Shown here: positions 1 to 64,000 of the stretch, piece after piece
How the letters are laid out: every line of letters begins with the position of its first letter
How positions within the stretch are numbered: the first letter of the stretch is position 1
Source of the DNA: a bacterium
GTDB taxonomy: Bacteria; Hinthialibacterota; Hinthialibacteria; Hinthialibacterales; G963663365
DNA length: 64,000 bases
NCBI GenBank assembly: GCA_963663365.2
Contig: CAXXIH010000001.1
Location: forward strand, 875,209-939,208
Direction: 5' to 3'
The notes under the pieces: generated by a model
Databases searched by the model: none
Told to the model about the DNA's origin: nothing
The model's input: the letters and a program-made list of their open reading frames with translations, nothing else
Program-made: the position numbers and the translations under genes

Positions 1-249
1 GTCTTAGCCGGTTTTATTCTTATCATCACCCGGTTTAAAGCCCTTAGCCAAGTTGTCGGTTATTTGGTGCTTGAGAACGGCATCTTTATTTTCGGAATGC
101 TATTGGTTGAAGCGATGCCACTCATTGTAGAGACGGGTGTCCTTTTAGATTTGTTTGTCTGTATTTTCGTTGTTTGCATTATCGTGAATCACATCAGCCA
201 AGCTTTTTCATCAATGGATACACGCCGCTTGGTTTCACTAAAGGAATAA
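1..249 (+). CDS. HyfE/NuoK-type small membrane subunit of a group-4 hydrogenase-like complex, C-terminal fragment (5' end lies outside the window)
   Basis: Frame 1 is open from base 1 to TAA at 247-249. The sequence is very hydrophobic (GYLVLENGIFIFGMLLVEAMPLIVETGVLLDLFVCIFV). It ends 3 nt before the antiporter-like subunit gene. Confidence 0.5.
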   Translation, partial: VLAGFILIITRFKALSQVVGYLVLENGIFIFGMLLVEAMPLIVETGVLLDLFVCIFVVCIIVNHISQAFSSMDTRRLVSLKE

Positions 250-252
250 TCC

Positions 253-1686
253 ATGGCATTCGCCCTGATTCTTTTGCCAATCATCATGGCTGCAATCGCG
301 GCAGCCGTGCCATCCAATTATTGGCGGCCATGGCTATTGCCCGTAGCATCAACGGTGCACCTTGCGCTGACCGTGGCGGCGATCCTCCAACCGCACCTTG
401 TGACGGGCGCAACATGGCTAGAACTCGACCCACCCGGCCAAATCGTTTTATTTGTGGTCAGCACCCTCTTTTTTCCATGTTCGTTTTATACGGCGGGATA
501 TCTTCGGATGCGCCAAGAACGTTCCAATCGTGTTTTTTGCGCATGTTTATTGATGTCTCTCGGTTCAATGAGTCTGATGACTTTGTCTCACCATTTGGGC
601 CTGATGTGGGTAGCGGCTGAGGCCACAACGTTAGCGACGACACCTTTGATTTATTTTAATCGCACGCAGCAGAGTATTGAGGCGACCTGGAAATACTTGC
701 TTATTAGTTCAGTCGGAGTCGCTCTGGCTTTACTCGGTACTTTTTTCCTGGCCTATGCTCTGATACACGGAGGGCTTGAATCCACACTTACGTTTGAGGA
801 TTTACTGCACCTTGCACCGCGGCTTTCTAAGCCATGGCTCCATGCTGCATTCGTTCTACTGCTTATTGGTTATGGGACAAAGATGGGGCTGGCTCCGATG
901 CATACCTGGAAACCCGATGCCTATGGCGAAGCGCCCGGTGTGGTGGGAGCCATCTTTTCGGGTGGAGTTACGAGCTGTGCTTTCCTTGCGATTTTGCGCA
1001 TTTACCATATCTGCATTGCGGCGGGTGAGGTTGTCTATATTTCGCGGCTTTTGCTGTTGATAGGGCTTTTTTCAATGGTTGTTGCCGGATTGTTTGTTGT
1101 TGGGCAGCGTGATATTAAGCGCATGCTTGCTTATTCAAGTGTAGAGCATATGGGGATTTTGATATTGGGGTTGGGTGTAGGTGGACCGGCATTGTTCGGA
1201 ACGTTGCTGCATGTCATTACCAATGGCCTAACCAAAGGCGTCTTGTTTCTTTCGGCAGGCAATATTCATCGCGCCTATGCCAGCAAGTCCTCCGAGCAAA
1301 TCTGCGGAGTGTTACGCCGGCTTCCATTATCCGGCTTATTGTTTCTCTCCGGTTTTTTTGCAATCACGGGATCCCCGCCTTTCGGTCCCTTCATTAGCGA
1401 ATTCGCGATTCTTAATGGCGCATTTGAATCCGGCCGGTTTGTTGCCGGGGGACTATTCTTATTTCTTTTGCTGGTTGTATTTATTGGAATGGGAGCGACG
1501 GTTTTGCATGTTGTACAAGGCCATATTCCTGAGGATGCGTCCCGTACGCCTTATCGAGATGGAGTGCTAACCGCAACACCGGTAATGTTTCTCTTGGTGC
1601 TTGTCATACTTTTGGGGCTCTATATTCCGGCTCCGATTGCTCACATGTTGCAAACAGCGGTTCATTATTTGGAGGGGCAAGCATGA
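253..1686 (+). CDS. Antiporter-like proton-translocating membrane subunit (NuoL/M/N, HyfF/MnhD family)
   Basis: 477-aa polytopic membrane ORF with the family motif GTKMGLAPMHTWKPDAYGEAPGVVGAIFSG. Its stop overlaps the next start (ATGA at 1683-1686). Confidence 0.85.
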   Translation: MAFALILLPIIMAAIAAAVPSNYWRPWLLPVASTVHLALTVAAILQPHLVTGATWLELDPPGQIVLFVVSTLFFPCSFYTAGYLRMRQERSNRVFCACLLMSLGSMSLMTLSHHLGLMWVAAEATTLATTPLIYFNRTQQSIEATWKYLLISSVGVALALLGTFFLAYALIHGGLESTLTFEDLLHLAPRLSKPWLHAAFVLLLIGYGTKMGLAPMHTWKPDAYGEAPGVVGAIFSGGVTSCAFLAILRIYHICIAAGEVVYISRLLLLIGLFSMVVAGLFVVGQRDIKRMLAYSSVEHMGILILGLGVGGPALFGTLLHVITNGLTKGVLFLSAGNIHRAYASKSSEQICGVLRRLPLSGLLFLSGFFAITGSPPFGPFISEFAILNGAFESGRFVAGGLFLFLLLVVFIGMGATVLHVVQGHIPEDASRTPYRDGVLTATPVMFLLVLVILLGLYIPAPIAHMLQTAVHYLEGQA

Positions 1687-3215
1687 ATCAATATACCGCT
1701 GACTTAGCCCCATTGATGAATGGAAGCGCGATTGAATTGGAGGCCATTCCCGCGCTGATTTTCGTTGATTTTGAGCGTGTGGTTGTTAATGCCGTGGCCG
1801 CAGGTCTGCGTATCGTGGCGATGTTCGGTGCATCTATTCAAAAATCAAACAGGACATCGATCTTTATTGTTCTTGCCGATGATAAACAGGGGCAATTATA
1901 TGTAGGGCGAACTGAAGTCATGGGAGACCGGTTTCCCTCGCTCACTCCGCGTTGTACGCAAGCGCATCTTTTTGAACGGGAGATTGCCGAGCAGTTCGGG
2001 CTTAAGCCTTTAGGGCACCCGTGGCTTAAACCTGTCCGCTATCACCGTTCTTGGACAAACCGGGATGCTTGGGACCGTTCATTCGATCAACCAATCCTGC
2101 CTGCGACAGGTGAGTTCTATTGTGTTGAAGGCGATGAAGTGCATGAAGTTGCCGTAGGGCCGGTTCACGCAGGCATTATCGAGCCGGGGCACTTTCGGTT
2201 CCAATGCCACGGTGAGAACGTATTCCATTTGGAGATCGCGCTTGGGTATCAGCATCGAGGTGTTGAACAAGCGATGGTTGGAGGGCCACACAAACGTTGC
2301 ATTCATTACGCTGAAACACTCGCAGGAGACACAACCGTTGCGCACACAACCGCCTATTGCCAGGTCGTGGAGGCGTTGGCCAAATGTCAAGAACCGGCCC
2401 GTTCACAGACTCTACGCGGTATCGCATTGGAATTTGAACGCTTGGCGAATCATGTCGGCGATCTTGGTGCGTTGTCTAATGATGTGGGATTTCTTCCTAC
2501 CGCGAACTTCTGTGGCCGTATTCGCGGCGATTTTCTCAATATGACCGCTTTGTTGTGCGGGAACCGGTTCGGGCGCGGCATGATTCGGCCCGGTGGAACT
2601 GCATTCGATGTCGATGACACGCGTATCGCTGAAATCCTGCGCCGGCTCAATAAAGCCGAAGAGGAGACGTCCTCTGCTGTTAATCTTTTATGGAATACGC
2701 CATCCGTGATGGCGCGTTTTGAAGACACTGGTCCATTGGCGCAGAAAACGGCGGTCGAATTAGGAATCCTCGGACCTGCCGCGCGGGCGTCAGGGCTCGC
2801 ACGAGATTCTCGTAGCGATCAGCCATCAGGAATTTACCGATTTGTTCATATCCCTGTTTCAACTTACGAGTCCGGGGATGTTTTCGCCCGTGCCTATGTT
2901 CGTTGGCTGGAGATTCAGCAATCGATTGGATTTATCAAAGAACAATTTCGTGCGATGCCTGGTGGCGCAATACGAGTTCCAATTGCCTCACAATTGCCCA
3001 ATCGGCTCGCTATCGCACTGAATGAAGGATGGCGCGGTGAAGTATGTCATATCGGCATCACTGATGGTGAAGGCCGATTTGCCCGCTACAAAATCGTGGA
3101 TCCCTCATTTCACAACTGGTTCGGTTTGGCTTATGCCATGCGCAACCAACAGATATCGGATTTTCCGCTCTGCAATAAAAGTTTCAATCTATCCTATTGC
3201 GGGCATGATCTTTAA
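1683..3215 (+). CDS. Fused NuoC/NuoD-type large subunit of a group-4 [NiFe]-hydrogenase-like complex (HycE/HyfG-like) without canonical Ni-Fe cysteine ligands
   Basis: The core GPVHAGIIEPGHFRF...LGYQHRGVE is typical of HycE/NuoD, and the N-terminal ~130 aa are NuoC-like. The position of the N-terminal CxxC motif reads AGDT (nt 2322-2333). The C-terminus is DFPLCNKSFNLSYCGHDL instead of DPCxxCxxR. Confidence 0.8.
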   Translation: MNQYTADLAPLMNGSAIELEAIPALIFVDFERVVVNAVAAGLRIVAMFGASIQKSNRTSIFIVLADDKQGQLYVGRTEVMGDRFPSLTPRCTQAHLFEREIAEQFGLKPLGHPWLKPVRYHRSWTNRDAWDRSFDQPILPATGEFYCVEGDEVHEVAVGPVHAGIIEPGHFRFQCHGENVFHLEIALGYQHRGVEQAMVGGPHKRCIHYAETLAGDTTVAHTTAYCQVVEALAKCQEPARSQTLRGIALEFERLANHVGDLGALSNDVGFLPTANFCGRIRGDFLNMTALLCGNRFGRGMIRPGGTAFDVDDTRIAEILRRLNKAEEETSSAVNLLWNTPSVMARFEDTGPLAQKTAVELGILGPAARASGLARDSRSDQPSGIYRFVHIPVSTYESGDVFARAYVRWLEIQQSIGFIKEQFRAMPGGAIRVPIASQLPNRLAIALNEGWRGEVCHIGITDGEGRFARYKIVDPSFHNWFGLAYAMRNQQISDFPLCNKSFNLSYCGHDL

Positions 3216-3260
3216 AACAGGTTTTACCGGCGCTCCTTATGCGCTTTGAAGGTACCAACC

Positions 3261-4043
3261 ATGCTGAATGTTATTCTTGGCCGTCTTAAACAGGGACATC
3301 ACACAATTAAGTATCCCGACGCTCCAGCGCCGAAATTGCCGGATCGTTTTCGAGGTCTTCCGGTACTCGATGCGGCAACGTGTCCCGAGGGCTGCAACGC
3401 ATGTGCCGAAGCATGCCCGAGCGATGCTATTCACCTGGCCGGTAAAACATCTATTGATCTTGGCAAGTGTCTTTTTTGCACGGCTTGTACCGAAGCGTGC
3501 CCGGAACATTTCATAGCCTTTTCCGATGATTATCGATTATCTGTCCGTCAGCGAAATGACTTGATTGTTGAGCAGAATCAGCATGTGATGAATCTTGCGG
3601 TTTCGCTAGAGGGGAAACTTAAGAAACTGTATGGCCGATCCCTGAAACTTCGGCAAGTGAGCGCCGGAGGCTGCAATGCCTGCGAAGCTGATGTGAATGT
3701 ATTAAATACAATCGCGTGGGATTTGGGGCGTTTCGGGATTCAATTTGTGGCATCGCCACGTCATGCGGACGGATTGTTAATTACCGGGCCTGTGACACAA
3801 AATATGGAACTTGCGTTAAAGAAGACATACGATGCGACGCCAAATCCCAAAATTGTTATTGCGGTTGGAGCATGCGCAATTTCCGGTGGTCCCTATGCCG
3901 GTCATAATCAAGTTTATAATGGAGCAGATACCTGCATTCCGGTGGATTTATACATTCCCGGCTGCCCGCCTCATCCGCTAACGATCCTCGATGGCCTGCT
4001 CCGTCTGCTGGGCCGAATTGAAGATGGGCATTGTTCCAGTTAA
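3261..4043 (+). CDS. Fused 2x[4Fe-4S] ferredoxin (HycF/NuoI-like) plus NuoB/HycG-type small subunit
   Basis: Ferredoxin motifs CPEGCNACAEACP and CLFCTACTEACP are followed by NuoB-type cluster ligands GGCNACE, GACAISGG and GCPPHP. ATG 3261 is preceded by GAAGG. The ORF-track start TTG 3246 is an alternative. Confidence 0.8.
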   Translation: MLNVILGRLKQGHHTIKYPDAPAPKLPDRFRGLPVLDAATCPEGCNACAEACPSDAIHLAGKTSIDLGKCLFCTACTEACPEHFIAFSDDYRLSVRQRNDLIVEQNQHVMNLAVSLEGKLKKLYGRSLKLRQVSAGGCNACEADVNVLNTIAWDLGRFGIQFVASPRHADGLLITGPVTQNMELALKKTYDATPNPKIVIAVGACAISGGPYAGHNQVYNGADTCIPVDLYIPGCPPHPLTILDGLLRLLGRIEDGHCSS

Positions 4044-4076
4044 CGTTTTTCTCGCTCTCGACCGCGGCCGTTGATG

Positions 4077-6044
4077 TTATTCTATTGCTTTGTAAACAAA
4101 CACCGCCGCGAAAGGCCGTTCCTTCAAGGTTACCGGAATGCCCTGCTCCATCAGTTCCTTTCCGCTCATTTTAAAATCTTCACCATCGAAATCGGTCACC
4201 AGATAATTCTTCTCGGGATCGAGCGCCTGTAACGTGATATGGCCGGTTTCGCATGGGCTTTTGGGGCGGCGAAAAACCTGCGCGATGCCTTCCTTTAGGT
4301 CAGGCCGGTCAAACTGCCATGCCATCCATGCATCGACTGCTTGTGAATACTCGCTCAGGGGGTAATAGTCTCCAAGAAAATATTTCTGAACACCGCGGTA
4401 TTGGGTGAGCGTCTTTTTGACGTCTTCGAACGGGAAATCATCCGGCACGTTTTTCGTCTGCGAGGCGACGCTATCCCCGAACATCCCAAACACGACGCTG
4501 GCGGAGTAGGAGGAACGGAAATCGTAGGTGTTCATCGGTTCGCATCCGCCGCTTGCGTTCAGTGGAATCCAAAAAGAAATGCCGTAGGTGTGGCATTGGC
4601 GTCCGGTGATATCTCCGGGGTAATCGGTTATCCAAAGGGGAAGGGTTCTGCTGATGGCCTCCAGGTCAATGCGGCGGCCGCCACTGGCGCAGTTGTCGAT
4701 AATGAGATTCGGATGGCGTTCCAGCAGCTCATCCCAAAAATCGTAGAGTCCCTGTATCCATTTTGCCTCGTTGATCCCTTGCCGGTTGCCATCAGTATCC
4801 TCGGCGGCGTCCGCGGCCCGCCAAAACTCCAGCGTTGAAATGTTGGCATCATGCCGGAAACAGTCCAAGCCGAATTCGGTGATTCGGCTCGATATGTATT
4901 CCGTCAAAAATTTTCGTGCTTCGGGATCGGCAAAGTTAAACAGACGATCATTTTCATTGATTTGGTTTCTCGCGCTTTCCCATTTTACCCAGTCCGGTTC
5001 TGATTGCGGATTACCCCAGTTGTAGTGGCGTTTATCTTTGGGGACATTGAGCAGCCAATTGGCGTGCTCGGTGTACCACGGCGTTCCCTCGCACACGCGT
5101 TCCGGTTCATACCAGAGCAGCAGCTTACGTCCGCTTGCGTGCAACGCGTCACTGATCGGCTTAAATCCGTCCGGATACAGATCTTTTTTGTATCGCCAAT
5201 CACCCACCGTTTTGAACCACGGACCCTGGCCGAACCATTCCGCGTCAATCCAATAATATTCCATAGGAAGATCATGGCTGGTGATGGCTTTGATATTTTC
5301 CAGATGCGACGCCGCGCTTGCTCCGCCCCAATTGCCGTTGAATATTGGAACGGGATCGAAATTGGGGGGACGGTGATGCGCCAGCAGGAACCGCCGTAAC
5401 ATATTCTGCCCATTTAAGCGCCCGCCCTCATAACGCACGATCAGAATGCGGGGTGTGCGGATTTCCTCGCCCGGATGCAGTTTCAGGTGCGTATTCTCCA
5501 TGCCTGCACGGATATTGATATTATTCTCGTTATCACGTGAGAACTCCGCAGCCCACTGTCCGGACCAGCCCACGGCGATAACCAGTCCCGTGCCGTCGGC
5601 TTGTTCAAAATTGAAAAACGGAAGCCAGTCGCTGGAAGAACGTCCGCTGCCTCCCGCCAATTTAAATATCGCGTTTCGATTCATCACCCGTTTGAGTGGT
5701 TGATAATCGTCCATTGAACAGACGCCGCCCCGGGCGTAATGAACCACGGGTTTGCCTTCCACTTTGAATGTCAGGTCTAACGCATGCACATCTTTCAGCA
5801 CAGGAGTATCGGCGGAACCGTTATTCGCGAAGTGCAGAACCCATTCGAGCGCCGGAAAATCGGAAAACTTCGTCTCATCGCAACGAACGGCCAGGCCGGT
5901 ACTTTCATCGCTCCATCCCGAATGCATCCGCTCATGCAGTTTGCCATCGAACACAAACGAGAATTCGGGTTGTTCCATGCCGTTTCCGTCCGCGTATGAA
6001 AATAAAACAGATAAGACAAGGGCTGGAAATATTTTGAGCGCCAT
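4077..6044 (-). CDS. Secreted alpha-galactosidase-like glycoside hydrolase (GH36-like)
   Basis: 655 aa with an N-terminal signal-like segment (MALKIFPALVLSVLFSYADG). Motifs YYWIDAEWF, GLDCFRHDAN and IDNCASGGRRIDLE resemble the GH36 catalytic region. Confidence 0.65.
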   Translation of the reverse strand: MALKIFPALVLSVLFSYADGNGMEQPEFSFVFDGKLHERMHSGWSDESTGLAVRCDETKFSDFPALEWVLHFANNGSADTPVLKDVHALDLTFKVEGKPVVHYARGGVCSMDDYQPLKRVMNRNAIFKLAGGSGRSSSDWLPFFNFEQADGTGLVIAVGWSGQWAAEFSRDNENNINIRAGMENTHLKLHPGEEIRTPRILIVRYEGGRLNGQNMLRRFLLAHHRPPNFDPVPIFNGNWGGASAASHLENIKAITSHDLPMEYYWIDAEWFGQGPWFKTVGDWRYKKDLYPDGFKPISDALHASGRKLLLWYEPERVCEGTPWYTEHANWLLNVPKDKRHYNWGNPQSEPDWVKWESARNQINENDRLFNFADPEARKFLTEYISSRITEFGLDCFRHDANISTLEFWRAADAAEDTDGNRQGINEAKWIQGLYDFWDELLERHPNLIIDNCASGGRRIDLEAISRTLPLWITDYPGDITGRQCHTYGISFWIPLNASGGCEPMNTYDFRSSYSASVVFGMFGDSVASQTKNVPDDFPFEDVKKTLTQYRGVQKYFLGDYYPLSEYSQAVDAWMAWQFDRPDLKEGIAQVFRRPKSPCETGHITLQALDPEKNYLVTDFDGEDFKMSGKELMEQGIPVTLKERPFAAVFVYKAIE

Positions 6045-6208
6045 TTTCGCGACTCCTTTCCAAGCAATTCGCTAGTACTGCAGAGATGCAACTCGTTCTA
6101 GCCTTAGAAGGATTGCCCTTCGCAATTAATAAATCGTGACGAGTTCACGCCGACAGTGCTAGGGGTAAAAGGTCCAAATTTTCGCTATTCATCTCTCTAT
6201 TTCGGAGT

Positions 6209-6571
6209 ATGAAGAGTTGGGCGAGAGCGTTCCTAATTAGAAGGGGTGAGGTTGTTTTTTACAACCACCAGGCTGAAAATCAGTGGCGCGGTATTCTTTG
6301 GAGTATCTTCGGCCCCGCAATGCTCATCGGGATTGTATTGTTGGCGGTTTGGATTCCGGCTCGGCCCGTATTAAGGGATCCCAAGAATGATCCGTTTCCC
6401 CACGCGTACGGGCTCGCCTGGCTAGTTGTCATTGTGCTCAACGTGATTGCGCAAGCGATAACATTTCAACCTACGGTGTGGAATGAGATGGTATTCAGCA
6501 TCTACTATGTGCTCTTGTTTTTCATCACCGCAGTCATTCTCCATTGCTACGAGTCCATGAAGCGCCAATAA
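6209..6571 (+). CDS. Small integral membrane protein, function unknown
   Basis: 120-aa ORF with three hydrophobic helices (ILWSIFGPAMLIGIVLLAVWI, LAWLVVIVLNVIAQAI, VFSIYYVLLFFITAVIL). Composition matches the host. Confidence 0.5.
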   Translation: MKSWARAFLIRRGEVVFYNHQAENQWRGILWSIFGPAMLIGIVLLAVWIPARPVLRDPKNDPFPHAYGLAWLVVIVLNVIAQAITFQPTVWNEMVFSIYYVLLFFITAVILHCYESMKRQ

Positions 6572-6586
6572 GTACCGGATGAGTCA

Positions 6587-6991
6587 TTAGGGGAAACAAG
6601 TTCCATCACTTAATTTCCAGATCAATTTGTTAAGGTTAAAATTTTCCTGTATGAGTACTGCAAGTTTATCTTTGTTTATGTGTGTACTACAAACTGCCTT
6701 CAAAGTCGTTGGGAGTCCGATATTGATTATTTTAAAATTCAGAATTATTGCAAATTCATCAACAATAGCAGTTGCATCATCCATATTGCATTCTGGTACA
6801 TATAAAATACCTGATCGACTTGGATTGCCAATTGCCACGCATTCAAAGGGGTACCACTCAAAACCAGAATTAATTGCTGCATAATCAAGCTTTGCAAAGT
6901 CGTCGAATGCATGGTTAGGGCGATTTGGAGAAGGATTGTGTAATAAAAGATTCCATCTAACAATTCTCCATTCATTCAAGTTTAGATTCAT
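6587..6991 (-). CDS. Hypothetical protein, last gene of the AT-rich TIR-led operon
   Basis: 134-aa ORF, co-directional with the operon. ATG at 6991 has GAGG about 9 nt upstream. I recognise no family motif. Confidence 0.5.
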   Translation of the reverse strand: MNLNLNEWRIVRWNLLLHNPSPNRPNHAFDDFAKLDYAAINSGFEWYPFECVAIGNPSRSGILYVPECNMDDATAIVDEFAIILNFKIINIGLPTTLKAVCSTHINKDKLAVLIQENFNLNKLIWKLSDGTCFP

Positions 6992-7134
6992 TGTCTTTTA
7001 CCTCGTTTTTTGGCATTCCTACTTCATGGTTTATTCGTGTTTTTAGCGACAGAATTTTTCTTATCTTGTTCACCTGCCCGACAAGAGAAGTAAATTTGCT
7101 GTATAAGGATCAATACATTAACATTCTCCTACAT

Positions 7135-7878
7135 TCAGCGAAAAATTGATGGGGGGATGTTAGATTTTCGTTCTATCCGAACACTTCCTGTTTTTAGTCT
7201 CATGTTGAGGCTTTCAATTTGTGACTCAATCATTTCGGCTATGGTTGCCAACTTTTCAATATTTTCGGAAATTGGACCATAGTTTAATGTGCTTTCAATA
7301 GATCTGACTATTGCCGTACCACTTTTCTTTATTTCATCGTGGATTTTTTCGAGATGTGATACTATCGGATCGTGCGGAAGCGCGCTTTCTAGATACGGCT
7401 TCAAATCAATCGTTGTTGTCTCGCAAAACTTCTTCTCACCGTATGCGTATTTGGCAGTAATAACAAAATCGCTAGGGGTGACTTCTGAATCAATATTGTT
7501 ACCAAATATCTTGAAATCTTGTGCTAGATAGAATAACAATTCAGATTCTGGTGGAAGCGCGGCTATTGGATTATTAAATGCAGCGTAATTGCGGAGATTT
7601 TTGTTCTCTTGTTTTTCTCCAAATCGAAAAAAGTCTTTATCAATCTTCAGGCATAAATCTTCGGCAGCGGTTAAACCAGAGTTTTTAATTCTTAAATAAA
7701 ATATGTTGATTGCCGGAAATAAAACTGGAGAGATAGTCACATATGGTCGGTATATGGCTTCGTACTGTGATTGCATGATTTTGACGACATTTTGGTTAGC
7801 CTTAAGTATCCTATATGTAAAGCATGCATATATTCCGGTGATAAATACTAAGAGCGCAGTAAGAGTGAGTTCAATCAT
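7135..7878 (-). CDS. Single-pass membrane protein with a ~220-aa soluble domain (candidate effector), function unknown
   Basis: 247 aa with an N-terminal TM helix (IELTLTALLVFITGIYACFTY). Its start codon overlaps the upstream stop (ATGA at 7875-7878), which indicates translational coupling. The C-terminal 60 aa look like coiled coil. Confidence 0.6.
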   Translation of the reverse strand: MIELTLTALLVFITGIYACFTYRILKANQNVVKIMQSQYEAIYRPYVTISPVLFPAINIFYLRIKNSGLTAAEDLCLKIDKDFFRFGEKQENKNLRNYAAFNNPIAALPPESELLFYLAQDFKIFGNNIDSEVTPSDFVITAKYAYGEKKFCETTTIDLKPYLESALPHDPIVSHLEKIHDEIKKSGTAIVRSIESTLNYGPISENIEKLATIAEMIESQIESLNMRLKTGSVRIERKSNIPPSIFR

Positions 7879-8513
7879 TTGTTGTCCTCGAATAACTTTT
7901 CAAAATTCATGCATGAAGAAAAGTTGATTGGCCAGCCATCAAAAGTCCAGCCATCAAAATAATGCATTTCTTTTGCTTTCAAAAATTTCTGTTTCAGTTC
8001 TTCCTTGTTGGCTATATTTATTAGTTTTCCTAAGTGTTTCATGCCGTTGTCTGATTCGGCGCGAAGAAATATTTCAAATGGCTGGTAGGCTCTTGATCGG
8101 TATACTAAGGTTCGCGGAAACCATGAAGTGTTGATGTTTCCACTAAATGCGCCCTTTAGGCAGAGAAGAAAATCAGATTGCATAATGTTTTCAAAATCGA
8201 TGTATTCAAAATCTGCTCTTTCTTTTAGTAGGTCAGCAGTTATAGAGACTCTTCTGAGTTCAAGGCGCGTATTTCTAACTTCATCGAGTCCGCGCAACCT
8301 ATGGTTCATGCGGCAATAATCGCAGGAAGTTGTTTCGATGCCATTGTTTATAATGTATTTATCTTCTGTCAGCAAAGTGTAAGCACTGTAGTTTTTGTAT
8401 TTAATTGTGATAGATATTGTATAAAGAAAAAGTTCTAAGGCTATGAATCTGTAGTGCTCAAAAGCCATCTCGTTTGAATATCTTGTATTTGGAGGCGGGT
8501 AAAAACAATTCAT
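7875..8513 (-). CDS. Hypothetical protein, possibly the C-terminal portion of a split SEFIR/TIR gene
   Basis: 212-aa ORF from ATG 8513 with no Shine-Dalgarno sequence upstream. The same reading frame stays open for all 39 codons back to the TAA stop of the TIR ORF (8631-8633). Confidence 0.55.
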   Translation of the reverse strand: MNCFYPPPNTRYSNEMAFEHYRFIALELFLYTISITIKYKNYSAYTLLTEDKYIINNGIETTSCDYCRMNHRLRGLDEVRNTRLELRRVSITADLLKERADFEYIDFENIMQSDFLLCLKGAFSGNINTSWFPRTLVYRSRAYQPFEIFLRAESDNGMKHLGKLINIANKEELKQKFLKAKEMHYFDGWTFDGWPINFSSCMNFEKLFEDNK

Positions 8514-8630
8514 TAATTGTTCAAAGAATGAAAATATTGTTGCGAATGAATCTATGTCTCCATTGGATAAGCATAATATTCTTGTGATATCAATGAATTG
8601 ATCTCTGTAAGGTTTGAATTCCTCTATTTT

Positions 8631-9314
8631 TTATATCGTTAGGTCGTCCGAAGACGATTCAGGGTCAAGCGCAAAATGCTTGAGATTATGGGTCATCTTT
8701 TCGTAAAATTCGGTAATTGGCACAAGGCTGAACTTGCTTCCGCTTGTTATCGCATCTTTTGCAGCCTGAAACTGATGTAAGGTAGAGATAGACTGTAATT
8801 CTTCACTTGAAATGTATTTTGGGGGAGTACCAAGTGATGGCTTTGGGTACAAAGGCTTATTGTATATGTTCCTGAGTAGCTGATCATATTCGGCATAAAA
8901 TTTCGAATCCTTGGAAAGATCAATGTATTTGCGGGTTTTTAAGAATGTCGGCAAATATGGTTCTCCATTTTTATCTAATTCCATTACAATCGGTATGAAT
9001 TTTGTTTCATCTACTTTTTTGTACAGCTTGCCGGAAATTATCTGTGATTCTGTGCCAACACCACCTTCTCGTCCATCTGCCTTCTCTGCGTATCTTCTGT
9101 CAATAAATATCAGGACACGAATAATTGTGTCGTCTGTCACCATTTGTTCCATGAATACATTCAAATCTTGCCCCTCGCGCAAATCCCATTTGTCCAATAT
9201 GACTTCTACTCCATCAGACATGAGTTTAGTAGCAATTTCGATAATTGATTTCTCATGCTTAGGTGAAGACCAACTATATGAGATGAATACCTTTGGGATT
9301 GATGTTTCACTCAT
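8631..9314 (-). CDS. SEFIR/TIR-domain protein
   Basis: KVFISYSWSSPKHEKSIIEIATKLMSDGVEVILDKWDLREGQDLNVFMEQMV...VLIFIDRRY...GVGTESQII fits the SEFIR/TIR fold pattern. ATG 9314 has GGAGG 6 nt upstream (9321-9325). The ORF-track start at 9350 is less likely. Confidence 0.75.
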   Translation of the reverse strand: MSETSIPKVFISYSWSSPKHEKSIIEIATKLMSDGVEVILDKWDLREGQDLNVFMEQMVTDDTIIRVLIFIDRRYAEKADGREGGVGTESQIISGKLYKKVDETKFIPIVMELDKNGEPYLPTFLKTRKYIDLSKDSKFYAEYDQLLRNIYNKPLYPKPSLGTPPKYISSEELQSISTLHQFQAAKDAITSGSKFSLVPITEFYEKMTHNLKHFALDPESSSDDLTI

Positions 9315-9572
9315 TACATGCCTCCATGGTTGCAATAAACAATACGGCATTCTTCAAAGCCAATCGGAATTGTACGGTCTGCGAAATCGCAAAGGTCGAA
9401 ATTAGCAAGAATTCATAAGGCCTCATGGCCCGCCTCCTAGCGTGCTACCGGTTGTGCCCACTTACTTTATGATTATTACATCAAAAAGTCCGACTGTAAA
9501 CGACTGAGAGCAGGGGTGCGAAGAGGGAAGGATGATCCGGAAATCGTAATATAACCAAGGCAATAAATATCT

Positions 9573-9701
9573 GGCCAAGGGTCCCCCCATCGGCGGGATT
9601 AACAGCCATCCGGATTGTCTTCCGGATTCTTAAGCCAAAAGCAAAAAGGCCGCTCAAGTGAGCGGCCAGAAAATCTTCACGCTCCCCGGGTAGGACTCGA
9701 A
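9573..9701 (-). repeat. Copy A of the tRNA-Asn 3' end (20 nt) plus its ~110-nt downstream flank
   Basis: Near-identical to 11846-11974. It includes the hairpin GGCCGCTCAAGTGAGCGGCC, the CCCxCC-loop-GGCGGG hairpin and ...CACGCTCCCCGGGTAGGACTCGAA. Confidence 0.85.
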
Positions 9702-9749
9702 TACCGCGCCGATTGCGCGGCACCTCCGATTCTCTCCGGCCAACAAACT

Positions 9750-9878
9750 GGCCGAAGGTCCCGCCGCGGGCGGGATTAACAGCAATCCGGATTGTCTTCC
9801 GGATTCTTGAGCAAAAAGCAAAAAGGCCGCTCATGTGAGCGGCCAGAAAATCTTCACGCTCCCCGGGTAGGACTCGAA
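9750..9878 (-). repeat. Copy B of the tRNA-Asn 3' end plus flank (177 bp downstream of copy A)
   Basis: Same module as copy A with a few substitutions (hairpin loop GCG, CTCATGTGAG). Confidence 0.85.
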
Positions 9879-9926
9879 TGCCGCGATGGCGGTGCGGCAC
9901 CTGCGCTCCGCTCCGGCCTACAAACT

Positions 9927-9975
9927 GGCCAAGGGTCCCGCCATCGGCGGGATTAACAGCCATCCGGATTGCCTT
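9927..9975 (-). repeat. Copy C, partial (distal ~50 nt of the flank module only)
   Basis: GGCCAAGGGTCCCGCCATCGGCGGGATTAACAGCCATCCGGATTGCC starts exactly 177 bp after copy B. It merges into the 3' end of the GIY-YIG ORF. Confidence 0.8.
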
Positions 9976-10180
9976 TTGAATGGCTGAGCAGGAAGCGTTT
10001 GATACCTCGCTTCTTGATCTGCTTTTCCAAAGCCATCGCTTCTGCTCGGGTTTCGCAGCTCTGTGTCCAGACCAGCCTCCAAGGGCCGGGGAATTGCTTT
10101 GTCGTTTTTGTGCTGTGATGATTGGGGTCGTTATGTTGTTGAATCCGGCGTTCCAAGTTGCCGGTTTGTCCGGACGGCAA
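9953..10180 (-). pseudogene. GIY-YIG nuclease superfamily gene, N-terminally truncated
   Basis: SGQTGNLERRIQQHN...WRLVWTQSCETRAEAMALEKQIKKRGIKRF matches the central and C-terminal part of small GIY-YIG proteins. The GIY strand is missing: an in-frame TAA lies 3 codons upstream of the TTG start. Confidence 0.5.
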
Positions 10181-10525
10181 AATGTCCGCTTACATCTCCT
10201 ACGTCTTTGTTGAATAATGGAGCAGACAAATTTGGAGGGTGAGTAATGCTTAGCGCATTCTTTGAACGGTTCGGCCCGATGGCGAAACTCCGCTCGCACC
10301 GGGAGGTTGTCGCTCTTGTAATATTCCTCCTTATCTTTGGCCGCGGACCTGGTGGTTTTATAAAGGCAATGATCTGCTTCGCCATGTATCGCTACATCAC
10401 ATGGAAGCCGGATGATCAACAAGATCCTTGATGGTTCATGAAACGGCGCCGACCTGGATGCGAAGTGCCGCAACTTCCCCCCAAATGCCAAACCCCGTCC
10501 GGGCGGCCGGAAGTTATCTAAATAT

Positions 10526-10583
10526 CCCAGGTAGGACTCGAATACCGCGCTATATGCGCGGCACCTTCGCTCCGCTCCGGCCT
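10526..10583 (-). repeat. Copy E: tRNA-Asn 3'-end fragment plus island-side hairpin segment
   Basis: CCCAGGTAGGACTCGAATACCGCGCTATATGCGCGGCACCTTCGCTCCGCTCCGGCC parallels 9685-9742 and 9862-9918. Confidence 0.75.
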
Positions 10584-10781
10584 ATGATTTGGATACACGG
10601 ACTGTGAAGAAGATATCCTGGTGGTGATGATGGGATATATAAGATACGAGAGAATAGGAAGCGGAGGATCAATATGGGGCAGCGGGTGAGAATAGGCTGC
10701 GGAAACAGGTGAAAATCTGCCTTTGCGGATGTGGTTGTTGGTGTAAAATAATGAGTTTGTATATTTGAACTTGCTTTTCTC

Positions 10782-11576
10782 ATGGGGGGCATTATGCTGT
10801 ATGCTAGGCTTTACATTGATGAAGTCGGAAATCCAAGCCTTACAGCTTCACATAATCACTTAGCTAACCAATATTTCAGCATCACAGGCGTGATTTTCGA
10901 AAAGAATCATGCAATCACTCATGTGAAACCAGAAATTGAGAAACTTAAAAGTCGATTTTTTCAAAATGCTCCATCCAAACCGACTATTTTTCACAGAAAG
11001 GATATTTCAGGTCGGCGTGGAGCGTTCAAAGTACTGAACATACCGTCAATTCGAACACAGTTTCATACCGAACTTGGCATTTTTCTCCAGTCCTGCGCAT
11101 ATACGGTTATAACTGTTTGTATTGATAAATGGGCTCAATATAAAAAGTATCAAAAATGGACTTTCGATCCCTATAAATACGCTATGGAGTTGATTGTTGA
11201 ACGTTATTTCTATCATCTTTCTGCATATGGATTGACCGGAGATGTAATGATAGAAGCCATTAATAAAAGCCGGGATAATATGATGAGCAATCATTTTGCT
11301 CATATACACTCAGTTGGAACTGCTTTTGTTCCTAATCTATCTGCACGCATTGTAAGCCCCCAATTGAAAATACAAGCAAAGGCCGCAAATATTCCGGGCC
11401 TACAGATTGCCGATTTATTTGCATCACCTAGCCAGAAGCGGGTCATGCACGCGTATGGACAACCAATTAACCCAACGGCTCTGGACGCAGTAATTATCAA
11501 TAGTGGGTTACAGGATGGCCGATACCATAACGACGGCGCCGGAAAAATTTTGGGCTACGGTATGAAATTAATTTAA
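10782..11576 (+). CDS. DUF3800-family protein
   Basis: N-terminal LYIDEVGN and C-terminal GLQIADLFASP match the DUF3800 signature (YIDESG ... LQxADxxA). ATG 10794 is an alternative start. Confidence 0.65.
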   Translation: MGGIMLYARLYIDEVGNPSLTASHNHLANQYFSITGVIFEKNHAITHVKPEIEKLKSRFFQNAPSKPTIFHRKDISGRRGAFKVLNIPSIRTQFHTELGIFLQSCAYTVITVCIDKWAQYKKYQKWTFDPYKYAMELIVERYFYHLSAYGLTGDVMIEAINKSRDNMMSNHFAHIHSVGTAFVPNLSARIVSPQLKIQAKAANIPGLQIADLFASPSQKRVMHAYGQPINPTALDAVIINSGLQDGRYHNDGAGKILGYGMKLI

Positions 11577-11671
11577 CGAAATTAAAAACGGCTCCCAAAG
11601 GAGCCGTAAACGAAGGCTTCTGCCTTCTCCCTCCAGAGACACAATTAAGTATCCTGGATTGATATAATTTT

Positions 11672-11790
11672 ACAACAAGAATCAACAAGAATCAACAAGA
11701 ATCAACAAGAATCAACAAGAATCAACAAGAATCAACAAGAATCAACAAGAATCAACAAGAATCAACAAGAATCAACAAGAATCAACAAGA
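11672..11790. repeat. Perfect 10-bp tandem repeat (ATCAACAAGA), 11 full units plus a 9-nt partial unit
   Basis: Read directly: ACAACAAGA at 11672-11680, then ATCAACAAGA x11 at 11681-11790 with no substitutions. Confidence 0.95.
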
Positions 11791-11845
11791 AGTGCCATTT
11801 TTAATATGCATAATGAGTGGCAGAAGGGGGAAGAAGATAATTCTA

Positions 11846-11974
11846 GGCCGAAGGTCCCGCCGCAGGCGGGATTAACAGCCATCCGGATTGCCTTCCAGAT
11901 TCTTAAGCCAAAAGCAAAAAGGCCGCTCAAGTGAGCGGCCAGAAAATCTTCACGCTCCCCGGGTAGGACTCGAA
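11846..11974 (-). repeat. Copy D: the native tRNA-Asn 3' end and downstream flank (reference copy of the repeat family)
   Basis: Contiguous with the intact tRNA. Identity with copies A and B ends inside the T-loop at 11974. Confidence 0.85.
11909..11940 (-). terminator. Rho-independent terminator of tRNA-Asn
   Basis: On the minus strand, GGCCGCTCACTTGAGCGGCC is followed by TTTTTGCTTTT. Confidence 0.7.
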
Positions 11975-12027
11975 CCTACAACCCACTGGTTAACAGCCAG
12001 TTGCTCTGCCTATTGAGCTACCGAGGA
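11955..12027 (-). tRNA. tRNA-Asn (anticodon GUU), CCA not encoded
   Basis: Manual cloverleaf: acceptor TCCTCGG/CCGGGGA (one G-U pair), D stem GCTC/GAGC, anticodon stem ACTGG/CCAGT with loop CTGTTAA, T arm GTAGG-TTCGAGT-CCTAC, discriminator G. Total 73 nt. Confidence 0.9.
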
Positions 12028-12244
12028 ATAGAATTGCTCCGGCACAGGGCCAGAGCGCGATAAAACTAGGCGCTCGGAGCCTTCCGGTCAAGCTGACGCC
12101 GTTAGGAAGTGTATCCAAGACATCGGTGCAAAGATGGCCTTGACAGTTAGGCCGGTTAAGACGGCGGTTCCGGCGTGCAAATCATAGGGCGGAGCAGGGT
12201 GGCCGCCTCGCGAAGCCGGGCCTCTTTCTCTACGTTATCGAATC

Positions 12245-13114
12245 ATGAATGCAACTACCCAAGCGGGCCGTGTCGCCCTTATTCAATTCCCCGGATCAAA
12301 CTGTGAATCTGAAACCGAGCGTGCGCTGAGCGCCGCGGGCCTGAATGTGACCACCTACCGTTGGAACGCGGAGCCGGGCGGTCTCGAAGATTTCGATGCC
12401 TATGTGATCGGTGGCGGGTTCTCATACGAAGACCGTGTCCGTGCCGGTGTGATCGCGGCCAAAGAGCCGCTGCTCGAAGTTATGTGCCGCCGTGCGGGCG
12501 AAGGCGCGCCGGTATTGGGCATTTGTAATGGCGCGCAGATTCTGCTTGAAACCGGTCTGGTGCCGGGCCTGAGCCGGGGACAGGTCGAAATGGCCCTGGC
12601 TCCTAACAAGATGACCGTGGACGGCGAAATTGTCCGTAGCGGCCACCACTGCGCCTGGGTGGAGTTGCGTTATGAGGCCACCGCAGGCCGTACACCCTTC
12701 ACAACCCGTCTGCAGCCCGGCGACCAGGTGCCCATGACTCTTTCCCATGGCGAAGGCCGCTTTACATGCCGTGATGAAGAGACTCTCAACGCGCTTCTAG
12801 AGAACGACCAGGTGCTATTCCGTTATGTCGGTGACGATGGAGAGCCCTCGGATAACTTCCCTACCAATCCCAACGGTTCATGGCGTTCTGTCGCGGGACT
12901 GTGCAATCCCGAAGGCAATGTTGTGGCGCTGATGCCGCATCCCGAGCGGGCCTCGTTCCTGTTCCAGGTGCCCAGTGTTTGGCCCGGCCCATGGGGCGAA
13001 CAGAAACGCAAAGCCGCGGGAAACTGGGAGACGTTCTCCGGTCCCGGCCCGGGTTTTGTGATGTTCCAATCCCTGGCCGACAGCCTTGGCCTTCCTGTCA
13101 AACCCGAAATGTAA
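12245..13114 (+). CDS. purQ: Phosphoribosylformylglycinamidine synthase I (glutamine amidotransferase subunit)
   Basis: ALIQFPGSNCE, GGFSYED, nucleophile motif GICNGAQIL, HGEGRF and MPHPER. Confidence 0.85.
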   Translation: MNATTQAGRVALIQFPGSNCESETERALSAAGLNVTTYRWNAEPGGLEDFDAYVIGGGFSYEDRVRAGVIAAKEPLLEVMCRRAGEGAPVLGICNGAQILLETGLVPGLSRGQVEMALAPNKMTVDGEIVRSGHHCAWVELRYEATAGRTPFTTRLQPGDQVPMTLSHGEGRFTCRDEETLNALLENDQVLFRYVGDDGEPSDNFPTNPNGSWRSVAGLCNPEGNVVALMPHPERASFLFQVPSVWPGPWGEQKRKAAGNWETFSGPGPGFVMFQSLADSLGLPVKPEM

Positions 13115-13171
13115 AGCCGGAATTAATCGCATTAACACTCTCTAAGCCAAGATGTACCAATGGCTTAGGAG

Positions 13172-13193
13172 CAATGTCGGAATTCCGACATTG
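13172..13193. terminator. Perfect 22-bp palindrome between convergent genes (likely bidirectional terminator)
   Basis: CAATGTCGGAATTCCGACATTG, followed by TGTCTTT. It lies between the purQ stop (13114) and the permease stop (13229). Confidence 0.45.
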
Positions 13194-13228
13194 TGTCTTT
13201 GGCGCATGTAGAAGGCTGTATTTTCGTT

Positions 13229-14290
13229 TTACGATTTCTTATCGCTGCTTAGGGAGCGGTGACGCCAGAGGTCGGCAAAGACGGCCAGAATGATGATCGA
13301 GCCGATCACGATCCGCTGCACATAAGGTGAAATTCCTACCAGATTGCAGCCATTCCGCAAAAAGCCCATGATCGCCGCGCCGATCATCGAACCCAAGATG
13401 GTGCCTTCACCACCCAAAAGGCTGCCGCCGCCGATGACGACAGCGGCGATGACATCCAATTCCCGGCCTACGGCGATTGTGGGTTGTCCCGTGACCAGAC
13501 GTGAGGATTGGATGATTCCGGCGATCCCCGTAGCCAAACCGCATAGGGCATAGACAGCCACTTTGCTGCGGTTGACCCGGATTCCACAGAGACCGGCGGT
13601 TTGTTCATTGGAACCGATGGCGTAAACGCTGGTTCCGAATACGGTCTTACGTAACACCAGCCAGGCCAGGGCCGCAAAAACGATCAAAAACAGAAATGAG
13701 TAAGGAACGACCAGGCCGAGCCCGGGAATCTTGAGTTCAGCATTGGCCAGATATTCGAACTGGTCGGGCAGATTGGTGACCTGCAGACCGCCGGTGATTT
13801 GGAGCGCTGTTCCGCGAAAAATCTCAAGCGTGCCCAGGGTCACGATGAATGGCGGCAGGCGCAGTTTGGTGATCATGATGCCATTGAGCGCGCCGCAGAT
13901 CGCTCCGGTCAGCACCGAAACCGCCACGCCGCCGCAGATGGCCGAAATCACCGGCCAGCCGGTTTCCAACTCTTCGGGGGACATGGTTTGCGCGTAATGC
14001 TCCATGATGCCGTTAATGGCCATGGTTCCGGTCACGCCTGAAAGCGCGATCAGCGATCCCACCGATAGGTCAATGCCGCCGCTGACGATGACATAGGTCA
14101 TCCCTACCGCGGTTAGGGCCACGACTAAAATCTGCCCGGCGACATTGCCCATATTGCGGCCGGTTAAAAATGATTGTGGCGCAAGGATCGAAAACAGCGC
14201 GATGATAATGGCCAATCCTAAAAGCGGTCCTAAAAGATCGACTACTTTTTTTAGCGTTCCGGATACACCCGCGGCTTGCGGTTCAGACAT
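13229..14290 (-). CDS. Sugar ABC transporter permease (RbsC/AraH-type)
   Basis: Polytopic membrane ORF. The likely start MSEPQ at 14290 overlaps the ATPase stop by 8 nt. The ORF-track start at 14440 lies inside the ATPase gene. Confidence 0.8.
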   Translation of the reverse strand: MSEPQAAGVSGTLKKVVDLLGPLLGLAIIIALFSILAPQSFLTGRNMGNVAGQILVVALTAVGMTYVIVSGGIDLSVGSLIALSGVTGTMAINGIMEHYAQTMSPEELETGWPVISAICGGVAVSVLTGAICGALNGIMITKLRLPPFIVTLGTLEIFRGTALQITGGLQVTNLPDQFEYLANAELKIPGLGLVVPYSFLFLIVFAALAWLVLRKTVFGTSVYAIGSNEQTAGLCGIRVNRSKVAVYALCGLATGIAGIIQSSRLVTGQPTIAVGRELDVIAAVVIGGGSLLGGEGTILGSMIGAAIMGFLRNGCNLVGISPYVQRIVIGSIIILAVFADLWRHRSLSSDKKS

Positions 14291-15845
14291 GACTTGTCTC
14301 CATTTCGAGGCCCGTGGCCAAGGCCATGACCCCGTGTTCGTCAATTTCATGGCGCGCGTATTTGCGGCTGATAGATCCCCGGCACATAACATAGATGGAA
14401 TCGCACATACCGAAGATTTCCGGCAGATAACTGGATACAAACACTACGCCGCAGCCTTCGCCGGCTAACGCGCATAGCAGACGGTAGATTTCTTGTTTTG
14501 CGCCGATGTCGATACCCCGGGTAGGTTCATCCAAAAGGAAAATCCTGGCCTGTGCCGACATCAGCCGGGCAATAGCGACTTTTTGTTGGTTGCCTCCGGA
14601 GAGTTCGCCGACTTTTTGCAGGGGCGATGCGGCTTTCACGCTCAGTTTTTGCATATGTTCCTGGGCGATTTCATTCTGCACCCGGTCCGATATCCACCAA
14701 CCGGGCAGGATGAGTTTCTGTGTACAGCGATGCAGCGATGAGAGGGTCATGTTTACGGCGATTGAGAGATTTTGCGCCAGGCCCTCACGTGAACGGTCTT
14801 CGCTTAGGTAACCGATTCCCTCACGCACCAGCACATCCGGGCTGATGCGTTGTACGGTCAGTTTCTCTTCTAAATCGTCGCCTGTTTGCACGGTGAAATT
14901 TTCGGCCTCACCGGAATCCAAACCAAACATGGCCCGCAGCATTTCTGTACGGCCCGAACCGACCAAACCCGCGATACCGACGATCTCACCGGCGCGGATT
15001 TCTAGTGCGGCGTCCGAGGTTCCATTGGGGCTGGATAAGCCCGCAATGGTTAAGACGGGCTTTCCGATTTGAGGCTGACGCTGCGGGTAGAGCTCGTTTA
15101 CTTCACGGCCCACCATATGTTGAATGACCGCTTCGGTGGTGACTTCAGCCAGGGGACCGTGATGCGCCAACTGGCCATCGCGCAAGACGGTGATCTCGTC
15201 TCCGATTTGGCCGAATTCTTCCAGGTAATGGGAGATATAAATCACCGCCACACCGCGTTCGGTCAACGTACGAATCACCGCAAACAGCGTTGCCGCTTCT
15301 TGTTCGGACAGCGCGGCGGTCGGTTCATCCATCACGATCAATTCCGCATCCGCGGCTAAGGCCCGGGCGATTTCGACTACTTGTCTTTGGGCAATCCCCA
15401 GGTCCCGGGTTAATGTTCGCGGATCGATATCGACAGAAAGACGTTCGAAAAGTTCTTCGCAACGGCGGATTTGCTCGGCCTCATTTACGAAACCGAATTT
15501 TGCGACCTCTTGGCCAAGGAATACATTTGTATGCACAGGGAGATGCAGCGCCAAGGTCAGTTCCTGGTAGATCATGGCGATGCCTTGGCGCAAGGCTTCA
15601 GACGGGCTGTCGGGGCGGAACGGCTCTCCGTGCCAAAGAATCTCCCCGCTATCCGCGGCATGCACACCCATCAAGATTTTCATGAGCGTGCTTTTTCCGG
15701 CTCCGTTTTCACCCGCCAAAATGTGTACGGTCCCCGCGTGCACATCCATACTGACATCATTAAGCGCAACCGTGCCGCCGAATGTTTTGTGGATGTTACA
15801 AAACGAAAGCAACGGCTTATTGGCTTCGGAGTTCAACTGATTCAT
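14283..15845 (-). CDS. Sugar ABC transporter ATP-binding protein, duplicated ATPase (RbsA/MglA-type)
   Basis: Two ABC cassettes: GENGAGKST ... LIVMDEPTAAL, and LSGGNQQKVAIAR ... FLLDEPTRGID. Confidence 0.85.
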   Translation of the reverse strand: MNQLNSEANKPLLSFCNIHKTFGGTVALNDVSMDVHAGTVHILAGENGAGKSTLMKILMGVHAADSGEILWHGEPFRPDSPSEALRQGIAMIYQELTLALHLPVHTNVFLGQEVAKFGFVNEAEQIRRCEELFERLSVDIDPRTLTRDLGIAQRQVVEIARALAADAELIVMDEPTAALSEQEAATLFAVIRTLTERGVAVIYISHYLEEFGQIGDEITVLRDGQLAHHGPLAEVTTEAVIQHMVGREVNELYPQRQPQIGKPVLTIAGLSSPNGTSDAALEIRAGEIVGIAGLVGSGRTEMLRAMFGLDSGEAENFTVQTGDDLEEKLTVQRISPDVLVREGIGYLSEDRSREGLAQNLSIAVNMTLSSLHRCTQKLILPGWWISDRVQNEIAQEHMQKLSVKAASPLQKVGELSGGNQQKVAIARLMSAQARIFLLDEPTRGIDIGAKQEIYRLLCALAGEGCGVVFVSSYLPEIFGMCDSIYVMCRGSISRKYARHEIDEHGVMALATGLEMETSHV

Positions 15846-15965
15846 ACGTTCGGTTGTGTCAGACAGGTTTTATCAAGTTAATTCTTTCAACACATTTGGG
15901 GCGTATTCCGGCCGGTATAAAATAAGGCCTAACCGGACATCAAAATTTGCAACGCCCATTTGCCT

Positions 15966-16955
15966 TTATTCATCGAGCGAACTCAAATCCGGCTGGAGGA
16001 GTTTGGCGTTTTCCGGCTCGTCCATTGTCTCCGTTTTGATGACCTTGACGCCGGTATCGATACGTTTGTCTGGTGTTTTGCCATTCATCGCATCGACCAA
16101 AGTGCTCACCGCAAGGTAACCCATGCGGAATGGATCCTGCAAAACCAATGCATTGATTTCCCCGGCGCGTAAGGCTTCGTTCAATTTTTCGGAAGCGTCG
16201 AAACCGACCAACTTTTTCTTTCCGGCCAGGTCTTGGGCACGCAAAGCCTGCCAAGCTCCGAAGGTCATCGGTTCGCAAGACGCGAAAATACCATCCACAT
16301 CGGGATTGCGCGTAAGCAAATCTTCTGTGACGGCCCGTGCCCGCGCCCGGTCGCTATTGCCATACTGCATGTCCACGATTTCGATTTCAGGGAAATTTTT
16401 GGCGATGGCATCCTTAAAACCTTGTTCGCGTTTGTCGGTGGAGCCGCTGCCCGGTTCATTGGCGATGACGATGACTTTACCTTTGTTGCCAAGTAGTTCG
16501 GCCAAGGCCTGGGCCGCTTTGACACCACCCTCGTAATTGTCGGTTGCGACGAAACTGACGTAATCCTCGGTGTTGGCATCCGAATCGAAGAGCACAAGCG
16601 GGATTTTGTCTTGATTCACGCGCTTGATAACCGGCAGCAAAGCATCGGCATCCTGCGGAGCCAGGGCGATGGCATCGACCATTTTGGCGATGAAGTTCTC
16701 CACGATTTCGATTTGCAGGTCGCGTTGGATTTCGGTTTGCGGACCCTGCCATTCAATTTTGACATCGAGGTCTTTGGAGGCCTGCAAAGCGCCTGCGTGC
16801 ACGGTCTGCCAGAATTCATGCGCAGTACCTTTGGGAATAACGGCAATGGTTACTTGTTTTTTGCCTTGTTCGCCACAGCCAGCCGCGAAGAATACCGAGG
16901 CTACTAGACCGCCCAATAGGATTGCCCCAATGTGAAGACTCCCTCGCTTACGCAT
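15966..16955 (-). CDS. Sugar ABC transporter periplasmic substrate-binding lipoprotein (RbsB-like)
   Basis: Signal peptide plus lipobox (FFAAGC). Type I periplasmic-binding-fold pattern (IAVIPKG..., DAIALAP, VIVIANEPGSGS). Confidence 0.8.
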   Translation of the reverse strand: MRKRGSLHIGAILLGGLVASVFFAAGCGEQGKKQVTIAVIPKGTAHEFWQTVHAGALQASKDLDVKIEWQGPQTEIQRDLQIEIVENFIAKMVDAIALAPQDADALLPVIKRVNQDKIPLVLFDSDANTEDYVSFVATDNYEGGVKAAQALAELLGNKGKVIVIANEPGSGSTDKREQGFKDAIAKNFPEIEIVDMQYGNSDRARARAVTEDLLTRNPDVDGIFASCEPMTFGAWQALRAQDLAGKKKLVGFDASEKLNEALRAGEINALVLQDPFRMGYLAVSTLVDAMNGKTPDKRIDTGVKVIKTETMDEPENAKLLQPDLSSLDE

Positions 16956-17338
16956 CTTCTGCTCCTATCCGTACCGTAATATTGTTTTGTCAACTGTGAT
17001 GGCGAATTTCATCAGTTCCGCCATCCAATGGTGTGTTGTCTTATGTTGCCATTACGAGCCGTTCTGAACTCATAATGTGCAAAAATTATTTTAACAGCTA
17101 AGCGATTGGTGAGATAGGCGCTCTTTTTTGCTGTTCGGTTGGGTTTGGTTTGGGTGACGAATATTCGCCAGCGAAAAGGCCGGTGCATGTTCTCAAGGCC
17201 GCTTCGGGCTAAAATCGGCGATGGAAACTCGAAATCGAGCGGGAAGCGAATTGTGTCACTCTGATTGTGATCTGACTCCCGGCGCAATGGGGATGGCATG
17301 GAAATGATAGACTGCTGCTTGTCCGAAAAGAGATATTC

Positions 17339-18904
17339 ATGTCGATGACTGCGCGGGTCTTTTTCGCTGTTTTTGTGTTGTATCTGCTTTTGGCCGGACC
17401 GGCAGTTGGTTGGGAGGATTCCGCCGAGATGGTGACGGCGGGGCGGTTTTTGACTCCTATGCATCCACCCGGCGCGCCGTTGCCTGTGCTGGTTGCAAAT
17501 GTCGCACAACGAATTCCTTTCGGCTCCGCGCCTTACCGGTTGCACCTATTCCAGGCACTGCTTGGTGCAGGATTATGTGCGGGCCTATTCCACTACTTAG
17601 AAAGCAAGACCTCATTGTTTCCGGCTTTCTTGGGTGCATTTGTTTTTGCTTTTTTTCTTTTGCCGGTTGTTGTGACGGCTGAAGTCTATGTTTTGGCTTT
17701 GACGTTGTTTTTTTTTATGGCCGTGTTGGTCGAGCGTTGGTGGCTGGCCGGGCGCCGCGCACGGTGTTCGGATCATCTCTTGGCCGCCTTTGCTTTGGGC
17801 CTGGCGCTTTCATGCAGTGCGCTTTTATTGCCCTATATCCTTATACCTGTTGTTGTTTTTGCGCTTGACCGCAAGGACCGCCGGAAGGTTTTTGTTTTGT
17901 GGGGATTCGGGCTTTCGCTCGGAATGCTCCCGTATTTGCTCTTGCCTTTCCGGGATTTGCACCCGAGTTTTTTATCACCACCGAATCTCTCTTCATGGCA
18001 TGAATTGTCCGGTTTTGTATCCGGTTCTAACTTTCGCAAACAGTTCGCCGCCGGATCATACACACCGTCTTCCTCGGCTTGGCTGTGGGGCGGTCTGGCC
18101 GCTCTTATGCCGCTACTGCTTTGGTATTTGCTGAAGAAACGAAAAGAGGCCGGAATCTGGGCGATTGGCGCTTTGCTGATGGCTCCATGGTTGATTATCC
18201 CGTCTTCGCGGTCCGGATTGCACTTTTTTCTCCCTGCGATTTTTTCAGTGGTTATTCTTGTCGTTCTTGCAGGCGAAGCTTGTGCGAAGGCCTGTAAAGC
18301 GAATTCTCAGCAAGGAATTTCAGGGCCTAAAACAGCACTGACGGTTGCCATGTTCGTGATTGTCTGTATCACCCCTTGGACTCCGCTGGGGCCGTATGGA
18401 AAGGCTTCGGGTGCTCATTCGTTTATGGAGCGTATGAGCGATGCGCTCCAGCCCGGAAGCCGGATCATCTGCGGAGAAATCGATGTGATGTTTCTTTTGT
18501 GGTATTCCCGAGGGATAGAAGGCGGTCTTGATGGTGTGGAAATCGATCCTCTTGTTTTTACGGATAAGACTGTTGTGTGGAATCAGCTTCTTGAAAAGCC
18601 TCCCCGGCCCGGCACTTGGTTCGATTTGGATCTGCTTGATTATGCGGACCGCCATGGCAAGAATGCAGATTGGATTACGGGACTTCAGCTCGATGGCTTG
18701 CTCTTGAGGATTCCCGATTCCCGTGAATTGCCATCTCCTGCATTTGACGAACGCCATTGGTTGGAATCGCATTTATCACATCTCGATGCCTATGGCAGGA
18801 GACAACTCGGCTATCGGTATCACAATCTCGCCCGTTTTTTATCGATTCATCAAACCGGCGATCCACGAGTATATGCCGCACTTTCGAAATTCCTGCTGAA
18901 TTAA
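17339..18904 (+). CDS. DUF2723 (TMEM260-like, glycosyltransferase-C-fold) membrane protein
   Basis: The N-terminal motif GWEDSAEMVTAGRFLTPMHPPGAPL is characteristic of DUF2723. There are multiple TM helices. Confidence 0.65.
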   Translation: MSMTARVFFAVFVLYLLLAGPAVGWEDSAEMVTAGRFLTPMHPPGAPLPVLVANVAQRIPFGSAPYRLHLFQALLGAGLCAGLFHYLESKTSLFPAFLGAFVFAFFLLPVVVTAEVYVLALTLFFFMAVLVERWWLAGRRARCSDHLLAAFALGLALSCSALLLPYILIPVVVFALDRKDRRKVFVLWGFGLSLGMLPYLLLPFRDLHPSFLSPPNLSSWHELSGFVSGSNFRKQFAAGSYTPSSSAWLWGGLAALMPLLLWYLLKKRKEAGIWAIGALLMAPWLIIPSSRSGLHFFLPAIFSVVILVVLAGEACAKACKANSQQGISGPKTALTVAMFVIVCITPWTPLGPYGKASGAHSFMERMSDALQPGSRIICGEIDVMFLLWYSRGIEGGLDGVEIDPLVFTDKTVVWNQLLEKPPRPGTWFDLDLLDYADRHGKNADWITGLQLDGLLLRIPDSRELPSPAFDERHWLESHLSHLDAYGRRQLGYRYHNLARFLSIHQTGDPRVYAALSKFLLN

Positions 18905-19090
18905 GGGTTATTTCAATAATTCTGCTATTTTCACCGGCTGATGTCCTTATTCAATATCATGTGCTCATAAGCGTTTGATATAATAAAAGTAGTGGTTTCA
19001 ACGGTGTTCGGCTTATAGCTAAAAACTGCTACGCTGTGTTTTCGGTATAAAGCGCCGGTCGCAATTTTATTCTTGTGGAGGAATGTACGA

Positions 19091-19849
19091 ATGGCTCAAC
19101 AGTCCGATTCTATGGAAACAGTTGAACACTTTGTACTTTGCGTTCTCGATGGCACCGAGACGCTTGTTCCGGCCACGATCAAGGGCAAGAGTTCCAATTC
19201 TGTTTATGCGATCACCGAATACGAACTCCCCGACCGCGCAAAAATTCATATGTTGCCCTGTGAACCGACAGACATTTTTACAGCCGAGCAGGTTGTCCAT
19301 AGCCCCGGAACCCTGTCGGGCACAATTGCCTCTTTTGACCGGCAGGGCGGCTTTATTGTCCGTGTCAGTCCTGCTCATTTGGCGAAGCTGGGAAAAGACC
19401 AAGGAGACAAAGGCGTCTCAGTACAAACGCAGAAACGTAAAAAAACTCCGTCTCGATCCAAATCGGCTCATAAAGACGCTGATGGGATGCGCGAAGAAAA
19501 AGGCTCCAGTGTGCATCTCCGTTATGGCATGAGAGATGGCGTGTTGCTGGTAGAAGTCAGTGGTGTTCTCAATGTGAGCGGCGCAGCCTTACTGGACCGG
19601 GTAGCCCGGCGCGCTTTGCGTGAGCGTTGTCCGGTTGTGCTCAGTGTTGGTCAAGTTGAGGAAATCCCCAGCGCCGGATTGGGAGTTTTAATTGCATTAG
19701 TCCGGGATCTTCAGGAGCGCGGCTTGAACGCGGCGGTTTGCGATGCAACATCGACAGTCAAACGTGTCCTCGATATTTCACGCCTCGGTCAGTTAATCCA
19801 TGCCTATTCCGACTTTGATGAGGCCCGCAATGCCCTCATGAACGGCTGA
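19091..19849 (+). CDS. STAS-domain protein (anti-sigma-factor-antagonist-like) with an N-terminal beta-rich extension
   Basis: The C-terminal segment LLVEVSGVLNVSGAALLDRV...VVLSVGQVEEIPSAGLGVLIALVRDLQERGLNAAVCDATSTVKRVLDISRL has the STAS pattern. ATG 19091 has GGAGGA 8 nt upstream. Confidence 0.65.
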   Translation: MAQQSDSMETVEHFVLCVLDGTETLVPATIKGKSSNSVYAITEYELPDRAKIHMLPCEPTDIFTAEQVVHSPGTLSGTIASFDRQGGFIVRVSPAHLAKLGKDQGDKGVSVQTQKRKKTPSRSKSAHKDADGMREEKGSSVHLRYGMRDGVLLVEVSGVLNVSGAALLDRVARRALRERCPVVLSVGQVEEIPSAGLGVLIALVRDLQERGLNAAVCDATSTVKRVLDISRLGQLIHAYSDFDEARNALMNG

Positions 19850-19919
19850 TTGAAACTTCGCCGAGTTCCTTCCCCAATATCGGATTCCACGTCAAAGTAG
19901 ATTCATACCGATTCTGCGT

Positions 19920-20840
19920 ATGGAGATTTTTATGACTTCACAATTTCATAAGAAACTTGCCACCGGCTGCCTGGTCGGCGATGGAGGTATGGGCACCATG
20001 CTGCAAGCGGCGGGATTACCCTCCGGGACATGTGGTGAACTTTGGAATGTTGATGAACCGGATAAGGTTACGGAAATTCAGCGGTGCTATGTTGAAGCCG
20101 GATCGGACTTGATTATCAGCAATACATTTGGTGGAAGTCCCCATAAACTCAATGCCTATGGCCTTGCCAAACGCACGGAAGAGATCAATGCGGCCGCAGC
20201 GCGTAATGCCCGCCGGGCCGTTGAGGGGACGGAATCTTGTGTGTTGGGGGATATCGGTCCCAGCGGCGCGCTCTTGGAACCATTTGGAGACATGCCCTTC
20301 AACCAGCTTAATGAGGATTTTTCCCGTCAGGTTTCCGGGCTTCTGGATGGCGGAGTAGATGCCTTCATAATTGAGACGATGATGGATTTCAATGAAGTGG
20401 CTTGCGCGATAGAGGCTGTGCGCGGCAAATGCGATCTGCCCATTATCATTTCGCTGTTTTTTAACCCCGATAAACAGCAGCCCGGCCAGTTTCGTACTAT
20501 GTATGGCGACACGCCTGCCTCAATTGTGCAAAAAGCGGAACCGTTGGATGTGGATATTGTGGGCAGCAATTGCGGCTTAGCGATAGATGATTTTGTGGAA
20601 CTGTGCAAACGCTTCCGTGAGGCCACCGCTAAGCCTTTAATGATGCAGCCGAATGCGGGGTTGGGGCATCCTGATGAAAACGGGAATGTAATTTACGACG
20701 ATCCACCCGAGCGCATGGCATCGCGTGCGGGCGAACTTTACGACAATGGCGCCACAATTGTCGGGGGGTGTTGCGGCACCGGGCCGGAATTTATTCGCTG
20801 TGTACGCGAGATCGCAAATTTGAGACTACAGTCCTCCTAA
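19920..20840 (+). CDS. Homocysteine S-methyltransferase-domain protein (MetH N-terminal domain-like)
   Basis: GDGGMGTMLQ, NTFG, GSNCG and GGCCGTGPEFI (zinc-binding cysteines of the Hcy-binding domain). Confidence 0.75.
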   Translation: MEIFMTSQFHKKLATGCLVGDGGMGTMLQAAGLPSGTCGELWNVDEPDKVTEIQRCYVEAGSDLIISNTFGGSPHKLNAYGLAKRTEEINAAAARNARRAVEGTESCVLGDIGPSGALLEPFGDMPFNQLNEDFSRQVSGLLDGGVDAFIIETMMDFNEVACAIEAVRGKCDLPIIISLFFNPDKQQPGQFRTMYGDTPASIVQKAEPLDVDIVGSNCGLAIDDFVELCKRFREATAKPLMMQPNAGLGHPDENGNVIYDDPPERMASRAGELYDNGATIVGGCCGTGPEFIRCVREIANLRLQSS

Positions 20841-20843
20841 TGT

Positions 20844-21773
20844 ATGCCAGCCTCCATTCTTCTGCACTTGCCGGGGATTGTGAGGCCGCGTAGGTTTTTA
20901 ATGGGACAAGGCATGGCTACCAAGATTCCAAGAACTCAGCGCTGGAAGGCGAATGGCGTTCACCGGCTTCGTGCAGCCCACCTGCTGCCAAGCCTATTTA
21001 CAAGCGGCAATGTCGCTTGTGGTGTGGCTTCTATCCTGACAGCCTGCGATGGCAAATACTACATTGCGGGCTGGCTGATTATGGCGGGTTTTGTTTTTGA
21101 CGCTTTGGACGGCCGGATCGCCAAACTACTTCGTACGAGCAGCAACTTTGGGGTGCAACTCGATTCTTTGGCCGATGCCATTACGTTTGGTATCGCCCCC
21201 GCCATTCTTTTCCGTGGGATGTTGTATCCCCCTGAGAGCCGTCTTGGGTTTTCATTGGCGATTCTTTATGCCCTTTGCACCGTCTTGAGGCTTGCCCGTT
21301 ACAACGTTGGTGCATTGGATCACTCAGAAATCGCGCGCAGTCATTTTGTGGGATTGCCGTGTCCTTGTAGCGCTGCTTTGTTGGCTTCCCTTGCTGTCAT
21401 GTTGCGCGAATTCGATGTCGAATTGGCCAGTGAGCCTGTAAAAATAGGGATACACATTTTAATCGGCAGTCTATCGGTGCTTATGGTAAGCCGGATTCGC
21501 TATCCCGATCTGATTGCGCTTCGTGTAAAGCGCCGCACGGCATTTAATCATCTTGTGGTGGTTGCGGTTGTGCTATCCTTGGGTGTTGTTTTTCAAGCAG
21601 AACTCATTCTGATCGGCTCGGCGGCTTTTATCATTGGTGGACCTTTTCTTTCAGCTGTGACGAAACCCAAGATTGCGGCGGATTCCAGCGACGATAATGG
21701 TGACGACACCGAAAGTTTCCCGCTGTCCAAGCCTGAGGAAGAAGAAATCCTTGGAGAGATTGACCATGACTGA
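20844..21773 (+). CDS. pssA: CDP-diacylglycerol-serine O-phosphatidyltransferase (CDP-alcohol phosphatidyltransferase family)
   Basis: DALDGRIAKLLRTSSNFGVQLDSLADAITFG matches the D-G-x2-A-R/K-x8-G-x3-D-x3-D motif. The start is uncertain, with internal ATGs at 20901 and 20913. Confidence 0.75.
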   Translation: MPASILLHLPGIVRPRRFLMGQGMATKIPRTQRWKANGVHRLRAAHLLPSLFTSGNVACGVASILTACDGKYYIAGWLIMAGFVFDALDGRIAKLLRTSSNFGVQLDSLADAITFGIAPAILFRGMLYPPESRLGFSLAILYALCTVLRLARYNVGALDHSEIARSHFVGLPCPCSAALLASLAVMLREFDVELASEPVKIGIHILIGSLSVLMVSRIRYPDLIALRVKRRTAFNHLVVVAVVLSLGVVFQAELILIGSAAFIIGGPFLSAVTKPKIAADSSDDNGDDTESFPLSKPEEEEILGEIDHD

Positions 21774-22053
21774 TTATCGAGTATGTACTCAATGTGGGTT
21801 GACGGTATTTGCCGTACAGACTTCATGCCCTTCCTGCGGCGCTTCGACTGAACCGGAGGCCGATCCTCATTTAATCGAAGAGTGGCATGAAAAGGCACAG
21901 GGACTTTGTGTGGATTGCGGACAGATCACACGCGTACGACGTTTGTTGAAAGCAAAAGGTTACAATGCCAAAACACGCACACCGGAGTTTCGTTGTTATG
22001 AATGCAGCATGAAGAAGCTTGTAGATCTTCGGGAACGCGGAATTCCGGTTTGA
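21766..22053 (+). CDS. Small double zinc-ribbon protein
   Basis: MTDYRVCTQCG...CPSCG and CVDCG...CYEC. The ATG overlaps the pssA stop (ATGACTGA). Confidence 0.5.
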   Translation: MTDYRVCTQCGLTVFAVQTSCPSCGASTEPEADPHLIEEWHEKAQGLCVDCGQITRVRRLLKAKGYNAKTRTPEFRCYECSMKKLVDLRERGIPV

Positions 22054-22182
22054 TGGTTTGCTGAAGATTGTCTGGCCACTGCGGACTGCGTATTCTGTGA
22101 GTCAGCGTCAGCGATACTTGTTTTATCCGCCGGTTTGCCAAAGGCTGTAAGACAAGGGATATTTACCTAATGGAGCAGAAAA

Positions 22183-22443
22183 ATGAGTGACGATCAGAGC
22201 GCCTCAGGTGCACCATCCATCGAAGAACGCGTATTGGAGATCATCAACAATGAGATTCGTCCTGCCATACAGATGGACGGCGGCGATATCGCGCTTGTTG
22301 GAATCGATGAGAACAATGTTGTGAATGTTCAGCTAAAAGGAGCCTGCGTTGGGTGCCCGGGAGCGGTTATGACTCTGCAAATGGGCGTCGAACGGCGGCT
22401 CAAGCAACTCATTCCCGAGATTCAGGGTGTTGTATCTGTTTAA
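22183..22443 (+). CDS. NifU C-terminal-domain (Nfu-type) Fe-S cluster assembly protein
   Basis: IRPAIQMDGGDIALVGIDENNVVNVQLKGACVGCPGAVMTLQMGVE. Confidence 0.8.
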   Translation: MSDDQSASGAPSIEERVLEIINNEIRPAIQMDGGDIALVGIDENNVVNVQLKGACVGCPGAVMTLQMGVERRLKQLIPEIQGVVSV

Positions 22444-22476
22444 TCCTTGATCCTGGAGCACAAAGGCATACAAAAG

Positions 22477-22510
22477 AACTCCCCCAGGCCGACGGCTTGG
22501 GGGAGTTTTT
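22477..22510 (+). terminator. Rho-independent terminator downstream of the NifU-like gene
   Basis: 10-bp perfect stem AACTCCCCCA/TGGGGGAGTT with an 11-nt loop, followed by TTT. It lies between convergent genes. Confidence 0.7.
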
Positions 22511-22536
22511 CGTAGAGAATGGTTTACCGTATTTCC

Positions 22537-23754
22537 TTATTCCGGCGCACGGCGGATTGTCAATAACGAAACATCGTCATGAAAGGATTGTGGGGGGGCG
22601 AACTGGTGCACGTCGTCCAAGAGGCCTTTCACCAATTCGCGTGCGCTTTTTTTCCCATAATTTTTAATCGATTCAATCAGGCGTTCAGTTCCATATAATT
22701 CCAGTGTATGCCCACGTACTTCAATCAAACCATCCGTATAAAGCACGAGTTGGTCTCCCGGATTGATTTTAATGGATTTTTCATCGTATTCATCAATCTC
22801 TACAAGCTTCAGCGGGAAACCTCTTTCTGTGGATAATTCCTCTACTTCGCCTGTAGCCGCCCGGTAGATATACATCGGATCATGACCCGCCGAAGCGAAC
22901 GTCATCTCAAAAGTCTTATGGTTCAAAATTCCATAAAACATGGTCACGTAATATGTGGGGCTTAGGTGTTCGTTTAATTTTTCGTTAAGGACTTTGAGGG
23001 CGGTGGAGGGGTGCTTGAATGTATTGATGACATGGTTCATTAGGGTGTGTGTGATCGCCATGATGACGGCGGCTGCGGCGCCGTGCCCAGTTACATCCGC
23101 AATCACAACGCCGTAATGGTCGTGGCCGATTTCAATTGTGTCGTAGTAATCTCCGCCTGCTCCTGCGACGCTGCTGGGATGATAAAAACATCCAAAATCG
23201 AGCGAAAGATGTTGTGGGAAGGTGCTTGGCAAGAAGTTCTTTTGGACTTCACCCACCAAGCGGAGTTCTTCTTCGATCTTTTTACGCGCCGCCATCAGTT
23301 CTTCGTTACTGCGTTGCAGCTCGCTATTGACGACATGCAGATGATGTTGAAGGTCACGGATACGCAACATGGCGCGTACCCGGGCGAGAAATTCTTCCCG
23401 CTGAGGCGGTTTAATCAGATATTCATCCGCTCCCGAGTCCAGTCCTCGGACATGGCTTGCTTCATCGGAAAAACCGGTCAATAAGATGACCGGAACAAAA
23501 TCCTCCCGGTGGCCTTCTTTGATGATCTGGCAGGCCTCGAATCCGTCCATAATGGGCATCCCTACATCCATAACCACCAAATCCGGAAGGGATTCATTTA
23601 CGGAATCGACTGCTTCTCTACCATTATGCGCTTTTCGAATCTGGTAACCTTCCATGCCGAGAATGGCTTCGAGAAATACAAGATTTTCCGGCTCATCATC
23701 GACAATCAGGATCTGCCTTCGATTATTGGGGACGCTCGATAAGGTATGTGTCAT
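22537..23754 (-). CDS. Response regulator receiver fused to a PP2C/SpoIIE-type phosphatase (RsbU-like)
   Basis: The receiver is ILIVDDEPEN...DLVVMDVGMPIMDG...LTG. The C-terminal part GGDYYD...VIADVTGHGAAAA...LYTDG has the SpoIIE pattern. Confidence 0.85.
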   Translation of the reverse strand: MTHTLSSVPNNRRQILIVDDEPENLVFLEAILGMEGYQIRKAHNGREAVDSVNESLPDLVVMDVGMPIMDGFEACQIIKEGHREDFVPVILLTGFSDEASHVRGLDSGADEYLIKPPQREEFLARVRAMLRIRDLQHHLHVVNSELQRSNEELMAARKKIEEELRLVGEVQKNFLPSTFPQHLSLDFGCFYHPSSVAGAGGDYYDTIEIGHDHYGVVIADVTGHGAAAAVIMAITHTLMNHVINTFKHPSTALKVLNEKLNEHLSPTYYVTMFYGILNHKTFEMTFASAGHDPMYIYRAATGEVEELSTERGFPLKLVEIDEYDEKSIKINPGDQLVLYTDGLIEVRGHTLELYGTERLIESIKNYGKKSARELVKGLLDDVHQFAPPQSFHDDVSLLTIRRAPE

Positions 23755-23834
23755 CGCATTCCTTTATCCTATTGCCTCATACTTGTACCGCTATCCTAGC
23801 AAGGGGATAGTGAGTGGTGCTACTGAGAATTGTC

Positions 23835-24470
23835 ATGGTAAGAATTATCGAAGCCCGATTTATCACAAGCGCAGCCAAGCCGGAACAGGCTCCGGACCAT
23901 GGTTTGATCGAAATTGGCATGGTGGGCCGCAGCAATGTCGGAAAATCAAGTTTGATCAATGCGCTCTGCAACCGGCGGCGCCTTGCAAAGACCTCAGCCA
24001 CGCCGGGCAAAACCCGGCTACTGAATTTCTTCGAGGTTGAACTGCGGGAGCCGGAGGCTTCTTTTTGTCTTGTTGACTTGCCCGGCTATGGGTACGCGAA
24101 GGCCGGACGCAACGCGCAAGATGCCTGGAATGAAGCCACAGACCGCTTTTTGTCGATTCCCGAGCGTTGCCCGATCATCGTTCATCTGCTCGATTGCCGC
24201 CATCAGCCTACCGAGCAAGACCGGCAGATGCGGGATTGGCTACTGACAACGAATCGGATGTCGATAACGGTCCTGACCAAATGCGACAAATTGAGCCGTA
24301 ATCAGCTGCAAAAGCAGAGCAAAGCCATTCAGAAGGGCTTTGTTGCCCGCCCGGGTGAGACCTGGATTGCCTGTTCGGCTCTAAAAAAGCAGGGATTCGA
24401 TGATCTGCTTCAGGCTCTAATCCGTGCTTTAGGAACTCTCGAAGCAGACTCTTACCCGGCTTCACCATGA
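23835..24470 (+). CDS. engB: Ribosome biogenesis GTPase EngB/YsxC
   Basis: GRSNVGKSSLINAL (G1), PGKTR, DLPGYGYA (G3) and TKCDKL (G4). The in-frame ATG 23835 is preferred over the ORF-track GTG 23814. Confidence 0.85.
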   Translation: MVRIIEARFITSAAKPEQAPDHGLIEIGMVGRSNVGKSSLINALCNRRRLAKTSATPGKTRLLNFFEVELREPEASFCLVDLPGYGYAKAGRNAQDAWNEATDRFLSIPERCPIIVHLLDCRHQPTEQDRQMRDWLLTTNRMSITVLTKCDKLSRNQLQKQSKAIQKGFVARPGETWIACSALKKQGFDDLLQALIRALGTLEADSYPASP

Positions 24471-24590
24471 TTCCCCCGACCATAGCTGAGCCTGGTTTCA
24501 CAGGTTTTGCATGATAGCCTCGTGTATGTGATCCGTTCTGCCGCTGTATCTGCGGCGATTCCGGTGTAAAGGTGAATCACGGTTGTTGAT

Positions 24591-27296
24591 ATGGCCAGTT
24601 TATTAACGACAATTTTGGCGAAAATCTTCGGCACCCAGCAAGAGCGCGATATGCGCCGCTACAAGCCGATTGTTGAACAGATCAATGCGCTCGAGCCGGA
24701 GATGGAGCGGCGTAGCGATAGCGAACTGCGGGAACTAAGCGAGTCCTTTAAACAACGCATCGCCGATGGTGAAGAACTGTCGAATCTGATTCCGGAAGCG
24801 TTTGCCGCCGTCCGTGAAGCCGCGCGGCGAACCATTGGGATGCGTCATTTCGATGTGCAGCTGATTGGCGGCATGGTCCTTTTCGAAGGCAAAATCGCCG
24901 AGATGGCTACCGGCGAAGGAAAAACGCTTGTCGCCACTCTTGCAGCCTATTTGCACGGTCTCACCGGCCGAGGGGTGCATATTGTTACGCCCAACGATTA
25001 CCTGGCAAAACGTGACAGCGAGTGGATGGGCCCGGTTTACGAATTTCTCGGGCTTACGGTTGGCGTAATCCAGAGTCAGATGGATCCCGGCAGCCCCGAG
25101 AGAATCGCCGCCTACCGGCGCGATATTACCTACGGAACAAACAACGAGTTCGGTTTCGATTACCTCCGGGATAATATGGCTATTCACCCGGATCATTTGG
25201 TGCAGCGCGAACTTTATTTTTCCATCGTTGATGAAGTTGACAGTATTTTAATCGATGAAGCGCGTACACCGCTGATTATTTCCGGCCCGGCTGAGGATGC
25301 GACCGAAGTCTACTACACCGTCGATAAGGCCGTTAAACGGCTTAAAAAGGATGTGCACTTCACAGTCGATGAGAAAGATCATGCGGTTATTCTTACCGAA
25401 GAAGGCTCCGAGCGGATTCAAGAACTTCTTGGTGTAAATATCTTCGATGAGAACAACCTGACGCTTGTTCATCATGTTCAGCAAGCGCTTCGCGCGCACA
25501 ATCTCTACAAACGCGATATCGATTACATCGTCGGTGTTCCTAACCTGGACGAAGAGAGCCGCAAACGCCGGGGCATGGATGGCAAGCCGGAAGTGGTTAT
25601 TGTCGATGAACACACCGGCCGTCTTATGTATGGCCGCCGTTATTCAGACGGGCTGCACCAGGCATTGGAAGCCAAAGAAAAACTGCCCATCCGGCGTGAG
25701 AGCCAGACGTTGGCGACAATTACCTTTCAGAACTACTTCCGTCTGTATGATGTTCTCTCCGGTATGACCGGTACGGCGGCGACGGAAGAGAGCGAATTTT
25801 TTGAAATTTACAAACTCAGAATCGTTGTTATTCCGACCAATGTTCCGGTTGTGCGTAATGACTATCCGGATGTGGTTTTTCGGACGGAACGTGAAAAATA
25901 CGACGCTATTATCGAAGAGATTGTATCCGTTCATGAAGAAGGCCAACCCATTTTGGTGGGTACGATTTCAATTGAGAATTCCGAACGCATTTCCCGGATG
26001 CTGCAAAAAAAGGGCATTCGTCATCATGTTTTAAATGCCAAGCAGCATGACCGTGAGGCGGAAGTCGTGTTGGATGCGGGGCAGAGTGGTGCGGTAACCG
26101 TGGCTACGAACATGGCTGGCCGCGGTACGGATATCAAACTTGGCAAAGGAATCGCGGATATCGGCGGTTTGCATATTGTCGGCACCGAACGGCATGAGAG
26201 CCGCCGTATCGACAATCAGCTGCGCGGACGTTCGGGACGCCAGGGCGATCCCGGTTCAAGCCGTTTCTTCTTATCATTGGAAGATAATCTTATGCGTATT
26301 TTCGGCGGTGAGCGCATTAAAGCCATTGCCGAAAGAATGGGGATGCAGGAAGGCGAAGTCCTCGAACATAAGATGGTCAGCAAGGCCATCGCTTCCGCTC
26401 AAAAACGTGTTGAAGGCCACCATTTCGATATTCGTAAACAGATCATCAAATACGATGATGTGATGAACAAACAGCGGGAAGTTATCTACGATATGCGTTC
26501 CGATCTGCTTCGGGGCGAAGATCCGATGGAGGATCTATGGGCGATGGCCGAAGCGGTTATCGACCATGTTGTCGCACTTCATGCGGAAGGCAAAAATTGG
26601 GTCGATTGGGACCTGGAGATGATGGCCGCCTCGATGCGCAATTACTTCAATCTCGCGCCGGAAGAAGGCCAAGAGATCGATGAGTGGTTGGGTATTGAGG
26701 AGGGGATGAAACCCAATGAGTTGAGCGAATCGATTAAGGCTATGGTGCGTGAGTATTCGGACGCCAAGATCGAGGAAATCGGCCGTGACCTTGCGGCCCA
26801 TATTGTATCTCAGTTGATGCTGCGGATTGTCGATACGAAGTGGAAAGATCATCTTCGTAGCATGGATCACCTGAAAGATGGTATTCATTACGAAGCCTAT
26901 GCGCAGAAGGATCCTCTGGTTGAGTATCAAAAACGCGCGTTCGATATGTTCGAGGATGTGTATTGGAGCATTCAGTGCGATGTCGTTTCATTCTGGTCGA
27001 GACTTCAGGTTTCCAGGGAACCACGCCAGGAACCGGAACGGCCTCTTATTCCTGTGCGGGGTGTGCGCCGCCGTAAGGCATTGACCAAAGCCGAGCGGGC
27101 TAAATTGGGTAAGCGCAAGGGCGCGCCGACACCCGAGCCGGGCTCAGCACAAGATGCCGCAGCAGGCTCGAATGCGCCCGATCAGAAGAAGAAAACCGGA
27201 CGTAATGATCCTTGCCCGTGCGGCTCCGGGAAGAAATATAAAAAGTGCTGTATGCAAAAAGATGAACAAGCCGCCGCTGAAGCAACCGAGTCTTAA
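24591..27296 (+). CDS. secA: Preprotein translocase ATPase SecA
   Basis: MATGEGKTLVATL, DEVDSILIDEARTPLIISG, TNMAGRGTDI and the C-terminal zinc motif CPCGSGKKYKKCC. Confidence 0.95.
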   Translation: MASLLTTILAKIFGTQQERDMRRYKPIVEQINALEPEMERRSDSELRELSESFKQRIADGEELSNLIPEAFAAVREAARRTIGMRHFDVQLIGGMVLFEGKIAEMATGEGKTLVATLAAYLHGLTGRGVHIVTPNDYLAKRDSEWMGPVYEFLGLTVGVIQSQMDPGSPERIAAYRRDITYGTNNEFGFDYLRDNMAIHPDHLVQRELYFSIVDEVDSILIDEARTPLIISGPAEDATEVYYTVDKAVKRLKKDVHFTVDEKDHAVILTEEGSERIQELLGVNIFDENNLTLVHHVQQALRAHNLYKRDIDYIVGVPNLDEESRKRRGMDGKPEVVIVDEHTGRLMYGRRYSDGLHQALEAKEKLPIRRESQTLATITFQNYFRLYDVLSGMTGTAATEESEFFEIYKLRIVVIPTNVPVVRNDYPDVVFRTEREKYDAIIEEIVSVHEEGQPILVGTISIENSERISRMLQKKGIRHHVLNAKQHDREAEVVLDAGQSGAVTVATNMAGRGTDIKLGKGIADIGGLHIVGTERHESRRIDNQLRGRSGRQGDPGSSRFFLSLEDNLMRIFGGERIKAIAERMGMQEGEVLEHKMVSKAIASAQKRVEGHHFDIRKQIIKYDDVMNKQREVIYDMRSDLLRGEDPMEDLWAMAEAVIDHVVALHAEGKNWVDWDLEMMAASMRNYFNLAPEEGQEIDEWLGIEEGMKPNELSESIKAMVREYSDAKIEEIGRDLAAHIVSQLMLRIVDTKWKDHLRSMDHLKDGIHYEAYAQKDPLVEYQKRAFDMFEDVYWSIQCDVVSFWSRLQVSREPRQEPERPLIPVRGVRRRKALTKAERAKLGKRKGAPTPEPGSAQDAAAGSNAPDQKKKTGRNDPCPCGSGKKYKKCCMQKDEQAAAEATES

Positions 27297-27318
27297 ATCT
27301 CAAAAATGACGCTATGTT

Positions 27319-28365
27319 TTAGGTTGTTTCACCGCCGCAGCTGCTTCCGGCTCCGGCGGTACATCCCAGGCAATGCGCGCCGAATTGAATCTCCCGGTCC
27401 AATAACCGCTGCAAATTGAAGTCGAAAATGGTTTTGGGGGCCTGCGGATCGACTTCCATATCAAGCATTTGGTTAAAGTCACAATCATACAAACGTCCAT
27501 CATAACCCACGCTGATCATGGTCCGGCACATGACATTTGCCGCGGCTATGGGATTGAACGCTTCGATTAGCCGATCCATATACTCTTCATATGCCCCCAT
27601 TCGTTTCAGCTGGTTTTTGAACCGGTGGATGGGCATGTTTGTAATGGCAAATAAATTGTTAAAGGCCACATCGTATTTTTCTCGAAGTTCTTTTCTATAT
27701 TGCGGTTCGAGTTCGGATTCGGGGGCGGGCAGGAACGCTCCCACGGGATTGTAGACCAGATTCAATTCCAAACCGGTCTCTGTCGATCCATATCCCTGCT
27801 GATTTAATAGACGTATGGCCTCAACGCTTTTTCCGAACACGCCTTTTCCGCGCTGTTTGTCCGTGAAGTATTCCTGGTAATAGGGCAGTGACGATACGAC
27901 TTCGACATGGTGCCCGGCAAAGAACTCGGGGAGGTAAGTTTTACTCTCGCCGGTTTGGGGATTGCCGTCAAAGGTTACGGTTAGGTTGTGGCGGACGATG
28001 ACATGCTTGCCGAGTTTCCTCGCTTCGATTACCAGATCATCGAAGTGCGGATTAAGTTCGGGGGCTCCGCCGGTAATGTCAAGCACTTCGATTCCTTTGT
28101 GCTCGGCCAGGATTTCCAAACATCGCTCTAGGGTTGGACGATCCATTTGTTCCGTACGAATCGGCGAGGCATCAACATGGCAATGGTGGCAGGCCTGGTT
28201 GCAAAGCCTGGTGATGTTGACCTGCAGTGTGTTAACCGACATCGGCGGCAATGAGAGATTGAATTTGTCCAGGATCTCATAGAAATTGTATAGCGAATCC
28301 GATTCCGATAGTGCGGCTGTGCATGACAAATGTTCCGCCGATTGAATGACCGGTAACTCAGGCAT
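27319..28365 (-). CDS. arsS: Radical SAM/Cys-rich-domain protein, arsenosugar biosynthesis ArsS-like
   Basis: Radical-SAM motif CNQACHHCH and a C-terminal Cys-rich tail CLGCTAGAGSSCGGE. It is paired with the AhpD-like gene upstream. The likely start is MPELPV at 28365. Confidence 0.65.
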   Translation of the reverse strand: MPELPVIQSAEHLSCTAALSESDSLYNFYEILDKFNLSLPPMSVNTLQVNITRLCNQACHHCHVDASPIRTEQMDRPTLERCLEILAEHKGIEVLDITGGAPELNPHFDDLVIEARKLGKHVIVRHNLTVTFDGNPQTGESKTYLPEFFAGHHVEVVSSLPYYQEYFTDKQRGKGVFGKSVEAIRLLNQQGYGSTETGLELNLVYNPVGAFLPAPESELEPQYRKELREKYDVAFNNLFAITNMPIHRFKNQLKRMGAYEEYMDRLIEAFNPIAAANVMCRTMISVGYDGRLYDCDFNQMLDMEVDPQAPKTIFDFNLQRLLDREIQFGAHCLGCTAGAGSSCGGETT

Positions 28366-28405
28366 AATCCATTCCTTTAACTTGATGATTGTCCGGGAGC
28401 CGGTT

Positions 28406-28738
28406 TTAGGCTCCGTAGCGATCCAATGCGTTGTGCATTTGGATGCCATGAATCAGCGTCATGCCGGCCTCCATGGCGGCGGCGACGTGGATTGCTTCGG
28501 TCATCTCTTCCGGATTTGAGCCGTTTTCCAAGCACTGCAAACTATAGACATCGATGCAGTATGGGCACTCTTTGGCATGAGCCACGGCCAAAGCGATCAG
28601 CGCTTTTTCGCGTTTGGTAAGCGCACCATCCGCGCCTGTGACGGCGCCGTAGTATTCAAAGAACTTATCCAACAACTCTTTGCGGAATTTGCCGACTTCG
28701 GGAAGCCGTTTTGCATCTTTTGAATCGTAATAGTTCAT
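28406..28738 (-). CDS. AhpD/carboxymuconolactone-decarboxylase-family peroxidase-like protein (arsenosugar-associated type)
   Basis: 110 aa with the CPYC motif (AHAKECPYCIDV). It lies immediately upstream of the ArsS-like gene. Confidence 0.6.
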   Translation of the reverse strand: MNYYDSKDAKRLPEVGKFRKELLDKFFEYYGAVTGADGALTKREKALIALAVAHAKECPYCIDVYSLQCLENGSNPEEMTEAIHVAAAMEAGMTLIHGIQMHNALDRYGA

Positions 28739-28912
28739 TGTTTTGCCTCGTTGCCCGGAGGATGGATGTTGGAATCCCGTATCTCCCCAAGCAGTATCCC
28801 GTAGATTCTTGCCGCATCAAGATTGGATATGCCGGATGGTTTCTATTACGTTTCAAAATCCGGAAAAATGAATGGTTTTAGATGAAAAAGCCGGAAATGA
28901 GATGGTTTTCGA

Positions 28913-30340
28913 TCACTTTGATGTGGCTGCAACATGATCCGGCAGGATTCTCTTCTCACCCGCGATCGAGACGATACCGGCAAATATCCCCAACCAGAAA
29001 CTGGTTCTGGTTTGGTGGAAAAGAGGTGCAAAAACTCCAACGCAGCAGATTGCGGTTAGAACCGCCAGGAAAATCTCGGCCCGGAACTTGGTCTGAGCAT
29101 CACTGTTTTTTCGGTCACGCAATGCGAGGGCGGCCAAAGACAATAGGAACCAACAAACACACAGAAGTCCACCGAATCCCATCTTGGCGGCGGCCCATAA
29201 ATAAGTATTGTGAATTCCGAGAAGATTGGTTCGCGATAAAAAGATGATCATCGTCAGTATCCCGCCCATGCCGATGCCCAGCCAAGGATTCATGCGTATG
29301 GCAATCAGTGCGTTTTTCCATTCGACGATACGATAGTTGGCGCTGCTTTCTTTTTTCGGTTGGAAGATCGATGCGACACGGGATGAGAACGCATACCAGT
29401 TTCCGGTGGCGATGATTAACGCAAGTCCCAAAAAGGCGGCAATTGCACTGTATGTTAAAAGTCTGCGCCGTGCATCACCATCAAACAATAAAAAGAGCAC
29501 GCCAATCCCCGCCACAAGTCCAATGTAAAAGGACCGTTTGTAAGACATCAAAAAACTGAATACAACCGGGAATGAAAGCAGCCACCACAACAATTGACCA
29601 GGCAGGCGTATGCGGCGGAACCAAGCGGCCGCCATGATGAGAAGATAAGTTGTAAAATTAAGCCCATCTCCCCATCCCGTAAAAATGGCCCGTATACGCC
29701 ATTTCACCATGAGCCCCTCACCATGTGCGTAGAGCCACATGCCGTGGATACCCTTAAGGCCGGTCGCCGCCAAAAAGATCAGCAGGAATGTGTCGAATTT
29801 ACGGCGGTTGTCGATCAGATTTGTGAATAGGAAGTAGGCCGCGAAAAAATGCACCATCCGGCGGGGCTCATAAATACGTGTCCAATTGCCCGAGTTGTAT
29901 CCTCCCGTTAGATATCCGATGACGGTCATGACCGCCAAGGCCAGAATAGGGATATCCATCCGGGAGCGGACGATGCGCAAGCGGTAGCGCACCAGCATTG
30001 CTCCGGCGAGCAAAAGGATCATCAATTCGAAGATATTGCCGTGAAAGTAGGGGAGGGAATCGTAGTAGATGGTTGGCCTTAGATCTTCTGTCCGCAGCAA
30101 AATATCTTCAGTGCAAAGTACTTGTGCGGCGAAAAGCAATGATAGCCCGAGCCAAGGTTGCCAACAGATCAGCAACAAGGCGATTGCCCCCCCCAGTATG
30201 GGTACAAAACCTACGGGCAAGGTCCATAAGGCCGTGGCCGCGATCAAGAGCGCCAGCGCCAAAGGCATGGGCCATAATTTGGGCCATGCGCTTTCCCGTA
30301 TGATTCCGGTTATCGGTTGGACAAATCGTGTTGTTGACAT
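28913..30340 (-). CDS. O-antigen ligase/polymerase-family (Wzy_C) membrane protein
   Basis: 475-aa polytopic ORF with the motif GIHNTYLWAAAKMGFGG, typical of the family. Confidence 0.6.
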   Translation of the reverse strand: MSTTRFVQPITGIIRESAWPKLWPMPLALALLIAATALWTLPVGFVPILGGAIALLLICWQPWLGLSLLFAAQVLCTEDILLRTEDLRPTIYYDSLPYFHGNIFELMILLLAGAMLVRYRLRIVRSRMDIPILALAVMTVIGYLTGGYNSGNWTRIYEPRRMVHFFAAYFLFTNLIDNRRKFDTFLLIFLAATGLKGIHGMWLYAHGEGLMVKWRIRAIFTGWGDGLNFTTYLLIMAAAWFRRIRLPGQLLWWLLSFPVVFSFLMSYKRSFYIGLVAGIGVLFLLFDGDARRRLLTYSAIAAFLGLALIIATGNWYAFSSRVASIFQPKKESSANYRIVEWKNALIAIRMNPWLGIGMGGILTMIIFLSRTNLLGIHNTYLWAAAKMGFGGLLCVCWFLLSLAALALRDRKNSDAQTKFRAEIFLAVLTAICCVGVFAPLFHQTRTSFWLGIFAGIVSIAGEKRILPDHVAATSK

Positions 30341-30468
30341 ACTGAATGAATACCAAGGGCGCCATGAAATATGGATGCACCCAGCAACATTCTGGCGTTT
30401 GAATTTACCGCGTCAACGGAACTTGAGTGAGTGATTGTTTTCGCAAATGGTAAGTGAGGTGTCGTAGT

Positions 30469-31980
30469 TTAGTACATCAACCATTCTTGAATGGATACCT
30501 CAGGGGCATGAAGAATTCTGATTTGCGGGATTTCGCCGGATAAATCATCAACATTGGCCATAACCGCCACCGTATTCCCGGTGTAAGCACAGGCCGGATC
30601 TTTGGATACATAGCCGAACGGATCGTCCAGCTTGTTGCTGTCTCCATCGTATACAATGAACGAAGGCGTTTGGGGGATTCCATCGGCATCGAAAAACCTT
30701 CCCACGATGGGACGATGCGACTCAAATCCACCCGTGCCCGGTTTTCCCGTATCCCAGCAGACAAAGAAATGCCCATCGGCCCGGATTGCGATATCCGCTT
30801 TGCCGAAGGTACTAATCTCCCCTTCAGCGGGCTGATTTGCGCCATCATCGACTTTAATAACATCCAAGAGGTCGCCCTCGAGGTTGAAACGCAGCACACC
30901 GAGATGATAACCACCTAAGCGATTGCCATCTGAATCGGAATTCATGAATTTCTGCAGGACATAAAATGTATCTTGGCCGTTTGAGGCGATCGCGCCGATC
31001 TCGCTTTGCAGACCTTCATCCGGGAGACCCAATTCGGGATAAGCCGGTTTGATGAGTATGCCATCATCTGTTTCCAGGATATCCGAGATGCCGATAGGTC
31101 CTTCGATGATCCCGCCATGTTCATCTAAGAAGACCAGTTGCTCGCCGCCTTGTTCATACCGGGCGAGAAAGACCTGCCCCGCAGCAGCAAGTCCGTTTGA
31201 GGCTTGCACATTGATCGGAAGCGGGGCGCTGACCGGTGTCGGGGGACTCATCGGGTTGCCTGTTTCCCCATCAAAACGGGAGAGTGTTAAAACGCTGGTT
31301 GATCTCGACTCGTATTCCTCTCCCAATCCGGCCCCGCCGCGTTTGTTGACAGCCAAAACAGCCAATGTTCCATCTGCGATAAACGCTGCTCCGGCCACTT
31401 CGATATCGCGTCCGGTTAGTCCTCCGAAATCAAACAGATTGGGTCGATAACCATTGCGCATTGGTGTACGCGGCGTTGCGGTGTTGTTTGTGATCTGGAA
31501 TACGCCGTACTCGCCGCCATCGCCTCTGGGGAATTCAGATTCGGGCATCACTGTCCGGCTGTGATCGGCGGGGGCGACAGTGCTGACAACGGCAAAACGA
31601 CCTTGGTCACCGTCCAGAGCCGTGTCGATTGCGACGTGTGTGTCTGAGGTGAATAGGTTTGAAGGTATGTTGTTGCTGTGCCACACCGTAGGGCGCAAAA
31701 AGTCGCCATCAGGCGGAAATACGATTGAACCTCCGGCGGTAATTAAGGCATGAGATTGAGGATTAGAATCGATGCCTATGAGGTAATTGGAGTTGGACAG
31801 CCCGGCGAGAAAAAAAGGCCCGTCATCAAAAAAGACCAGTAGATTATCGGTAACCGGCGTAATACCGGATTCTTCAAAGGGTACGATAATTGAACTGCTA
31901 TCTTGGCTAAGGCTTACTTGAGCCGAAAGTGTAACAATATATAGCATCCAAAACGCGGGCAGTATTTTATAAATTCTCAT
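30469..31980 (-). CDS. Secreted hypothetical protein (beta-rich)
   Basis: Signal-like N-terminus MRIYKILPAFWMLYIVTLSAQVS. No family motif recognised. Confidence 0.5.
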   Translation of the reverse strand: MRIYKILPAFWMLYIVTLSAQVSLSQDSSSIIVPFEESGITPVTDNLLVFFDDGPFFLAGLSNSNYLIGIDSNPQSHALITAGGSIVFPPDGDFLRPTVWHSNNIPSNLFTSDTHVAIDTALDGDQGRFAVVSTVAPADHSRTVMPESEFPRGDGGEYGVFQITNNTATPRTPMRNGYRPNLFDFGGLTGRDIEVAGAAFIADGTLAVLAVNKRGGAGLGEEYESRSTSVLTLSRFDGETGNPMSPPTPVSAPLPINVQASNGLAAAGQVFLARYEQGGEQLVFLDEHGGIIEGPIGISDILETDDGILIKPAYPELGLPDEGLQSEIGAIASNGQDTFYVLQKFMNSDSDGNRLGGYHLGVLRFNLEGDLLDVIKVDDGANQPAEGEISTFGKADIAIRADGHFFVCWDTGKPGTGGFESHRPIVGRFFDADGIPQTPSFIVYDGDSNKLDDPFGYVSKDPACAYTGNTVAVMANVDDLSGEIPQIRILHAPEVSIQEWLMY

Positions 31981-32046
31981 TTCTCTTCCCACTTAGCTCC
32001 GGCAGAGAAGGAATCTATCACAAGACTCAAAAGCGTCAGGATGAAA

Positions 32047-33072
32047 TTAAATTACCGAAGGAAGCGCCTGCCAGGGTTGGCACAACACCTCATAGCGCTT
32101 GCGGCAATATGTAAGGTATTCATCGTCATCAACTCTGGCCGCCAGTGTATCCAAGTCAATTGACCAAACGTCTGATTGGCCTTCATGGTTATGGATGTAA
32201 TCCATCTGGAATAAGCGGTCCAATGCCTGGCTGATGAGACGTTTGCGCATATCGGCACTGTGCTCCGCGTAAACACCTCCGCTGGCAATGAAGTCGATGA
32301 GGGCATTTTTCCGAAATGTCGACAGGGCCATGGATAGGTCGCCGTAATGCTTGCGGCATAGAGACAATAGGCATGATGCGACGCTACGCGTTTCTGCATC
32401 CATGCTGGTTTTGGGTTCTGCCAGCCCGGGACTGTAAGTCTGCTCGATGTAGTGGTACATCATGTTTAGATCGGACATGCGCAATGAGAATACCTGTGCG
32501 CCTTGGGGGCTCGGGTTGAAGGCCAGAACCTCAGCTTGAACCAAGCGGTTACAAATGTTTGCGGCTTGGCCCGCTTCAGCTCCCAATCCGATGGCCAAAT
32601 TGTCCCGCGTTTCTTCAGCGGGCAGATGCACTTCGTCGGCATCGTCATTGCCGACCGCTGCCAATAAAAGCAGGAGATAGATCGTGCGCCGCCAGAATTT
32701 CCAATCGGTAGGAGATACTTCACCGGATTTGATTCGGTTGGCCTCGCGAAGTTTATGTACCAAGAGCCTTACGATAGTAGCGGCGACTTCCGGTGAACGT
32801 TCAAAGATCAGAGCCAGGCGGCCCGCGTTGATAATCGCCACTTTTGTTTCAACAATGGCCGTAACTGTTGCTGAACGTGGCTCTTGATCGATGATGGAGA
32901 ATTCGCCCACCAGCTCATTGGGGCCGAGTTCGGCGAGTATTGTGTCTTCGGTTCCATTACGGCGGGTAACGCGCACTCTGCCGCTGTGGATCAAGTAGGC
33001 TTCACGCCCAGTGCTTCCTTCGCGGCAAATTACTTCGCCCGGTGCATAGACTTTTAGATCATCGTTACCCAT
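32047..33072 (-). CDS. Cyclic-nucleotide-binding-domain protein with an unknown C-terminal domain
   Basis: The N-terminal cNMP-binding pattern is GEVICREGSTGREAYLIHSGRVRV...ELVGEFSIIDQEPRSATVTA. Confidence 0.7.
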   Translation of the reverse strand: MGNDDLKVYAPGEVICREGSTGREAYLIHSGRVRVTRRNGTEDTILAELGPNELVGEFSIIDQEPRSATVTAIVETKVAIINAGRLALIFERSPEVAATIVRLLVHKLREANRIKSGEVSPTDWKFWRRTIYLLLLLAAVGNDDADEVHLPAEETRDNLAIGLGAEAGQAANICNRLVQAEVLAFNPSPQGAQVFSLRMSDLNMMYHYIEQTYSPGLAEPKTSMDAETRSVASCLLSLCRKHYGDLSMALSTFRKNALIDFIASGGVYAEHSADMRKRLISQALDRLFQMDYIHNHEGQSDVWSIDLDTLAARVDDDEYLTYCRKRYEVLCQPWQALPSVI

Positions 33073-33225
33073 TCGTGTTTGTTTCCCGGCTATTTGGCTT
33101 GTTGTCTCAGAAAGTGACCAATTATTGTTAATTATCCGTCGTTGGCACTAATTAGTTTAGCCCAATATCCATGAATCGCTTCTAAATGCCGAAGGTTTGT
33201 GCTGATCCGATAATGAGAATTTAAA

Positions 33226-35865
33226 TCATGAGTCCTTGGTTTTTCGATTTTGCAGCAGATTTTGGAATGGCATATCGCTCTTCCTAAGACTCTCAGCGCT
33301 CCCACGTTTGGCTTTGCCAGATTGCACTGTCTGTGAATCGACGATTTTCTCTGTATCTGCTATCTGGGCCTGAGGCGGGGGGGGCGAAAGCGCCGCTGTA
33401 CTGGAATTTGCTGGTTTCTTTATAACAGGCCCGGATTTTGGCTGTTCTGGCGCAGTTTCTCGTGTGCTGGTTGACCGCGCTTGGTTCTGAGCGGGTTTAA
33501 GTTTTTGAACCGGCTTTTGTTTTTTAGGAGGTTCAGGCTTTTTATCTGCAACTGGAGGTTCGGATTCCGATTCCGTATAGGCATCCGGAGCATTTCCCGT
33601 ATTTACAACCGATGCTGATTGTTCCGCAAGATTTTCCGGGATAAAGGGAATTTCTTCTTCCGACTCGTCAAATTGCGGGCTTGCTTTCCGTTTCTTGAAC
33701 GCGAGGGCTCCTATTGCTGCCATAATGCAAAGCAGTAGTGCCAAAAGAGGAAGATATAAATTCCACGGAATCTCCTTGCCGTCCCCCGCTCCGGTTTGGG
33801 AATCCGTGGCAAGAGAGAGCGCGGGTGTCATGTCCGTGATTTGATCAGATGCAGGCAGCGATTGGCCCATGGATGTATTGCCAGCTTGTGCGGGGCCTGC
33901 AGCACCTGCGGCACCGCCATTCGCACCATTTTGCCCTGACCCTGATCCACCTCCTGAACCGCCCCCGCCGGGACCGCCTGCACCAAGTCCCTGTTGGCGT
34001 TTTTTGCGTTCCTCGGCTTCTGATTCGGATTTCCCGGATTCTCTCCCACTTGCAATTTCGCCGCCTCCCGGGCGCACATAAAGTGCTTCTCCTTCTTGGC
34101 TGGGATAAGCCGATCCGCCGCCATTACCTAATTGTGCAAGGCCCGAGAGTTGTTCTGTAGCACGGTTTGCTGCTTGTCCTCCCGCTGCGGCTATGACTCC
34201 AAGAACGTTGTCCTTGTTTTTTTCCCCTGATTTTTGTTCGTTTCTGTCATGAACGCTTCCGGCTTGCGCGCCATTCGTTTGGCCTCCGGATGGATTTGCC
34301 GCAGCCCCTCCGCCTATCTGAGCATTTGCAGTGCCTCCGCTGGGGTCTCCAGCATTCGCGGTCGTGCTGTTTGCCGAATTATCTGTTGTACCGGGATTCT
34401 TATCACCGCCATTTGAGGACGAATCGGCGCTGTTTGGCGCGGCATCGCCGGATGCCTCCGAGCCGGAGCCTGCTCCGGAAGGCGAAGCCGCATTGCCGCT
34501 GGGGCTATCGGTTCCACCTCCGCCAGCGTCCGGGTTTCTTCCGTTATTCGAACCACTCCCGCCTGTATCGCTGTTACCTGCGCCAGCCTCGCCACCCGAT
34601 TCGCCGCCACTTTGCATACCGGAAATGGGTTGGCCACCATCTATGGGTGCTGAGACCGCCACAACAGGCGGATTTTCTCCGGATGAATTTCCCGATTCAT
34701 CTCCAGTGGTCCCGGCGACTGCAACTTCCCCGGCGTTGCCTGAGTCTGATTGACTATTCTCATTGCCATCGGTGCTTGCGCCGGTTGATGAATCGGTTGT
34801 ATTTCCGCTGCCAGTTCCACCCGAAAATCCGCCTCCTCCGGCCAGGGCTTGATCTTGTTCTTCTTTTGGGACGTATGTTAAGCGGACTTCATCCAGCACC
34901 AAATCGCTGAGATAGGATTTGGGAAATACGATTTGATATTGCAGCGCATAGGCTTCTGAATCGAGCTGCAATGGAGAACTGCGGTAATGGCCGCTCCATT
35001 TTCCGTAAACCTGTTTTTCCGATTCGGTTAGTCTGTAGCGTAAGGTCATTCCCCGTAGAGTGTTGTTTTCCGGAATCCACTCCAATTTTTTTAGGGTGCC
35101 TTTGCCGCCTAAGTTGAATTCGCCAAATAGACATGTTCCCGATTGAAGTTGATCAGGAGAGGAAGTCCATTTTTCAAATGAACCACCCAAAAACGATGCA
35201 TCGAGACGTTCGCCCCACTCGATCTGCCGTGCTTCCACACCGGGAGTGCCTATGTAATCAAGGCTGAGCGCGCCCTTGCCGGGAAGATGAAATAGGCCAT
35301 CGGGCATAAGCAAGAGATGTGATATTTGAGTACCGGCAGGAAATTTAGCGATCTCGTTCCATGAACCGCGCTGTCCGAGTTCCGCCCGATACAGAACCGC
35401 GCTGTTTTGCAATTCTCCAAGTGTCCAGAGTGAACCATAGGCCCAGGCTATGTCGTAATTCTTTTGGGAAACGGGCATTAAACCCCATGGAATCCAACCT
35501 TGTGTAGAGTTGTCGCTTCCCGGCGAGTATTGCCAGAGTTCCCGTACGCCCGTATCCCGGATAACCGTGCCAAAAATATGTCCCGGTGCGGCATAGGTCA
35601 TATGATCCTGTCCCTCAGCCGCTACTTGGAATTTTTCCAGAATGGAATCGAATCCGGTGGGAGGTTCCGCCCGGACAACGCCGCGTGATTCAGGCCAAGG
35701 TGTCATTTGACCGGGGCTGAAACAGCGATTGAAATCGGCCTGTGTTGTGTGAGCAACACTCAGTTCTTGGGCGTGCACTTCTCCGTACACAAAAAGCAGT
35801 GCCAACGGCGCTATGAGGCAAAGCGCACGGCTTGTGTGGGAATCAACGGGATGCCAGACTCTCAT
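33226..35865 (-). CDS. Large type-I membrane/surface protein with a ~330-aa Gly/Ser/Asn/Ala-rich low-complexity region
   Basis: Signal peptide, a folded ~340-aa N-domain, a G/S/N/A-rich tract, a TM helix (LYLPLLALLLCIMAAIGALAF) and a Pro/Lys/Glu-rich tail. Confidence 0.6.
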   Translation of the reverse strand: MRVWHPVDSHTSRALCLIAPLALLFVYGEVHAQELSVAHTTQADFNRCFSPGQMTPWPESRGVVRAEPPTGFDSILEKFQVAAEGQDHMTYAAPGHIFGTVIRDTGVRELWQYSPGSDNSTQGWIPWGLMPVSQKNYDIAWAYGSLWTLGELQNSAVLYRAELGQRGSWNEIAKFPAGTQISHLLLMPDGLFHLPGKGALSLDYIGTPGVEARQIEWGERLDASFLGGSFEKWTSSPDQLQSGTCLFGEFNLGGKGTLKKLEWIPENNTLRGMTLRYRLTESEKQVYGKWSGHYRSSPLQLDSEAYALQYQIVFPKSYLSDLVLDEVRLTYVPKEEQDQALAGGGGFSGGTGSGNTTDSSTGASTDGNENSQSDSGNAGEVAVAGTTGDESGNSSGENPPVVAVSAPIDGGQPISGMQSGGESGGEAGAGNSDTGGSGSNNGRNPDAGGGGTDSPSGNAASPSGAGSGSEASGDAAPNSADSSSNGGDKNPGTTDNSANSTTANAGDPSGGTANAQIGGGAAANPSGGQTNGAQAGSVHDRNEQKSGEKNKDNVLGVIAAAGGQAANRATEQLSGLAQLGNGGGSAYPSQEGEALYVRPGGGEIASGRESGKSESEAEERKKRQQGLGAGGPGGGGSGGGSGSGQNGANGGAAGAAGPAQAGNTSMGQSLPASDQITDMTPALSLATDSQTGAGDGKEIPWNLYLPLLALLLCIMAAIGALAFKKRKASPQFDESEEEIPFIPENLAEQSASVVNTGNAPDAYTESESEPPVADKKPEPPKKQKPVQKLKPAQNQARSTSTRETAPEQPKSGPVIKKPANSSTAALSPPPPQAQIADTEKIVDSQTVQSGKAKRGSAESLRKSDMPFQNLLQNRKTKDS

Positions 35866-35943
35866 TTCTTATCAATGCCTGCCAAATGGTACGGCGAAGT
35901 AGAAAATATCAATAGACCGACGCATTTTCGTGGAGAATAACTG

Positions 35944-36915
35944 ATGGCGCTAGCAATCGGTATCGACCTGGGCGGAACGGATATAAAGGCCGGAGTTGTA
36001 TCCCAGGCGGGAGAAATCATTTATCGAACCAAAGTCCCTACCAAAGGGAATGAAGGCGGACCGGCTGTTATTCAGCGGATGGAAGATTTGGTGGGCGAAA
36101 TTCTCGCCGCGCCAGAAATCGCAAGCCGCCGAACTGAGATCACCGGCGTGGGTGTTGGCAGCCCTGGTCTTATCGATCAAAAGAACGGCACGATTACCTG
36201 CCCGGTCAATATCCCCAATTGGGAAGATGCTGCTCCAATTAAATCCCGGTTTGAAGCGAAACACGGGATTCGTACGGAAGTTGACAACGACGCTAATGTC
36301 TGCGCCTTGGGTGAGGCCCTCTTTGGTGCAGGCAAAGGGAAATCCGTGGTGATTGCCTTGACATTAGGCACCGGAATCGGTGGTGGTGTGATTATCAATG
36401 GCAAGGCCTACCATGGCGCACACGGCTATGCAGGCGAATTGGGCCATATTACCGTGCAGCCGGAAGGTCCGCCTTGCAGTTGCGGAAATGAAGGCGATGT
36501 AGAAAGCATCGCTTCGGCCAGTGCCATTGCTCGTTATGCCCAACAACTTGTGAACCAGAGCCTGGATCATGGAAGTCTGTTGGAAAAATGGAGCAAAGAA
36601 GGACAAGTCATTACCAGCAAGCTCGTCTATGAGGCGGCTCTGAAAGAGGACGCCATGGCTCTGCGAATTATTGCCCGTGCCGGCCGTTACCTGGGAGTGG
36701 CGTTATCTTCCATTCTAGTGGCATTCGATCCGGAAATTGTGGTTATTGGCGGTGGCGCCTCCGCTATGGGCGATCTGTTGTTTGACCATGTCCGGCGTGA
36801 GATCAAACAGCGTGTCTTTTTCTCACGCTATCAAGAAACTCCTATCGTCCGCGCTCAACTCGGCGAGGATGCAGGATTCTTTGGCGCAGCCGGATTGACA
36901 TTGCCCGTTTCATAG
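35944..36915 (+). CDS. glk: ROK-family glucokinase
   Basis: GIDLGGTDIKAG, the ROK signature GTGIGGGVII...GELGH and the zinc motif CSCGNEGDVE. Confidence 0.75.
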   Translation: MALAIGIDLGGTDIKAGVVSQAGEIIYRTKVPTKGNEGGPAVIQRMEDLVGEILAAPEIASRRTEITGVGVGSPGLIDQKNGTITCPVNIPNWEDAAPIKSRFEAKHGIRTEVDNDANVCALGEALFGAGKGKSVVIALTLGTGIGGGVIINGKAYHGAHGYAGELGHITVQPEGPPCSCGNEGDVESIASASAIARYAQQLVNQSLDHGSLLEKWSKEGQVITSKLVYEAALKEDAMALRIIARAGRYLGVALSSILVAFDPEIVVIGGGASAMGDLLFDHVRREIKQRVFFSRYQETPIVRAQLGEDAGFFGAAGLTLPVS

Positions 36916-36949
36916 ACATCTGCTGACTTTGATAGCCCGATATAACTGT

Positions 36950-36986
36950 AACGCCCGTTCCTTTTGGTTCGGGCGTTCTTGTTTCT
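36950..36986 (+). terminator. Rho-independent terminator after the glucokinase gene
   Basis: Stem AACGCCCG/CGGGCGTT with a 12-nt loop, followed by CTTGTTTCT. Confidence 0.6.
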
Positions 36987-37048
36987 ATGGCCGCCGTATT
37001 TCCTGTAGCGGGCATTTGTAAAAATCTGCGCAAGCGCTGAATTGTAGA

Positions 37049-39868
37049 TTATGCGGATTTGCGTTTAGCCGGTTTGGATTTAAGAATCGATTTAAGAAAC
37101 TGCCCGGTGAATGAATTCGCCATTTGGGCCACTTTTTCCGGTGTGCCTTTGGCGATGACCTCTCCGCCCCGGTCGCCGCCTTCCGGTCCCAAATCAATGA
37201 TGTAATCGGCGCATTTGATAACATCTAAATTGTGCTCGATGACTACGACGCTGTTGCCGCGTTCCACCAGCCGGTCCAACACATTGAGTAATTTGCGGAT
37301 ATCGTCAAAGTGCAGGCCGGTTGTCGGCTCGTCGAGAATGTAAAGAGTCTTGCCTGTATCCCGGCGGGAAAGTTCTTTTGCCAGTTTCACGCGTTGTGCT
37401 TCACCACCGGATAATGTGGGGGCGGGTTGTCCGAGTTTGATGTAATCCAGACCTACATCGCATAATGTCTGCAAAATACGGACGATGCGCGGGAAACTCT
37501 CGAAGACCTCCAAGGCTTCTTTGACACTCAGATCGAGAACATCGGAGATGCTTAGACCTTTGTATTTGACCTGCAATGTCTCCCGGTTGAAACGTTTTCC
37601 GGCGCAGACTTCGCATGTCACAAACACATCAGCCAAGAAGTGCATCTCGATCCGCTTGCTGCCGTCACCTTCACAAGCTTCGCAACGTCCGCCGCGCACA
37701 TTAAAGGAAAACCGGCCCGGCTTATAGCCGCGTACCTTCGCTTCGGGCAGTTGCGCGAAAAGCGTTCTGATCGGGTCGAAGACTTTGACATAGGTCGCCG
37801 GATTGGAGCGTGGTGTCCGTCCAATCGGCGCTTGGTCGATGTCGATCACCTTATCGATTTTTTTCAGACCCTTAATGGCTTTGTGTTTGCCTGCCGGAAC
37901 CTGCGATTGGTGCAATTTTTGGGCGAGTCCCTTATGCAAGATTTCGTTGATAAGAGAACTTTTTCCGGAACCGGAAACACCTGTCACCGCCGTAAATATG
38001 CCAAGCGGAATGTTGACATCGATATTCTTGAGGTTGTTTTCTTGCGCGCCGACGATGGTGATTTTGTCTTTCTCCACCGGGCGGCGTTTTTCAGGCATCT
38101 CGATGCATTTGGAATCGGATAGATAAGACCCGGTCAGCGATTTGGGATGGGTACAAATATGATCATATGGACCGGCCGCAACGATCTCACCGCCTTCCAG
38201 TCCCGCCCCCGGTCCGAAGTCGACAATGAAATCCGCCGCTTCCATCATTTCCCTATCGTGTTCAACAACCAAAACCGTATTTCCGAGATCGCGCAATTGG
38301 CAGAGTGTTTCGATGAGCCGCCGGTTGTCCCGCTGATGAAGCCCGATGCTGGGTTCGTCAAGGACATAGAGCACACCGACGAGCGCGCTGCCGATTTGGC
38401 TGGCCAAGCGGATCCGTTGTGCCTCGCCACCGGAAAGACTCGGCGCGGAACGTTCCAAGGTGAGATAACCAACACCTACTGAATCCAAGAACCGAAGACG
38501 GTCACGAATTTCCTTAAGCACTTGTTCCGCGACATGCATCTCCCGCTCGTTAAGATTTACGGAGTCGAAGAATTCGCGGGCGGTCTCGATATTCATCCTG
38601 CAAACTTCAGAGATACGTTTGCCCTGGAATTGCGCGGCTAACGGCTCGGGGCGGAGCCGGCCGCCTTCACAGCTGGGGCATGCAACCCGGTGCATGAAAT
38701 CGTTAAGCAGATACTTACGGAAACCTTCGGATGAGGTTGTGTCGAACCAATCCTGCATCTCTGTAACGATCCCGTGATAAGCGCCTCGTTCATCGAGCCC
38801 TTCGCCATAGAGAAGGAGATTTTGGATACTCTTGGTCAACTTATTCCAAGGTGTGGAAAGGCTGAAGCCGTAAGCGTTGGCGATCCGATTTAATGTCTTA
38901 CGGGTTTTGCGAGCCCAATAGCCTTTGTTTTGGAATACGTTCTTCCAAGGAAGGATTGCCCCATCGCGTACAGACAGCGCCGGATTGGGCACGACCAAAT
39001 CAGGATCGATTTCCAATTTCCGGCCTAGACCATCACATTCCGGGCACATTCCCACCGGATGGTTGAAAGAAAAGTGCTGGGGGGAGAGTTCATCGAACGA
39101 CTTGCCGCATTGCAGGCAGGCATTTCGGCTGGAAAAGAGCGTCTCCTCGCCGTCAACGACGGATACGATGAGTACGCCATTGCCTTCACGCAACGCCAAC
39201 TCGACAGAATCTGTGAGACGGCTCTGTATGTCGTCGCGCATGACCAGACGGTCAACAACGATTTCAACATTGTGTTTTAGACGTTTGTCAAGACGGATTT
39301 CTTGTTCCAAGTCCATGACTTGGCCGTCTACACGAATGCGAACGAATCCTTCGTTGCGTGCCGCATCGAAGATGTCTTTGTATTCGCCTCTTCTTTCGCG
39401 GACTTTGGGGGCCAGAATCATAAACCGCGCGCCATCAGGCAGTTCATGGATGCGATCAACGATTTGATCGATACTTTGGCTACCGACGGGGATATTGCAA
39501 TCCGGGCAATAGGGTGTCCCGCAGCGGGAGAAGAGTAATCGTAAGTAGTCGTAAATCTCTGTTACGGTTCCAACGGTTGAACGCGGGTTCTTGCTGGTTG
39601 ATTTTTGTTCAATTGAGATGGCCGGTGACAAACCGCCAATAAAGTCAACATGCGGTTTTTCTAATTGTCCAAGAAACTGCCGGGCATAGGCGGAAAGAGA
39701 TTCGACATAACGCCGTTGTCCTTCTGCGTAGATTGTGTCGAAAGCAAGAGATGACTTTCCGGAACCGGAAACGCCTGTAAAGACAACCAACTTGTCGCGA
39801 GGGATTTCAAGATCGATGCTTTTTAGATTATGTTCGCGTGCTCCGCGAATCGCAATACCGTGTGCCAT
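37049..39868 (-). CDS. uvrA: Excinuclease ABC subunit A
   Basis: [23 protein letters not shown], two ABC modules (LSGGEAQR x2) and zinc-finger cysteines. Confidence 0.95.
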
Positions 39869-39981
39869 AGTGAAGTGGAGTCTGTCGCACTCTTCTCATA
39901 ACTCAAAGGCTTGATTGGTTGTGTTTTCGATAATGCTCGACAGAGAGTCCGGTAGAGATTCAGATGCAGGCGTGTTTTTGC

Positions 39982-40011
39982 TTGACAGCTCACGGTTTGA
40001 AAGCGTATAAG
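39982..40011 (+). promoter_or_regulatory. Candidate sigma-70-type promoter for the AEC transporter gene
   Basis: TTGACA (39982-39987), an 18-nt spacer, then TATAAG (40006-40011), about 170 nt upstream of the GTG start at 40179. Confidence 0.4.
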
Positions 40012-40178
40012 TTCTGTTAGTTCAAGAGTCTAGGTTTTGAACATAAGTATAGCCGTGCGCTTGAAGGCCGGTCGCAATCACAACACAAGCCTTGTTTCTC
40101 CCGAAATTCCGCTGCCTGCAAATTGTTTCGGGATTTTGAAGCCGGGGCCCTTCGAGCAGGTGAGAAGAAGGATTCCAC

Positions 40179-41258
40179 GTGGCTTTTTTAACGAGCCTTA
40201 CACTAGATATTCTCATACCCACATTTCTGCCTCTGATCTTGGTTGTAATCGCCGGGGTATTGATGGGGCGGTTGATTGAAAAACTCGACGACCGGACTTT
40301 ATCCGCTCTATTACTTTATATTTTCACTCCTTGCCTAGTTCTTTATTCCATTCTTACAGCCGAAAACGAAGCCGGAACCGAAATGACGCAGATTGCTTTT
40401 TTCTGGTTCTTTCATTCGGCCATCATGTTAGCCGTAAGCCATCAGCTTCTTAAGATTTTAAAATATTCGGTCCATCAAAGACGTTTGATTGTGCTGACTG
40501 TTGTTGTATTGAACGCGGCCAATTACCCCATTCCACTTAACGAATTTCAGTATGGCGAAGCCGGACGTGAAACCGCCGTGAGGATCATGCTGATTTTGCA
40601 GATTATTTATGTGACGGTGGGAGTTTATCTGGCCAGTGACAAAGCATCTTGGATTGATGGGATTGAAGAAATCTTTCGTTTGCCGTTGGCTTATGCGGCG
40701 ATCCTCGGATTTACACTTTATTTCTTCGGCCTTCGTTTACCGGCGATGTATCAGATGACGGCGCAGGATGTCATTTCGGCAACCGGAGAGGATGTCGGAA
40801 CCGCCGCGAATGTTCCCGGACCTTTATTGATGATGTCCGCGAAATTGCTCAATTTTCTTCAGGCCCCGGCCATACCGCTCAATTTGCTTATGCTGGGCGT
40901 CATAATCGGCAAGGGATTCTATTTACTTGATTTTGACAGTTATAAACGGATGCTTCCCGCCGTGATCCTATCCGCGATTTTGCGTTTGATTGCTTCGCCG
41001 ATCTTGGGATTCATGCTGATCTTTGTGATGAAAATTGAAAATCCTCAACTGGCCAAATCGTTGCTTATTCATTCTGCAATGCCGACGGCTGTCTATGTAG
41101 CGATTTTTGTGGCCTTTTATGGACAGCCTTCCGATAAGCGTTTTGCTGCACTGAGTATCATCTTTTCTACAATTGTAAGTTTTATAACCGTTCCCCTTTT
41201 GATTGCCTGGATTGAGAATTCCACTTTGGCCATCTTCGGTAATGTCACTGCCCCTTAA
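40179..41258 (+). CDS. AEC (auxin efflux carrier) family transporter
   Basis: 359-aa polytopic ORF with the two-repeat topology and N-terminus ILIPTFLPLILVVIAGVLMG typical of the family. GTG start with GAAGAAGGA upstream. Confidence 0.65.
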   Translation: MAFLTSLTLDILIPTFLPLILVVIAGVLMGRLIEKLDDRTLSALLLYIFTPCLVLYSILTAENEAGTEMTQIAFFWFFHSAIMLAVSHQLLKILKYSVHQRRLIVLTVVVLNAANYPIPLNEFQYGEAGRETAVRIMLILQIIYVTVGVYLASDKASWIDGIEEIFRLPLAYAAILGFTLYFFGLRLPAMYQMTAQDVISATGEDVGTAANVPGPLLMMSAKLLNFLQAPAIPLNLLMLGVIIGKGFYLLDFDSYKRMLPAVILSAILRLIASPILGFMLIFVMKIENPQLAKSLLIHSAMPTAVYVAIFVAFYGQPSDKRFAALSIIFSTIVSFITVPLLIAWIENSTLAIFGNVTAP

Positions 41259-41294
41259 TGGCCCACCTCGTTTGCCCGTTCATCCGATACGCAT

Positions 41295-41327
41295 AAAAAA
41301 GGAAGAAGCCTTGTGGATTCTTCCTTT
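41295..41327. terminator. Bidirectional hairpin terminator between convergent genes
   Basis: AAAAAA-GGAAGAA-(10 nt)-TTCTTCC-TTT. Confidence 0.55.
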
Positions 41328-41374
41328 CGAGGAATGGCTGGATAAACCTGCCGCTATGCATCGCGCGGCTTGAT

Positions 41375-42061
41375 TTAGCCTGAAAAGCCCCGATTCGAGG
41401 CGAAGAAAAAGTCGCCCTTGCTAATTAATCCATTACTCGATTGATAAGGGACGCCTGTTTGACCCGAAATACGTATTCCATCAGGGCCATAGCCAAACAT
41501 ATAGTAATCACCCGGTTTTGGCTCCGGCCATCCCATTTCACGTCCCTTATCCGAATTGATGAAGTTCGTGAGCCAACCTCCGTCAGCTCCCGGAATTTGC
41601 GGATCTTCGTCGAGGTAAAGATAGGACACCGGCGGGTATTGATCTTCGCTAATAAGGCCGCTGCTTTTATCGCCGCCGGTAATTCCGGCAAACGGATCGA
41701 CCGGGATCGAGCCCATGTAGGATGTCGGTGTCGTTAGTGGAACATAGATTCCGGTTATGCCGCCACGGTTGTTGTGACCTTGTTCAAGATTAAAATCGTT
41801 AACCAACCGGTCTTGGCCTTCTTTTTTATCGTCATCCCAGAAATCGATAAGCATGAGATTGCGATCCAGACGAAAGGCCTCAATTGATGTTGCAAGAGAT
41901 CGCATATCCGCTTGGCACCTTGCGATTTTTGACCGAGACTGTGCATTGAGAAAATTGGGAACGGCAATCGCCGCTAAAATTCCAATAATGGCTACGACAA
42001 TTAGTAATTCGATAAGTGTAAAAGCACCAGATTTTGAAGGGAGATTCGGCCTTGTCCGCAT
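41375..42061 (-). CDS. Pseudopilin with a prepilin-type N-terminal cleavage/methylation domain (DUF1559-like)
   Basis: GAFTLIELLIVVAIIGILAAIAVPNF. Confidence 0.8.
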   Translation of the reverse strand: MRTRPNLPSKSGAFTLIELLIVVAIIGILAAIAVPNFLNAQSRSKIARCQADMRSLATSIEAFRLDRNLMLIDFWDDDKKEGQDRLVNDFNLEQGHNNRGGITGIYVPLTTPTSYMGSIPVDPFAGITGGDKSSGLISEDQYPPVSYLYLDEDPQIPGADGGWLTNFINSDKGREMGWPEPKPGDYYMFGYGPDGIRISGQTGVPYQSSNGLISKGDFFFASNRGFSG

Positions 42062-42208
42062 TTCACCACCCTTTGTTTCACGGATTTGTCAATTCGCATG
42101 AAATTCCTTCCAGCAAAATAGGCTACTACGAGAAAATGCAGGTCTCCAGAGATTGTGCCGAGTTCTGTGAAAAAGAATTTGAAAAATAGACGGAATTTAT
42201 GCGGGCCT

Positions 42209-43558
42209 TTATAAGGTTGGGTCTTCAATGGACATGCGCCATGCGGTTAGGCGGTTACGCAGTTCATTACGGATTTCTCTGTATTGGTATTCACCTACGA
42301 GATTACGGAGTTCGCCGGGATCATGGTCCAGGTCGTATAATTCTTCATGCCCGTTGATGTAATCGTTGTATTTAAAGGCTTTGGTCCGAATTGTCCGTAT
42401 CGGTTCAACCCATTGTTGTTTTCCGCAATATTCTGCAAAGATTGCATCCCGCCATTCAACCGGTGATTGTTGCAGTAGCGGCGATAAGTTCTTTCCATAC
42501 AGACTATTGGGGGGTGTGCACCCTGCTAGGGTGCAGAAGGTGGGCAGCAAATCTCCGAGCTGAACCAGTTTATCGGAGACAAGCGCTTTTTTAACTTGTG
42601 CAGGCCACGACAGGATTAGGGGGATATTGAGCAACTCTTCATACATGCACGGACCTTTAAACGGCAACCCATGCGCGCCACCTAAATCACCATGGTCTGA
42701 GGAATAGATAACGACTGTGTTTTCGCTTTGGCCTGTGGTCTGAAGACTTGTGAGGATTGTACCTATATACCGGTCGAGTGCTTCAATCAAATCGTAATAG
42801 TAAGAGAGATAGCGCCGCCAATCTTCATCCTTGTAATTGACGCTGAACTTTCCCTGATCGTCTTTTAAGAATTTCTCTTGAGGTGGAGGCTTCTGCGAAA
42901 GATCGTCATGTGTATTGGAAAGTGCTTTTGCATGTGGCCGTATGGGATATTCGGCTTTGTTTCTAATGGCATAAATATCATGGGGATCGATAAAACTGAC
43001 TGTCAGACACCAGGGCACACTTTGCCGCTCACCGATCCACTCCGCCGCCAACTGCGCCGCTTTGTCGTGCCGGGCGAATTGATATGTTTCAAATCCATAT
43101 TCCCACAGACCATTCTCTTTGGGCGGTCTTTCTTCGAGGAGATGCCATTTGCCGATATAGCCGGTCTGATAACCCGCTTCATGGAGCAGACTTCCGAAAT
43201 TAGGGATTGAGGGCGAAAGGGCTTGCTGCGCGCCATCCCAGTTACGCTGAAGCATGTTTTGTGTGACACCTGCCTGAGTCGGATAACGGCCGGTAAGCAG
43301 ATTGGCACGCGAAGCGGAACATTGCGGTGTTGCGCAGAAGGCATTGGTAAAGGTCATGCCCCGCGATTGCAGGCGCTTACGGTTGGGCAAATGAAGATAC
43401 CGATGGGGGATGTTTTGCCGTTCCTGGTCGGTCAATATCAACAGGATGTTGGGGCGGGAATCCGTATCTCTGGCCCGGGCCGTCATTGGCCAGCCACAGC
43501 AAAGCCCTAGTCCTGAGGCCGCTACGTTACAAAGAAATTTACGCCGCCGTGTCTTCAA
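42209..43558 (-). CDS. Sulfatase (formylglycine-dependent), Tat/Sec-exported
   Basis: The RRKFL signal, LLILTDQ and the FGly motif QCSASRANLLTGRY. Confidence 0.8.
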   Translation of the reverse strand: MKTRRRKFLCNVAASGLGLCCGWPMTARARDTDSRPNILLILTDQERQNIPHRYLHLPNRKRLQSRGMTFTNAFCATPQCSASRANLLTGRYPTQAGVTQNMLQRNWDGAQQALSPSIPNFGSLLHEAGYQTGYIGKWHLLEERPPKENGLWEYGFETYQFARHDKAAQLAAEWIGERQSVPWCLTVSFIDPHDIYAIRNKAEYPIRPHAKALSNTHDDLSQKPPPQEKFLKDDQGKFSVNYKDEDWRRYLSYYYDLIEALDRYIGTILTSLQTTGQSENTVVIYSSDHGDLGGAHGLPFKGPCMYEELLNIPLILSWPAQVKKALVSDKLVQLGDLLPTFCTLAGCTPPNSLYGKNLSPLLQQSPVEWRDAIFAEYCGKQQWVEPIRTIRTKAFKYNDYINGHEELYDLDHDPGELRNLVGEYQYREIRNELRNRLTAWRMSIEDPTL

Positions 43559-43579
43559 ATGAAATCTCCGTTATTTAGC

Positions 43580-44011
43580 CTATGGGAGAAGTTCCTTTGC
43601 CATTCCGTATTTTTCATCGAGAAAAGTCAAAAAGTTATCGCCCATTTTCGCGCAAAGAACGATAAAGCCGGCGACAATGGCGAGGCCGATTGCGGCCGCC
43701 ATTGTTGTTGTGATGATATACATCAGAGCATTTGTGATCTCAACGCCGGAATCTCTATGACTTTGAAAGGCTGTAATTCCCAACGCGAACGCGATAGCCA
43801 GAGGCAAGCAGAGCCAAAAGGGCATGAAGTTCAACAGAATCAGCAAAAATATAACGAGAAGCATAATTCGTGTTGAGACACCTGCTGCTTCAATAAATTC
43901 CGGCCGTCCGACTCCGAAGATAGGCGCCAACTGTCTCATGGCCAGTGCTTGCAGCCCAATGCATAACAGCGCAGGAAGAATAGTGAGAAGTAGAAAAGTT
44001 GTAATGACCAT
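43580..44011 (-). CDS. Small integral membrane protein, function unknown
   Basis: 143 aa with four hydrophobic segments. Confidence 0.5.
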   Translation of the reverse strand: MVITTFLLLTILPALLCIGLQALAMRQLAPIFGVGRPEFIEAAGVSTRIMLLVIFLLILLNFMPFWLCLPLAIAFALGITAFQSHRDSGVEITNALMYIITTTMAAAIGLAIVAGFIVLCAKMGDNFLTFLDEKYGMAKELLP

Positions 44012-44059
44012 TGCCGGTTCCGCCGTTTGACTTCTTGATTCAGTATGATTTCTGACTTT

Positions 44060-47000
44060 CTAATTTACTTTACGAATTTCAACCGTCGATGGTTTTGCAC
44101 CGTACGTGATCTTAATTTCTAAGGCTTTCATTTGAGGACTGTAACGCCAACCGTTTTCAACCTTGCCGGGATTCTCCACACGTTCCAGGGGGTGTCCATC
44201 GACCGAAATGACCAGGTGTTCGTCCGATGGATCCGGCATAGGCTGGATTAGTGTATAGGCAGGATATCCCTCGAAAAAGTCCGATGAAAACTTCGGCCAT
44301 TCGTTTTTATCTGTTTCCAGAGAAATCAGGCGGCTTCCGGAACTTATGGTCCGGGCGCCGCACCGGATGGTTTTAATCTGCAAGCCCTGGCCTCGAAGAC
44401 GATACTCATTGACCAGGATGTTCTCAGGGTTGATATCGGCGGGGAATCTTGTTTCGAGCATCAGGTTATAGCTATCGGGATAGCAACCGGCATGGGGATG
44501 GTCTTTGTCGTATTGCATCCATTCTGTGCTCGTGGTGATTCCTTTCGCTGTTTGGAGCCAAACCGGTTCCTGCGCAAATTCCGATAACTCCTGCAAGCCA
44601 TAGGCATAAACCAAACCGCACCAATTAACAGGAACTCCGATCCAGGAATGTGTGAAATGTGTTGTGCCGAATATGGGCGTGGTGGCATAACGCATGGCCG
44701 GAAGGTGTTCCAAATTCCAATGGTATACAAAGGGAAGCCCGGACCAAGCCCAATAGCGGGCCTGTTCGATGTATTCGGCGTTTTGGGTCGCACGAAAAGC
44801 TTCGACATTGGCGCGAATCCCGTAGGCGGACGCGAGGATGTCAGGGCAATGCAGAGGACATTCCCAGCCTTGTGCGCCACGGGGCACCCGGTAACGTTCC
44901 AGCGCCTCCAGTCCGCGAAGTCCATCCGGCAAAAATATCTTGTCTCCTGTAACACGCACATATCGAAGAATCTGCCAGGCGTGCCGGCCATTGGTCCCTG
45001 AAGTCTGTTCGCCGTTTTGTCCTAACCGTTTGTGTTTCTCACTACTAGGATGCCAGCTCCATCCACCTTCCTTTTCCTGATTTTTAATCGTGCGTTTAAC
45101 CGCGTCCCGCCAACCTTGCATTGCCTCTAAAAGGTGACCGCCATAAAAGGGATATTCAGCCTCCATGATATGACAATTCCATGGTGACCAGAGACATTCC
45201 GGACCTCTTTCTTGAATCGCCCGGTTCATGACCTTATCCGCAAAGGCGATCAGTTCTTCGGCTAATTTCCGGTCCGGATTTGTGTAGGCATCGAAGCGCA
45301 ACAGTGCGGCGAAGCCCGGTGAAGGTTGTGCCGCCCAGGTGTCGCCCGCACAGTGCCGCCAACCTATATCTGCTTCGCTCCAGACAGCGTTTCGGAAGGC
45401 TTGACGAGAAAGTTCCTTTTCATCGTTCCAATTTCTTGGTGGTGGCGGCGGCTCCGTCTGATCTGCTATTTCAAGATATTTCCGCATGGCCGCGAGAATT
45501 TCCCGGCCCGGTAGCGCCGATTGAGTCGCGTGCGGGAATTTGGGATTGGCGGAGTGATCGACATAGACAAATTGTCTCAAGACAATCCGGTTGCCGTCCT
45601 TCATCACATATGATTTTGAGCCCAATAACTCATTCTCTTTCCGCCATTCGGAAATGGAGGGGACCGATAACTGCATTTTGCCGTAATTGTTTAACGACTC
45701 GGGCGCTCCGAGGTTAAATTCGGCGCCGGGCAATGTATTTCCATGGTCATCCCATGGTTCTTGGGGATTCCAATAGACACTTACCAAACTGCCCTTATTG
45801 AAGATCGCCATCATCGGAACCGCGATTTTGCGGGGATGAGGGATCGAGCGGTTATGGAGCGGCGGATCGGCATCCAGCAAACTGGATGAGAAATCTTGAG
45901 AGCCAAGGTACTCGACTCCGCCAAACAACGCCCCTTTATGTTCGATTCCGTCGCCACCATCACCAAAGGCAATTTGCGGACCTGCAAACCGTAGTATTTC
46001 GGCATAGGACCCGGTCTGTAGAACGGTCTCGATAATTAACAATCCCCGGTCAGAATCCCATGTGTAGGTTTGGGCGATTTTTGATTGATTTTCAGCACTG
46101 GGTATCCAGGGCAACTCTGTTTCGAGTTTAATGCCGTCGTCAGTCCGGACTCCTTCAAAATTGAGCTCGTGTTCTACCGGATCCAATCCGACAGTGACCA
46201 ACTCAGCCAGAGGGTAAATAGTAGCTATACGATTCCAATCATCCTTTTCGGATATTCGCGTAAATATCTCGCCATACCGGTAAAGGTCACCGACCGGAGT
46301 TAGTTCGATTTTGACACGAGGCCGTTCCACAAGAACGACGGATATTTTCTTTTCATCATTGGGATATACGAAAATTTCATCGTATTGTGTTCGCTCTGTG
46401 TCGTTTGGACCTTGGGCGTGCAGTTGGTAGGCCGCGGGTGTTCCGAAATTTAATCCGCGCCAGGCGATTCTTACGGATGCACCTGGATCGATAGCCGGTA
46501 AGTTTTGCTCGGCCGGTCCAAAAAGTTCGCTCCCGTTTCCATCGGTGAACCAAATTGAGACCGGAGTTTTGCTCTCGGCGCGGAGTGTGCCTTTTCCTGT
46601 ATTCTTAACAAAAACACCCGCAATCACCGGCTCACCGCTCCGGATCAAAGCCTCACCGAAGGCGGCATCCATAATTTGAATATCCGGCAAAAAGCGGAAG
46701 AGACCCAGCCTGCCGATTTTGCCCGGAAGTTTGCAGATCACTTGTTCCGGATCACTCTCTGAGCGATTCCGAATGGCCTGGAGGTGCATTTTGCCTTTCT
46801 TAAATTGAGCCTTGTTATCCTGTGCCGCTTCTTGGATGAGTGTGGCTCCTTTAGGACCGAGCGAAGTGGTTACTACGGAACTTGTTTCGGAGTCGTTGGT
46901 CCCTGCGATTACGAATCCCTCCCTGATATCTTGCCAATTGATAGGCACAAAAGCCTTGTGATCAACTACGGGAACCTCTTCGGTTTCCTTAATCCGCATG

Positions 47001-47602
47001 TGCAGAAGCATAGGTGAGCCAAATACAGCCCAGTCGTAATTGGATGTGCCTACAGGATGTGTACGGAACTCGAAACTGACTTTTTTCCCGCCCATGTCAC
47101 TAATTTCGGAGATCATGCTTCTCCATCCGGGAGATGTAATTGTGCGTGATTCAGGGGTGCCGCTGAGCAGTTCTTTCCCGTCAGCAAGAATGCTGAATTG
47201 AACACCGTCACAATATGTTTTGACATCATTCTTGAATGGGACGCCGTCACGTATTCCGATTGCGGCAATGAAAAAGAGCCGGTCACCCGGTTTGCATTCC
47301 GGAAGCCTGGAGGCGGGAAATCGCAATGTATTCCAGCCTTCCGAAACCGTATGTAGGAAAATTCCCGGCTGGGATACGCCACCACAGATTTCGCCCCTTG
47401 AGGCGGCGGGAGCGATGGCTCCCGGAGATGGAACCGCCGTCTCGAATTCGTCGACAAAGTCATGTATCACGTCGATTACGCCCGTTTGGACTGTCATGTC
47501 CGGTTCCTGGGCGGATGCGAGAATCGCGAGGCCATAGATGAAAGCGGCTATGTAGTAAATCGTTTTTGCGGGCATGATCCTGGTTCTTAAACGGTGCTTC
47601 AT
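44060..47602 (-). CDS. Very large secreted hypothetical protein (possible carbohydrate-active enzyme)
   Basis: 1180-aa uninterrupted ORF with a signal-anchor-like N-terminus. It sits next to the sulfatase. No family motif recognised. Confidence 0.5.
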   Translation of the reverse strand: MKHRLRTRIMPAKTIYYIAAFIYGLAILASAQEPDMTVQTGVIDVIHDFVDEFETAVPSPGAIAPAASRGEICGGVSQPGIFLHTVSEGWNTLRFPASRLPECKPGDRLFFIAAIGIRDGVPFKNDVKTYCDGVQFSILADGKELLSGTPESRTITSPGWRSMISEISDMGGKKVSFEFRTHPVGTSNYDWAVFGSPMLLHMRIKETEEVPVVDHKAFVPINWQDIREGFVIAGTNDSETSSVVTTSLGPKGATLIQEAAQDNKAQFKKGKMHLQAIRNRSESDPEQVICKLPGKIGRLGLFRFLPDIQIMDAAFGEALIRSGEPVIAGVFVKNTGKGTLRAESKTPVSIWFTDGNGSELFGPAEQNLPAIDPGASVRIAWRGLNFGTPAAYQLHAQGPNDTERTQYDEIFVYPNDEKKISVVLVERPRVKIELTPVGDLYRYGEIFTRISEKDDWNRIATIYPLAELVTVGLDPVEHELNFEGVRTDDGIKLETELPWIPSAENQSKIAQTYTWDSDRGLLIIETVLQTGSYAEILRFAGPQIAFGDGGDGIEHKGALFGGVEYLGSQDFSSSLLDADPPLHNRSIPHPRKIAVPMMAIFNKGSLVSVYWNPQEPWDDHGNTLPGAEFNLGAPESLNNYGKMQLSVPSISEWRKENELLGSKSYVMKDGNRIVLRQFVYVDHSANPKFPHATQSALPGREILAAMRKYLEIADQTEPPPPPRNWNDEKELSRQAFRNAVWSEADIGWRHCAGDTWAAQPSPGFAALLRFDAYTNPDRKLAEELIAFADKVMNRAIQERGPECLWSPWNCHIMEAEYPFYGGHLLEAMQGWRDAVKRTIKNQEKEGGWSWHPSSEKHKRLGQNGEQTSGTNGRHAWQILRYVRVTGDKIFLPDGLRGLEALERYRVPRGAQGWECPLHCPDILASAYGIRANVEAFRATQNAEYIEQARYWAWSGLPFVYHWNLEHLPAMRYATTPIFGTTHFTHSWIGVPVNWCGLVYAYGLQELSEFAQEPVWLQTAKGITTSTEWMQYDKDHPHAGCYPDSYNLMLETRFPADINPENILVNEYRLRGQGLQIKTIRCGARTISSGSRLISLETDKNEWPKFSSDFFEGYPAYTLIQPMPDPSDEHLVISVDGHPLERVENPGKVENGWRYSPQMKALEIKITYGAKPSTVEIRKVN

Positions 47603-47685
47603 TTATAAGAGGGAGGTGATTGAGCAACCAAACACCCAATGGCGGTATCGGACCTCTTTTGCTCTCATGATACTATAGGTACGGG

Positions 47686-48636
47686 ATGATCGCTCCAAGA
47701 CGTATGTCAAAACTCTCAACGTGCGGAATCTTGTGTATCGTTTTGCTTGCTGCTGCATTTGGCGCACGGGCGCAGGAGACTGTTCCGAATCCATATCCCA
47801 CCCGCCTCGATCTGCTGAGCGATTCGGAAATCGGCGCATTCATACGGAGAATCAATCAAGAGAATTTGGCTCTGCAGAGCAAGATTGAACTTACCACCCG
47901 CCTTTGCTTGGGCATTCCGTGTCAAACCAGAGACATGGGGGAGAGAGCCGGGGGGACGGCGGCCAAAGAACCCCTTTGGAATTTCAAGCGGGTCGATCCG
48001 ATATCATTTGTGGAGCAATCATATGCACTTTGCTTAGCGCAAGATTGGCCCGATTTCATAGACAATCTCAAACGGATGCGTTACCGAAAAGGTGAAGTTG
48101 GATTTGCAAATCGGAACCATTTTCTTGTTCCGGACTGGCTTAAGGCGAACCGATGGCTCTTCCATGATGTAAGCGCGAAACTCGCCGGAGAGAATACATT
48201 TCCAATCGCCCGGTTTATTGCGCGCAAGGAATTCTATGAACAAGCCGGTGAAATCCGGTTGGCGGCGGAAGTTAAGAATACGACGGCGGTTGTTGAAACG
48301 ATCCCATGCCGAATTGTCAATGCCCTGCTTGAAGGATTGCAGACCGGGGATTTAGCGGTTTGTTTGTCGAATGAATCGTCGGATAAAGACGATATTGTGG
48401 GGATCATTGTATTCACGTCTGAGGGAGCCATGATTCGTTATGCTTCACTTCTGTCAAAAACCGTGATCGAGCGGCCCCTTGTTCAATTTCTGGAGGATAA
48501 TCCGAAATTCGCCGGAGTTTTGGTGGTTCGTCTTCATGCCCGCGCGGACATGATTTCCAGGCCTGTGCCTTTTACTTTAGATTTGGGGCCTAAACGCGCA
48601 CAAGAAAATCATACCGATCAATCCAAAGAACCATAA
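47686..48636 (+). CDS. Secreted hypothetical protein (weak resemblance to DUF1460-type amidase-like proteins)
   Basis: Signal peptide CGILCIVLLAAAFGARAQ. The NRNHFLVPDWLKAN segment is reminiscent of DUF1460, which I cannot verify. Confidence 0.4.
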   Translation: MIAPRRMSKLSTCGILCIVLLAAAFGARAQETVPNPYPTRLDLLSDSEIGAFIRRINQENLALQSKIELTTRLCLGIPCQTRDMGERAGGTAAKEPLWNFKRVDPISFVEQSYALCLAQDWPDFIDNLKRMRYRKGEVGFANRNHFLVPDWLKANRWLFHDVSAKLAGENTFPIARFIARKEFYEQAGEIRLAAEVKNTTAVVETIPCRIVNALLEGLQTGDLAVCLSNESSDKDDIVGIIVFTSEGAMIRYASLLSKTVIERPLVQFLEDNPKFAGVLVVRLHARADMISRPVPFTLDLGPKRAQENHTDQSKEP

Positions 48637-48673
48637 AAATACTTGTGCATCGAATGCATCGTTACCTGCAGCT

Positions 48674-50005
48674 ATGCGGTATGCACATTCAAGCGAATGC
48701 CTTAAGCAGAACATGTCCAAAACACCGGCGATATATACAAGACCTTCGAGGTCTTCAAAGCCTTCAGAGTGTAGAGAGCGGTCTTTGGCTGTCAGCAAAG
48801 AAATTGTCCGGCCATGGTTATGCAATGGCGACGAAACAAACCGAAAGGTTTTGTCTCGTCTCATCCATGGCGAAAATTTGAATGCTTTGCAGCGCTTAGA
48901 GTGCGAAGGACTCTTATCCGGTGTCGATTTGATTTATGTCGATCCCCCCTTTTTTGTGGGGCAGGATTTTTATACGTACTCCAAAACAGCCGAGCGCGGA
49001 GATGGGCATGATGAGGCTGTTTATTCCGACCGTTGGGCGGGCGGTTTGGATGATTATCTGGATATGCTCCGCCAGCGGCTTGAACTCCTGCTGAAACTTT
49101 TATCACCGAATGGAAATCTTCTGCTTCACCTGGATTGGCATGCCGTGCATTATGCAAAAGTGCTGTTGGATGAACTGTTGGGGAGAAACGCTTTCCGGAA
49201 TGAAATTATATGGTGTTATACGGGGCCTGGTTCACCCAATATGCGTCAGTTCAACCGGAAGCACGATTCGATTCTTTGGTATGCCAAAGGCGATTCCTGG
49301 ACCTTTAACAGCAGCGCCGTACGCCAACCGCATCACAATAAAACGCAGGCGAATTTCAAAAAGGGATTGGGGGGCTCGGGATTCGGGCCTGAAGAGAGAA
49401 ATCTGCCTCCCGGTAAAGTCCCCGAGGATTGGTGGAATTTTGCGGTTGCGGCCCGCTTCCCGGTTGATGGTATCCGTCGAACCGGATACCCCACCGAAAA
49501 ACCGGTTGCCCTACTGGAACGTTTGGTATTGGCTTTGAGCAATCCCGGTGACCTGGTATTGGATGCCTTTTGTGGCTCCGGGACGTTGCCTTATGTGGCG
49601 GAGTCTTTGGGGCGGCGTTGGATCGGGATCGATAACTCAGTGTTCGGTATTCATCTTGCTCGTAAACGGCTCATTGCATCGGCAAAACATATATTTGCTG
49701 TAGAGCGTTTAGATGGGGATGCCGCGTATCAAGTGCAATGCGGCCCTGTAGATACTTGCTTTGATTTCGAAGTGTGCAGCAGCTTCGATGCCATTTCATA
49801 CGGTGAATTAGAGAATGGCGTTTTCTGCTCGCAAGCGCATCTTCTGCAACTCGGGCGGGAAAAAGCGAGAAGATTCTCACCGGATGGATTCTTGAGTGAA
49901 GGAAGATGTGAGCAATTGGAAGGTTCTTTACAAAAGATAACAGAAGAATCCGGCGGGTATATCTGGAGTTTGGCCTTGGATGAGCGTGGCGTGTGCAGTG
50001 TCTAG
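48674..50005 (+). CDS. Beta-class amino DNA methyltransferase (N6-adenine or N4-cytosine), orphan
   Basis: Motif IV DLIYVDPPF precedes motif I LVLDAFCGSGT, and YPTEKPVALLERL is present. The start codon is uncertain. The last ~100 aa form an extra Cys-containing extension. Confidence 0.8.
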   Translation: MRYAHSSECLKQNMSKTPAIYTRPSRSSKPSECRERSLAVSKEIVRPWLCNGDETNRKVLSRLIHGENLNALQRLECEGLLSGVDLIYVDPPFFVGQDFYTYSKTAERGDGHDEAVYSDRWAGGLDDYLDMLRQRLELLLKLLSPNGNLLLHLDWHAVHYAKVLLDELLGRNAFRNEIIWCYTGPGSPNMRQFNRKHDSILWYAKGDSWTFNSSAVRQPHHNKTQANFKKGLGGSGFGPEERNLPPGKVPEDWWNFAVAARFPVDGIRRTGYPTEKPVALLERLVLALSNPGDLVLDAFCGSGTLPYVAESLGRRWIGIDNSVFGIHLARKRLIASAKHIFAVERLDGDAAYQVQCGPVDTCFDFEVCSSFDAISYGELENGVFCSQAHLLQLGREKARRFSPDGFLSEGRCEQLEGSLQKITEESGGYIWSLALDERGVCSV

Positions 50006-50030
50006 CGGTTTTTGTGCCTACATTTCTAAC

Positions 50031-51038
50031 TTAATCAATTTCTGATGAGTCGATTTCCGGCTCCGTGTTTTCCGCCGGTGTCTCAGTTTCTTTGTCTTCA
50101 TCACTTAATAGCGACTGAATAACCGGATCGTTGGGCAACATTCTTTGCGCGATTTCGAGATGATGTTTTGCCGCTTCTTTATTTCTATTAAACAAGTGCA
50201 TTGCACCCGCCAAAAAGCGTTTGCGCACATTGCCCGGTGAGAGATCGGCTTGATGTTCCAACGACAGCATGATTTGGGAGAAACGCTGTTGATTTCCATA
50301 AAATCCGCCGACTTGTTTCTGCAAAGTTTCTGCGAGTTCCGGCCAGATTCCGAGCGCATCGTGAATTGCCTCTGAAGCGACATCGAATTCGCCTAATCCG
50401 AAGCGGCAATGGGCAATTGCCGCCAATGCCACCGGGCTTTCCGGACGCTGGTCCAGCGCTTTTCGATAGTATTCGACTGCGTTTCCGAAATCACTCTTTG
50501 AGAAAAGCGTGTCACCCGCCTCCAAATTTTCCATAAAGTTTTTTTCTTTAGGGACTTTCTCGATTTCTTCGGTTACAGTCTTTTCGGCCATGACCAGCCG
50601 GTTCTGGGCGGGGCGGGGTGGAATTACCAGAGCGCCTTCGCGGGGGATCACATAATTTTGTCCGGCCGGCCGTTTGAGTTCGATTTCGTTTTCGGCGTGA
50701 AGAAAATACCCCTTATTGAGTTGCCCCAAAAAGGCGGTGTGTGGTGCAACTCTATAATAGCGGTTCCCATCGTAGGCCAAATAACTTCCACGATAGTACG
50801 TGGGTGAGTTGCGGTATTTGTTTTCACAGTAAGCGGATGTTGTTACACGTTGCAGGCTGACCCCGAACCCATCCGAGTCATCATAATAAGGTACATAGGT
50901 ATTATCGATATCCGCACTGGCAGGAACCGGTAACAATGCCATGCCCGCGGTAAGAAACAGCATAACGATACATGCCGCGATCCCTGCGGAGATCTGCCGC
51001 CACTTAAACCGGTCTATTTTGAGAAACGATTCGATCAT
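50031..51038 (-). CDS. Membrane-anchored TPR-repeat protein
   Basis: N-terminal TM helix (AACIVMLFLTAGMALLPV). The C-terminal half has TPR-like repeats (AVEYYRKALDQRPE, AIAHCRFGLGEF). Confidence 0.6.
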   Translation of the reverse strand: MIESFLKIDRFKWRQISAGIAACIVMLFLTAGMALLPVPASADIDNTYVPYYDDSDGFGVSLQRVTTSAYCENKYRNSPTYYRGSYLAYDGNRYYRVAPHTAFLGQLNKGYFLHAENEIELKRPAGQNYVIPREGALVIPPRPAQNRLVMAEKTVTEEIEKVPKEKNFMENLEAGDTLFSKSDFGNAVEYYRKALDQRPESPVALAAIAHCRFGLGEFDVASEAIHDALGIWPELAETLQKQVGGFYGNQQRFSQIMLSLEHQADLSPGNVRKRFLAGAMHLFNRNKEAAKHHLEIAQRMLPNDPVIQSLLSDEDKETETPAENTEPEIDSSEID

Positions 51039-51121
51039 GGGCGTTAGCCCTCCTTACGCCATAATTCGAATTCAAGGATAAGTGTAACATAGAGACGGCG
51101 TCTTCAACCATTCATGCGGTC

Positions 51122-51859
51122 TTAATCGTGCTTTAGGCGGAATTCAAACTCGTAGGGGACCTCAAGCACCGGGGTTTCGGTGATTTCAAGCCCATTCTCG
51201 ATTTTTCTGGTTTTCGGACGTTCCGGATCTTCAATCAAACGGGTGATGAGGACACGCACACTGTACAATTCGTAGTCATTACAGGGGAAATAGAGATATC
51301 CCCGGATCATTGCATCCGGGTAGATGGTTGTGTCAGCCATCGAAAATCCCTTCTCCCGCAACCCGGTCGGCTGAACATCCGTAACGGGAACGTGGATGAT
51401 GCCTCCATGCCGGTAATGATGTCCCCAACGAGATGTATGCCAAACAAAAACCGGCTCGTAGCGAGTACGGACGATCATGGCGGGGAGTTCGGTGGGCTCC
51501 AGCGGACGAAATTGTTCACCACGACTACTAAATAGAAGAATCTCCGAGAGCATCAGGCGTTGACGTTCTTGGGTTCTGTTTTCGGCAACCAATTCGAATG
51601 TGGTGACATTGGAATTAAGACCACGGGGATTCTTGCAAGGAAGGAGAGAAAGGCTAATACCCTCTTTGGCGATTGTCAGTCCTTTTCCTTCATAGGATCG
51701 GTAGGCCTCATCCGTTTCGATGGGGATGTAGGTTGTTGAGCAACCGTTCAGCATCCCTATGGCCAATAAGGCCATTAGTGAAAAAAAGACGTGTTTTCCA
51801 TAAGCTGCTTTTCTAAGTAATTGAATCGCCGAATTTAGAGACGGTAGCGTGTTATTCAT
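51122..51859 (-). CDS. Lipoprotein, function unknown
   Basis: Signal peptide plus lipobox (LLAIGMLNGC). Confidence 0.55.
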   Translation of the reverse strand: MNNTLPSLNSAIQLLRKAAYGKHVFFSLMALLAIGMLNGCSTTYIPIETDEAYRSYEGKGLTIAKEGISLSLLPCKNPRGLNSNVTTFELVAENRTQERQRLMLSEILLFSSRGEQFRPLEPTELPAMIVRTRYEPVFVWHTSRWGHHYRHGGIIHVPVTDVQPTGLREKGFSMADTTIYPDAMIRGYLYFPCNDYELYSVRVLITRLIEDPERPKTRKIENGLEITETPVLEVPYEFEFRLKHD

Positions 51860-51979
51860 GTCGAATCGAATCCTCCACCAGGGAAATTCGCCCGCTGAAA
51901 TCTAATGTTTACATGGCTCAGATGTGAGGTGCGACGGAACGAATTCCACCACATTAAACGAATGGGGGCCGCCGTTTCT

Positions 51980-54280
51980 TCACTTCAAATCTATACGCAC
52001 TGTGACACCGTCAGGCTGGTTGGTGAAGTCAAGCCGCAAGGTTGAAGAATCCCCATCCCATTTCGATTCAAACGCGTCGATTCCCGCGTTTTGGGGGTAG
52101 GTTAAGTCAACTTTTACCGGATGTTCGGCCATAAGGATGCGCATTACCGCACGAGTGCCTGAAGGGCCTTTGGCTTCAAACGCAAAGGTGTCGTTGCTGC
52201 GTTCCAGTTCTGTTACCCGGCATGCCGCCGCGGCAACCAGGGGACGTTCTTTGGGGGCATGGGCCAAATCGTAAAGAAAACTCACATGGCCAAGCGGCAT
52301 CTCTTTCCGCTGAATAATCGGCAAAGCCGGATCGAAGAGGTCGATGAACCGGCCCTCCAGAACGAACGAGTCGACCGAGGGACTCTCATCCATAACCGCG
52401 GTGATGTGATAGGGGCCACGGCGCAGGTGTAAGTAGTTTTGGGACTTGAACGCGACTCCGATGCCTTTTTCTTCCATCATGTGGCGGATAATTCGGCGGA
52501 CATTGCGTGCACCGTATTTATCCATGGCTAATTTTTGCGGATCACGGCGGGATATCGAGATAATACCTTTGCCAGCCCGGTGCAAGCCCTCATCCGGGGA
52601 GCGAGGCAATCCCAACTGCTCGAATAGATGCTCAGAGGGGCATTTATAATCAAAATCCTGGTTCCACCATTCGCGGATGCTTTGATAGGGATCCCTGTCA
52701 CTCCCATAGAACGCCAGGCAACCGCCCTCTTTGACCCAATCGGCCAATACCTCATGAACCTGCGGATTCATAGGTTTCATGGCCGTATAGGACATAAGCA
52801 GAACAGCCATGCCGGCCAGCTGGCTCTTTTCTTGGATTCGCTCCATTTGAACCGGCTGTACCGGAACGCCGTGTTTTAGGAGCGGTAAGATCAGGCCGTA
52901 CAGGTTGGAATGGTTAGGATCCTCCCATTCCTCGCCGTGCGCCATGAATCGTTGAAACATAAGTGTGTCCGAAACCAAGACGCCGATACCGCGTGTGCCG
53001 CAATCCCAGACAATTTCCTTTTGGTCCATGTCATTTAGCGCACCGATCAATGTCAGGAGTTCGGTGGCATAACGCGCGGGAATACCCTGTTTGGAACCTT
53101 CTTCCGTTTCGTAACTGCCTTTAAAGATACGGCTAGGCCAAGGCATGACCTCGTAATAATGGGTTTGGGGCCACATGAGTTGGGCCACATAGGTCTTCTC
53201 GTAATTTTCTTTGTAGTTCTCCCACGTATAGTTGGGATTGTCTTCAATCGGATCGGTTAAAAAATAGACGCGGCGTTTTGTTGTTTCATCAGGCCGGTCC
53301 AACATGGTCATCGAAACCATTTGACCGTATTCGACAAAAGCGGTTTCAAACGTCCTCTCCTTAACACGGCCCCGGTATTCATTGGGTGTGCGGGCTGTGC
53401 CGGTCCAGACCTGGGCGATATAGCCATCCATATCTTCCAGGGAAGCCAAACTCGATTCGGGGCTTACGATTCCCCAGGCGCTGTAATTGATCATGCTGTG
53501 GGTGGGGACCAAACAGCGCACATTGCGTCCCCGCGATTCGCCGTAGGATTTTGTGTAGGCGAAGATCTCTTTGAGCGCCCGATAATAGAGATGGTATTTC
53601 AACTTTGCCGAACGATAGGTGGCTTCGGGCGAACTATGTTGCGGTTGCCATGGCTCACCATAGTATGCCTGCCATTCGCGTTTGAATCCCTCGCTATATC
53701 CGCCACGATTCCAAAATTCCGGCTCCTCTAAATGGACAGCCGTAACACCGTTATCGATGGCGATTTTGATTAGGCTTTTTAAATATTCGATATAAGCCAA
53801 CGTGGGAACCATATAGGGTACACCGCCGCCGTGCATGATCGGCTCACCCTTGCGGTCTACTTGGCCTTCATCCCAATGGTCTTTGCCATCGAAGGCACCA
53901 TCGAGGTAGTCTTGATAACCTCCCCAAGCAACACCGGTCATGAGGTGAATGCCATATCCGCGTTCCCGCCAGCTCTTAACCCGGTCCGGAAAACTTTTAT
54001 TCACGCCGTAGACAATTGCCACGTCGCTTCTTAAATCGAGCGCCGGTTGCCATGCCTGCGCCGTTTGAAAACATGTCTTTTCCGGATTGTCTTTTTTATT
54101 CGTCATACCTTCATCCGTCCCACAATAAGCCGCTTGGTCTATTGTGCCTATATAGAATAACACACTCATCGATATCCAAACCAATGTTCGCATACCGCTA
54201 CGGGATTGTTTTATATACAAAGGGATGTGCATCGCCGGCCTTCTCCTCATTTTCCTGATTTTTACCATAGTCAGAGGCAA
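51980..54280 (-). CDS. Large hypothetical protein (possible glycoside hydrolase)
   Basis: 766-aa uninterrupted ORF with a hydrophobic N-terminal segment (LVWISMSVLFYIGT). The start is uncertain. Confidence 0.45.
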   Translation of the reverse strand: MPLTMVKIRKMRRRPAMHIPLYIKQSRSGMRTLVWISMSVLFYIGTIDQAAYCGTDEGMTNKKDNPEKTCFQTAQAWQPALDLRSDVAIVYGVNKSFPDRVKSWRERGYGIHLMTGVAWGGYQDYLDGAFDGKDHWDEGQVDRKGEPIMHGGGVPYMVPTLAYIEYLKSLIKIAIDNGVTAVHLEEPEFWNRGGYSEGFKREWQAYYGEPWQPQHSSPEATYRSAKLKYHLYYRALKEIFAYTKSYGESRGRNVRCLVPTHSMINYSAWGIVSPESSLASLEDMDGYIAQVWTGTARTPNEYRGRVKERTFETAFVEYGQMVSMTMLDRPDETTKRRVYFLTDPIEDNPNYTWENYKENYEKTYVAQLMWPQTHYYEVMPWPSRIFKGSYETEEGSKQGIPARYATELLTLIGALNDMDQKEIVWDCGTRGIGVLVSDTLMFQRFMAHGEEWEDPNHSNLYGLILPLLKHGVPVQPVQMERIQEKSQLAGMAVLLMSYTAMKPMNPQVHEVLADWVKEGGCLAFYGSDRDPYQSIREWWNQDFDYKCPSEHLFEQLGLPRSPDEGLHRAGKGIISISRRDPQKLAMDKYGARNVRRIIRHMMEEKGIGVAFKSQNYLHLRRGPYHITAVMDESPSVDSFVLEGRFIDLFDPALPIIQRKEMPLGHVSFLYDLAHAPKERPLVAAAACRVTELERSNDTFAFEAKGPSGTRAVMRILMAEHPVKVDLTYPQNAGIDAFESKWDGDSSTLRLDFTNQPDGVTVRIDLK

Positions 54281-54365
54281 TATGTTTATGCAAGTTTGAC
54301 TTCGAGCCGACTTTTCTATGAATGTCTCTGTATGGCCTGAAGAATACGCCTTCTTTCGGATGGAA

Positions 54366-55439
54366 CTAGCGGGGCAACAATAAAATTCGTTCAGGCAAAA
54401 TGCTTAACCGGGCGTTAGGCGATGTGATACGCCCTTCGGCTGCCGGTGAATCGACATAGATTTGGAGGCGACCCGTGTTTACGTTATACCGGTAAAGGCT
54501 TCCCCGATACTCCACATCTTGCACACGAACCGGCAATGATAATGAATCTATGGGTTCCTGATCCGGCCTTTTTAGCTGCAAAGATTCGGGACGCAGCACG
54601 GCAAAACAGGACGCTCCCTTGAAATCGGTTGGGAATGGGAGATTGATTTCGGCCGGTTCCGCTTGATGCAGTTGGATGCGTGTGCTGGTGTGATTGCGGT
54701 GAAGGATGGTGGCAGGAAAGATGTTGGTATGTCCCATAAACTGTGCGGCAAATACATTAACCGGAGCGCCGTATAGCTCTTCCGGTGTTCCTACCTGCTC
54801 CAAGCGGCCTTGGTTCAGAAGGCCGATACGGTCTGAGAGCGCTAAGGCTTCTTCTTGGTCATGGGTGACATAAATAGCCGTGGTTCCCGTCTGCTGGACC
54901 AAATGGCGCAATTGTGCACGTGTATCGATTCGCAACCGTGCATCCAGATTCGATAACGGTTCATCCAGCAAAAGCAATTGTGGTTCGATGGCAAGAGCTC
55001 GGGCCAGCGCCACGCGTTGTTGTTGTCCGCCAGAGAGTTGATCGACGGGCCGGTCCGTAAAACCATCCAATGCAACCAGGCTCAAGGTTTCTTCGACTTT
55101 TTTGCGGATTTGATCTTTGCTCCAGCCACGGTTTGCGAGTCCAAAGCCGATATTTTCACCCGCATTCATGTGAGGGAATAAAGCGTAATTCTGAAAAACC
55201 ATGCCGACCTGGCGTTGGTTTGCCGGCAAACGTGTCACATCCCGGTCACCAAAATGTACACTTCCACTTTGAGGCGACTCAAAGCCGGCGATGATGCGCA
55301 GGGTGGTGGTCTTGCCGCACCCGCTGGGGCCGAGCAGGCTAAAGAACTCACCCGCCTTGATTTCGAGTGAAAGTCCATCGATTACAGTCGTGCCACTGTA
55401 TTCTTTTACCAATTGATTAAGAGTAACCGCTATCGCCAT
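54366..55439 (-). CDS. ABC transporter ATP-binding protein (PotA/MalK/FbpC-type), solitary
   Basis: GPSGCGKTT, LSGGQQQRVALARAL and LLLDEPLSNLD, with a C-terminal TOBE-like domain. No permease or binding protein lies adjacent. Confidence 0.85.
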   Translation of the reverse strand: MAIAVTLNQLVKEYSGTTVIDGLSLEIKAGEFFSLLGPSGCGKTTTLRIIAGFESPQSGSVHFGDRDVTRLPANQRQVGMVFQNYALFPHMNAGENIGFGLANRGWSKDQIRKKVEETLSLVALDGFTDRPVDQLSGGQQQRVALARALAIEPQLLLLDEPLSNLDARLRIDTRAQLRHLVQQTGTTAIYVTHDQEEALALSDRIGLLNQGRLEQVGTPEELYGAPVNVFAAQFMGHTNIFPATILHRNHTSTRIQLHQAEPAEINLPFPTDFKGASCFAVLRPESLQLKRPDQEPIDSLSLPVRVQDVEYRGSLYRYNVNTGRLQIYVDSPAAEGRITSPNARLSILPERILLLPR

Positions 55440-55588
55440 ATCGTTTTTAGGTATCCCTAATTCGCCAAGTATTCCCCATGTTTTAGAATTAGGAGATTAC
55501 TTCAATCGTATCAATTGTGTGAGAGTCGGCCTTTTAAGAAAGACACTCCCAATCCCCTCGCGCGCTACGGCCGGATCGTGCAGCCGGA

Positions 55589-56071
55589 TTAAAAATTCCT
55601 GCAAGATACGCTGATGTGATCCGGCTCGCGCTTTAGCCAGTCGAAGCCGGCTTCTTGAGCCAACCGGCTGAGTACCGCGATGTCCTCCGGTTTGTGGTTT
55701 TGGGCGGTCAGGCATAATGTCCGCCCTTCGCCATGCAGATTTTCCAGATTTTTTGCGTCAGAACCATCCCAAGCGCGTATAATCTCCACGACAATTGCTT
55801 CTTCGGCCGCTAATTCGAGCAGACGATGGAAGGCGGGGCGCATACAGGGATGCATACGGAAACTATCTTTTAAGAGCGGGTCTTTGGTATCGGCAAGCCG
55901 TACATCGTCGATTTCCACCAGCAAGGTGCGGAAGTCAATTGAGTTCCGCCGGATGACCCACCGGCAGGGGCCGCAGACTTCTATTTCGCCTGCCTGCGGA
56001 TTCTCTCCATGTGCAAAAGTCTCGCCGGGTTCAAGCGTTTTGAAATTCATTACCGATCCATTTCTAGACAA
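55589..56071 (-). CDS. Hedgehog N-terminal signalling domain-like / LAS-family (DD-peptidase-like) protein
   Basis: FRMHPCMRPAFHRLLELA...IRAWDGSDAKNLENLHGEGRTLCLTA...LSRLAQEAGFDWLKREPDHISVSC parallels Shh-N RLMTQRCKDKLNALA...[26 protein letters not shown]...[25 protein letters not shown]. The ORF-track start is TTG 56071, and ATG 56050 is an alternative. Confidence 0.6.
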   Translation of the reverse strand: MSRNGSVMNFKTLEPGETFAHGENPQAGEIEVCGPCRWVIRRNSIDFRTLLVEIDDVRLADTKDPLLKDSFRMHPCMRPAFHRLLELAAEEAIVVEIIRAWDGSDAKNLENLHGEGRTLCLTAQNHKPEDIAVLSRLAQEAGFDWLKREPDHISVSCRNF

Positions 56072-56258
56072 TAAGCCAAATGAGCAGCGTAACGATAACC
56101 AATAAAATCAAACCGAGTATGACTTTGCCCCGTAATGTAAGGCGCATTGTGTCCGGAGAATCTTGAAACCGGCTCGAATCCATATTATCGAATGGATCAT
56201 CGAGGCTTTTGCGGATACCTCGATCCCAAAGGTCTTTGGTGTCAATGGGTTTCTTCAA
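56064..56258 (-). CDS. Small protein with a C-terminal TM helix
   Basis: 64 aa ending in VILGLILLVIVTLLIWLIV. It overlaps the Hh-like ORF's TTG start by 8 nt. Confidence 0.4.
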   Translation of the reverse strand: MKKPIDTKDLWDRGIRKSLDDPFDNMDSSRFQDSPDTMRLTLRGKVILGLILLVIVTLLIWLIV

Positions 56259-56385
56259 TCGTTCTTACCACATAACCGATTTCTTGGTGCTAATGTCTCT
56301 ATTGCAAAAATAGCAATTTGGTTGGCCGGTATCCACCCTGGCGTCTACCGTGTCTTTGCTCATTGATATTGTTTTTCTTTGCCGA

Positions 56386-56826
56386 TTATTCAACAGAATT
56401 AGGCAGAGATTGAATAAAGTCCCGAATCTCATCGCGGATGTGACGGTAGCAATTCAATTTTTCTTCTTCGTTATCAACTTCTCCGGCGAGTTTTGGCGGA
56501 TCGTCAAAACCGCGGTGTATGACTTTGGTTCGGCCCGGAAAGATGGGGCAGTTCTCATCCGCATGGCCGCAAACGGTGATGACATAATCGAAAGGTACAT
56601 CTTTGAATTCACCTACATGCTGAGATCGATGGTTGGAGATATCGACGCCCGCCTCGGCCATCACTTTGACGGCATTGGGATTTAAACCATGGGTCTCTAT
56701 CCCGGCGGAATAGGCTTCGATCGTGTCCGGCTTCAAACGCCGTGCCCAACCTTCCGCCATCTGGCTGCGGCAGGAATTCCCCGTGCAAAGGAAAAGAATC
56801 TTCAGTTTGAGCGGTGGCTCCGGCAT
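56386..56826 (-). CDS. arsC: Arsenate reductase, LMW-PTPase (thioredoxin-coupled) type
   Basis: KILFLCTGNSCRSQMAEGW (the CX5R P-loop), plus downstream Cys in VITVCGHADENCP. Confidence 0.85.
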   Translation of the reverse strand: MPEPPLKLKILFLCTGNSCRSQMAEGWARRLKPDTIEAYSAGIETHGLNPNAVKVMAEAGVDISNHRSQHVGEFKDVPFDYVITVCGHADENCPIFPGRTKVIHRGFDDPPKLAGEVDNEEEKLNCYRHIRDEIRDFIQSLPNSVE

Positions 56827-56877
56827 TATCTCTCTCGATCGATAGCCAGACTTTTTTTGGATATTGGCTGTGTAATT

Positions 56878-57567
56878 TTACGTTAAAAGTCCAAAAATAT
56901 GGACCAGACTCATGTAGATACCGATTAGTATAAATAGTACGCCGGTAATCCGCCGAGCCCACAATTCTATTTGTGTTATCCCAATAAAAAAGCGATTAAG
57001 TGACTTGGTCCCCAGGGCAAGAAGAACGGCAAAAAAAACGACGGGAAGAGATGTCCCCAATCCATACAACGATGGAAGAACGATTTCGGATTGCATCTTT
57101 ACCGCCAATGGAATCAGGCTTCCAAAGAAAAGCGCCGCCGATATGGGGCAAAAAGAGAGCGCAAATACAAATCCCAATATCCCCGCGCCGCCGATTCCCC
57201 ACGAACCGGCACGTTCTTGTATCTGTGTTTTGAACCAACCGTCACCCAATCTCACAGTGATTAATTCAAGCAGGAACATTCCCGCTAAAATCAGCACCGG
57301 CCCCAGTATTTGATTCATATACTTCTGCAGGAAAAAAGACAGGCGGGGGATGGATAGAAGACCAAAGACCAACACAACACCAAGGGCAGTATAAGCCAGT
57401 ATACGCCCCAGGGTGTAGAGCAGCCCGGTCCATATCACCAATTGTGGACGTTCCACGCGGCGGCCAATATAGGATATAGCCGCGATGTTGGTGGCCAGAG
57501 GGCAGGGGCTGATCGAAGTCAATATACCCAGCCAGAGGGCCGTGCCTGCAGTCAACAACAGTTCCAT
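56878..57567 (-). CDS. DsbD_2/CcdA-like membrane protein (ArsG-type permease family is possible)
   Basis: 229-aa polytopic ORF with LTSISPCPLATNIAAI and SFCPISAALF motifs. Its start abuts the stop of the upstream gene. Confidence 0.6.
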   Translation of the reverse strand: MELLLTAGTALWLGILTSISPCPLATNIAAISYIGRRVERPQLVIWTGLLYTLGRILAYTALGVVLVFGLLSIPRLSFFLQKYMNQILGPVLILAGMFLLELITVRLGDGWFKTQIQERAGSWGIGGAGILGFVFALSFCPISAALFFGSLIPLAVKMQSEIVLPSLYGLGTSLPVVFFAVLLALGTKSLNRFFIGITQIELWARRITGVLFILIGIYMSLVHIFGLLT

Positions 57568-58043
57568 TAGGAGTTCTCTCCGGCAAAAGTCCGAACTTCA
57601 TCTTGGATATAGGCGAGAAATGCGGACTTGTCTCCAACCAACTCCCAAACACGGTCGAGTTTCTTCCATTTGGGTGTTTCGCCAGGTTTCGCCACGACAA
57701 TGGTTTTATTTGTTAATTCGAAGTCGTCGATAAAATGCGAGTTTCCGGATTCTTCGACATTGACGACTTTCCACTGTATTTCGCCGGAAGATAAAGCTTC
57801 AGCAAATGCTGTTTGTACCGCTTCCTCACCGTAGGCTTCGATTTTTTGGCATGTTTGGCAACGAACATTCCCGTGAAAATAATAAACCAAAACATGGTTT
57901 GAGTTATCCGGATTTTCCGTCGTCTGCTCTGCCTGTACAGTTTCTACCGGCTCGGATTCGGATTGCTCTTGGATCAACATATATCCGAAACTGGCAATTA
58001 CAAAAACCAGCAACACACCTGTCAGTATTCCTTTGGCATTCAT
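57567..58043 (-). CDS. Membrane-anchored thioredoxin-fold CxxC protein (ArsF-like is possible)
   Basis: N-terminal TM helix, then VLVYYFHGNVRCQTCQKIE. Confidence 0.5.
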   Translation of the reverse strand: MNAKGILTGVLLVFVIASFGYMLIQEQSESEPVETVQAEQTTENPDNSNHVLVYYFHGNVRCQTCQKIEAYGEEAVQTAFAEALSSGEIQWKVVNVEESGNSHFIDDFELTNKTIVVAKPGETPKWKKLDRVWELVGDKSAFLAYIQDEVRTFAGENS

Positions 58044-58090
58044 GGTTATATCCCCCTGATGGACTCATAATTGTGTTTTCCGCATTAATC

Positions 58091-58321
58091 TTATGGGAGT
58101 AGTTTTTTAATTTCATCGACCGATGGGACTTTTCCCGATAGTTTTACTTTGCCGTCCACGGCCAGCGCCGGTGTCATCATGACGCCGAAGGCCATGATCT
58201 TGTCGATTTCGGTCACTTTTTCGATCTCGGCTTGCAGGCCGAGTTCTTGTACTGCCGCCTCGGTGCGTTCCGAGAGTGTTTTGCATTTGGGGCAGCCCGT
58301 TCCCAAAACTTGAATTTTCAT
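58091..58321 (-). CDS. Small thioredoxin-family protein (redox-active disulfide protein 2 type)
   Basis: MKIQVLGTGCPKCKTL, 76 aa. Confidence 0.75.
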   Translation of the reverse strand: MKIQVLGTGCPKCKTLSERTEAAVQELGLQAEIEKVTEIDKIMAFGVMMTPALAVDGKVKLSGKVPSVDEIKKLLP

Positions 58322-58866
58322 TGTTTGTTATCTCCTTCGGCATTATTTCGTCTATTTATCGATTTCAATTTTTCCTGGTCTGTGAACCGGTTATCAGCAA
58401 TCCATTCTTTGTTGGCCGTGTCTTTCGCTTTGCTGTGATCCAGCCAGCCATTGTGAGAAGTCTCGAAACAATCAAACGGCGGGTGATAGGGCTTAATGTC
58501 GATAAGCGGAGTTCCATCCAGCATGTCCACATCTTCGACCTGTAGAATACGTCCTTCGACTCCAAGCAATTTCACGGATGACATGCCGATTGGATTCGGG
58601 CGGCAAGGAGCGCGTGTCGCGAAAAGACCGTGAGGTTCTGTATCCATATAGGGTGTTACGATCAGTTTTGTTTCTTTGGCGCGATGAAACCAATACAGAA
58701 GCCATATTCGCTCCATGCCTTCGATATCCTTTAGCGCCTCGGCAAAGGGAGGATAGATTTCAATTTCGCCCCGTGCTCCGCGCGCGGCCCGTGGTTGGAT
58801 CGGAGTACCCTGCGCATCTTGAAATGGCGTGTGAATGATTCCTATGGGCTGAACATGCATTTCCAT
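58318..58866 (-). CDS. TsaA/TrmO (YaeB, UPF0066) family SAM-dependent methyltransferase-like protein
   Basis: IGIIHTPF, GLFATRAPCRPNPIGMSSVKL and LDGTPLIDIKPY align with E. coli TrmO motifs. Its start overlaps the permease stop (TAATG). Confidence 0.8.
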   Translation of the reverse strand: MEMHVQPIGIIHTPFQDAQGTPIQPRAARGARGEIEIYPPFAEALKDIEGMERIWLLYWFHRAKETKLIVTPYMDTEPHGLFATRAPCRPNPIGMSSVKLLGVEGRILQVEDVDMLDGTPLIDIKPYHPPFDCFETSHNGWLDHSKAKDTANKEWIADNRFTDQEKLKSINRRNNAEGDNKQ

Positions 58867-60182
58867 TAAGACACCTCATGCCCGGTGAAACATGCGCCGT
58901 AAAGAATCCCGCTAAGTGTGGCCATGACAATGACCAGGAGGACGAATACAACGGTCTTTTTTGTGCCCATAACACTGCGGATCACAAGCATGTTGGGTAG
59001 CGATAACGCCGGTCCGGCGAGCAGAAGAGCCAAAGCCGGACCTTTCCCCATACCGTTCCCAATTAGGCCTTCAAGAATTGGGACTTCGGTTAAAGTTGCG
59101 AAATACATAAATGCGCCGGCCACAGAGGCAAAACAATTGGCTTGAAAAGAGTTCCCGCCTACTGCGCTGACAATCCATGAGGAAGGAATCAGGCCTTCAT
59201 GCCCCGGTCTCCCCAGCAGAAGTCCGGCAATCAGTACGCCGGCGAATAAAAGCGGGAGGATTTGTTTCGCGAAGGTCCATGAAGAGCCGAACCATTCGCC
59301 CAACTCACCGTCATCGTTACAAACGATTAAGGAAAGACCGATGATTGCCGTGCTAAATGCAAATAAAGGATCTTCAGGAACCAGAGCGGCCAAGAGAATC
59401 ACAGGGATCGAGGCCAAAAGAACGCGGCGCCATGACAGACCAAACCAAAAAATGAGAATCAATGCAAAAATGATTCCGAATATGCTTGTGATGATCCATT
59501 TGGAAGCATAAAGCGCATGCCATATTCCGGTGGTTTCCATTGGCTTTCCCCAATTGGCGAATACCAGAATTCCAACCATGGCAACGAAATACACAGTGTT
59601 TTGCCAAAGCGGCCGTGCCGCCTCGGCTTCAGGAATTTGCGCCTGAGCAAGGACTTTCTCGGCTTCTTCCTTGCGGAAGATCAAATGCATTAAGAGTCCA
59701 ATGATGATGCTGAAGAGAATGGCTCCAACCGCGCGCGCGATGCCCAGTTCCAGGCCGAGGACACGGGCTGTGAGAATGATCGCCAAAATGTTGATAGCGG
59801 GGCCGGAATAAAGGAACGCTGTGGCCGGACCCAGGCCCGCACCCATGCGGTAGATGCCGGCAAACAGCGGCAAAACGGTGCAGGAACAGACGGCGAGAAT
59901 CGTTCCGGATACAGAGGCTACTCCATAAGCCAGTATTTTATTGGCGCCCGCACCGAGATATTTCATAACCGAGGCTTGGCTTAAAAAAACCGAAATGGCT
60001 CCAGCGATAAAGAAAGCGGGCAGCAGGCATAAGAGAACATGCTCCCGAGCGTACCATTTCACCAAGTGGAGCGATTCAAGTAACGCGTTGTCGAAACGCG
60101 CCAAACCCACCGGCATGAAAAAGCAAAGCAGGAATACGGTTGCCAATACCGCGAGCGATTTCCATTCGCTTTTCCAAAACAT
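58866..60182 (-). CDS. arsP: ArsP-type (DUF318/YraQ family) permease
   Basis: 438-aa polytopic ORF with a vicinal-Cys motif LAVCSCTVLPLFAGIY and SGPAINILAI. Confidence 0.65.
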   Translation of the reverse strand: MFWKSEWKSLAVLATVFLLCFFMPVGLARFDNALLESLHLVKWYAREHVLLCLLPAFFIAGAISVFLSQASVMKYLGAGANKILAYGVASVSGTILAVCSCTVLPLFAGIYRMGAGLGPATAFLYSGPAINILAIILTARVLGLELGIARAVGAILFSIIIGLLMHLIFRKEEAEKVLAQAQIPEAEAARPLWQNTVYFVAMVGILVFANWGKPMETTGIWHALYASKWIITSIFGIIFALILIFWFGLSWRRVLLASIPVILLAALVPEDPLFAFSTAIIGLSLIVCNDDGELGEWFGSSWTFAKQILPLLFAGVLIAGLLLGRPGHEGLIPSSWIVSAVGGNSFQANCFASVAGAFMYFATLTEVPILEGLIGNGMGKGPALALLLAGPALSLPNMLVIRSVMGTKKTVVFVLLVIVMATLSGILYGACFTGHEVS

Positions 60183-60206
60183 TGTTTAAATCCAATCTTT
60201 GTCCTC

Positions 60207-60228
60207 TATTTGGCAAAATCGCCAAATA
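60207..60228. promoter_or_regulatory. Candidate ArsR operator (internal, between arsR and the permease gene)
   Basis: TATTTGGC-AAAATC-GCCAAATA, a perfect 8-bp inverted repeat. Confidence 0.5.
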
Positions 60229-60243
60229 TGTAGGCAAAAAAAA

Positions 60244-60561
60244 TCAAACCAGTTCCAGCTGTTCTTTAATTGAGTTTTCGATTACGCCTTCGATGCAAGA
60301 AAAAACCTTCATGACGCAGGGTGTCCGAAGCTGATAGTAAACTTGCACACCCCGTTTTTGGTCTTTGATGAGTCCGGCGCTCTTAAGAACCGAGAGATGC
60401 TTGGAAACGGTGGACACATCCGCACCGATCATCTCTGTAAGTTCGCAAACGCATGTTTCTTGTTCTGCCAATCGATCAAGAATAAAGAGGCGGGTGGGGT
60501 GAGCCATCGCCTTCACAATCCTCGCGCGTGCTTCATAACGTGCTCTGTCCTTGGCATTCAT
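60244..60561 (-). CDS. arsR: ArsR/SmtB-family metalloregulator
   Basis: HPTRLFILDRLAEQETCVCELTEMIGADVSTVSKHLSVLKSAGLI, with the CVC metalloid site in the helix before the HTH. GGAG lies 6-7 nt upstream of the ATG. Confidence 0.85.
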   Translation of the reverse strand: MNAKDRARYEARARIVKAMAHPTRLFILDRLAEQETCVCELTEMIGADVSTVSKHLSVLKSAGLIKDQKRGVQVYYQLRTPCVMKVFSCIEGVIENSIKEQLELV

Positions 60562-60572
60562 AACGGACTCCT

Positions 60573-60602
60573 TATTTGGCGATTATACCAAATAGCCAAA
60601 TA
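60573..60602. promoter_or_regulatory. Candidate ArsR operator/promoter region upstream of arsR
   Basis: TATTTGGCGATTATACCAAATAGCCAAATA carries the same half-site as 60207-60228 (TATTTGGC / CCAAATA / GCCAAATA). Confidence 0.5.
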
Positions 60603-60691
60603 ACAACAAGGCTATATAACGATATTATGAAATCGAATGGGATTGATCATGGATTGGCGTCTATTCTGAGATTGCCGCTGTAGATGTGTGT

Positions 60692-62482
60692 TTACTGTAA
60701 TATGGTTATGGATACCGGATCCAACTTGGCCTCTCGCAAAGTGTTATTTACGTAGAGGTCCAAAGTCAGCGGTTCTTCGTTCATGTTTAGCACATAAACT
60801 TCACCCGATGTCATTTTTGAAACAAAAACGCCATCGTGTTTTGAGGACAACGGCCAAGTGTTATCTAATCTGTTTTGCGTTTCTAAACCGATTTTCTCAA
60901 TGGAAAGAGTCCCATTACCGATTGGGTTCATGCGGTCCAGTATATTTTCATAGACTCTTGGCATATATCCATCTTCGAGGCGCACGATGACCTTGTAACG
61001 CTCCAGCGCACCGGCGTCAATCATTCTTTCGTCCACAAAATCGTAATCAATGAAAGAGCGCAAGTTTCTGGCGCGCTCATGATAACGGTTGAAGAATTCC
61101 CGGTCATTTAAAATCAAAGCACTCGTAGGATAGACCACGGCAACATCGATTTTGGGTTGGTGGTGTTCCAACATCTGCCGGTAACGATTAAAGCGTTCGG
61201 TTGCCAATGGGCTGGCGATGGGATTGCCGTATTCAAATAAATGGTCCGCACCGGAAGTGACGGCATTGTAGATTCGCGCCACCACACCTTTTTCATCTAC
61301 AGGTCCGGCCGGTTCGAGTCCGAATGGAACGCCATAAAAACGGCAGGAGGAAGCCACCAAGCGAGTTAAAACAAAATTCGCCGGGTAATTGCTGGCTTCA
61401 TTGGTGATCCGGATACCCGTCTCGGCGGTTCCCGTGCGTGTCCATGCGCAAACTTCTGCGTTGCCGGAGAAATCACTTCCATGTTCCGGACTCATATCAC
61501 CGCCGGTTACAAGAAAAATCTTCACATAAGGAAAATACCGCCGCGCCAATCGGAGCCAATCTTCGGCGTAATTGTTCATCGACTGCCGGTACCATTCGAC
61601 TTGCCAAAGCCAGGCTTCATCGCTGGCGGCTTCATTTCGCGGGACTGGGCGCACCTCATCCCAACTTGAGTACTGTGTGTTCCATAACTCGTTGAGCACA
61701 TCAAGCCGGCCATACGCGGTACGAACATCCTTTTGAAAATCAGCAATGGCGTAAGTATCGCCGCACCAAAATCCCGGGTGCGTGTGATAACGGTCTTTGC
61801 CTTGGTCGGAAGGATGATTGCTGTGTGGATCATTAAAATAAGTCCACATGTTTCCGGACACCGGGTAGATGGCTTCGCCAAAATCTCCACTGATCCCCAA
61901 GAGAACCGATTCGTAGTCTGAAGCGTCGTTCCAGTGTTCGGAGATTTGGGCCATCAACATGTCGGCACGACGGAGCACGTGTGGATTCCAGATCGATTGA
62001 GTTCGTGTTTCCAGATTGTGCTCCATGCATACGGCAAACACATTTTCGTTGGACTCCTTAAACCAATCGGGAACGCTATAAGCCGGTCCAAGAATAATAA
62101 AAGGTGTCCAACGTAAACCGCGCGACCAGATCGATTCTGTTAGTACGTCGTAATAAGAGAAATCCCACTGGCCGGGTTGCGGTTCGAGTAAACTCCATTT
62201 CACATAGGGTTGGAAACTTGTCATACCGATTGTGGAAAGGCGGTCGACAAAATGGATTCCGTCTTTGAGCCACAAGCGGACGCGGTCACGGTTATCGAGA
62301 GATGCATCGCGGCCTTGATAGGCAACATCATTGCCACAGACGATGTCCATTTGCCGCTCGAATTCATCCAGGTCCGTTTCCTGTGCTTGAAGACATGGGA
62401 CTACATAGAGGCACAGCATGGCGGGAAACAGTGCCTTCCATACCCGGTTCGATACGGAATTTCGATAAGAGGATTGCTTCAT
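60692..62482 (-). CDS. Secreted glycoside hydrolase, clan GH-A TIM-barrel type (GH42-like)
   Basis: Signal-like N-terminus ALFPAMLCLYVVPCLQAQ. The segment VKWSLLEPQPGQWDFSYYDVL...GLRW is typical of GH-A enzymes. The family assignment is tentative. Confidence 0.5.
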   Translation of the reverse strand: MKQSSYRNSVSNRVWKALFPAMLCLYVVPCLQAQETDLDEFERQMDIVCGNDVAYQGRDASLDNRDRVRLWLKDGIHFVDRLSTIGMTSFQPYVKWSLLEPQPGQWDFSYYDVLTESIWSRGLRWTPFIILGPAYSVPDWFKESNENVFAVCMEHNLETRTQSIWNPHVLRRADMLMAQISEHWNDASDYESVLLGISGDFGEAIYPVSGNMWTYFNDPHSNHPSDQGKDRYHTHPGFWCGDTYAIADFQKDVRTAYGRLDVLNELWNTQYSSWDEVRPVPRNEAASDEAWLWQVEWYRQSMNNYAEDWLRLARRYFPYVKIFLVTGGDMSPEHGSDFSGNAEVCAWTRTGTAETGIRITNEASNYPANFVLTRLVASSCRFYGVPFGLEPAGPVDEKGVVARIYNAVTSGADHLFEYGNPIASPLATERFNRYRQMLEHHQPKIDVAVVYPTSALILNDREFFNRYHERARNLRSFIDYDFVDERMIDAGALERYKVIVRLEDGYMPRVYENILDRMNPIGNGTLSIEKIGLETQNRLDNTWPLSSKHDGVFVSKMTSGEVYVLNMNEEPLTLDLYVNNTLREAKLDPVSITILQ

Positions 62483-62662
62483 TGAGAAGTCCCGTACCCA
62501 CAGCATACCACGGCGTAGCGCCTTGCAAGCCCGTGATGGAGTTCATGTCCATTCCCCTGCTTGATGGATTTGCGCGGCACTACGCTAGTTTGGTTGATGG
62601 AAGTTCTAGTTTTATGTGGCTTTATAGGAACTCCCAATCGTGAATATGCAAAGGAATATGTG

Positions 62663-63415
62663 ATGATGCAACCGATATCGTTGCAAATGTATACCGTGCG
62701 AGACGAAGGTGAGAGAGATTATGCCGATGCGTTGAGGCGGGTAGCGGAAGTCGGCTACCGGGCTGTTGAGCTTGCCGGATGCCCCTTGAGTGCTTCGGAA
62801 TTGAAACAAGCGGTTTCTGACATTGGCCTGACAATTTCCGGCGCTCATGCCGGATACGAGCAGCTACGAGACAATCCCCAGGAAGCCATCGACTTTAATC
62901 TTGAGCTTGGAATTCGCTTTCTTATTTTGCCTTGTCTTGATGAGGAATACCGGGCCGATGAAGAAGGATGGAAGAAGACCGGCGGCGTCATGAACGAAAT
63001 AGGACAGCGCTGCAAAGAGAACGGTTTGGTATTTTGTTACCACAATCACAATTTTGAATTTGAGAGATTCAATGGCCGGTATGGTCTGGATATTCTGGCT
63101 GAGTGTACGGAATCCGAGTTGGTGCAACTCGAAGCCGACACCTATTGGATTCAGTATGCCGGTGAAGATCCCGCCGCCTTTATCAGCAAGCATCGTGGAC
63201 GTTGCCCGCTTGTGCATATCAAAGATATGGCGGCCGGCCCCGGCCGTGAATTCGCCGAGGTTGGGACCGGAATCTTGGATTGGATGAATATCTTTTCGGC
63301 GTGTGATACATCCGGTGTGGAATGGCTGATTGTTGAGCAAGACCGCTGTGCGAGGCCGGTGTGGGAAAGTATCCAAATCAGCCTGAATCGGCTCAAAGAA
63401 ATGGGGAGAGTCTGA
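62663..63415 (+). CDS. Sugar phosphate isomerase/epimerase (xylose isomerase-like TIM barrel)
   Basis: QMYTVRD...GYRAVELAG...CYHNHNFEF...EADTYW...HIKD pattern. ATG 62663 has AAGGAA upstream. Confidence 0.7.
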   Translation: MMQPISLQMYTVRDEGERDYADALRRVAEVGYRAVELAGCPLSASELKQAVSDIGLTISGAHAGYEQLRDNPQEAIDFNLELGIRFLILPCLDEEYRADEEGWKKTGGVMNEIGQRCKENGLVFCYHNHNFEFERFNGRYGLDILAECTESELVQLEADTYWIQYAGEDPAAFISKHRGRCPLVHIKDMAAGPGREFAEVGTGILDWMNIFSACDTSGVEWLIVEQDRCARPVWESIQISLNRLKEMGRV

Positions 63416-63515
63416 TATTACTAAACTTAAGGGCAATCGATTACTCCTGGCGACATACGGTCCATAGCATGTATACTAGTCGGATTAGATAACTTTCAAT
63501 GAGAGGATTGTTCCC

Positions 63516-64000
63516 ATGGGAAAAATGAATCGTAGATCAGCAATGAAGATGACGGCTGGCACTGCCGGTGCTGTAGCCGCCGCGCAACTGATTGGAACCT
63601 CGAAATCGTGGGCGGGCGCCAATGACACCATCCGCATTGCGGTTTTGGGTGTGAATGGACGCGGAAGATCGCATATTAATGGCCATCAACCGGCGGAGAA
63701 CGTCGAAGTCGTTACCTTGTGTGATCCTGATGAGCAGATTCTGGCCCAAAGGGCTAAAGAATTCGGCGAAAAATACAATAAAACCTTCAAGACTGAGACC
63801 GACCTTCGCCGGGTTTTGGACGATCCGGACATTGATGCCGTGAGTATCGCTACGCCGAATCATTGGCACTCGCTGGCAGTGATTTGGGCTTGCCAGGCCG
63901 GCAAAGATGCTTATGTCGAAAAGCCCGGCTCGCATAACATTTATGAAGGCCGCAAAATGATTGAAGCTGCGCACAAGTATAACCGCATTGTGCAACATGG
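63516..64000 (+). CDS. Gfo/Idh/MocA-family oxidoreductase with a Tat signal, N-terminal fragment (3' end outside the window)
   Basis: It is not in the ORF track because it runs off the end of the window. Read by hand: MGKMNRRSAMKMTAGTAGAVAAAQLIG...IRIAVLGVNGRGRSH...DAVSIATPNHWH...EKP. Confidence 0.75.
   Translation, partial: MGKMNRRSAMKMTAGTAGAVAAAQLIGTSKSWAGANDTIRIAVLGVNGRGRSHINGHQPAENVEVVTLCDPDEQILAQRAKEFGEKYNKTFKTETDLRRVLDDPDIDAVSIATPNHWHSLAVIWACQAGKDAYVEKPGSHNIYEGRKMIEAAHKYNRIVQH

Follow-up and report, generated by a model that had tools for sequence, protein, structure and literature searches.

A known single-gene bSEFIR defence gene split by one premature stop codon, probably in a small acquired islet with two unrelated genes

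Two of four neighbouring open reading frames (ORFs) on the minus strand, ORF1 and ORF2, are the two parts of one gene encoding the known single-gene defence protein bSEFIR, interrupted by a single premature stop codon. In its sequenced form the gene has most likely lost its function. The 2.9-kb low-GC stretch in which it lies is, with good probability, a small horizontally acquired islet that carries three independent things (the bSEFIR gene, ORF3 and ORF4) and is not a four-gene system. Throughout, "the window" means the whole 64-kb stretch of DNA that was analysed.

Locus and composition

The four co-directional ORFs lie where a sequence-only reading of the window had placed them, in what it had called the window's most AT-rich stretch, and the composition agrees: GC is 36.8% over 6587-9350 versus 50% for the whole window, and a scan of all 64 kb found 1-kb windows below 42% GC solely in the four-ORF stretch. 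No direct repeats or integrase were found flanking the islet at 6575-9480, and no terminator was predicted between the four ORFs. Every window protein tested was a singleton at 90% identity. The features of the locus are as follows.

9472-9500, minus strand: promoter-like site TTTACA-17-AATAAT with extended TG, ahead of the bSEFIR gene; putative, a consensus match only
7875-9314, minus strand: bSEFIR gene of 479 codons, one of them an internal TAA; a single frame, with PADLOC, homologues and AF2 in agreement
8631-9350, minus strand: ORF1, with its real start at 9314 (MSETS...) and GGAGG 6 nt upstream of the start
About residues 1-160 of the joined protein: predicted N-terminal SEFIR NADase domain, followed by a linker
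About residues 179-479 of the joined protein: family-specific all-alpha C-terminal domain
8631-8633, minus strand: in-frame TAA nonsense codon, splitting the bSEFIR gene into ORF1 (227 aa) and ORF2 (212 aa)
8514-8630, minus strand: 39 untranslated codons between the TAA and the first ORF2 ATG, still encoding the family-conserved FKPYRDQF, F263 and E265
7875-8513, minus strand: ORF2, 212 aa, the back part of the bSEFIR gene
7135-7878, minus strand: ORF3, with a GAGGA Shine-Dalgarno sequence of its own within the final part of the bSEFIR gene
6587-6991, minus strand: ORF4, 134 aa, with a GAGG Shine-Dalgarno sequence

ORF1 and ORF2 as one bSEFIR protein

The SEFIR/TIR pattern that the sequence-only reading had seen in ORF1 was confirmed by the presence of the motifs KVFISYS, ILDKWDLREGQDL, VLIFIDRRY and GVGTESQII, and by Pfam matches to SEFIR (2.6e-17, 63.9 bits, residues 19-137) and TIR_2 (1.8e-17, 64.4 bits). 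ORF2 had been taken for a separate protein without recognisable motifs, and this did not hold. ORF1 and ORF2 share a reading frame, translation of 7875-9350 shows one internal stop only, and the PADLOC bSEFIR model matches ORF1 over positions 31-232 (1.6e-87) and ORF2 over positions 268-378 (6.2e-14).

Homologues of the joined 479-aa protein number 3571, with identity up to 47%; the best 120 of them are 473-508 aa long, with coverage of the joined query at 90-99% overall and at 98-99% in the closest. In an alignment of 121 sequences, the window protein included, all 16 invariant columns hold the same residue here, among them D41 and E89. The AF2 model of the joined protein has a pLDDT of 92.5 and is continuous across the stop position, and Foldseek places its N-terminal part with the SEFIR/TIR fold that had been predicted for ORF1, the best match being 5y8e (TM 0.85, 42% identity, E 4e-9), with TIR domains at 1e-3 or weaker. 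A profile search of the PDB also returned 5y8e, at 5.6e-51. The full-length alignment of the joined protein, the consecutive parts of the bSEFIR model and the confident fold together identify ORF2 as the SEFIR protein's own C-terminal domain.

The bSEFIR system is a single-gene, NAD+-depleting anti-phage system whose prototype is from Bacillus sp. NIO-1130 (Millman et al., 2022; PADLOC PDLC03957). Its authors selected proteins whose SEFIR match was stronger than their TIR match, and at the window protein the two Pfam matches are a near tie (TIR_2 64.4 versus SEFIR 63.9 bits), the authors' own method having been HHsearch. A conserved aspartate, D40 in the Bacillus protein, is needed for SEFIR-SEFIR interaction; from the numbering, D41 of the window protein, which lies within ILDKWD and is invariant across the 121 sequences, would be its equivalent. 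A literature search under the name "bSEFIR" found nothing.

The window gene resembles bSEFIR in encoding an N-terminal SEFIR domain and a family-specific helical C-terminal domain over about 480 aa, collinear with thousands of homologues, in keeping the invariant aspartate (D41) and glutamate (E89), and in standing alone within an accessory region of low GC. It differs in its interruption by an in-frame TAA after codon 228, in being at most 47% identical to its nearest database relative, and in the overlap of its stop codon with the start of a membrane-protein gene to which it is unrelated. The closest SEFIR homologues likewise stand alone, and their neighbours differ. Similarity to the solved SEFIR domain of Bacillus cereus (5Y8E/5Y8F) extends over window residues ~7-160 (42-43% identity, TM 0.85-0.87), but those structures comprise the SEFIR domain only, and the C-terminal domain, which takes in part of ORF1 and all of ORF2, is without a solved structural relative.

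By analogy with the literature on the Bacillus homologue, the C-terminal domain of an intact protein is thought to sense infection, whereupon the N-terminal SEFIR domains would self-associate. The associated domains would then split NAD+ by hydrolysis into ADPR and nicotinamide, and the phage would starve in an abortive infection.

The internal stop codon

Because the TAA falls in frame after codon 228, the annotated ORF1 comprises the SEFIR domain and only three helices, the first ones, of the C-terminal domain, and the annotated ORF2 corresponds to the final 212 residues of the latter. The stop, at residue 229, is within the confidently folded C-terminal domain and not at a domain boundary; its column in the alignment is variable among homologues (N/T/D/R/H/E/K/S), with no indel. 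Between the TAA and 8513 there is no ATG, GTG or TTG, and the sequence upstream of 8513 shows no Shine-Dalgarno motif. For comparison, 81 SEFIR loci were retrieved from metagenomes, and in every one the ORF runs unbroken for 440 aa or more; set against these, the in-frame TAA marks the window gene as a disrupted copy, either a pseudogene or an error, that would not be a functional member of the family as sequenced.

Three other accounts of the stop were rejected. A reassigned TAA, whether through recoding or a variant genetic code, is ruled out, since TAA is the genuine stop of 21 of the window's 34 long ORFs, more than any other codon. A functional split evolved at a domain boundary is ruled out by a stop that lies inside a folded domain, with the next start 39 conserved codons further on and lacking a Shine-Dalgarno sequence. 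A frameshift or homopolymer error is ruled out by the preservation of both frame and alignment length across the stop.

The nonsense mutation looks recent because the gene shows no other decay. A total lack of further decay fits an intact gene as well.

The TAA might instead be a rare allele or an error of sequencing or assembly. The organism's single-gene bSEFIR would then be intact and functional, and ORF3 and ORF4 would remain its unrelated neighbours. A gene with no other lesion and every family-invariant residue in place would be expected on this account, as would the continued conservation of the 39 "untranslated" codons and the intactness of the other SEFIR loci (81/81). The preserved alignment length, however, makes the change a substitution and not a homopolymer indel, a polished 1.97-Mb contig seldom contains substitution errors, and the deposited annotation calls two separate proteins for the gene. 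We consider an error or rare allele unlikely, and a genuine loss of function in the bSEFIR gene is the preferred explanation.

ORF3 and ORF4

As had been predicted, ORF3 has a single hydrophobic N-terminal helix (Kyte-Doolittle 1.96 over residues 2-20; AF2 helix 2-43), followed in the AF2 model by an Ig-like beta-sandwich and then by ~60 aa of helical tail specific to this locus. PADLOC and NCBIfam gave no match, and Pfam only the family RPW8 below threshold (E 0.024). Two weak PHROGs matches were both of unknown function, and the BFVD matches were phage proteins that are themselves uncharacterised. In the PDB, Foldseek matches were limited to generic Ig-like sandwiches at E>1e-3, and a sequence search found nothing. 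Two longer relatives have a PF24838 "8xMP" domain at the N-terminus, on which a literature search yielded nothing relevant.

The ORF3 family comprises 1589 representative clusters at E<=1e-3 and 211 at E<=1e-30. It is patchy across phyla, its GC is almost always below that of its surroundings, and it has no conserved neighbour; a SEFIR gene was near it in none of ~50 loci examined over +-8 kb (less on shorter contigs). The family is widespread, uncharacterised and stand-alone; as part of the islet reading, it is probably mobile and merely abuts the SEFIR gene here.

Could ORF3 be an independent, undescribed single-gene defence or exclusion factor that acts at the membrane, co-resident with bSEFIR because defence genes cluster? 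The breadth of the family at the stricter threshold, its patchy distribution and its low GC suit such a role, as do copies found among Mrr, methyltransferase, AbiGi, TerB_N and T5orf172 genes, the several restriction-modification methyltransferases among the 150 nearest neighbours, and an occasional prophage location. Many of those neighbours are nevertheless housekeeping genes, ORF3 has no catalytic or pore-forming signature and its beta-sandwich no informative structural match, and a surface or exclusion protein of a mobile element, or a role unrelated to phages, is just as plausible. We regard the proposal as doubtful, and slightly more doubtful in the form in which the family as a whole is such an anti-phage or exclusion factor and is here perhaps translationally coupled to the bSEFIR gene.

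ORF4 is an orphan. Among 5.8 billion proteins it matched itself alone, and it had no match in the family libraries (Pfam, PADLOC, NCBIfam, PHROGs), in the PDB or in 140 fetched loci.

Comparison with Thoeris

Type I and II Thoeris systems pair a ThsB TIR protein with a ThsA effector of SIR2/SLOG or Macro/TM type. The window locus resembles them in the TIR-superfamily fold of its first gene and in a TM protein encoded downstream, but it has no match to a ThsB or ThsA model, the SEFIR domain of bSEFIR is itself the NAD+-depleting effector, and no TIR or SEFIR gene has the window TM protein as a conserved partner. Searches of the locus with Pfam, PADLOC and NCBIfam gave no matches to ThsA, ThsB, SIR2, SLOG or Macro, which bears out the earlier observation that SIR2, SLOG and Macro motifs are missing from ORF2-4.

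The sequence-only reading had proposed a SEFIR/TIR-led multi-gene defence system, and of this the SEFIR defence module in ORF1 stands, but the novel four-gene, Thoeris-like system does not. In that proposal ORF1 would signal or deplete NAD+, and ORF2-4, ORF3 especially, would form an undescribed effector half. The co-directional ORFs with no predicted terminator between them speak for it, as do ORF3 relatives that sometimes adjoin restriction-modification genes. The overlap of the ORF2 stop with the ORF3 start (ATGA, 7875-7878), to which the proposal also appealed, is real. A 4-nt ATGA overlap normally suggests co-translation; as a sign of it here the overlap is circumstantial, and ORF3 relatives, normally stand-alone, usually have no overlap with an upstream gene.

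[quoted passage not shown] With these and the ~50 ORF3 loci counted, synteny with TIR genes is not conserved among homologues of ORF2-4, an outcome that the sequence-only reading had itself named as one that would refute it. Comparative gene order thus largely refutes the four-gene system, which we judge highly improbable.

Implications

A known single-gene bSEFIR cut by a stop, next to two unrelated small genes, makes this a defence gene of an ordinary kind, and one that is probably inactive. One nonsense codon was enough to give a known single-gene defence system the appearance of a novel multi-gene operon, and annotation pipelines deposit the two bSEFIR halves as separate hypothetical proteins. 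The C-terminal domain of bSEFIR, the presumed sensor, has a very confident model and no solved structural relative, and the ORF3 family represents a sizeable group of uncharacterised membrane proteins from accessory genome regions.

A probably disrupted bSEFIR gene

An ORF scan of the window recovered the four minus-strand ORFs at the positions proposed in the sequence-only reading:

6575-9480: SEFIR islet, the low-GC stretch carrying the four ORFs
8631-9350 (-): ORF1, true start the ATG at 9314
7875-8513 (-): ORF2
7135-7878 (-): ORF3
6587-6991 (-): ORF4
7875-9314 (-): ORF1 and ORF2 joined by reading through the TAA at 8631-8633 (479 aa)

That reading's observations were borne out, including the low GC content of the region (36.8% over 6587-9350 vs 50% for the whole window), the SEFIR/TIR motifs in ORF1, the ATGA overlap between the ORF2 stop and the ORF3 start, and the single N-terminal hydrophobic helix of ORF3. 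Within the 64 kb, 1-kb segments below 42% GC are confined to the four-ORF stretch. The ORF1 start is preceded by GGAGG 6 nt upstream and by a promoter-like site, and no terminator was predicted between the four ORFs.

ORF2 had been taken for a separate protein, but it is in frame with ORF1, and the translation of 7875-9350 is one protein with the TAA as its sole internal stop. Both parts match PDLC03957, the PADLOC model for bSEFIR, a single-gene anti-phage family: ORF1 at positions 31-232 (E 1.6e-87) and ORF2 at positions 268-378 (E 6.2e-14). The joined sequence retrieved 3571 relatives, the best 120 of which are single proteins of 473-508 aa with up to 47% identity to the query and 90-99% query coverage (98-99% in the closest). 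In an alignment of 121 sequences, which includes the window protein itself, the latter keeps the family residue in 16 of 16 invariant columns, among them D41 (ILDKWD) and E89 (GVGTESQ). The TAA falls in a variable column (N/T/D/R/H/E/K/S in relatives) with no insertion or deletion, directly before the family motif FKPYRDQF; the first possible ORF2 start lies 39 conserved codons further on, with no visible Shine-Dalgarno sequence before it. Metagenomes yielded 81 SEFIR loci, and in each the ORF is intact over 440 aa or more.

The joined protein was modelled with AlphaFold2 (mean pLDDT 92.5); the model is confident through the stop position and comprises:

about residues 1-160: SEFIR domain
between the two domains: linker
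about residues 179-479 (window 7875-8780, -): all-alpha C-terminal domain, pLDDT >90

The stop, after residue 228, is within the C-terminal domain and away from a domain boundary. For the SEFIR domain, the crystal structure of a Bacillus cereus SEFIR domain (5Y8E) gives a close superposition (TM 0.85, 42% identity). The C-terminal domain, the presumed sensor of the bSEFIR family, had no significant PDB match and appears structurally undescribed.

The shared frame, single model, full-length relatives, fold and intact metagenomic loci together indicate that ORF1 and ORF2 are one bSEFIR gene carrying either a single nonsense substitution, apparently recent, or a base-call error. Recoding was ruled out as an explanation, since genuine stops in the window are most often TAA. 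The reality of the stop is the main residual uncertainty; the deposited annotation also has the two halves as separate proteins, and we consider it rather unlikely that the stop is an artifact. A different arrangement was seen in metagenomic locus L134 (4986-7266), where a 255-aa partial SEFIR ORF (model positions 8-190) immediately precedes a complete 480-aa bSEFIR gene, a tandem partial duplication.

Neighboring genes

The sequence-only reading had proposed a four-gene, Thoeris-like system with an undescribed effector half. The locus is not Thoeris, since neither ThsA nor ThsB was found in it. Genes resembling ORF3 or ORF4 are absent from all 81 SEFIR loci, and the neighbors of the two closest SEFIR homologues differ. 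Downstream sequence of 1 kb or more was available for 50 of the loci; in 11 of these a gene follows closely on the SEFIR gene, and the 11 are of diverse kinds. Conserved synteny of ORF3 and ORF4 with SEFIR genes is lacking, an outcome the earlier reading had itself named as counting against its proposal, and the locus is therefore not a novel multi-gene system.

ORF3 had nothing above threshold in Pfam and no match in PADLOC or NCBIfam, and it belongs to a sizeable, uncharacterised family: a profile search found 1589 representative clusters at E<=1e-3, 211 of them at E<=1e-30. In its AlphaFold2 model (pLDDT 74), residues 2-43 form a transmembrane helix and residues 47-158 an Ig-like beta-sandwich; the two helices at the C-terminus are largely a tail of about 60 residues particular to the window copy. 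Twelve close relatives are 184-193 aa long. Foldseek found no informative match in PDB, and in BFVD only uncharacterised phage proteins. Across 47 genome loci from many phyla and 8 loci from metagenome contigs, no SEFIR gene occurred within +-8 kb of ORF3-family genes (or within the contig, where that was shorter), and no neighbor family was shared except among near-duplicate contigs. These genes nearly always have lower GC than their locus and usually lie tens to hundreds of bases from the upstream gene; ORF3 in the window has its own Shine-Dalgarno sequence, GAGGA. Some neighbors are restriction-modification methyltransferases, Mrr, AbiGi, TerB_N, T5orf172 and transposases, and many others are housekeeping genes. 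On this evidence and that from the SEFIR loci, ORF3 is an independent mobile gene that lies next to the SEFIR gene only by chance. The family is the only mildly novel lead at the locus. In two longer members, P0158 (349 aa) and P0245 (369 aa), the ORF3-like region is preceded by an N-terminal domain of family PF24838, '8xMP' (octameric membrane protein), with E 2.5e-6, slightly short of the Pfam cut-off, and 1.6e-9, respectively; the combination may reflect either a genuine fusion or gene calls that were merged.

ORF4 matched only itself among 5.8 billion proteins, and nothing in any profile library searched, PDB or 140 fetched loci. It has a Shine-Dalgarno sequence (GAGG), and by our own base-composition estimate a 134-codon open frame is improbable by chance in 35%-GC DNA; it is probably a real, orphan gene.

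A tRNA-associated region upstream

Upstream of the islet are the following features:

9571-9996: two and a half tandem copies of a 177-nt unit
9953-10180 (-): GIY-YIG nuclease-domain ORF, 75 aa, apparently N-terminally truncated (positions 18-71 of the 78-position domain, E 4e-12)
10526-10584: a further, diverged copy of the tRNA-like part of the units; its tRNA 3' end has diverged too
10782-11576 (+): DUF3800 gene (Pfam 5e-10), the second low-GC gene (40%)
11673-11791: perfect 10-nt microsatellite (CAACAAGAAT, about 12 copies), separating the DUF3800 gene from the tRNA-Asn region
11955-12027 (-): tRNA-Asn(GTT) gene

Each 177-nt unit contains the 3' 20 nt of the tRNA-Asn (CTCCCCGGGTAGGACTCGAA on the + strand) and the following 110 nt or so, which include a terminator hairpin; the corresponding region at the tRNA-Asn gene itself is 11844-12027. 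The copies have a different GC-rich hairpin sequence in place of the 5' part, and neither ARAGORN nor Rfam recognised them as tRNA. They may have been left as att sites by islands that integrated one after another, or they may form a local repeat family. The truncated GIY-YIG ORF, given its position between tRNA-like repeat units, is probably a mobile-element remnant. The DUF3800 gene had no PADLOC match; its position between the repeat at 10526-10584 and the tRNA-Asn gene suggests another small insert of foreign DNA. The microsatellite could be a slippage-prone tract. No integrase was found, nor any repeat flanking the SEFIR islet; the region as a whole resembles a tRNA-associated zone in which foreign DNA has accumulated.

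Predicted function

The window gene agrees with the known bSEFIR family in nearly all sequence and structure criteria tested, the clear exception being its interrupted ORF, and as sequenced it is a disrupted member of that family. Defence islands are enriched in proteins with SEFIR domains, and one such gene, taken alone from Bacillus sp. NIO-1130, gives B. subtilis protection against phi29, with defence lost in the D40A mutant (10.1101/2022.05.11.491447). The system is described as consisting of one protein whose N-terminal SEFIR domain depletes NAD+, yielding ADPR and nicotinamide (10.1101/2024.02.11.579819). The truncated form encoded in the window would be missing some 250 residues from its C-terminal domain, and we infer that it is most likely inactive. 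By analogy with the published system, the window gene, if intact, would work alone, combining sensor and NADase in one protein.
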